Source of the DNA: Camelus ferus
Lineage: Eukaryota
Assembly: GCF_009834535.1 (NCBI RefSeq)
Contig: NC_045704.1
Location: 11,780,001-11,844,000, forward strand
Direction: 5' to 3'
Length of the DNA: 64,000 nt
Position numbers and translations under genes: made by a program. Numbering within the stretch: the stretch's first letter is position 1; every line of letters begins with the position of its first letter. A model generated the notes under the pieces. That model saw only the letters and a program-made list of their open reading frames with translations, had not been told where the DNA came from and searched no databases. Positions 1 to 64,000 of this stretch are shown here, piece by piece.

Positions 1-199
1 TAAGGAAGAGGCTGGTTTTAACGCTGGTTAAGGGCAATGAGGCTCCCTAGTCGGGAGCCCCTCAGCCTGGAGGGCTCCTCTCCCCTCCAGGTTTCGCTCA
101 GTATCTCCAGGCCTGGGCTGCTTCTACTCGGACAGGGACGTTGCCACCGCGACTGAGAACCGACAAGAGACCTCCAAAGGCCGGGACGAAAATCATCAG

Positions 200-600
200 T
201 TACAGCTTGGAGAAGGCGCGGAAAGAGGGCAGCCAATCAGAAGGCGAGAGCGAAGGTTGCGCTGAGAAACGCAGCCAATAAAAGAGAGAGGATGCTAGCC
301 CAAGGATTTAGCTGCCGGAGGAGGAGACTTGGAAACAACGCGAGCTCACCCGCCAATCAGAGCCGGGGATGACGTCTCGCGCTGTATACGCAAGAAAAAC
401 CGGGCGTTCTCTGCCAGCGTTCCCCGCGAATCAGAAGCTTCGCTCCCTCCCGACGCACAAGCTGATTGGTCACTTTTCAAAACTTGCCTGTCAAATTTGG
501 AAGCTGGGTAAAGGGCATTTCCTTAGAGACGCAAGATCCCGCCTCCGCCCTCCTATCGTAGGAAGGAGGGCCTTAAAGGGCCAGGTACGTGGTAAGTGAG
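200..600 (+). promoter_or_regulatory. CpG-rich promoter-like element with four CCAAT boxes, CRE-like and GC-box motifs, followed by a splice donor
   Basis: CCAAT at 233, 275 and 353; ATTGG at 465; TGACGTC at 370-376; CHR-like TTCAAA at 476-481; CCGCCTCCGCCC near 540; donor G|GTAAGT at 592-597. Confidence 0.6.
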
Positions 601-1674
601 GAGGAAGGACCCTGATGGAATAAATAGGTGAAACAATGATAAAACAAAACCAGAAGCAATGCTGTTACGCTGGAATTGAGCAGTAAGCGCTATCTCGAGC
701 AAAACGGAGATTCAGCTTGCTTTCGGTCACACGCTAGTAAGAAGCGGAGCCAGGATTCGAACCCTCATTTCCTATCCCTGTTTGACATAAGCTCCCTCTT
801 TGGGATAGGACGTAACCGGAGAAATGAGACCTACATGCTAATCACAGTCGCCAGGAAAGGAAAGCCAGCCTTCTTGATAAAAATCTTTCGATTCCAGCCA
901 CCTGGCCTTTGCTTGCACCGTTTCTTCTACATCAAATAACCACTTACCCTAGACCTAGTCCAAAGGCCACCTCCTCTAAAAAAAAAAACCCTCCCCGACC
1001 AGCCCCACCCCGACCCTTGCAAGGAAGCAATAATGTTTTCCGGGTCCCCAATCTTACTCTCCACCTCCTTGCCTCCAGGCAACATCTAACCTGCTTCGGG
1101 ATCTCACAGTTCTGTTCCTCCCTGTGTCCAGGCTCTGATTACCCTAGTTACAGTCTCTCTCCGTTTCTATTCCCTACCCCTTAAAACCGAGAGCCCTTCA
1201 AGGGCAGATACTGGTTCTGCATCACCTCAGGTCACCAGCATTATAAGGGTTCGAGAGAACTCAGAAAGTGAAAGCTAGTCTCTTGGATTTCTCATTCTTA
1301 AAGTGGGATGTTGTGATTCCCCACTACCTCCAGCAGTCCTGTAGCAAGTCCTAATGGTTCTCCCTCCAAAACACATCATAAACCCATTCACATCTTCCCA
1401 TCCCCACTACCCCCACCCTCCTTAGAGTCACCACCGCCCCTGCCTAGACAATGGCAGCTTCCAGTCTTGTACAATCTATTCCCCAACCTGCAGACGCAGT
1501 GCCCTTCTTAAAACATAAATCAAATTATATCACACTTCTGCTGACAAATATTCAAAGTCATCTCAAAGTTCTAGCATTAAAAAAAGAGAGAGAGAAATAA
1601 AGAAAGAAAGACCAAAGTCTTCACTGCAGCTCACAAGGTACTATACAATCTGGCTCATTCGTATGTCTCCATTT

Positions 1675-1830
1675 AAAGTGCAGGCTCTGGAACTGGGGTT
1701 CAAATCCCATGGTTCTACTTACTAGCTCTATGACCTTGAGTAACTTACTTTGCCTCTCTGAGGCACGTTTGATCGTCTGTAAAATGAGGATTAAATAAAT
1801 TAGAATTATTCATTAACATAGGCTGCTATT
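1675..1830 (+). mobile_element. MIR SINE remnant
   Basis: GGGTTCAAATCCC...ACTTACTAGCT.TATGACCTTGAGTAA.TTACTT..CCTCTCTGAG...TCTGTAAAATGAGGAT. Further MIR-like pieces at ~19730, 21710, 28310, 31070, 49020 and 55740. Confidence 0.75.
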
Positions 1831-2996
1831 TTTATAAAATTGACTAGTATTCCTCAGAGCTGTCAAGACTAGAAAAACAAGGAGAGACTGAGCAACCTGC
1901 TGCAGACCAGAGGCGACTAAGGAGAGGATTCAGTGGGATTCTGCATTGGATTCTGGAATAGAGAAAAAGGGGACATTCAACAACTATGCTTGCTCTTTGG
2001 ACTTGTTGGCCTCTCGGCTGGAAATACTCACCTCCCAGATCTGCTGACTCATGCCCACAGCTTCTTTCCTAACCGTCTTATCTAAAATAACCCCCTGCCT
2101 CTGTGCCTCTATGTCCCCTTGCCTTGTCTTCACATCTTCACAGTTCTCATTCACATAGGAAATGTACTATTTGGGTCCGGTCTGTCTCTCTCCTAGCATG
2201 TGAGTTTCACCACCATGTGTCTGTTTCATCCAGGACTAGATCCCCAGCGTCCAGCCTGGGGCCTGGCCTATCGCAGGCACTGAATAATATTTCTTAAATG
2301 AATAGATAAAAGAATGGCTATTGCTTCTCAACACTGCTACCACCACCACCAGGCAATAACAATAAGTAACTCTCATTGGTTAAGGCTCACCGTCATAGTC
2401 CAGATCATGTGGTGACTACTTTACACACGTGATACGTCTTCTAAACCTCACATAAACCTGGAAGGTAATGTTAGCCTCATTTCTCAAAAGCATAGAGACT
2501 AGAAGGACTTAAGCTCACAAAGTAAGTCAGAGACATGGCCTAGAATGGAATCCAGCCCCTAAGATTCCCAGCCTGTCTACTCAACCTTCTGCACTCGGAG
2601 TGTCCAGATATCCAGATTTCCCTAAATGTCCCTTTAGCCCTAAAAAATACCATCAGGCCCCCCTGAGGACAAGGCCCAGAAACAGAGGTGGAGAGAGAGG
2701 AGCGGATAGAACTTCTGGATCTGAGGGAGGAAGGGCCTGCGCTCCCGGGTCTGAGGGAGGACGGAGCTCAGATGCAGGGCTCCTGGATTTCGGGGAGGTG
2801 GGGGCTGCGACCTGAGATACGCAGAGCTGAGGAATCGCAACCGCAAGAACCCAGCCCTGCACGCTTTCCCGAGGCTCTGCGCGGCCCACAAGCCACGCCC
2901 CTTCTAACAAGGCCCCGCCCACTTTCTTTTAGACCCCGCCCCACTCTCTGGGCCCTGGAGAAATCCAGTCGAAGGTGCTAGAAAAGACTTGTGAAG

Positions 2997-4314
<1,318 letters not shown>

Positions 4315-5224
4315 GGGCCTGAGGGTCCTGTACAACCCTGACTCCGGAAGGGCCCCTTGAGGGTCTCCAGGAGGGTGACCTTAGCCCTGCCAGAGATAAC
4401 CCAAGAAACATCTTACTCCCATCCCTCTCCCCCCAAAACCACAGCCTCAGAAGTGGGTCCTCTGAGTCAGCTGGTGAAACTCGGACCTGACTTAGGATCC
4501 CAAAGCAGCCAAAAACAAAAAACAAAAACCAAAACAAAAACCCTGGACCTCATACCTGTACTGAAACCTCTTCTCAATCCTGACACCGTCCCCAACTACA
4601 GCGACAACCCTCACCTCACTCTCAACACCCAGGGCTCCTCCAGCCCATCCTCAACCCCATTCCTAACCCAGAAGGCATTCCTGCCTGCTCTACTGGTCCC
4701 ATCCCATCCATGCACGCTCTCAGTACCATGCTTCCCAACACAGTCATTCCTGTCCTGTTCTTATCCCGTCTCCACCCCAGCCTCCCTCCTTCCCAGCTCC
4801 CTCATCCTCTTTCCCCATCTACCTCAGGCCAGCCCAGTCCTTATCCTTAGCTTCACCTAAACTCCAGCCCCCCAAACACCCCCTCCCCGGTCTTCAACGC
4901 TTGCCAGCCCCACCTGGTCCACAACCTCCTTCCTGTCCCAAGTGTGACATGCCTGGTGACCCCACCTGCAAAGAACCCCATTGGCCCAACCTCTCTAGAC
5001 ACCTGCAGCCCTCACCCCATTTCCTGCCCTGGGGGTGGGGGTGGTGAGGAACCGGCTTGAACAATAAATGGCTGAGCATCCCTATGTCTTGTGTCTGTGT
5101 GTGCTTAACACAGCTGGGCGGACCTAGTGGGTGCCGTGAGTGAGGCCTGTGAGAGGGGGTGGGAGGGTCGCTGGGAGGGTGACAGAGAGAGGCCAGTGGG
5201 GCCAGGGGCTGTGGAGAGGGAGCA

Positions 5225-5436
5225 CCCGGATTCCTGCTTCAGCAAATTCCATCTGGGGCCTCTGCCACCACTGCACTTCTGCCTGCTGGAAGCTACTGGG
5301 CTGTGGGGCCATTGTGCGGGGAGGCTTAAGGGATTTGGGGGACCCGGGAGGCAGAGAGGCCAGTGACCTGGCTAGGCTCAGTCTGCACAGAGGGGCTGAG
5401 GCAGACGGAGGGTTCAGGTCAGGCTCTGTCACACAG
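5225..5436 (+). promoter_or_regulatory. Probable LIM2 proximal promoter and non-coding first exon
   Basis: AT-flanked MAF half-site (TGCTTCAGCAAATT, 5235-5248), SOX-type CATTGT (5310-5315) and donor at 5437. Lens genes are known MAF and SOX targets; function here is inferred. Confidence 0.5.
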
Positions 5437-5469
5437 GTAGGTGCCAGGCACGGGACCTCCTCCCCCAGG

Positions 5470-5848
5470 ACCTAGGTGGCCAGTCCTCCAGCTCCTTCCT
5501 CTCCCGGGGACTTGGTGGGGTCCTAGCCCCTAGCTCCCTCCTCATATAGGACCTGGGAGTCCAGGCCCCCGGCCCACTCCTCTCCACAAAGACTTAGCAT
5601 CCCAGTGCCCAGCCCTTTCTTGGCTTAGGACCTAGGAGTCTAGGCGCCCAACCCCTTTCTACCCTAGGACCCAAGGGTCTAGATCCTCAGCATCTCCTCT
5701 CCCAGACTCAGGAGTCCAGATCACTAGCTCCCTCTGCTCCCCAGACCCAAGGTCCGGGCGACCAGCTTCTTCCTTTCCCTGGGACCTCATGTCCCAGACC
5801 CCAGTCCCCTCCTTCCTCAGGACCCTGGACTCCAGCTCCTGACCTCAT
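5470..5848 (+). repeat. Degenerate MSR1-like ~37-bp minisatellite array (LIM2 intron 1)
   Basis: About 9-10 units resembling CCCAGCCCCTCCTCCCTCAGACCCAGGAGTCCAGGC. Related arrays at ~2710-2790, 13625-13760, 14200-14295, 25200-25295, 34840-35160, 37665-37850, 46400-46740, 58570-59130 and 59600-59830. Confidence 0.75.
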
Positions 5849-5988
5849 NNNNNNNNNNNNNNNNNNNNNNNNNNNNNNNNNNNNNNNNNNNNNNNNNNNN
5901 NNNNNNNNNNNNNNNNNNNNNNNNNNNNNNNNNNNNNNNNNNNNNNNNNNNNNNNNNNNNNNNNNNNNNNNNNNNNNNNNNNNNNNNN
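5849..5988. other. Assembly gap (Ns) covering the LIM2 start codon
   Basis: 140 N directly before the in-frame HQGLW codons. Other gaps: 27676-27812, 38649-38817, 52689-52817, 59131-59421, 61508-61748, 61807-61993. Confidence 0.95.
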
Positions 5989-8900
5989 CACCAGGGCCTG
6001 TGGCGGTACTGTCTGGGCAGCAAGTGCTACCTGCAGACGGAGAGCATCGGTGAGGCTCCGGGGCGGGGTCTGGGCTGGAATCAGAGCCTCCTTCAGGGCG
6101 GAACCTCACAGCCAGAGGGCAACCTCTTTTGCAAATGTAGAACCCTGTGGCTCAGAGAGGGAAAGGGTGCAGCTCAGGGTCACTCAGCATGAAAGGTGCA
6201 GAATTGGGATTTCAGTATTTTTTTCCTAGTACAATTACAGGATGTACTGATTTAGAGGTTGGGTAGAGAGGTGAACATAGAGGTCAGGTTCAGCTGGGGC
6301 TGGGGGTGTCAGAACAGCATTTTCTAAATATCTGCAATGTATCAAGAGCTCTGTTAGGTACCAGGCAGATACAGAAGCGATACGGACCGTACATTTGCTT
6401 AATACTGGATGAGATATTTTTAAATACTTGCTGTGTGCTAAGCCATGTAATATATATGTGCATATGTATATGTGTGTATGTGTGTATGTATATGTGTATA
6501 TAGGTACATACATGTATATATTACACTATATATTGTAAGGGGGATAAAAAAGTACTTACATTATAAGGCTCTTGCAATCTGTATTATATAATATATAGTA
6601 TTATAATATATTTTATATCTCTATGTACCTCTTTCTACATAGGTATATATTTATATATATGTACAATTGTCCCTCAGTATCTTCAGAAAATTGTTTCCAG
6701 GACCCTCAGTGGATACCAAAACCCCTGGATGCTCAAGTCACACAGTCAGTCCTCCGTTTCCATAGTTCCATATTCTCAGTTCCACATCCGCAGTTCTTCA
6801 TCTGGGGATTCAACCAACCGCGGATCGTGTAGTATTGTATGTGTTTATTGAAAAAAATCCACATGCAAGTGGACTTGTGCAGTTTAAACCCATACTGTTC
6901 AAGGGTCAACTGAATATATGTATATATGGAAAGAGAGATACATAGAGATATACAGTGTGTTACATAATATATTATACAATATACATTATATAATACATTA
7001 ATAAATTAATAATATATAGTATATCATGTTTTATATTATATGTATCCAATAATAGTGGCGGTAATAATAATAATAACTGACATGTATTGTTACTGTGTTT
7101 TATGTGCTATTCTAAGTGTTTTGGCTGGATTAACTCCCTTTGGTGCCCCAGCAACACAAAGAGGGTGCTCCCGTTGTGTCTTTGAGTAAGACATGTTACT
7201 GGACCTCAGAAAGCCAATTCTCTTGAGGGGGGTTTGGGGTGAGTGGCCAACCCTTGGTGAGCCCTGTGATGTGACAGGCCTGTGGCAGGAGACTTAGCGT
7301 ACCTCATCTCCCTAAACCTTCCTGTTTGCTGGGGTAAACTGAGGCAGGGAGAAGTGGAAAGACTTGTGGTGGGCCTCCAGCTTCACAAAGCAGTCTGCCT
7401 GACTTTACACATCCTTTTCATTTCTGGCTGTCTTTCTTGTCACACTTCTACCATTCCTCCTGCTTCAGACTGGGAACACCCCCAAGAGACATCCCCAAGA
7501 CCCCCAAGGGTCTTATCTCTGCTGGGGATGGGGAGAGAGCGCGGCAGATGGAGGTCTTCAAGTTCATCTGACAGCTTCTTGACCACAAGACTGAGAACCT
7601 CAGTGACATAACTCACCCCGACTGATTCTTGGGTGTTTGTCCAAACAACTGGTTTGACTTGCTCATCAATTGTATAAGTGGCATAATTTTTCACCAGTCT
7701 TAGAGCAGGAGTCCTGAGCTTGCTTCCCAGGGGCGAAACCCAGCCGAAGACGTATATGTATAGTGTTTTTAAAGTTTCCAAAGTCATTGCCAGTTTTTAA
7801 AAAGGAGGGAGTTTGCAGAGGCGAAGGAGGAGCTACGTCTGGGATACACAGAAAGGCAGGGCATCCCTGCCCTCAGAGGTAGCCTCGTTCACCACTGAGG
7901 GCGGGGGAGGCATGGCAGTGACCCTGGGGTGCTCCCACAGCATACTGGAATGCCACCCGGGCCTTCATGATCCTGTCCTCCCTGTGTGCCACCTCCGGCA
8001 TCGTCATGGGCATCATGGCCTTCGCTCAGCAGCCCACCTTCACCCGCCTCTCCCGGCCCTTCTCCGCAGGCATCATGTTTTTCGCTTCCAGTGAGTGTAT
8101 TGCCCCCTACGCCTACCCCTCTCCCCAGCTCCCTGCCCAGCTCCAACCCCAATCCGTCCTCACCCCCTACACCACTTTCATTCCCTACTTCTCCCTCTCA
8201 ACTCCACCCGCATCCAAATCCCACCTCCAACCCAACCACAACTTCGTGATTATTTCTAATACTAGTCGTTTCTGACACCAGCGAGGCGTACTGCCATTCA
8301 GGTCCGGCACTCACCACCCAGAGCTGGCAGCAGACCCCACAGGTTTAAAGGCATGGTTCCCAACAAGACTGCCCCTACTTCAGCTGCAAGTCGGGTCCCC
8401 AGCCCACCTGCACTTTTAATCAACTGGCTACAGATTCAGGGGTTCCCAGGACCCACTCAGTTTCCAAAAAATTTGCTAGAGCATCTCACAGAACTCAGGA
8501 AAGCATGATGCTTGCAATGACAGTTTTATTATAAAGAATACAACTCAAGACCAGCCAACTAAAGAGATGCACAGGATGAAGCCAGACAGAGTCCTGAACT
8601 TGGAGATTCCATGCCCTCTCCCCACAGAATCTGGGCACATCACCCCCCAGCACATCCATACATTCATCAGCCAGGAAGCTCCAGTGAACTTCAGCATTCA
8701 GAGTTTCTATTGCAGTTTCATTACAAGGACGTGGTTGATTTAATCATTGGTCACGTGACTGAACTCAATCTCCAGCTCCCCTGTCCTCTCCAGAGTTTAG
8801 ACTGATACCAGGAGGCTCAAAGCCCTAACCCTCTATTCCCACAGTTGGTCTTCTGGTGATTGTCTCCCATCCTGAGTCATCTTTGCTCATCAACATAAAC

Positions 8901-9640
8901 TCAGGTGTGATCCAAGAGGCTCAAGAACAACAAAAGACACTCCTATTACTCAGAAAATTCCAAAGATTGAGTTTCCCTCCCGGGAGCCAAAGACCAGTCA
9001 GGTTCTTTGTGACACAATACAACACTGCCCCATCCCCACCCAGCTCTGCTCCCCATTCATTTTTACTCCCACTTCCAACTCAGCCTCCATCCTTACCCAT
9101 ATCCCTACCCACACCCACCCAACCTGTACCCCCTTCTCAATCTCATTTCCACCCTCATCTCTAAACCCAAATCCACCCCTTTCCCACCCACACCCCCCCC
9201 CCCGCCCTCTCTCTCCAGCCTTTTTTGTCCTGCTGGCCTTGGCCATTTACACTGGAGTCACCGTCAGCTTCCTCGGTCGCCGCTTTGGGGACTGGCGCTT
9301 TTCCTGGTCTTACATCCTGGGCTGGGTAGCCCTGCTCATGACCTTCTTTGCAGGTACTGGGTTTGGGGGTGGCAAGGTCAGTGTCTGTGGCAGAGCAGGA
9401 AGCACTTAAGAGGGTGAAATACTGGGGAGTCCCCCAGGACTGAGCCAGAAGGCAGACTCTAAGCCCTGTAGGACACCAGGGAGAAACGGGATGCTGTGTT
9501 GGGGTCTTGGGCTGGGAATGGGGCTGGGAGAACTTGAGGGGGGTGGTGGGTGGTCAACTGGGGTCTCTTCTCATGTAGGAATTTTCTACATGTGTGCCTA
9601 CCGGATGCATGAATGTCGGCGCCTGTCCACTCCCCGCTGA
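5989..9640 (+). CDS. LIM2: Lens intrinsic membrane protein 2 (MP19/MP20), PMP22/claudin superfamily; 5' part of first coding exon hidden in N gap
   Basis: Visible exons: 5989-6049 (HQGLWRYCLGSKCYLQTESI), 7941-8090 (AYWNATRAFMILSSLCATSG...), 9219-9353 (...GDWRFSWSYILGWVALLMTFFA), 9579-9640 (GIFYMCAYRMHECRRLSTPR*). All introns are GT-AG, phase 1. ATG predicted near 5875 inside N gap 5849-5988. Probable non-coding exon 1 ends at 5436 (CAG|GTAGGT). AATAAA at 9908-9913. Confidence 0.97.
6445..6660. repeat. TA/TATG-rich low-complexity tract (continues at ~6915-7075)
   Basis: Alternating TA, TG and TATG runs flanking the Tigger-type element, consistent with a TA insertion target. Confidence 0.8.
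6663..6911. mobile_element. TcMar-Tigger non-autonomous DNA transposon remnant (MER2/MER8-like)
   Basis: Starts CAATTGTCCCTCAGTATC...TTCCAGGACCC...GGATGCTCAAGTC and ends ...CAGTTTAAACCCATACTGTTCAAGGGTCAACTG, resembling recalled MER2/MER8 consensus. Confidence 0.7.
8270..9020. mobile_element. MER21-like LTR in LIM2 intron 3
   Basis: Recalled MER21 motifs CAGACCCCACAGG..TAAAGG, AATTTGCTAGA...CTCACAGAACTCAGG, GAACTCAATCTCCAGC, CAAAAGACACTCCTATTACTCAG. Confidence 0.7.
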
Positions 9641-10089
9641 GCCCAAATGTATGCCCCAACTTCATCTGGAAGTTAAAGTGAGGTCACTGAAGAGGAGGGG
9701 GAGGGTCTAGAGGCCTGAAATCCTGATTCCTAGGGGCATGAGGGGGCTCGGTCCCGGACTCTGGGTGGGGGCCCCTGACTCCTGTGTCCCAAGAGGGAAG
9801 GAGCAAGAATGGGGCCTGGTGGAGGCAGTTGAGAAGACCCAAAGCCCCACCCACCAGGGAGGTTGTTAGAGAAATGGGTTATCCATTAGAACGACTTTCT
9901 GGAGTCTAATAAAACTGATTGAAACTATTGAAGTGTGGTCCCTGAGAGGCTGGGGTGGAGAGAAACAGGGGTGAGTGTGGTAGGTGGGGTGGCGGGTGGT
10001 TGCATTATAGTAGCCCAACCCACCCCGTTTCTGTAGGGATGGGCAGAGAGGTAAACCACACAGTCCCTGCCCTCCTAGGTTCAACTTCC

Positions 10090-10883
10090 AGGAAACCGAT
10101 GTGTAGGTCTAGTTCTGGTGTGTGTTTTCTTCCCGTCACCAAGCAGTTAACTCGACTCTGACACTATCTACCTGGAGAAGGGGTCAGATCAGACAAGTTA
10201 AAGACTCAGACTGATAAGACTACCCCACAGCCCCCCCCAGTTCAGCCACCAATCACAGGTCCTGTTTGTCACCTGTGCTTCTGACCAACCAGCAACAGGC
10301 TGGAGGCTCCCACAACCACCTCCATGGGCTTAATTAATTTGCTAGAGCTGCTCAGAGAACTCAGAGAAACATTTCACCCACTAGATCACCAGCTCAACAT
10401 AAAAGGATGTAAGTCAGAACAGCCAGATAGAAGGCGTGCATGGAGTGAGGGAAGTGGGGAGGGGTGTGAGCTTCCAAGCTCTCTCCAAGGGGGCCACTCT
10501 CCCCCAGAATGCATGTGCACACCAACCCGGAAGCTCTCTGGACCTTTTCCTTTGGGGGGTTTTTATGGAAAGCTCGTTACATAGGAGGATTGATTAAATC
10601 ACCGGCCATCGGTGACTGGACTCAATCTCCAACCTCTCTCTCCTCCCAAGAGCTCAACCAGGTGGGACTGCGAGTTCTAAGTTTCTAATTGTGTGGTTGG
10701 TTCCCCTGGCAACCGGCCCCATCCATCAGTTACCTAGGGGCTTTCCAAAAGTCACCTCATTGGCATAACAAAAGACACCTTGACCGCTCTCAGCACTTAG
10801 GAAATACCTAGAGTTTTAGGAGATCCAGGCCAGAAATGAGGACAAAGACCCAATATATATTTATTCCAAATCAGAATATCACA
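10090..10883. mobile_element. Second MER21-like LTR, same orientation as the first
   Basis: Shares AATTTGCTAGAGC...CAGAGAACTCAG, GACTCAATCTCCA and CATAACAAAAGACACC motifs with the 8270-9020 copy. Confidence 0.7.
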
Positions 10884-10884
10884 G

Positions 10885-11496
10885 TAAGATAATGGAGTCA
10901 CTGAAAATGAGACAGGAAGGGAGGGGACAGGGTTACAGACATTCAAGGAATGACACAGCAATTAATACCAAGATGGTGGGAGATTTGACTTCCAGTTGAG
11001 CTTCCTTATGTACTCACTGTAATATATTAGCATGGTAAATGGCACTCCCACAGGTGCCATGACAGGTCATAAAAGGTCAAAAAGTGGGTGGTGGCCCAGT
11101 TCCTGGGAATCCCCACCCCCTCTCCAAAGTAGTTGGAATAACCCTCCCACTTGTTAGCACGTGAAGTTGCCGAGCTCATAAAAACTAACAGCTTCCACAC
11201 CTGGTGGCTGCTCTCCTTTCTGACTGAGACGGACAGCACTCTGTCGGTGGCATGTGGATCTACTGTTACTTTAAGCTAAGCACCCAACCCCGTGCCACTT
11301 GGCCTTCCTCTTGCTTTCTGAGACAGCCTGCACTCTGTCTCTGGAGTATGTCTCTCTCCGAATAAATCTACTTGTACCCAATGGTGGCTGGCTCTTGAAT
11401 TCTTAACTGCACGGAGCCAAGTCGGGGGGCACATCCCAGGGACTCAACTGAGACCAGGGACGTAGCTGTCCTCTCACTCAACTTTTTCCTGTATCA
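10885..11496 (+). mobile_element. Probable ERV1-class solo LTR
   Basis: ~610 bp ending ...TTTTTCCTGTATCA, with CATAAAA TATA-like motif (~11177), AATAAA (11361-11366) and a typical GGCTCTTGAATTCTT..C..C..GAGCCAAG R/U5 motif. Family not identified. Confidence 0.6.
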
Positions 11497-12589
11497 AAAA
11501 CACCTTTGAAAAAAACAACCTACCTGCCCACGCACGCCGTCTCCAGTTGGCTCCCAAGCTCCTGGCCCCTCCCTGGATGGGCTCCTCCAATTAGGGACAC
11601 TGGAACTCCGACCTGCACGTCCTTCTGCACCTGCCTCTTCACCCGTCATTCATGACCTTGACCTTCTCTTCATCCACTCTTTCATTAGTTCACCCAACAA
11701 ACTGATGCCAACCGTCATGAGATTTACTAATGCTTATCATTTTTAGCAAGGCTAGTTCCAATAATAAGAATATTTACTACAGCCTATGCTAGTAACTGTT
11801 ATATTAATAGAGGCTTACTCTCTAGAAATATTTATTGGGGCCTCCTCAAATAACAATAATACTATATTTATAGAGGCTTCTGCTAATAATAATAGGAATG
11901 GAGGCCTCCTTGTAATTATAATTTATTGAGGACAATTTAAGTAGAAATATTTACTGAGGTTCATTCGAGTCATTGTATTTATAGGGGCTTACTCTAGCAA
12001 TAATCATGTTACACTTATTATGCCAGACTCCTATCTCCAACTTCTTACTCAATATTTCCTCTTGAAAAGAAGAGGCATCTCAAATTTCACATGTCTAAAA
12101 CTGAGTTCCTGATCTCTTTCACCCACCACATCGGCTCCTCCCACAGCCTCCCTCATCTTAGTAAATGGTAAAAGAAAAAAAAAAAAAAAAAAACTCCATT
12201 TTTAGCCAGCTGTTCAAGCCAAAAACATTAGGATCATCCTCCTCCATTGCTTTCTTTCCGTTACATCTTAATGTCTGATTCATCAGCAAAAGGTATTGGC
12301 TCTACCTTAAAAATGTGTTCAATATTTGACTCTTTGCTTAACCACAGTTACCCAGTTACCCCTGATCCAAGCTGCCATCAGCTCTCACCTGGCTTATTGC
12401 CACAGTCTCCTATCCAGCTCTGCCTCTGCCTTACCCACCCCACCCCCAATCCCCCACCCTTGCAATCCACTCTCTACACAGTATCTAGAGGAATTTTTAT
12501 TAAAACATAATTCAAATCATGTCCCTCCTCCGCTCTAAGCCCTCTAGAGACTTGGACCTGGAGGTGGGACGCAGATAAAAATGGAGAGG

Positions 12590-13100
12590 CGGAGGGTAAG
12601 GTGGGAGGGGGGTTAGTTTGAGGTAGGAATTATATGGGTTGGGGGAGAAGTATGAAGATAGAAGTGGGTGTGGGACTGGGGCTGGAGCTGGGGTTGGAAA
12701 TGCCATCTGGTGTGGGGATGGAAATGAAGATAGGGTTCAGTGTCTGGGTGAGGATGAGTTTGGGTTTTTGGGATCAGGTTGAGTTTGGGAATAAGAATGG
12801 GGTTAGGTTAGAGGACAGGGATAGGGTTAAATTAGGGGGTGGTGTTGGGGTTAAGGAATGGGCTGTGTTGGGTTTGAGGGTGGGATTGAGTTTAGAATTG
12901 GGGTTTGGGAATAAGAGTGGTTAGGTTAGGTTTGGAAATTGAGATGAGGTTGAGTTTGGGGCTGGAGCTGGCGTTAAGGATGGGGTTGAGTCTGGGGTTA
13001 GGTTTGGGAATGAGAATGGGATTGGGTTGGAGGAAAGGGATGGGGCTAAGAATGGGACTGAAGCCACAGCCAGGATGGGGCTGGGTTTGGGGTTGAAGTC
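12590..13100 (+). repeat. G/T-rich degenerate hexamer array (GGGNTG-like)
   Basis: GGGCTG/GAGCTG/GGGTTG/GGGATG/GAGTTT units with 6-nt periodicity, producing Gly-Leu-rich spurious ORFs. Confidence 0.8.
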
Positions 13101-14313
13101 AAGATGGCAGATGGGCTCTGGGCTATGACTCCTGTCACCACACGCCCACGGCCCCGACTTCCTGAAGTCTGTCTGGCTGCTCCTCACAGGAGCCACGTCC
13201 ACCACCATTTTTGTGATGGTGCTTTAGCTGCTCATGACCTGGATCCTCTTCTGGGAGCCTGTCCTCATAGGTATGTTTTCAGGAGTGGCCAGTTACCCCC
13301 TCGGGGAGGATCTGGGTGAGGGATGAGGGCCTGCAATCTAGAGTCTCCAACCAAAGAGGACCCAGCCTATTGGATCTCGCAGGGCCAGTCTCCCTGGTGT
13401 GGGAGGAGGTCTGGAGCGTCCATCCCTGACACCCTTTACTCCCCATCCCGACTCCCTGACCACAGAAACCCTGATCTTGGTGATAGCCCACCAAGCTGAA
13501 GGCCCCGCTTAAAGCTGAGCTATCTGTGAACTCATTTATCAGAGGAGGATGTGGGCACGTCTTCCCCTCCACAAACTCTTAGAGCTTGTGATCACTGTTT
13601 ATCTGCCCAGAGCACAAGCTACAAGCATGGATCTGGGAGTCTGAGGGCCCCTGCCCTCAAAACCTGGAGTCTAAGCCTCTGACTCCTTCCTCTTTCAGCC
13701 CCAGGCATCCTGATCTCTTGCCCCCTCCTTTGGTGGAGACCATAGAGTTGAGACCCCCATCTCCTAGAATGGAAGGTTTCAGAACCCACACACAGGAAAG
13801 CATGATGCATCCCCCACTGTCCCCTCTGGCCACACCCCCCCTCCTATTTCAATCACACCCTGGCCTCACCACATCTCACCTCCGGGCCCCCCAAGCCTCT
13901 CTCTCACCTCTTCCAGGAAGCCCCCTCTGCCGCCAAGGGCTCCTAGGGCTTCTATATAGACAGAGAGGCAAGTTCCAACCACCATCCAAACCACTGACGA
14001 GGTGACATCTTCAGTGCCCTCCCCCCAACACACACGCTGTGAGGGGAACCTCAGGGAGGGGGGGTGGGGTAGATGCAACCCAGGAAGGGAGGATATGTGA
14101 CAAGAGTCAGCTGCTAGGAACTGGGTAAAGCTAAACCAGCCCGGTCTTAAGGCTCTCCGGCCCCCAGGCCACCCCGGCTGCTTGCTGGTTTCTTTCTTGA
14201 GCTCAGAGGACCTAGGAGTCCAGGGGGCACAGCCTCCTCCTCTCTCAGAGACCCAGAAGTCTGGATTACCAGCCTCTTGATCACTCAGGACCCAGAAACC
14301 CCGCGCTCACCCG

Positions 14314-15079
14314 ATGGAGCCCTGTCGGTCCCTGGCCCTGCTGACTGGCTCCCTGGGCCTGATGTCCATCTTGGTTGCTCTGAGCACGAATTTCTGGTTC
14401 GTGGCCGAGGGGCCCACCTCTTCATCTCATTCGGGCCTCTGGCCAAAGGGGCATCAGGACTCAATAGCAGGTAAGGGGGAGCCAACTCTCTCGGGGTGGG
14501 GAACAGCCAGGGCTGACAGGCACTCAGAGGTCCTGTGTCTAAGCAGGCTACATCCACGTGACACAGAGCTTCTGCATTCTGGCCACCCTGTGGGGCCTGA
14601 TCTCTGTGAGCTTCCTGGTGATGTCCTGCATCCCCTCACTGTCTGCCCCTGGACGTGGCCCCCTGGTCTCCACCTTCACAGCCTTTGCCGCAGGTAAGGG
14701 CTCCGGGCTGCACCTGGGGCATTGGGACCTGGGGAGTTTCTGCAGGGGGGCTGAGCTGTCTCTCTCATCTCCGCCCCCAGCCCTCTCCTTGATGGTGGCC
14801 ATGGTGGTCTATACTATCGAGCGGTGGAACCAGCCTGGACACCCCCAGATCCAGTCCTTCTTCTCCTGGTCCTTCTACCTGGGCTGGGTTTCAACTGTCC
14901 TCTTTCTGTGTGCAGGTGACTGCTGCCCTGGGAGTTTGGGGGGAGGGGGGAGGGGGTCCACTGGGGGCTCTGAGGGAGCAGGGCAGGGGCAAGGGCTCTA
15001 ACTTCTCTCTGCCACCCCAGGCGGCCTGAGTCTGGGTGCTCACTGCGGGGCGCACCGGCCCGGCTATGAGAGCGTGTGA
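14314..15079 (+). CDS. NKG7: Natural killer cell granule protein 7, 4 exons, 165 aa
   Basis: Exons 14314-14470, 14547-14693, 14781-14915, 15021-15079 (498 nt). Protein MEPCRSLALLTGSLGLMSILVALSTNFW...HSGLWP...FFSWSFYLGWVS...HRPGYESV*, ending in a C-terminal YxxPhi motif. AATAAA at 15481-15486. Confidence 0.97.
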
Positions 15080-17155
15080 ACCGTGTGGATGGCTTTGGGG
15101 CCCTGCCCTCTGAAGGCACCATCAGGAGCCGCGGGAAGCTCTGGTTCTCCTCCCAGTCCTCACTCCCAGCCTCTGCAGCCTCCTTCCTTTGTGTCTTCGT
15201 TCACTCCACAAAAATTTGCTGGGACCCAGTTATTCCGAGGTTAATGCAGCCCCAGCAGAAGCTGACGACACGCCAGCTCCACAGTGGGAGACCCTGGGCA
15301 CCCAGAGAGTGTTCCCACCCAGGGTGGGGGCCGGGGTGGGCTCGGGCTCAGCCCCAGGGCTCTCTCCCCCCTCCCCCTGGCCTTTGTCTCTCCCCTTTGT
15401 CTTTTTATCCCTTTTATTCTCGCCCCTCTCTTCTTTTGTCACACTTGCCTTCACTCTTAGCCCTCCTTGCTCATTTCATTAATAAATTCACTCCTGCAGT
15501 TGGCTTTCCCCGAGTGCATCCTTTCTGAGGGGGCCTCCCACTGGGGGTGCTGTGGCGGGTCAGACCGGACCCTGCCCACCAGGGGCTGCAAGTCCGGTGG
15601 GGGCAGGCAGAGCCCAGGGCGGGCACAGCAGGAGGGCTGGCTGTGTCGTGGGGGTGGGGTGGGGTGGGGGGTGGAGGTGAGCTCTCTGAGGAGACAGAGA
15701 ACTTCTCAAGGGCCAAAGGAAGGTAATGCAGGTAGTGGGACCCTAAGGCAGAGGCGTGGAGAGGGTGGAAGTTCTCAGAGGATGGAGAACAGTGCTTTGC
15801 AGCTGAATGGAGAATGTGGAGCTGGTGGAAAATGAGGATGGAGAGACAGGTGGCAGTCAGTGCCTCTAACTCAACAGTTGTCTGTCTCTGTCTCTGTCTC
15901 TGTCTCTGGTGGGTGATAGGGAGCTAAGAGAAGAGGGTGAACAGGGGAGGGACAGCATCTTCTCTGAGCACCAGAAAGCTCCCTCTGGGGCACATGGGGG
16001 AAGCCAGAGGTGAGAGGAGATCTTGGCCACACAACAGGTGGGACGTAAGACAGGACAAGGCTGGGCTGGAGCCAGGGCATGAGATGGAATGGAGGAAAGG
16101 AGCCAGAAAGATTCAGGGGGTGGGAGGAACCGGACTCAGGGATCCAAGGGCTTTGTGGAGTGAGGGGCAGGAAGAGGGCAAGGAGAGTGCCCAGGGGGTC
16201 TGGTCCAACTAACTGAGTGGGATGATGTGGTCATTTCTGGTTTTGGTGGAAGATGCTGAGATCAACTGGGATATGGTTGCGGGCTAGGGTCTGGGAGAGG
16301 GCCGGGAGCATGTGAGGATTTAAGGCTAAGGCTCAGGAGGACACCTGGGCTGGAGATGGCATTTGGGATGCTCTCAGAGCATTGGTGGTCACTGGAGCTG
16401 TGGGAGTGTGGAAGCTCCCCCGAAAAGAAGATACAGAATGGAGCCTCCGAGAGAACCCACACTGGGCGGTGGCGGGAGTAGGAGCAGGAGGCTGCAGGGG
16501 AGCCTAGGAGGGCACAGTCAAAGAGCTGGGGACAGGAGAACTTGGGGAGGGTCAAGGGAAGAGAAGTTTCTAGAAGGACATGGGCTACCGTGTCATCACC
16601 TTCAGACGCCCCTAGTCCTGCGGTTTGACTCTGAGCTGTTACTTTGCTAGAAGAGCTGCCCCGTGTGCGTGCGTGTGTGTATGGGTGGGTGGTTATCTCT
16701 TTAAACAGCCACGGATTCTGGAATTCCTACTGCCTCACAGAGACCTGGTTTCCCTTCCCCCACCCCTCTGGGCTCTGTCTGAGAAGCCCTGGGAGCTGGA
16801 ATGGGTCACTTAGGTGAGTGTGTGCAGAGATGAGGGGGGTGGGGGGGTGGGGGAGTGGAGGAGGGGTGTGGCACTGGACAGGCCAAAGGCATGTGAGGGA
16901 TGGAGGTTTCTGGAAGACAAGGAAACTCCTAAGCAGTGATGCCTGAGGGGAAAGGAGGGCTTGGGTCTGAGAGGGGCCTGTGGGGGATCCCCATAAGTAG
17001 GGGCCAGAGGCAGGGTGCTGGGATAGCCATCTGGGATATGGGGGGACATATGGAAGAGGGTTTCAGGGACTTGAAGGAATGGGGCGAGGGGCCTGGGGGT
17101 GGGAGAGGTGTTGGCCAATCCTGCATGTGTGGTCCTTGGCAGCAGCCTCCCTGGC

Positions 17156-18584
17156 ATGGGGGTGAAGCAGAACCTTCAGAGTGGGGGCACCTTGCTGGGC
17201 TTCTTGGCTACCAGCCTCACGATTCTGTCCACCACCACCAACTACTGGTTCCGTTACTCTGGGGGGCCACAGTGGCCTGTGGCAGGAGTGTGGCCTGTGG
17301 CAGGAGTGTAACAGTGGCATGTAACCCAACATCCCCGGCCAGAGTGAGGCCCGGCCGCCCCAGTGTCAGACCTCCACTGGACAGACAGCCCCCAGACAGA
17401 CCGATCACAGCTAGCCCCCTCATCTGACACAACTGCGGGGCACATCCTGCGGCGCCCCCAAATCTACCCTTCCATCTAAGTTCCAGCTACCCCTCCGTGA
17501 CCAAGGCCACCATGATCTCCCACTTTGGCATCTGCTTCCCTGTTGCAACATTAACGGGCCCTCATGATGTAACTGCCAAGTCCCCATCCAAACCCCTGAC
17601 TCTGCTGCCAGCCCAGAACTGGCGGGTGGGGTTGGTGGCCAGGGAAGGTGCCAGCGGGGCTGATGCGACCCGCTCTCCCCCAGCCATGCTGGCGGTGACT
17701 GGGGCGTTCATGGTGCTAGCGGCGGGCTCCGGCATCGTGGGCTTGGTGATGGGGCTGCGGATTCTGTGCCAAGAGGGCGACCCACGGGGCCAGACCACTA
17801 GCGCCATCTTCTTCCTCTGCGGTGAGACGGCAGCGGGCCGCCAGGCATAGGGTGGGCCTGGAGTTTGGAGGGGCAGGGGCCCAGGGGTCGCGACTTGAGG
17901 CATGGGTATGGGAGCCGGGAGCTGGGGCTGGAGACCGAGAGGATACGGCGGGGATCAGAAGGACAGCTCTGGTGGTGGAGGAGCTAGAGAGGCGGGGCTA
18001 GGGGCGGGGCCGGGGAGACGGGGTAGAGCCCGGACGGGGTGGGCTCGAAGGGCGTGGCCTGGGGCGGTGGGCGAGGCCAGGGTGGGGCCTGGGTGCAGCC
18101 TCTTGGCCACGCTCACCCGGGGGGTGGGCGGGGCCCAGGCCTGCTGCTGCTGATCGCCTTGACAGGCTGCTATATAGTGAAGAATATGTGGAAAAACGAC
18201 GTCGTCTTCTCCTGGTCCTATTTTTTGGGGTGGCTGACTTTATCCTTCTCTGTTCTCGCGGGTAATCTGGACAGCGGAAGAGGGTGGAAGAGACGGTCCC
18301 GAAGAACACCCCCTCCCTGCAGAGACTCCTAGCCACTTCCCGGAAACTCCACAGTGACTTCCCAGGGACTCCCCAACACATTCCACTCCGGGCTCCCGGG
18401 GACCCGGCAGAAAAGCACTTGGAGCCCCAAACTCCAGTCCCTGGGGCCCTCCGGGTCATCCGCCCCGGGACCTACCCTCCTCCACCTGCCCTCCATTCTC
18501 CTCCCGCCAGGCTTCTGCTTTCTGCTGGCAGACATGATCGTGCAGAGCACGGATGCCATCAGTGAATTTCCAGTGTGCTTGTAA
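17156..18584 (+). pseudogene. CLDND2: Claudin domain-containing 2, disrupted in exon 1 (frameshift, 18-nt duplication, premature stop)
   Basis: Exons 17156-17343, 17684-17821, 18139-18261, 18511-18584 match recalled CLDND2 (MGVKQNLQSGG...TNYW; GHSGLWQEC; RGQTTSA; FSWSYFLGW; DMIVQSTDAISEFPVCL*). The ATG frame ends at TAA 17309-17311 after the G6 run at 17261-17266. The ancestral frame has TAA at 17322-17324. AATAAA at 18602-18607. Confidence 0.85.
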
Positions 18585-19348
18585 CCGCAGGTGCTTGGCA
18601 GAATAAAGGAACGGCTTCCACCGCAGCGGCTCCATGTGACTTTCTGGGGGACCTGAGGACGCAGATACGGGGGTACTTGGAGGCTCAGGGAGGGCGTAAG
18701 GACACGAACCTACAGGGAACATTGTAGACATGGGGGGGACACGGGCGTGGTAGAGACTCGGATATAGAGAGGACAAGGGACATGTATTTGGAGGGGACGG
18801 GGACATGGGGATAGTGGAATCAGGGGACATGGGCGCATAGAGAGGATATAGGGACACAGACACGGAGGAAAAGTGGAGACAAGGACGGGGGAGGACAGAT
18901 ATGGAGGAACGTAGAGGCGCGATCATAGAGGGGACGAGGAACACGGGCTTGGAGAGAATGAGGTAGGGGGAATGGGACACGGGTTGGGCACTAGGGGAGA
19001 GGGTAGACCCGAAGGCATTGGGAAAAGTTTAGGAGGTCTTTTCTGAACTCCTCTCCAGGAACGCGTCCCTCCCTCGCGGGACCTTTCCCCCAGTTCCTGG
19101 CCACACCCCCTTCACAATGTCCTTTTTTCCGGGTTCCGCCTCTCTCCCAGGGATCTGCTCCTCATTGGCCCGCATCTACTTGCCCCACCTCTCTCCCCTC
19201 CGGCCTCCCGATTGGTCCTTCTGGGCGGGCGGGGCGGGCACCGCGGCTGTTGACTGGCTGGCGGCGCGGAACGCAGGCGCAGAGAAGGATAGGGGGGCGG
19301 GGCTACCAGCCCGGGAGGCCGAAGGCGAGGACTCGCCGCCGCAGGAAG

Positions 19349-30364
<11,016 letters not shown>

Positions 30365-30750
30365 GCCCCTTCCCTGAAACTCAGCAATAAAACCATGACT
30401 CTTCCAACGTCTGTCTCTGTTAACCCATTCCCTGTAAACCCATTCTTTGATTCATTCAGCAAACATTTACTTAAGTCTCCTGCATGCTGGGTCCTGTGCC
30501 CTGTGCCCTGTGCTAAGTGATGCTGGGGACCCAGGTGAGTCACATGCAGTCCCTGTCCAAGAGGAGCTTCTCTGTTGAAGGGGGGGACACACATGGACAG
30601 AGGCAGCTGTAAGGCGGGGTGCTGTGTGCTATAAGCTGAGGGAACCCACTTCCCTTGGGAACCCACATGGGGCATCTGACCTGGCCTGTGGGGTCAAAGG
30701 GACCTCCCAGGGAGATGGTGTTTAAGTTGATTCTCAAAAGACAAATATAA

Positions 30751-30862
30751 GGGGTGGGATAGCTCAGTGGTAGAGTGCATGCTTAGCATGCACGAGGTCC
30801 TGAGTTCAATCCCCAGTACGTCCATTTAAAAAAAAGAAAGAAAGAAAGAAAGAAAAAGAAAA
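30751..30862 (+). mobile_element. Vic-1-like SINE with (AAAG)n tail
   Basis: GGGGTGGGATAGCTCAGTGGTAGAGTGCATGCTTAGCATGCACGAGGTCCTGAGTTCAATCCCCAGTAC followed by an A-rich tail. Confidence 0.9.
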
Positions 30863-31774
30863 ATATCAGTGAGGTTGGTGGGGGGGGGGAGGGGGTAGAA
30901 GAAGGACTTTCATCTGCAAAGATTTTGCTGGATACTCCAGGTGCCAGGTCCCTGCTGAGCTTCAGACATGAGGGAATGAGGCTGGAGGCTCTGGTCCTGG
31001 CTGGGGGGGACAGGCAAGCAACAGACAGTCAAAACCTCTTTTAGGCATGAGGAGCTGGGGCCTGGAGTCAGACTTTGTGACTTTAGACCCTCACTCTCAC
31101 ACTTACCAGCTATGAGATCTTGAGTGAGTTACTTTCTGCCTCCGAGCTTCCATTTCCTCATCTGGACGATGGAATAGTAAGAGCTTGGTGTAGTGGTTAA
31201 GAGCCTGGGATCTGCATCCCAAGGCCCTGGGTTCAGATCCCAGTCTGGCCAATCCCGGATGCTGGGAGGACCTTCAGCAAGTTCCCACTCTCGGAGCCTG
31301 GGTTTCCTCCTCCATCAGGTGGAGTTAGTGGTAACACCTGCGTTCTGGTTGTTGTGGCGTAACAGACCTCTCCAAAGCTTGGTGGTGGAAACCAACAATC
31401 ATTTATTTTGCTCGTAAATCTGAAATGTGGGCGAGGCTTGGCAGGGACAGCTTGCCAATCTTCCATGCAGCCTTGGTGGGGATGGCTCAAATGGGGTGTC
31501 CAAGGTGGCTCAGTCCTGTGCCTGGCAAGCTGGCTGGGGCTGTGGGCTTGAGCTGGCTGTTGGCCAGGGGCCATGGTTCCTCTCCTTGGGGCCGCTTGAG
31601 CTTCCTCACAGCTGGGGCCCAGTATAGGCAGCGGCGTAGGCGCCAGTCTCTCAAGTTCTAGATGCAAAAATTAGCGCAGGGCCACTTCTGCTCTGCTCTC
31701 TTGGTCTGACAGTCGGAGAGACTACCCGGACCCAAGGGAGGGGACATAGACCCTATTCCTTTTTCTTTTTTAAA

Positions 31775-32228
31775 AAATTTTAATAGCTTTTATTTATTTA
31801 TTTTAAAAAGTGAATTGAAGTGTAGTCAGTTTACGATGTGTCAGTTTCTGGTGCACAGCATATACGTATACATACATGCATTCGTTTTCACATTCTATTT
31901 CATTATAGGCTACACAAGATACTGAATACAGTTCCCTGTGCTCTACAGTAGACACTTGTTGGTTATCTATTTTATATATGGTAGTATCTGCAAATGTCAA
32001 ACTCCCAGTTTATCCCTTTTCACCCCTTTCCCCTCTGGTAATCGTAAGTTTGTTTTCTATGTCTGTGAGTCTGTTTCTGTTTTATAAATAAGTTCATTTG
32101 TGTGGGGTTTTGTTGTTGTTGTTGTTTGTTTTAGATTCCACATATAAGTAATATCATATGATATTTTTCTCTTTCTGGCTTCACTTAGAATGATGATCTC
32201 CAGTTCCATCCATGTTGCTGCAAATTTG
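31775..32228 (-). mobile_element. LINE-1 3' fragment (cetartiodactyl-type)
   Basis: AATACAGTTCCCTGTGCTCTACAGTAG...TCTATGTCTGTGAGTCTGTTTCTGTTTT...TTAGATTCCACATATAAGT...TCCATCCATGTTGCTGCAAAT. Confidence 0.85.
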
Positions 32229-33802
32229 ACCCCATTTCTTAATAGCAGGAGGGTTGAATTTGCAGCTATTCCTTAATCTACAAAACATACCTCCATGGGA
32301 TTCTGAAGGTTTAATTAATGTAGCACCTGCAGACCCATACCCAACATGCAGAAGATTCTCACTGTATATTATGGCCATTATTATTATTATTAGCATGGGG
32401 TGGCAGAAGTTTTCAGAAAGAGTGAGCAGCCTGACCATCCTGGGCTAAACGCCTCCCTCCAGCTGTGCCACCTCCGCAGGTCCCTTGACGTCTCTGAGCC
32501 GTAGTATCCCGGTTTGTAAACACCTGGCCCATAGAGTGTTTAGAAGGGTTCGGCCCATAGAGTGTTTAGAAAGGTTCAGCCCAATAATGTCCAGAAAGCA
32601 TTTCACATGGTTCCTGGCGCATGAGAAGTGGTAATTATTATTTTGGTTCTTAATAAGGTGAGACTTGAAGGACTAGTTGTGGTTTAGCCAGGTCAGAGGA
32701 GGGGGTGGGGGAGCGAGCACAAGCATTCCAGGCAGAGGAAGCTGCCCTTGCAAAGGCAGGGAGGGGAGAGATGGGCAGAGGAATGGCCGGGTATTCAAAG
32801 AATAATTGCTGGAGGGGGAAAGTGGGTGGGTATCAGCCTGGCAGTTCTGATGAGGAACCTGGTTGTCTCCTGGGGGCACTGGGGAGCTATGGAGGGGCAG
32901 GGTCAGCTCTGGAAAGACTCAAAGGCCAAGTGGGAATCCATGGACTAAGGAAGACTAGAAGCTGGAGGGAGGAGGCCAGGCAAAGGGACAGAGGGAGAAG
33001 TGAGGGCCTGTGCTGAGGCTCAGCCAGTAGGAACAGAGAGGAAGGGATGGAGCAGAGAGATTCAGGGGTGGGAGTGGGTGGGTTTCAGAGACTGACAGCA
33101 GTGAAGGGAAGGGAGGCGGTGGGGTGGGGGGAGGCTCACAACATGTCTCTAGATTGCAGGAGATGGAGAATGCAGAAGGGTTGTGTTGGAGAGTGTAGTG
33201 GGACACAGGGCATGTGAGTGCCTGGGGGACATGGAGATGCACCTCTGGGTCTCAGAAGAGATGACTGGGTGAGAGATAGCTACTTGAGACTTGGTCCTGA
33301 GGGCAAGAGGGAACCATGGGAGAGTTAGGAGCAGGGTCAGACATGGGGATTTGAGGCTGCAGGCAGGACAGATTGGACTTGAGGCCAGGAGGCTGCAGAG
33401 GAGGAAGACTCGGCTGAGGCCAAGGCCATCATAGAGGGGAATGCTCTCTGAAAGGGCAACTTACCTTCCTCCAGGAAGCCTTCCTGGATTTTCCATGAAT
33501 TTGTCACCAAGTTTCTGGCTGGTACTCGATTCTCACCATCTTCCCCCAGAGGGTGGGGAGTGCAGGGGTCAGGCTGGGCCTCCCCCCGAGACTGGACCAG
33601 CTGATGAGGACAAGTGGGGTGGGGTGGTGGTTCAGGCACCTGATCTGGGTAGGGGATGCTGGCACCTCCCACTGGGTCTGATTCCCTTCCCCGCCCAGGA
33701 AGCTACCAGTCCTGTCCGACTCGTCCAGCCCCGACCAGCCTGGGAGGGATGGGTGCAGGCCCTGGGTATTGCCTCAGTATCCTCGCTGGTGCGGCCAGCA
33801 CC

Positions 33803-41420
<7,618 letters not shown>

Positions 41421-44400
41421 CCAGAGCGAGTGGCCTGCTGTGCCTCGGACTTTGGGGAAGAACTTCCTGTTTAGCCCCACCAGCAGTCAGGGCTTCCTGT
41501 CCTGCTGTGACTGAAGGTTGGACCCAGAAAGTGGGGCTTCCCGTTTCCCTCTCTCAGCAGAGAAGACTCTACCGGCATTTGTGCAACTAAAGAGATGGGA
41601 TTCCTGGGCTGGGAGAGACACCTGCTGATTTGTCAGTGTGGTTTGCACAACCTTCGAGCAGGAAAAACCTGCAGTGTCTGTGGCAGACTGGCAGGGCTTG
41701 TTGCGTTGCTCTGTGCTGGAGAGGTCGCCCTGCCTCATTCTCTGATAGGATCTTCCTATGTTCTCTTTTGCCTCCAGGCCACACCCCCTCCAGCTTCCAG
41801 AGTCTTCATCTTAGATCAGATCACATCCCTCATCTCTTTAAGCCCTTCTGCGGTTGCCCGTTGCCCTTCAGATATTGTCCAAACTCTTCATCGTGACCTT
41901 CAAAACCTTGCGGTTTGGCCTCTGTCAGCCTCTCTGACCTCCCCTTCCAGAACTTTCATCCTGGCTTCTCTCCACCACACTTTATTTTGCCTCCAGGCCT
42001 TTGCTCCTAGAGTTTACTCTGCCTGGAGCAGCTTTCTTTGCTCTGTCATTTGTTTCTCAAATGTAAAAGTAACCATTACCATTATAGAGGACACTTCCCG
42101 AACCCATGACCCCAACCTACCTGTCACGTGTGAGGTCCCAGAGCCCCTGAACCTCCTGTGCCTTATATGTAAATACATAATTAATTGTTTAACCTCTGAG
42201 TCCCTTTCTAAACTGAGAGCTGCACAAAGGTAGAGACCGTGTCATTATCCCAAGCACTTAACACAGAGTTTGGCACATGGCAGTTCCTCCATAAATATTT
42301 GTTGACGATCAAATGTTTTGGGGCCCGCGAAGGACTGGGCTTGCTGTTGCTTTACCCAGCAGGATTCCTTCCTTTTTCACCTGGGTTTCTCTTTGAAAAT
42401 TTAAGGAGTGCATCAATGAAAATCCTTTTGGCTGCAAGTAACATGGAGGTAAGTGGTTTCAGGCTGGCTCAGCAACTTAGTGACCCCATCAAGTACCTGG
42501 GCTCTTTGCATCCTTCTGCTCTGCCACCCTTGGTGGGTTGGCATGTTGTCTCATGTAGCAAGATGGCTGCTGCAGCCCCAGACATCACATCTTCACACAA
42601 CTGTATCTGACAACAAAAGGAAGGGAGTAGGGTCCCCCTCCCCTTGACCAACTTCATAAATGGGGGGAAAAACTTTCCTGGAAGCCTCACAGCAAACTTC
42701 CTTTATGTCTCATTGACCCTGAATGGGCCACATCACTGCAAGGTGGAGGTCAGGAAACTAAATATCTCAGCCTGTATCATGTGAGGTCATCTGACAGGAA
42801 AGAGGGAGAAAACATATAATAAAGTGTAGGCAACCAGCATCTGTCTTGGGGAAGGATGTGAGGCATTCTGATTAAGGATTGGGATGAAAGATTTGGGCAA
42901 AAGAGCCCTTGAATCCTTTTTTTTTTTTTTTTAATAGACTTTATTCTTTTAGAGCAGTTTCAGGTTCACAGCAGAATTGAGCAGAAAATACAGAGTTCAC
43001 ACATAGCCCTCCCCACTCACACATATATAATTTTAAAAGGTAAGGGCTGGGGTCCTGGGTACCTGGACTCTATATATCTCTTCTATATCAGTTAGAGTTT
43101 TCATTTCCTTTTGGATAACTAGAGACAGAAAACCTACTTTATTGCCTATGTAAGTGCTCGTGGGCATCAGATAAGTTTTGAACCGATTGCTCAAATGATG
43201 TCATCATGGACTCAGTTTCTCTAGACTTTTCACTCTGCATTCCATAGTGTTTCTATCATTCACAGGCTCCACGTGCTGTCTTCCCCACCATTGCTATCCC
43301 CACAGACCCAAGAGCTCTCCATGCGATGGAAAAAAGCAACCTTGCAGATCTAGCCTTCATACCACTGAGCCACATTATCCAGCAGAAGAGCATCTCTTCT
43401 TGTGAATCCACACAGCTCTGATGTCCACTCTGTCATTAGCCTGGCTAGGTCACGTGCCCACCTCTGAACCAGTCACATTGGGAAATGGGCTGTGCCAAGT
43501 GGCTTAAGCCAATCAGGGGCCACTTCTGTAAGTGGGTCAATTCCAAATTTACCAAAGAGAAAGAAGAGGGTAGAAATGATGCAGTGATGCTGGGGAGGCA
43601 CCACCAAGGACCACGACCCCTTGCCCTCCACTCACCCATATCTTAATGACATTGGCACCTGCAGGCAGAGACTTTGGAAAAAGGCGTTTATTGGTGTGGT
43701 GGTCTCAACACTCCCCATGAATCGGAACACACGGCCCCCAGGGCCCCCCGCCCCCTCCCTTGCGTCCCTCCCCCTCCCCTCCCTGTCCCCCGGACCCTGG
43801 GAATGGAAGACAATGTGGGATGGGGCCCACGCCCCCGTCTGAGGTACAGTCACTGCCCCTTGCCCCCCTGCCCCTGCTCTACCCTTTCTCCCTATCCCAA
43901 GCTCTGGGTGGTGTAGTTCAGGGTGGGTGTTTATAGAGGGTCTCCCGGGAGTTGGAGCTGGTAGCCCGGCACCCTGGCCTGGGCTCGGGGTGTCTGTGCG
44001 GCGCCCCTCTCTCCCCCACTTGGTGCGATGCGCTGTGCCAGGGTGGGGTATTCCTACAATCGGAGCTGACGTGACAGCCTCAGAGCCCCTTCTTGACAAC
44101 AGTTGCCCATCCTTGGGGGGAACCGACTGACTACAGGACAGCTGGAGCCAGGGGGCTATTGCTGGTCACAGTCGCTGGTTTTGTGGGTGTGTCTGAATGT
44201 GTGTGAGGGTGGTCAGGTCAACCTTCAGGAGGTTGGGTTGGTGGAGAGGCCAGGGAGTGGTAGACCAGTAAGCCCACACCTGTGGGTTGGCTGCAGGGGC
44301 GCTGAAGGCAGCTGGTTGGCGCTGCAGGTGGCCGAGGGGAGTGGGGCTGAGGAAGGGCAAAGCACTGAGACAGGCAGGTGACAGCAGGCACCAGCCTGAC

Positions 44401-45216
44401 AGTTGGATGGAAGCACCGATTGGCCCAGAAGGGGGCCGAAAGTCCAGGGTGGACAGAGACGGGGAAAGTGGGAAGGTCTCAGGCCGCTGAGCTGGTAATG
44501 GGGCCTCTGGCTACAGGCAGCTGGCGGTTGACAGCAGGGAGGCCCAAAGCCAAGATGGAGATCCCGCAACCCTCTCATAAAGGCTGAATGACAGCTTGAC
44601 AAAGTGATGCCCCTCCCTCCCCTCCCAACCTGCCCAGGAGACAGCCTTTCAACAGGGAGGGGAAGGGGCGGTGTGCGTGCATATATTGGGAAAGGAGGGA
44701 GCCTGGAAAACCTCTCCTCACGGCTTCTACCACGAAGCCCCCATACCTACCTCCAGCCAGAGTGGGAGACAGCAGGGACGGGGGCAGTGGATGTGGGGGT
44801 GTTGGGGAAGGAAGAGTGCTGCGCCCCCTTCCGCACCCACCCATCCGTCCACACACGCCCGCATGCGCGCACACACACGTGCAGGCTTACGCTCACACAC
44901 ACCCACTACACACGCACGATCCAGTTGACAGCCTGAGCTAAGAGAGGGGTGTGGGGTGGCCAGGGGTGAGTCACAATCGGAAAGGTGAACAGTGGCGAGA
45001 ATGGCTGTAGAAAGATGCATAATTTTGCGTTATCCCTCACAGTGATGGGTTCTCTAAAGATCTTTCCTCCTCCCCTTCCTCTTCCTTTTCCTCTCTTCTT
45101 CCTCAGTGGCCGAGAGCTCTTCTGTTTCCTCGAGACCCACAGCGCTTGTTCCCCCTTTTCCTCTCGCTCTCGGCCGCAGGCCCCCCGCAGGGGGAGGCGA
45201 GCTGCACCGGTTCTCC

Positions 45217-48200
45217 CTACATCCTCCACCACAGCCAGCCCAGGGCGGAGAGGAGGATCAGGGGCCCTGGGGGCCTCGGGGCCGAGTTCTCCAGGGATCC
45301 TGGGCCTGGGGGGAGAAAGAGGGTCAGGGGAGGAGGCCCGGAGAGGGGAAACCCCATGTGTGTCTCTCCCAGGAGTCTTGTCTCTGCTTTGGTCTCCGAG
45401 GGTCTTGTCTGAGGCTGCCTCCTAGGGAACTTTCTGGGCTTCCCACTCAGTGTTTCAGTCTTAGCATCTGTGATCCCTGTTCCTTCTGCCCGCAGACCTC
45501 CTCCCGCAGATCTTGGTAGGGCTGGCTTCCTCTGACCATTGAGATCTCAGTTCAGATATCAGCCCCTCCAGGAAGCTTTCTCTGATGATCTGATCTAATG
45601 CTACCACCCCCAATCCTATTACTTATTTTTTTCGTAGCCCTTATGGATATTTAAAATTATTTTTGCTTAGTTACGTGTTTATAGATTTGTTTGCTTTTAA
45701 TTTTATTTGTGTCTACTTGTTTATTGCTGTTCTACTGCTGCTGGACAGCAAGCTCTGCGAGTCCCCAGAGCTCGCCTCTTTTGTGCATTGCTGGGTCCCT
45801 AGCACCCAACGCCCAGCCCTAGGTGGGCGCTCAGTGAATATCGATAGAGGGATAGGCTTCTTGCTCAGTCGCACTGCTTCTGAGTCTCAGCACGCGTATC
45901 TTTCCTAAGTTCGAGGACATTCTCGGGGCGGTCTCTGCATCTCCACCTCCCTGGCCCCGCCCATTCAGCTCCCGCCCCGCCCACGCCTCCCCGGCCCCGC
46001 CCCGCCCGCCGCTCAGGGACGCACGCAGGAGCCGCATGGAGGCGCTGGACATTCCCAGCCGGTTGGCTGCGCGACACGTGTAGTTGCCGTAATGCCGGGC
46101 GCTCACGTTGGCGAAGAGAAGCATCGAGCGGGTGCGCTCCGTCTGCACCTTCAGGCCCTCGGCCGTGCCACTGCTCAGCCTGCCAGGGACCCGGGTCAGG
46201 GACCAGGCCGCAGGACCCGGCCTGGGACCCACTCGAGGCGGAGAGACCAGCCCTGCACCCGCATCCGCGACCATCAGGCTCCCCAGTTCCCAATTCCCTG
46301 AAGACCCTGCATTCTGTCCCCTACCCCAGCGATCTCTAGCCTCCTGTTCTAGCTCCCCATGGATCACGGGCCACTCCCACCGACGCCCTTCTCCAGGCAC
46401 CGCAGTCCCTCAGGGACATTGGACTCTCCCAGTGTGTGACCCCCCAACCTCTAGGTCTAGGGGTTCCCAGGCCACGCTGGACCCGGGTCCCAAGGGTCCC
46501 CTAAAGCTTCTCGGCCAGATCCTCAACAGCAACCCCTGACCCCAGACCTTCTTCCTGAATAGCCGGAGGAGACTGGGCTCCAACATTTATCATCTTGGGA
46601 CCCCAAATTTTTAGTAAGTCACCCCAGTCTCCCGGTGCCCAGTGGACCCCAAGACCTAGAAACTAGACCCCCAGGTCTCAGGACCCAGTACTCTGCTCCC
46701 TCTGCCCCATTCCCTGCAGTCCAAAGAACTGAGGGCCCCACCACCACCATCCCCACGGCCCGCCCCGGTGCTGTCCTCACAGTCGGTCATCCTTGTACCA
46801 CTGGAAATCCGCTGGAGGCACGGCCATGGCTTCGCAGCGCAGGAGGGCGGCCCGGCCTAGGGCCGTTCGGGCGCTGGTCACGTCCGTGATGGTCGGAGGA
46901 TCTGGAGGGGGACCAGGGTCACCGAATTCTCCTAGCCCAGTGGGGACGAAAAGGTCTCGCCCCCAGTCCCCTCCTCCGTCTTTCCCAGGAGTCCAGATCT
47001 CCAACCCCCTCCTTAGGCCAAACCCTTTCCTCCCTTAGACCCACCCCACCCCCTTCCTTCTCTCTCATATCCTTCATCCCCAGGGACCCAGGGCCCCCCC
47101 CCTTTGGTGCCCAGTGCCCGGGGGTGGGATGGAGGGGGCCTCACAGTTGACTGTAACCAGCACGCGGCGACTGTCGGGTGCAGAGTTCACCCCGTTGTGA
47201 GTCACGCACTCGTATTCTCCGGCTTGGCCCCGTTGGATGTCGGAAATCTCAAGGATCTCCCCCTCGGAGGTGAAGCCGTCTGTTGAGGGAGGGAAGGGGA
47301 GGGGCAGGGCCAGACACAAACACTTAACACGGGACAACACGGGCACAACACGGACACACATCAGCGGGGCGGACACCGCAGGGCCTGGAGTGCCCGGCTC
47401 AGTAGGAGTGGGGAGGGGGCTAGCGGGGCCCAGGATCTCCTGGTAGGGGTGGGGCAGAGTGTGGGGATCTGGGGCCAAGTAACTAGAACCCAGTGGTGAG
47501 GGTCATAGAACTTGGGGAGCTCAGGGGATTCAGTGATCTGGGAGTCCATAACTCAGATCATGGGGCTCACAGGACCCAGTGGGGAGGATCCTAGGATCTT
47601 GAAGCTCAGAAAGATTCAGAAAGATCCAGAAAATACAGACCCAATGGGGGAGGCTCTAGAGTTCTGTGATCTAGCTCTTGGGGTCCAAGGAATCAGGATC
47701 TGGTGACTGGGGACAGCAATCCAGATATCTGGGGTCTTATGCCAGAGCACTGGCTCAGATGACCCTTCGAGACTCAGAACATCCAGGGAACCAGGATATC
47801 AAGACCAGGACCTTGGGGCTTACGTGAACTGGTAGGCGAGGATCCAGGGATCTGAAACCTAGTTATTGGGTTCTGGGTCCCAGAGGATCTAGTGATTGGC
47901 ACGGTTGGTCTCCAAAGACCCTGTGAGTGAGGATTTAGGGATCTGGGAACTAGTGGTGGAGATCCAGGTAAAAGGGGCGATGGATGATGGCACTGTTTTG
48001 GGACAGCTGTGGTTCTCAGCTCTACCATAAGAATTATTCAAAGGGCTTACTAAAACAGATTGTGGTGGTGGTGGTGGGGTTCTGACTCATTAAGCTGGGG
48101 ATGGGCCCAAGATGTGCATTTCCGGCAGGTTTCCAGGTGATGCCAGTCTGGGGACCACACTTTGAGAACTGCTGCTCTAAAGGCATCCAGTAGAGGTGTA

Positions 48201-50982
48201 GTGATGTGAGCAGGAGAGGAGACCGTGGGCCAGGGCTGTAGGCTCTGGCCACCTAGTAGGTAGGGGTCTGAGTCCAGGAGAATCCTGTGAACTGGTGGGG
48301 AAGAGACTGGAGATACTGGGGACAGGGATGCGTGGCAAGCTGGGATCTCGCAGGCGATTTGGAGGAAATCATCCAGGCCTGGGATGGCAAGTGGGGACGG
48401 CTCTAAGGTTCTGGGGGGCTGCGGGTGAAATAACAGGACCAGGGTGGGAGGAGAAAACCCGTCGTCACCAGAGTTGGGGAGGGATCAAGAGAGAGGGATA
48501 ACTGGGGGCCCAGCTGGTGGAGAAGGGGAAGAGGCTCTCGGCCAGGGGTGGGTCCTCACCTCGGAGCTGCCTCCAGGTGACCGTGGGCTCCGGCCGCCCC
48601 ACAGCCAGGCAGAGCAGGTTCACATTGCTCCCCTCATTCACCGTCACGGGCGAAGAGATATTCACGATGCGGGCGGGGACTGCAGGGAAGGTGAGTGAGA
48701 GGCTGGGTGTGGGCCCCGGGACCCAGGATCCAGGCCCCAGCCCCTCCTCCCCCCGACCCGGGAGTCCCCGGCACTTCCTGTCTTTCTGTAAGATTCCCTC
48801 TGTGTCCTCCCTTCCCTCTGGGCCTGGCTCCTTCTCCAGCTGCTGCTCCTGTGTTTTCCTCTCTCTTTCTCAGTCTCTTGTCTTTCTCCACCTTCCTCCT
48901 AACTTGGTTTCTCTCTTCTATCTTCTGGCCTGAAGTCCTCCTTTCCAGTCTCTATTTGCATTTATGTATTAATTATTATTTTTTTAAAAAATCACTAAAA
49001 TTAATTTATTTAATTAATGCTTATATTCTGCTTCTGGGTGTAAGCTCACCCTGTTCTAAGTGTTTTATAAAGATTAACTTGTTAAACCACCCCTCTGGGG
49101 TAGACATTGCTATAGTCATCAATTCTAACACAGGGGGGTGTTCTCCACCTCGACCCCCTGTCCCATTTGAAGATTTCTCCCATCAGGAAGGCCTTACGAG
49201 GTAGGACACCAGAATTTAATAGGCAGGTTTTTCCCCCTCTTCCAGCAGGGTATAAAATAAAGGTGCCCCTTCCAACTGACGATGTCTTGGATTTGATACA
49301 TGACAACGTCATCTCTGTTTTGCAGATGAGGCGTCTGAGTCAGTCCGGCTTGCTCAAGGTCCCTCAGCCGGTGGGTGGTAGCGGCGAGGTTGGAAACCAG
49401 GGGATCTGGCTCCCAAGTCAGGGCTGGTCGTGGCCCTGCTGGGCTGTCTCTGGGGTCCTGTCTCTCCAAGTGCTCCCTGTCCTCCAGACCACCACTGATG
49501 CCATGCGAAGCAGCCCCCTGCCCCCTCCATGGATCTCTCCAGCCCCACCTCTCCTGCTCTGAATTCTGCTGCATCTGATCTGGCACGTGCTGTTCCTTTT
49601 CTGGGACCAGCCCTGCACCCAGCTGAAGGTCTCAGCTCAGACATTATGTCTGGGAAGCCACCTCTCCTTGAAAAGACACCTCCAGAGGGGCAGCGACAGC
49701 CTGCCTGGCTCCTTCTCTGTCCCCAGTGCGTGGAGCAAAATGCCTGCACATAGTAGGTGCTCAATAAACAGGGCTGAGAGAATGGATGCGGTCTTCCTCC
49801 GCATGCCCCCTCGCCCCCATCGCTCTCCTGCACTAGAAGCTGTCCATGACTTCCCCTTCCTCTGCTTGGCTGGAATCTGTGAGGGAGGATGTGTGTCTGC
49901 CTTCCCACGGCTGCATCCCTGGGATCTGCGAGGACATGAGGGTCCCCTCTCCCCTGCATCCGCCACCTGCTTTCCCCTCCGTGACTCTCTGGGGCCCCAG
50001 CCGAGGGCTCACCGTGGACGATGAGGTAGACCTGAGTGGTGTACGGCTGGTGGCGGGTCTGGAAGGAGCAGGTGTAGAGGCCCTCATCGCCCAGCCCCAC
50101 CTGGGTGATGAGGATGGAGAACTCCTCCGGCGTGTTGGTGAGCAGCCGCACCCGTGGGTCGCTGGTCCAGCGATCGTTGCCCGCGTACAGGATGTTGGAG
50201 CGGTTCAGCCAGGCCACTCGGGTCACATGCTCATCGATGAAGCAGCTGGCGGGGAGGACAAGGGCAGGGCGGTTCTTCCCTCCCCCACACCTGCCTGGCC
50301 CTCCAGGGTCCCCCATCTCAGGGGCTTGGAGTTGGGGGAGAGGAAGGCCTGTCGCATCTCCAGTTCCCATGGCAGTCCTCGAAGGCAGGGGTGACTGTGC
50401 CCACTTTCCAGGCGGGCAAACTGAACCTCAGGGATGGACAGTTGTGAGCTCGTGTACAACAGAATAGCAGCTGATGGTTATTGAGTGATTGTTGTGTGTC
50501 AGAGAAGAGAGGGGAGAGAAAGTCTGGGGGAGAGGGACAGAGATGCAGAGTGATGAGGAACCCAGAGACAGAAGGACAGAGACCCGGGGGTGGGGGGGGG
50601 ACAGGGACCCAGAGTGGGGAGGGGCCGAGCCTGGGACAACGTGATCCTGGCTCTCACAGTGGGCCACGCTGTCTGAGCTCAGGGTGTGTGCATAGACTTG
50701 AATCTTCACAACAACTCACTCGGTGGTGACCATTCTCCTGCCCATTTGACAGATGGGGACACTGAGGCCCATGGGTGGAGGTGGGCCCAGAGTTTCTGCC
50801 CCAATGGCCTCTCTCCGGATGGGGGAGGTATGGGCTGTGCCTGCAAGTCAGGACCATTTACCCCTAAGAAAGGTGAGGGGGCAGCCCCCTCTGAGTCCCG
50901 TACCTGAGGGTGGCGTTGTCACCTTCACACACCGTGTAGTTGTCTGCTGGCGAGCTGAACTCCAGGCTCTGGGAGAGCAGCC
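45217..50982 (-). CDS. IGLON5: IgLON family member 5 (three Ig domains, GPI-anchor signal); exons 2-8 visible, exon 1 in N gap
   Basis: Minus-strand exons 50904-50982, 50013-50245, 48560-48679, 47145-47279, 46781-46901, 46025-46179, 45217-45305 ([43 protein letters not shown]...[10 protein letters not shown]). The missing ~79-nt coding exon 1 is expected in GC-rich gap 59131-59421. Minus-strand AATAAA at 43687-43692. Confidence 0.96.
48020..48185. mobile_element. MER5A-like hAT-Charlie remnant
   Basis: ATGTGCATTTC..GCAGGTTTCCAGGTGATGC...GGGACCACACTTTGAGAACTGCTGCTCTA. Confidence 0.7.
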
Positions 50983-51017
50983 CTGCAGAAGGGGGAGTGG
51001 CTCAGCTCAGCAGGGAC

Positions 51018-51020
<3 letters not shown>

Positions 51021-51060
<40 letters not shown>
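51021..51060 (+). repeat. (AC)20 microsatellite
   Basis: Perfect 40-bp AC run just upstream (in transcript sense) of the IGLON5 exon 2 acceptor. Confidence 0.98.
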
Positions 51061-51062
<2 letters not shown>

Positions 51063-51084
51063 GCACACATGTTCACTTATGTTT

Positions 51085-51228
51085 CTCTTTCTGTTTTTTT
51101 TGGGGGGGAAGGTAATTAAGATTATTAATTAATTTATTTATTCTTTTTGATGGAGGGACTGGGGGTTGAACCCAGGACCTCGGGCATGCTAAGTATGCGC
51201 TCTACCACTGAGCTATACCCTCCCCCCA
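51085..51228 (-). mobile_element. Vic-1-like SINE
   Basis: Reverse-complement tRNA-Ala-like head at ~51153-51225 with AT-rich tail. Confidence 0.85.
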
Positions 51229-51634
51229 CCCCCCGATGCTTCCGGAGATGCACACAGCAGACACACTCAGAGCCAACACACGCAACCAGTACCTTCCCAC
51301 AAGCCTACACCGCCCAGACACACAAACCTACATTCCTCCAGAGACACGGAGACAACAGCCAACCCCAGCACACAAGCACAAGTGTGTGTGCGCACTGACA
51401 CAAGAGCACCAGTACTCAATGCACGCATTCACAGAGGCTGTGTACAGACACCCACACCGACGGATGCACAGATTCACAATTACAGAAATGCAAAGGCACA
51501 CATGCACACAGATACACACAGACAGATACACATGGACACCGACACACCCGCACATGGGAACACACGGGCACACACAGACATGTTCACAAGTAGTGTACAG
51601 ACACACACACACACAGATTCAAGAATCCACAGAT

Positions 51635-51759
51635 GGGGAGGAGGGCAGGGCTCAGTGGTAGAGCGCGTGCTTAGCATGGACCAGGTCTTGGGTTTCATCC
51701 CAGTACCTCCATTAACAAATAAATAAACTTAATGACCTCCCCCACTAAAAATAAAAAAA
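51635..51759 (+). mobile_element. Vic-1-like SINE
   Basis: tRNA-Ala-like head; approximate TSD AATC(C/T)ACAGAT at 51624-51634 and 51760-51770. Confidence 0.85.
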
Positions 51760-53579
51760 AATCTACAGATAGGTACACATATGAAGATACACACGTATAC
51801 ACGCACAGATACACACGTAGACGGGCGCACACACATGTATTCAGACTCATGGGTATGTAGGTACCTATATACACAGACACATGTACGTGTGTAACAGACA
51901 TGTGCACTCTGTACACACATTATAGGCCTGAATTCAGAAATACATGGAAAGACACGCAGCGCCAGCGGCTCGCAGATACTCAACACACACATATGTCTAC
52001 ACAGACCTACAGACACACGTATGCAAGCACGCGCAGGAACACAGATGTCTGCGTACATCCACGCAGACACACGTCTATCACAGACGCACAGTCTGCCCTT
52101 GGGCCTGGTGTACAGCCGCACGCAAGCCTCCGCAGACCCCCGCGTCTACGCAGACACCCCGGTGTGCCCATGCCCAGCGGGGCACGCTCTGGCGGGCGCC
52201 TGCCCACGCCTGCCTGCGCACCCCAGCGCCTGGCAGAGCCCCCACCCCCACCCATTCATCTCTCTGTGGACCGTGGCCAGCGGCTGGACCGGGGCCAGGG
52301 AGTGGGGGCTGGGCACGCAGAGGCAGCGGATGGAGACAGCATCAGGAGGGGGAGAGGCGGCGGAGGCCAGGTGACCTTGGGCGCCTGGGGAGGGAGGGCC
52401 CCATCCAGGGCTGCCCTGGTGCCCCGCCCCAGGATGAGGAGCTAATTAATCTAATGAATTAATTGCCCGTGCCGCCCCAATGACTCCCGGAGGCCCTCTC
52501 CATCAGCAGCTCCACAGGACGGGGCGGGGGCAGAGCCAGTGCAGTGGGCTCGCCAGGCCCTGGGGTTGGGGGCCGGGCCCTGCAGCCGGGCCAGAGTCCC
52601 TCCTGCGCTTTGAAGAGCCCTGGAGGTGGGGAAGGAACTCGCTCTCCCTGCGCTGTGCGGAGGGGGGATGACACACACACCCCGGTAANNNNNNNNNNNN
52701 NNNNNNNNNNNNNNNNNNNNNNNNNNNNNNNNNNNNNNNNNNNNNNNNNNNNNNNNNNNNNNNNNNNNNNNNNNNNNNNNNNNNNNNNNNNNNNNNNNNN
52801 NNNNNNNNNNNNNNNNNATGCACTGAGCCAGCCCCAGGGTCAGGAAATAGTCCCACAAGCAGTCACAGGAACCGGGTAGGGCCTGCTCGGAGGGACAGGA
52901 GCACACACTCTGAGGCGCACAGCCGGAGACACACACCCAGCAGAAGGTCAGTTAGAAAGGACAGCTCTCTCCCAGAAGCACTCCTATCAGCCACAGGAGG
53001 GGCAGCTCCAGGCCCAGCCGCCATTGCATCCTGACTCGACCCACCATATATAACCGATCCACACGGTTACACGGACACCAGCAGCCCCCCACGCGCAGGT
53101 GCAAAGTCTACACACGGTTACGCGCGCGCACACACACGTTGGCCTAATCAGTCACAGTGACACTACCAGCCCAGGAGCCATACTCGTCCCCACCCCCTCC
53201 CTCTGGAAAGTCATGCAGGAAGCTCCAGGTTGTGTAATGGAACAGTGACAGGGGCAGAGCCTCTCAAATACAAAGGCGCCGCCGCCCTGGGCCAAGAATC
53301 CGGCGCATGCAGGCATGCTGTCACCGACGATCAGATCACACACAGCCATAGCCACATTCACACACACATACACACACGCCCCACAGTATTTGTCATACTC
53401 TTGGTCACACACATCCCAGACCAAGGTGTCTCCATCTCTGCACCACTGACACTTGGGGCCGGGTGATTCTACTTTGTGGGGTCGTCTTGTGCAGTGTTAG
53501 GATGTTTGGCAGCATCCATGGCCTCCACCCTCTAGATGCCAGTAGCTCCCCCAACCCAAAATGCCTCTGGACGGGGGTG

Positions 53580-53713
53580 GGGGGGGTGGGGTAGGTATAG
53601 CTGCGTGGTAGAGGGCGTGCTTAGCATTCACGAGGTCCTGGGTGCAATCCCCAGTGCCTCCATTAAAATAAATAAGTAAATAAATAAATAAACCTAATTA
53701 CCTCCCCACCCCC
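53580..53713 (+). mobile_element. Vic-1-like SINE inserted into a MER20-like DNA transposon
   Basis: SINE head and tail flanked by the two parts of a MER20-like element (~53415-53572 and ~53714-53755). Confidence 0.8.
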
Positions 53714-56700
53714 GACATTGCCAGATACCTCCTAGGGGGCAAAATCACCACCAGCCCCGCCTTGCCCCGCCTGTCTCCCCACCAGCCCTGTGACAGCCAC
53801 TGTCCGAGGTTAAGGGGAATGACCCCAGTCTGGGGTTGAAGAGGGAGCTGTCCAAGGTGCCCCTCAAAACTTCAGGGCAGAACCCGGGGCTCTAGAGCTC
53901 AGCCTAGGGCCCTGGGGTGGGGTGTCGACCTCACAGAGGCAGGTAGGATCTTAATCATATGTCCCAACAGACAGAAAAACAGCCAAGACAGACAGACACA
54001 CACTCCTTGCCAGGGAACCTCTCCAACACTCAAAGTGGGCCCCTGCCCCTCCAGTGGCCCCCCACTGCCTTCAGGATGAAGTCCCAGCCCCTCGGCCTGG
54101 CATCACTTTCCTGCCTCCCCTCCCCTGATGCACATGTGGCGGAGAGGAGAGGCGGCCTGTATGAGCCCATATGCGCTGCCACTCTGCTCCCAGGGCACCG
54201 TGGATCGGAGTCGTCTGCCTCCCCCACCTGCTCCTCCAGGGCAGGGCCAGGCTCAGACCATCTGTGTCCCCAGCACACCCAGCTGGGCCCTGGCTGAGAG
54301 CAGTCTCAGGAGATGAGTGATGAAGTTATCTCAAGTGGGTCTTTGATTCCTGGTCTCTGTGTCTATAAATTTGGATGTCATGGGCCTGCATGTCTCTCGC
54401 ACAGTTACTACACATCAAGATCAGGAGGACTGTCTGTGCTGTGTGACCCTGGGTAAGTCCCTTCCCCTCTCTGGGCTTCAGTAAATGGAGCAGGGGTCAG
54501 GTTAGCCATTACATCACCCTCTCTGCCCCTGGGCCCGGCCCCTCCCTCTGTCTCAGTCCCAATTACCAAGGGTTGTGTCCAGGTTGGCTTCCCTCACCAG
54601 ATGGGATCCTCTCAGGGTGGGGCTTGGGTGTGACCCACGTCTGGGTCCCAGCATCACTGGGCTCAAGGCTTGGCCCACAGGTGGCCTCAAGAGGTGTTTA
54701 ATGTATAAATAAACAAGCTAGTGCACATGAAGTGCATTCTGTAGGAATTCTGCTTGGAAAACTCAGGCTCCCTATAACCTCCATCCCTGGTCTGTGTTCC
54801 CACAATGCCTGAACTACCTCCATTAGAGCTCTGATCACACTGTGTTGACTGTCTGTGTCTGTCTAGAAGTCTGACTAGAAGTTTCTTGAGGGCAGAGCCT
54901 AGCTCTGACTCAGGTCTGTGTCTCCAGCATCTCCAACCACAGGGCCTGGCCCAGAAGGCCTTGGGAAATATTCCTTGAATGGATGTAAATGGGTGCCTAC
55001 AACATGCTTCTGCAACTCTTGAGCTCCTACTCATTCTTCAAAACCTCAAATCAAATGCCCCCTCCTCCAGGAGTACTCTTCAAGACAGAGTCTCCACTTT
55101 CTCTACTAGGTACCCTCTGACTCAGCTGGGACAGTGTCCAGGGTGTCTCCTCTACCTGATCAGGAGCTCCCCGAGGGCCTGGAATCTTGGCTGTGTCCCC
55201 CAAAGCTGGGCTTAGCTCTGAGCAGGGAACTGTTTGTAGAAGTAATTGATGGTCTCTAGAGACTGGGTGAGAAAGCCCCAAGAAGCCTAGGCTGAGAGAT
55301 CAAACGTCTGCCCCACCCTTTCCCAGCAGGGTGATCTCCAGCCAGTCTGAGCCTCAGTTTCCCCAACTGTATTGCAGAAAGGAGAAAAGTAATAGCTCTT
55401 CCCTCTGAGGGTCTTTGTCAGGGATTCCAGGAGAACATGCAAACAAAACATTTAGCTCAGCGCTTAGCATGCAGAAAGGGTCCAGTAAATGCTAGCTGAT
55501 CCTAACAGCACCTTCTTTTTAAGTAAACAGCTATTGTTATCCCTGGTTCGGTGTTGGTCCCCAGGGGCTGGGGGGAGGGGGAGAGCAAGGCAGGTCCGGG
55601 TTGTGGGTTGCTCTCTGCCCAGCACCCACCCCTGAGTCGCCGACTCTCGTACAGATGCCCCGTCAGCATCTGCTGTGCCCACCGCCAAGCCAGCAGAAGC
55701 AGGCTGTGAAAAGAATGACCCGGGGAGCCGGGCTGCCTGGGTTCAAACCCCAGCTGGGCTGCCGAGTTGCACAAGTTACTCCCCCTCACTGGGACTCAGT
55801 TTCCCCACCTGTAAACCAGGGACAGTCATCGTGGAGGATGAAAAGTCACCCAAGCAATGGGTTCAAACAGCTCTGTGTGTTGTCTGATTGGCCAGTTATG
55901 TGGCAGGTGGCAGGCTGTGGGCAGGGGTGGGGGGGAGATCCAGTGGTGACTGGAGGGACCACCTGGGTCTCTGCCAGTCCAGACTGGCAGCCCTCACACC
56001 TGTTTGATAAACCAAGGACTGAAGGTCGCAGTGGGTGAGTTCCCTTCTCTTGAGAGGAGGGGATTTCTAGCCACCTGAGTGACCCTGAGTCGTAGACAAG
56101 GATGCCCCTCAAAGGAACTCAGGCGAAGCTGGGACCCTCCAATGGGGTGGGGAGTGCTTGGATTCCACCACCCTAGAACCCACAGATGGAGAATGTATCT
56201 GAGCCACTGGCGGGCGCTCAGGGAGCTGGGGGTGGAAGTGTCACTGGATGGAGGGGGGTGGGGGGTGCGTGTGGCTCTGGCTTAGAAGGGATGTGAGAAG
56301 GGGCCGGGCCTGGTCTAACTCCCACTGAGGAACCCCCAGACCCCTCTTCCTCTTTGCTGACCTCGGAAGTCCTTCTTATCCCAGATGCCCAGAATCAGGA
56401 TGCTAAGCCTAGAATCCTGGAACTTTCCACACGCTGGCCATTCCTTCCTGCTGGTTCCCACCTCAGGGCCTTTGCCTCTGCTGTTCCCTTGGGATCTTTC
56501 CAGGGCCGATGTCTCCCCTCTCGGTCTGACCTCCACTCAGCTGTTCAGACACCACCTGCGCTCACAAGGCCAACTCGTCTGCCGAGTCATTCTCACGTTC
56601 TCGGCGTTACGTATCTTCTCTGAAATTACCTGTTTACCTACTTGCTTGTTGTTAGGTTTTGTTCTAGTTTTATCTCTCTCCATCCCACTAGGACGTAAAC

Positions 56701-58839
56701 TCCGTGAGAGCAGGGACTTCATCTGGCTCCCTCGCTGCTGTGTTTATAGATCCCCAGTGCCTGGAACAGCGACTGTGTGCTCAGTAAATACGTGTTAAAT
56801 GAGCCCACAGTGAGGCAGAGTCCTCAGTCCAGGCAAATTCGGGTGCCTGGCGGGGGCAGCAGGTCCCCATGCCCAGTTCACTCTGCCCCAACTCCGTCTA
56901 ACACGACAGAGGAACTGCCCCCAAATCCCCTGCTGCAGCGACTTTTGTAAGTGGATATATATAGGTGTGTGTGTGTGTATGTGCGTGGGCATAAAGAATT
57001 TAGTAAAAAAAAAAAGTAAAGCTAGAACAATCTCTACAGATGCCAGGGAGGTAGAGTTTAAGTGGGAAAAAAGCCAGCTGCAGGGAAATGGCTTTATTTT
57101 GTTTCTATCTTGGGAAATACACCAACAACCCCCCTCACAGATGTTGAACTCTGCGCGTCTGACTGTGTAAGTGAGAGAAGGCTGGGGAGGCCGTGCTCCC
57201 GGCTGTGAACCCCTCGCTCTCTCTCTTGTGACAGTGGGTTTGGGGAGGGTGGGGGTGGGACGCGGTGGGGTTTGCTCTCGCGCAGACCTGACGTGGCTGG
57301 TTCACCTGTACGCATCCCCCCCTAATGTGGAACACGTCAAATGAATCAACGGGAAGAGAGGCAATCTGGTACCTCCTCCACGGGCTTTTTCTCAGGCAGC
57401 CCTAACAGTCAGGGGGTGGTGGGAGGGTGCGGTTATCTTTCTGCCATCCTAATCCTGTCTTTGTTCACCCCTGTCCCATCCCTCTTGCGTGTAGTTCTCA
57501 GATGGGGGACAAAAGGTCCAGAGGTGGGAAAGGACTTGACCTAGGTCACAGACCACCTCCTGGCTCCCCTAAGAGACACGTGGTGTGACAAGGAGGAACA
57601 CTTCCAGAGTCAGGGAGGGAGGGACAGATATGAAATTGTGCTGAGCCCAGCAGGGAGGGACAGGCAGGGACCAAAGACAGAGACAAATAGGATGTCACCC
57701 AGGGCTAGGGAACTCCAGAAATGGCTGAGACTTGAGAAAGACTTAAAGAGGCAAGTGATAGAGAGACACAGACAGGTTGGTAGAAAGTCAGACAGTGATT
57801 CAGACAGGTCAGGTGGGAGGGTTCCTCAGACCTCTGCACCAGTGAGGTAGGGACCCTCCAGCCCTCTGTGGCCCAGCCCAGCATCCTACCTACACTGGGC
57901 TGAGTGTGTGCGACTGTGGGCGGCTGCAGGTGTGGCTGGCTCCAGGTTGGACTTGGTGATGGGTGTTTATATGACTATGCCTGACTGCTGTGTGTGGGCG
58001 GGAAGCTGAGAGCAGCTGTCTGGCTGAGACTGTCTCTGATGGTGTGTCCCTGACTCTGTGATCTTGTGTTAGGGCAGGGCCTGGGGGGATCCTCCAGAAG
58101 CCTTGAATTAGCTCTGTTCCCTGCCTCCTGCCTTCTTGCTCTCCCCTCCCCTCCTTAAGGAGCATCTCCTGGACCCCAGGATGCCAGCCTGATGGGGAGA
58201 TCCGAGATCCAGTTCTACATCCTATTAACAGAGACTGCCAGGTTCACCACCTGAGCCCCCCACTTTCCCTTCTCCTCTTCCTGCTCTGTGGAGACCAACT
58301 CCCAGGCCCCCTTCCCCACAGGGAGGGCTGAGATTAACCCTCTGACCCCATGTTAACCCTTTCCTTCCCTCCCTTCTCAATCAGCCCCCGTCTCTCACCC
58401 TCCATCCTACCCCAAACCAAATATTCAGCCAGAGCGTTCCATGTCTGAGTTCCCAGCCCAGCACCCCAACTTCTTGCCTTCTTTCATTCTCCCACACATA
58501 ACGGCAACACTCCAAATACTAACACTTTCTTCCAACCTAGACGACCCAGCTGGGGATTTCAGCCCCTTACCAGGTGGGAAACCAGACCCCACCCCCTTCT
58601 TTTCCTGGCCCTGGGACGGAGGTCCACAGACACCTCTGCCCTCTCCTCTTACTGATCCTGGGAAGATACCATCCCCCCACCTCTGCTCAGAAACACCTAC
58701 CCCAGCCCTCAGGCCAGGACCCCCAAGGGGACCCTCTCCTCGTAGAGATGAAGACCCCGGACGGGGCAGCTCCCCTATCTCCCCCCAACTCAGTTCAGAG
58801 ATCCTGCTCAGAGACCCTTACTTTCGTGTCTGATCTCCC

Positions 58840-59600
58840 TCCCCGACCCGGAGCCGCAGCCTCCCGCCCCCAGGCCGGGACCAGGGGTCCACGACCCTCT
58901 CTCTCCTGCCCGGAGAAGCAGACCTCCGCCCCTAGGCCCAGGCTCAGGCCCCAGGACGGGGACCCCCGCCCCCGGGCATGGATCCAGATGTCCGAGTTCC
59001 CCCTTCCCAGGTGGGGGATGCGGCCCCCGCCCCCGGGCCCAGACCTCGGCGACCGGGGGCCTCCCCTTCTCCGCCCTGAGATGCAGCCCCCCTCACCGCC
59101 CCCAATCCCCGCCCGGGACCCTGGAGTCCANNNNNNNNNNNNNNNNNNNNNNNNNNNNNNNNNNNNNNNNNNNNNNNNNNNNNNNNNNNNNNNNNNNNNN
59201 NNNNNNNNNNNNNNNNNNNNNNNNNNNNNNNNNNNNNNNNNNNNNNNNNNNNNNNNNNNNNNNNNNNNNNNNNNNNNNNNNNNNNNNNNNNNNNNNNNNN
59301 NNNNNNNNNNNNNNNNNNNNNNNNNNNNNNNNNNNNNNNNNNNNNNNNNNNNNNNNNNNNNNNNNNNNNNNNNNNNNNNNNNNNNNNNNNNNNNNNNNNN
59401 NNNNNNNNNNNNNNNNNNNNNACCCGGGGAGGGGGCGGCGCTGACGGGCAGGAAGGCCGACCAATCAGGGGAGGCGGGGGGCCGGGGAGGCGGGGCCGAG
59501 GGGGGGTTGCTTGTTGGAGGGAGAGGCCTTTGTTACTGCGGCCCGGCCCCTACCTCCTCCCATCCCGGGCGTCCCCACGGCTTCCCACCTCGGATCCCTA
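58840..59600 (-). promoter_or_regulatory. IGLON5 CpG-island promoter and exon 1 region (partly N gap)
   Basis: GC/CpG-rich flanks on both sides of gap 59131-59421; CCAATCAG at 59461 and GC boxes on the upstream side. Confidence 0.65.
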
Positions 59601-60849
59601 GGAACCCTGGGCCTGGGACACTTCCCGGAGCCCACCTCCCTCCTGCTTCAGGTCCCGATCTCATCCTCCCTCAGACATAGAAATCTCACCCCCCAGGCCC
59701 CTTCTCCCCCAGCCCCCTACTCTCTCCGACCCAAGAGTCCAGGCCGCCAGCTCCTTCCTCCTCAGACCCTGGAGTCTGGTCCCTCAGTCCCCATCTCCCC
59801 CAGACCCAGAAGTCACAGCATCCAGTCCCTTCTTCCTGTGGGACATCGTTCAGCTCCTCCATCTACTTTCATAAATTAGACTGACTTCTGGGGTGAAATT
59901 TACTTCTTCCCTCCACCCCAACCCTCATGCTCAGGGTAACAGGAGAATGGGGAGAGATGGGGGACCTGACCTTGGGAGATGGCAATCCAGGGTTTAGGTA
60001 CAAAAAGTCCCCACTCCTCATTCTTTCCCTTACTTGCCTGCGTGACCTTGGACCAGTCAAGATGGAAGATGGAATAGTCTCTATTTCTCAAGGTTATTGA
60101 GAAGAAGAAGAGCACTCCTGGGGAGCTGCTGGCTCTGCCCAGCACCCCAGCCACCTGCAGTTAGGTCTTTCCTCGCAGCCCCACTATGCACCCATTTAAT
60201 AGGTATAGTCCTCTCTCCTGGCTCACCAGGTGAGGCATCCCTGCCCTACGTCCCCTGATACAGGTTTTAGGCAAGAAGAGGACAATCCCTGAGCCCACTC
60301 CATGTTGGGGGCAGTTGGAGGCAGGAATTTTTGAAGTCATCTCTTGGGGCTGTTTTAACTCCAACTCAAATCCTCAATTCCTTCCCAATCCCCCCCACAG
60401 CCAATCTGTGTGCAAGAGCAGCTGACTCTGCCTCCAAAACAGATCTCTACTCTGTCCTCTTCTTCCCACTCCACCCTGCTCTGAGCTGTCACTGTCTCCC
60501 CTGAATGACTGCTCTGACTATAAAAGCCAAGGCTCTGGTCTCCCGGCCTCCACCTTGGTCTCCACTTTCAGATTAACCGGCCCCAAGCAAGTAAGCCAGC
60601 TGATGCCACTGCCCAGCCTCACTCGTTCACTTAGCTCCAGCTGCTCTGGCCTTCTGTCTGCTCCTCAAACAAGCCAAACTTGTTCCAGCCCCAGGGCCTT
60701 TGCACTTGCTGTTCCCTCTGCTGGAATGCTCTTCTCACCAGATTGGCACAGAGTTTCTTATCATTCAGGTTTCATCTTTGAGAAGCCTTTGTTTATTGTA
60801 CTATCCAAAGTAACACCCCCTCCCAGAAGGAGGAGGGGCAAGATGGAGG

Positions 60850-61806
60850 TGGAGGATTAAGAAGTACAAATTATCAGATATAAAATAAGCTACAAGGATG
60901 TATTGTACAACATGGGGAATATAGCCAATATATTATAACTATACCCTAACCTTTAAAAATCGTGGATCACTATATTATATACCTGTAACATATAATATTG
61001 TACATGAATTATACTTCAGTTTAAAAAAATATGACATTGTAAAATAAAGTTAAAAAAAAAGTAACCCCCACTCCTAATGCCTACCTCTGTTTTGTTTTCT
61101 CCATAGCCTTTACCATTCCCTTATTTTCTGTGTTCACTTGTTTATTTCCTGCCACCTCCCTTTCCCTTCATTCACTACTTCCAGAATGTGCACTTTGCTA
61201 GGGCAGGGTTTTGTGTTTTTGTTTGTCTGTTTGTTTAATTGAGATAGAGTTGATTTACAATACTATATTAGTTTAAGTTATACAACATAGTGAGTCAGAA
61301 TTTTATTTATACTTCATTTAAAGTTATAAAACATTGGCTATATTTCCTGTGCTGTATGATGTATCCTTGTAGCTTATTTACTTTATACACAGTGGCTTGT
61401 ACCTCTCAGTCCTCTATCTCTATCCTGCCCTCCCCCTTCCCTCTCCCCACTGGTAACCACTAGTTTGTTTTCTGTGTCTGTGAGTCTGTTTCTGTTTTAT
61501 TATATTCNNNNNNNNNNNNNNNNNNNNNNNNNNNNNNNNNNNNNNNNNNNNNNNNNNNNNNNNNNNNNNNNNNNNNNNNNNNNNNNNNNNNNNNNNNNNN
61601 NNNNNNNNNNNNNNNNNNNNNNNNNNNNNNNNNNNNNNNNNNNNNNNNNNNNNNNNNNNNNNNNNNNNNNNNNNNNNNNNNNNNNNNNNNNNNNNNNNNN
61701 NNNNNNNNNNNNNNNNNNNNNNNNNNNNNNNNNNNNNNNNNNNNNNNNAAAATAATGCTGCTATGAATTTTGAGATGCATGTATCTTTTTGAATTAGTAG
61801 GGTATT
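60850..61806. mobile_element. Two oppositely oriented LINE-1 3' fragments (~60850-61030 plus; ~61240-61806 minus, with N gap)
   Basis: ATAAAATAAGCTACAAGGATGTATTGTACAACATGGGGAATATAGCCAAT on plus; TTGGCTATATTTCCTGTGCTGTA...TCCTTGTAGCTTATTT on minus. Confidence 0.75.
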
Positions 61807-62014
61807 NNNNNNNNNNNNNNNNNNNNNNNNNNNNNNNNNNNNNNNNNNNNNNNNNNNNNNNNNNNNNNNNNNNNNNNNNNNNNNNNNNNNNNNNNNNNNN
61901 NNNNNNNNNNNNNNNNNNNNNNNNNNNNNNNNNNNNNNNNNNNNNNNNNNNNNNNNNNNNNNNNNNNNNNNNNNNNNNNNNNNNNNNNNNNNNGATAGCT
62001 TCCACTAAACTAGG

Positions 62015-62210
62015 CTGTCTCACTCTTGGCATCACTGACATTGGGTTGGGCTGAGTGATTCTTAGTAGGGGCTGCCCTGTGTGTTCAAGGCTGCTGAGCA
62101 TTGTCCTGGGACTCCAGCCACTAGGTGTCAGTAGAGCTCCCCCACCCCCAGTCATGACACCCCAGGGTGTCCCAGGGAGGGGCAGCCTTGCTCCTGGTTG
62201 AGACCCCACC
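62015..62210. mobile_element. MER20-like hAT-Charlie remnant
   Basis: CTTGGCATCACTGACATTGGG...GGGCTGCCCTGTGTGTT.AAGG...CCACTAGGTGTCAGTAG...CCCCAGTCATGACA. Confidence 0.7.
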
Positions 62211-62371
62211 ACCAGGCACCACCAGCAGTGTTTGTCTCTGGGGAGGGGCACTGAGGTCTAAGTCTTGCTTTTCTATCTTATCTTTTTTTCATAACTTGTT
62301 TATGCAAGACCTCTTTGAAAATGAGCAAACTGTTAAAACTAAGTGTTGGGAGTTAAAATAAGAATAGGAGG

Positions 62372-62498
62372 AGGGAGGATATAGCTCAGTGGTAGAGTGC
62401 ATGCTTAGCATGCTCTGGGCCCTGGGTTCAATCCCCAGCATCTCTGTTAAAAAATAAAAATAAACGCACTTACTTCCACCTCCCCTGACCCCCCGAAA
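62372..62498 (+). mobile_element. Vic-1-like SINE
   Basis: tRNA-Ala-like head; 12-bp TSD AAGAATAGGAGG at 62360-62371 and 62499-62510. Confidence 0.88.
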
Positions 62499-63650
62499 AA
62501 GAATAGGAGGTGTTGGAAGGGCCAGATGTTAGGGTGAGCTGGGAGAAGCCTGGACCAGCTCCTTGGGGCAGCAAAAACAGACCCCTCCTCCAGTCTGTGC
62601 TCCCCTGTTTCCAAGATGGGGAGAAGCACTCCTTATGGGTCCAGCTCCCAGGCAGACAGGGGCACTGGGATGGACCTGGCTTTGCCCCTTTGGTTGTGAG
62701 CCTCTGGAAAGGACCGCCCCCTTTCTAAATGTTGGCATCCTTGCAGGGAAAGGTGGGGGACTATCTCCCATCTCATAAAGTTCAGATGTGACCCTACACA
62801 GGCTTCTGAACCTCTCTGGGCCTCAGTTTCCTCCTCTGGAAAAGGGGCACACTGTCCTAACAGGGACACTGGGTTAAGTGGATGAAGGCTGAGGGCTTGG
62901 AATGCACTCAATCCTGGCCAGTGCCCTTATCACAGTTGTTGCCATCAGCCCGGTTTGTACAAATCTGTCTCCCCGTGATCGTGATCTCCTCCTTGGCTGG
63001 AGAGACGAAATTGCAAGGTTCACTCAGCTACACTCCTGACGGTTGACCAGATAATCAGAGGATCAGGGGTTTGTTCTGGGGACTCAGACCCTCTCTTTGG
63101 TGCAGATGGGGCACCCCAAGGGGTGACTCCGGTCTCCATGGGAACAAGAGCATCCTACTCTGAGGGATAATAAGTCTCGGTGGTTTAGGCAGTTTAGTGC
63201 CCATCTCGGAGACCCGGCGGTTCCCTGCCCCCACCGCATACCCCTGGATTGATCTGTGTCCCAGTCTGGACAGGGAGAGGCCTGTCTCACGCCCAGGTCC
63301 CTGCGGTGCTCAGCATAGAGTGTGGCACCTGGAGGACCTGGGGGAAACATGTGTTAGATGAGCAACTGGAGGAAGGAACAAGAAACAGCGAGAGACAGAA
63401 AGCAGGGAACAGGGAGAGAGGGAAGGAGATGGATGGCGACTGAGGTGTCGAATGACCCGGAGGTGGAGGCAGGGACGTAAACCAGAGAGGGAAAGAAGGA
63501 TGACGGGGAGATGCACAGAGGGAGAGAAAAAGCAGAGTAGTGGGAAGAGAGACAGGCAGCCTGGGGCAGGACGCACAGGGGCAGGGAGGGGTCCCAGCAT
63601 CACCCAGCACCCTCGGCCCCCGAAGACCCTGGGACAGGTTTCTCTGAATT

Positions 63651-63700
63651 GATGGATGGATGGATGGATGGATGGATGGGTGGATGGATGGATGGATGGG
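63651..63700 (+). repeat. (GATG)n microsatellite
   Basis: About 12 GATG units with one GGTG interruption. Confidence 0.95.
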
Positions 63701-64000
63701 AGTGTGTGATTCTCTTTGCATGGAAGTCCTACTTCCTCCTGTCTGCCTGGGGAACTATTACACTCCCTACCGGACTCAGCTCAGGTGGAGTCCGAAGACT
63801 CCTGGGAGAGGAGCCTCCCTGGGTGGGGCTTCGGCAGTGCCCCGTGCCTCCTCCATCACCAAATGTCCTGTTCTGGTTTGGGCGGTCTGCTGCCCCTAGC
63901 AGTTTGCGGCTGACTCACCTGCGTCTCCTGCACTCCCAGCTGGCCTTAGTGTGCAGTGAAGGGCTCACTCGGAGGGTCTGGGTTTCCAAACCCTGCCCAT

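What the first reader, a model, noticed from the sequence alone, without database searches (positions are those of the whole stretch)
17156..17343. CLDND2 appears inactivated by three lesions in exon 1
(1) A G6 run at 17261-17266 shifts the frame by +1 just before GHSGLW, giving a 51-aa product ending at TAA 17309-17311. (2) An 18-nt tandem duplication (TGGCCTGTGGCAGGAGTG x2, 17273-17308) repeats GLWQEC. (3) The ancestral frame has TAA at 17322-17324 where the recalled human protein has Cys, and the next Cys codon reads GGC. Correcting the homopolymer would not rescue the gene, so sequencing error alone is unlikely. This looks like lineage-specific gene loss in a cluster whose neighbours are intact.
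Basis: partly seen in the sequence, partly recalled or inferred. Interest (0 to 1): 0.7.

Follow-up and report, generated by a model that had tools for sequence, protein, structure and literature searches.

The report
Dead CLDND2 gene in camels
The camel copy of CLDND2, a little-studied claudin-like membrane protein gene, is a true dead gene; its oldest break is shared with alpaca, so the whole camel family lost it long ago, which is an ordinary, though apparently unreported, gene loss.

Summary
They are a G6 run at 17261-17266, a perfect 18-nt tandem duplication at 17273-17308, and a TAA at 17322-17324 in place of the first conserved loop cysteine. The second cysteine codon reads GGC (17337-17339).

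They are not assembly errors. The stretch occurs word-for-word in contigs of at least 15 runs from 6 studies and 2 organism labels.

The window is 100% identical over 6 kb to a Camelus ferus assembly. Alignment with dromedary, a second two-humped camel assembly, alpaca, pig, two whales and horse orders the events:
- TAA and Cys-to-Gly are shared by alpaca and all camels, so they are the oldest and family-wide.
- The G6 frameshift is in all Camelus but not alpaca.
- The 18-nt duplication is a polymorphism of two-humped camels.
- Alpaca has its own second stop in exon 2.
- One camel assembly has a 3-bp deletion that removes the TAA but keeps the frameshift.

Camel-alpaca exon divergence equals non-exon divergence (2.4% vs 2.5%). 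In whales the exons are 2.5-fold slower. The codon-model test for relaxed selection was not significant (p = 0.14). NKG7 and ETFB next door match their annotated proteins, and the dead gene is still transcribed.

Verdict: a real unitary pseudogene, a new example of a known kind and of modest interest. This scan has already noted other camelid-wide gene losses on other DNA of this genome.

The parts
16785..16813 (+). 3' end of an upstream non-coding (5' UTR) exon, with donor GT at 16814
   Evidence: RNA contig L001 joins 16813 to 17143 across a GT-AG intron
17143..17343 (+). CLDND2 coding exon 1 (ATG at 17156, donor GT at 17344) carrying all the lesions
   Evidence: aligned to exon 1 of pig, whale and horse CLDND2
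17261..17266 (+). G6 run, a +1 frameshift (G5 in alpaca and all outgroups); Camelus-specific
17273..17308 (+). Perfect 18-nt tandem duplication that repeats GLWQEC; polymorphic in two-humped camels
   Evidence: TRF; absent in L001, L002, L009, L012
17309..17311 (+). TAA that ends the 51-aa product of the shifted frame
17322..17324 (+). TAA in the ancestral frame in place of the first conserved loop-1 cysteine (TGC in outgroups); shared with alpaca, so the oldest disabling lesion
17337..17339 (+). GGC (Gly) in place of the second conserved loop-1 cysteine (TGC in outgroups); shared with alpaca
17684..17821 (+). Exon 2, open in Camelus with AG/GT splice sites kept; alpaca has CAA to TAA at the codon aligned to 17778-17780
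18139..18261 (+). Exon 3, open, with a camelid-wide in-frame 3-nt insertion at 18166-18168
18511..18584 (+). Exon 4 with stop TAA at 18582-18584; AATAAA at 18602-18607
18275..18510 (+). Intron-3 stretch used as exon after an alternative acceptor (AG at 18273-18274) in the RNA contig, which skips exon 3
   Evidence: L001 joins 17821 to 18275. A porpoise isoform (P0018) has the same architecture

Best explanation
This is the syntenic, single-copy CLDND2 locus (NKG7 - CLDND2 - ETFB) of a two-humped camel, and it is a unitary pseudogene. The first disabling events happened in the common ancestor of camels and alpaca. The codon for the first of the two conserved extracellular-loop-1 cysteines became TAA, and the second became glycine. 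After that the sequence drifted. The Camelus stem gained a one-base G insertion (a frameshift). Alpaca gained a second stop in exon 2. Within two-humped camels an 18-nt slippage duplication and a 3-bp deletion now segregate. The promoter and splice signals still work, so the locus is transcribed, but no full four-helix claudin-like protein can be made. Shown here: the lesions, how they are shared among species, their presence in many individuals, equal exon and non-exon divergence, and transcription. Inferred: that no functional truncated product exists, and the timing in years.
For: The lesions are at the stated coordinates. The outgroup state is G5, a single copy, TGC and TGC in pig, sperm whale, right whale and horse. 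The window is 100% identical over 6000 bases to L011, from the assembly that carries the NKG7 protein named Camelus ferus. TAA and GGC are shared by alpaca L008, dromedary L009, L011, L012, L001 and L002. G6 is found only in Camelus. The duplication is found only in the window and L011. Alpaca has a private TAA in exon 2 plus Leu-to-Pro, Phe-to-Tyr and Leu-to-Arg changes. Many individuals carry the lesions: 8 of 8 words in at least 15 runs from 6 studies, and contig X12 is identical across 17186-17727. Camel-alpaca exon divergence is 12/504, against 26/1026 for non-exon sequence (OR 0.94). The same comparison gives OR 0.38 (p=0.004) between two whales and OR 0.42 (p=3e-7) between pig and whale. 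Of the 121 residues invariant in the five non-camelids, 9 are changed in all four camelid sequences, including both cysteines, and 6 more in only some of them. No named camelid CLDND2 protein turned up among 5.8 billion proteins searched with exon 2. The 2013 C. ferus annotation skips the gene and fuses NKG7 to ETFB. No alternative donor restores the phase.
Against: Exons 2-4 are still open in Camelus, with canonical splice sites. My own branch codon model gives a camelid omega of 0.47 against a background of 0.26. That rise is not significant (p=0.14), and omega=1 for the camelid stem plus crown is weakly rejected (p=0.04). This is expected if part of the long stem was still under constraint, but it is not proof of neutrality. 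The gene tables of the fetched assemblies list a 167- or 173-residue product at this place, so some annotation pipeline models it as coding, presumably with corrections. The alpaca state rests on a single assembly. Raw-read depth was too low to add much.
Confidence: 0.9

Rival explanations
1. The lesions are sequencing or assembly artefacts of this one assembly, for example a homopolymer miscount or a collapsed or expanded repeat.
For: A G-run length error is a common artefact. The duplication is missing from several other assemblies.
Against: G6 is present in four independent Camelus assemblies and in one RNA contig. TAA and GGC are present in all camelid sequences except L002, where a 3-bp deletion has removed the TAA. 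The exact 110-nt stretch, duplication included, is held by contigs of at least 15 runs from 6 studies. It also lies in a 542-nt contig of a 2015 run.
Confidence: 0.02
2. The gene still makes a useful product in Camelus. This could be an N-terminally truncated protein started at the Met that opens exon 2 (helices 2-4), or a regulatory RNA.
For: Exons 2-4 are open and their splice sites are intact in three Camelus sequences. The locus is transcribed. Crown omega is 0.45 rather than 1, but it rests on about 10 substitutions. NCBI predicts exon-2-start isoforms in porpoise (P0018).
Against: Alpaca has a stop inside exon 2, plus Leu-to-Pro and Leu-to-Arg changes that by the known four-helix layout fall in or near helices 2 and 3. 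Exon divergence equals non-exon divergence within camelids. A downstream start would sit behind a 51-codon upstream frame, and from general knowledge of nonsense-mediated decay the premature stop in exon 1 should mark the spliced mRNA for decay (inference). A protein lacking helix 1 and loop 1 would not be a claudin-type four-helix protein.
Confidence: 0.06
3. A working allele still segregates in camel populations, making this a polymorphic pseudogene.
For: Two of the lesions are polymorphic: the 18-nt duplication, and the 3-bp deletion in L002 that removes the TAA.
Against: Every Camelus haplotype seen (window/L011, L012, L009, L001, L002) keeps both G6 and the Cys-to-Gly change. L002 loses the stop only by also deleting a codon. 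The lesions shared with alpaca predate the genus.
Confidence: 0.02

Closest known systems
CLDND2 (claudin domain-containing protein 2) orthologues of other laurasiatherian mammals, e.g. pig XP_013850516.2 and sperm whale XP_007113212.1
   Same: The position is the same, between NKG7 and ETFB on the same strand, and the four-exon layout and splice phases match. The conceptual translation is 77-84% identical over 166 aligned codons.
   Different: The camelid copy has a stop at the first loop cysteine and glycine at the second. Camelus also carries a frameshift, with or without a 6-codon duplication. All camelids have one extra codon in exon 3.
Other camelid-wide unitary pseudogenes noted earlier by this scan on the same genome (TNFRSF6B/DcR3, ECI1)
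   Same: The pattern is the same: a syntenic dead gene whose main breaks are shared by camel and alpaca, according to those unchecked notes.
   Different: The gene and pathway differ. The function of CLDND2 is essentially unknown, so no physiological reading is available.
Claudin / PMP22 / EMP family (Pfam PF00822), with the loop-1 signature W-GLW-C-C
   Same: Orthologues carry PF00822. The camel sequence still encodes the W...GLW part of the signature.
   Different: Both signature cysteines are gone. From general knowledge of claudins, these form the loop-1 disulfide.

Membership tests
CLDND2 orthologue (locus identity) | Conserved synteny: located between NKG7 and ETFB on the same strand | tested here: met
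   NKG7 exons lie at 14314-15076 and the ETFB start near 19370 in the window. Pig, whale, horse, alpaca and camel loci show the same order.
CLDND2 orthologue (locus identity) | Sequence similarity of the exons to named CLDND2 proteins | tested here: met
   Exon 2 is 84-92% identical to named CLDND2 proteins, with E-values down to 1e-16. The full conceptual alignment is 77-84% identical.
Unitary pseudogene (lineage-specific gene loss) | Disabling mutations in the only, syntenic copy, confirmed in independent data | tested here: met
   The stop and frameshift are seen in 4 Camelus assemblies, 1 RNA contig and many run contigs.
Unitary pseudogene (lineage-specific gene loss) | Lesions shared by related species, plus independent later lesions | tested here: met
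   TAA and Cys-to-Gly are shared with alpaca. G6 is Camelus-only. The exon-2 TAA is alpaca-only.
Unitary pseudogene (lineage-specific gene loss) | Relaxed selection on the remaining coding sequence | tested here: inconclusive
   Exon and non-exon divergence are equal within camelids, unlike whales and pig. However, the branch-model rise in omega from 0.26 to 0.47 is not significant, p=0.14.
Unitary pseudogene (lineage-specific gene loss) | No intact paralogue or second copy elsewhere in the genome | not testable with these tools
   No whole-genome search of camel assemblies is offered. The protein search with exon 2 found no other camelid copy, which is only indirect evidence.
Claudin/PMP22 family protein (PF00822), functional member | Intact loop-1 W-GLW-C-C signature and four helices in one reading frame | tested here: not met
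   Both cysteines are lost, and the frame is broken between helix 1 and helix 2.

The most novel reading that the evidence does not exclude
The camelid loss of CLDND2, a gene sitting beside the cytotoxic-granule gene NKG7, was not mere drift but is tied to a camelid-specific change in cytotoxic-lymphocyte or reproductive-tract biology. Alternatively, the still-transcribed remnant has been kept as a regulatory RNA or a truncated three-helix protein in Camelus.
Probability: 0.06. Interest if true: 0.5.

Novelty: new member of a known kind. Interest (0 to 1): 0.3.

Why it matters
CLDND2 has no established function. Only 40 papers in the searchable library mention it, and none has it in the title or abstract. 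A natural knockout that a whole mammalian family has carried since before camels and alpaca split shows the gene is dispensable in large mammals. It also gives a comparison group for anyone who studies the gene. On the practical side, the locus is a clean teaching case of lesion ordering: a shared stop, then a genus-level frameshift, then segregating indels. It also warns annotators, because the gene tables of current assemblies list a 167- or 173-residue product here. The 18-nt duplication and the 3-bp deletion are easy PCR-size markers within two-humped camels. Beyond that, it is an ordinary gene loss.

Tried and rejected
- **Second read-laying run.** It gave only 6 raw reads, about 1x depth, and none crossed 17254-17289. 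Nothing was laid for X10 and X13. Read-level confirmation therefore rests on Logan contigs and word shares.
- **Exact look-up of the 51-aa product.** It found nothing.
- **Homology search with the 51-aa product.** It found one protein, P0028, which led to L002.
- **Searches for GCA_029266115, JARIFU01 and SRR33129663 in papers.** These found nothing, so the species of L001 and L002 is inferred only from their sequence. They carry the two-humped-camel state at the sites where dromedary differs.
- **First codon-model script.** It timed out. The rewritten version ran.
- **Rescue by an alternative splice donor.** Rejected. The only phase-compatible GT, after 17252, lies before the G run, matches the consensus poorly, and would delete the whole GLW-C-C loop.
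- **Stop-codon recoding.** Rejected, because TAA is not a selenocysteine codon.
- **Dating the loss from omega.** I left this out because the estimate was too weak to support it.

Full report
**Observation**

- ATG is at 17156, and a run of six G lies at 17261-17266.
- In the ATG frame the product is 51 aa and ends at TAA 17309-17311.
- Tandem Repeats Finder reports a period-18 array at 17272-17309 with 2.1 copies and 100% matches. This is the duplicated unit at 17273-17308.
- The frame that continues with ...GHSGLWQEC reads GLWQEC twice, then N-S-G-M, then TAA at 17322-17324.
- The second cysteine position reads GGC at 17337-17339.
- That frame, not the ATG frame, joins exon 2 in phase at the donor after 17343.

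**Gene structure**

The remaining exons are exon 2 (17684-17821), exon 3 (18139-18261) and exon 4 (18511-18584, stop TAA). All have AG/GT borders, and AATAAA lies at 18602-18607. A search with exon 2 hit named CLDND2 proteins of many mammals at 84-92% identity, and many of them carry Pfam PF00822. NKG7 lies upstream at 14314-15076, and ETFB starts about 0.8 kb downstream. This is the expected order and is also seen in pig, whales, horse, alpaca and camels. Every window segment that aligns to the annotated NKG7 and ETFB proteins is open. A spliced NKG7 mRNA contig also exists (L013).

**Whose genome**

An NKG7 search returned a cluster holding proteins named Camelus ferus/bactrianus, Camelus dromedarius and Vicugna pacos. 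I fetched their loci with 8 kb flanks and compared them with the window over 14001-20000:
- L011 (GCA_009834535.1): 100% identical over all 6000 bases.
- L012, a second two-humped camel assembly (GCA_048773025.1): 99.4%.
- L009, dromedary (GCA_036321535.1): 98.9%.
- L008, alpaca (GCA_048564905.1): 96.0%.

The window is therefore a wild or Bactrian-type camel. Earlier notes of this scan had already called the genome a camel. I used them only as a lead.

**Are the lesions real?**

The 110-nt stretch 17236-17345 contains G6, the duplication and the TAA. All 8 of its sampled words are held by Logan contigs of at least 15 runs, from two organism labels and 6 studies. Over 16900-18700, eight runs hold 100% of 179 words. 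One contig of a 2015 run spans 17186-17727 with no mismatch or gap. G6 is also present in three further assemblies and one RNA contig. An assembly artefact is excluded. Raw reads added little, with only 6 reads and none across 17254-17289.

**Order of events**

The exon-1 alignment covers the window, L011, L012, dromedary, alpaca, L001 (an RNA contig of SRR33129663), L002 (GCA_029266115.1), pig, sperm whale, right whale, horse and one unnamed mammal. All non-camelids read G5, one 18-nt copy, and ATC-TGC-TCC ... CCC-TGC-CAG.

| Lesion | Where it is found | Reading |
|---|---|---|
| ATG-TAA-CCC ... CCC-GGC-CAG (stop at first cysteine, glycine at second) | All camelids, alpaca included; in L002 a later 3-bp deletion leaves TAC | Oldest; predates the camel-alpaca split |
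| In-frame 3-nt insertion in exon 3 (18166-18168) | All camelids | Also old; explains a 167-codon frame against 166 elsewhere |
| G6 frameshift | Every Camelus sequence; alpaca has G5 | Arose on the Camelus stem |
| 18-nt duplication | Window and L011 and many run contigs; absent from dromedary, L012, L001 and L002 | Youngest; polymorphic |
| CAA to TAA in exon 2, plus Leu-to-Pro, Phe-to-Tyr and Leu-to-Arg | Alpaca only | Independent later decay |
| 3-bp deletion turning TAACCC into TAC | L002 only | Removes the stop, but G6 and the glycine remain |

Five RNA runs hold 6 of the 8 words. That is the share expected if the two words at the duplication junction are missing. Two of these runs carry the same organism label as runs that hold all 8 words. 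The duplication therefore segregates within two-humped camels.

**Selection**

I aligned 166 codons in the ancestral frame, with camelid-only insertions removed and stops masked. I then fitted my own GY94/F3x4 branch models.
- One-ratio omega is 0.30.
- In the two-ratio model, background omega is 0.255 and camelid omega is 0.465 (stem 0.47, crown 0.45).
- The rise is not significant (LRT 2.2, p=0.14).
- Omega=1 for the camelid stem plus crown is weakly rejected (p=0.04).

This fits a long stem that was constrained for part of its length, but it proves nothing.

A simpler contrast is clearer:

| Comparison | Exon divergence | Non-exon divergence | Odds ratio | p |
|---|---|---|---|---|
| Camel vs alpaca | 12/504 (2.38%) | 26/1026 (2.53%) | 0.94 | 1.0 |
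| Sperm whale vs right whale | 2.0% | 5.1% | 0.38 | 0.004 |
| Pig vs right whale | 8.6% | 18.4% | 0.42 | 3e-7 |

The camelid ratio differs from the pig-whale ratio at p=0.04, and from the whale-whale ratio at p=0.07. Within camelids the exons have therefore changed as fast as the introns. Of 121 residues invariant in the five non-camelids, 9 are changed in all four camelid sequences, including both cysteines. Six more are changed in only some of them.

**Rescue routes**

No GT in exon 1 downstream of the G run gives the phase needed to join exon 2. The only phase-compatible GT, after 17252, is a poor donor and would remove the GLW-C-C loop. A protein started at the Met that opens exon 2 would lack helix 1 and loop 1, and alpaca has a stop in that exon.

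The gene tables of the fetched assemblies list a product of 167 residues in alpaca, dromedary and L012, and 173 residues in L011. These lengths equal the read-through frame without and with the duplication. Some annotation therefore models the locus as coding, presumably with corrections. I could not see the product. The 2013 C. ferus annotation instead fuses NKG7 to ETFB and skips CLDND2.

**Transcription**

RNA contig L001 shows the following:
- A non-coding upstream exon ending at 16813 is spliced to 17143.
- Intron 1 is retained.
- Exon 2 is joined to an alternative acceptor at 18275, which skips exon 3.

A porpoise isoform (P0018) has the same exon-2-to-intron-3 architecture, so this splice form is probably not a camel-specific aberration. 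Three of the five RNA runs that hold the stretch are labelled as reproductive-system samples.

**Comparison with what is known**

This is a standard unitary pseudogene. Searches for CLDND2 with 'camel' gave 0 papers, and with 'pseudogene' gave 2 irrelevant ones. CLDND2 alone appears in only 40 papers and never in a title or abstract. The loss seems unreported in the searchable literature. Large automated gene-loss catalogues may list it, but I could not check them. This scan has already recorded other camelid-wide losses (TNFRSF6B, ECI1) on other pieces of this genome.

**Verdict**

This is a new member of a known kind, of modest interest, because the gene's function is unknown and no phenotype can be attached to the loss.

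Noticed in passing
window 16785-16813, 17143-17821, 18275-18539 (locus L001): A camel RNA contig shows an upstream non-coding CLDND2 exon, retention of intron 1, and a join from exon 2 to an alternative acceptor inside intron 3 that skips exon 3. A porpoise RefSeq isoform (P0018) has the same architecture, so this looks like a conserved alternative form.
   Followed up: partly
L002:181-390 (GCA_029266115.1, JARIFU010017799.1), aligned to window 17322-17327: This camel assembly has a 3-bp deletion that turns TAACCC into TAC. It removes the ancient in-frame stop while keeping the G6 frameshift and the Cys-to-Gly change. It is a secondary indel segregating in a dead gene. The species of this assembly could not be looked up.
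   Followed up: partly
window 14314-15076 and 24903-30361 (protein P0193, EPY88816.1): The 2013 Camelus ferus annotation holds a 378-aa protein named ETFB that is a fusion of NKG7 exons 1-3 with ETFB exons. It jumps over CLDND2 and is likely a gene-model artefact.
   Followed up: partly
cluster of P0015: Several baleen-whale proteins in the CLDND2 cluster (Balaenoptera acutorostrata, B. ricei, Eschrichtius robustus) are named 'protein NKG7' by their source although they cluster with CLDND2. This looks like name transfer from the neighbouring gene.
   Followed up: no
window 18166-18168: An in-frame 3-nt insertion (an extra Cys codon in the third helix region) is shared by all four camelid sequences and absent from pig, whales and horse.
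   Followed up: yes
window 5849-5988, 27676-27812, 38649-38817, 52689-52817, 59131-59421, 61508-61748, 61807-61993: There are seven runs of N in the window. None is near CLDND2, and they were left as they are.
   Followed up: no
window 45831-50370, minus strand: Long open frames here encode IgLON5-like immunoglobulin domains, and VSIG10L-like exons lie at 33847-37986 on the plus strand. The window therefore spans NKG7, CLDND2, ETFB, VSIG10L and IGLON5 in the order I recall for human, which I did not check with tools.
   Followed up: no
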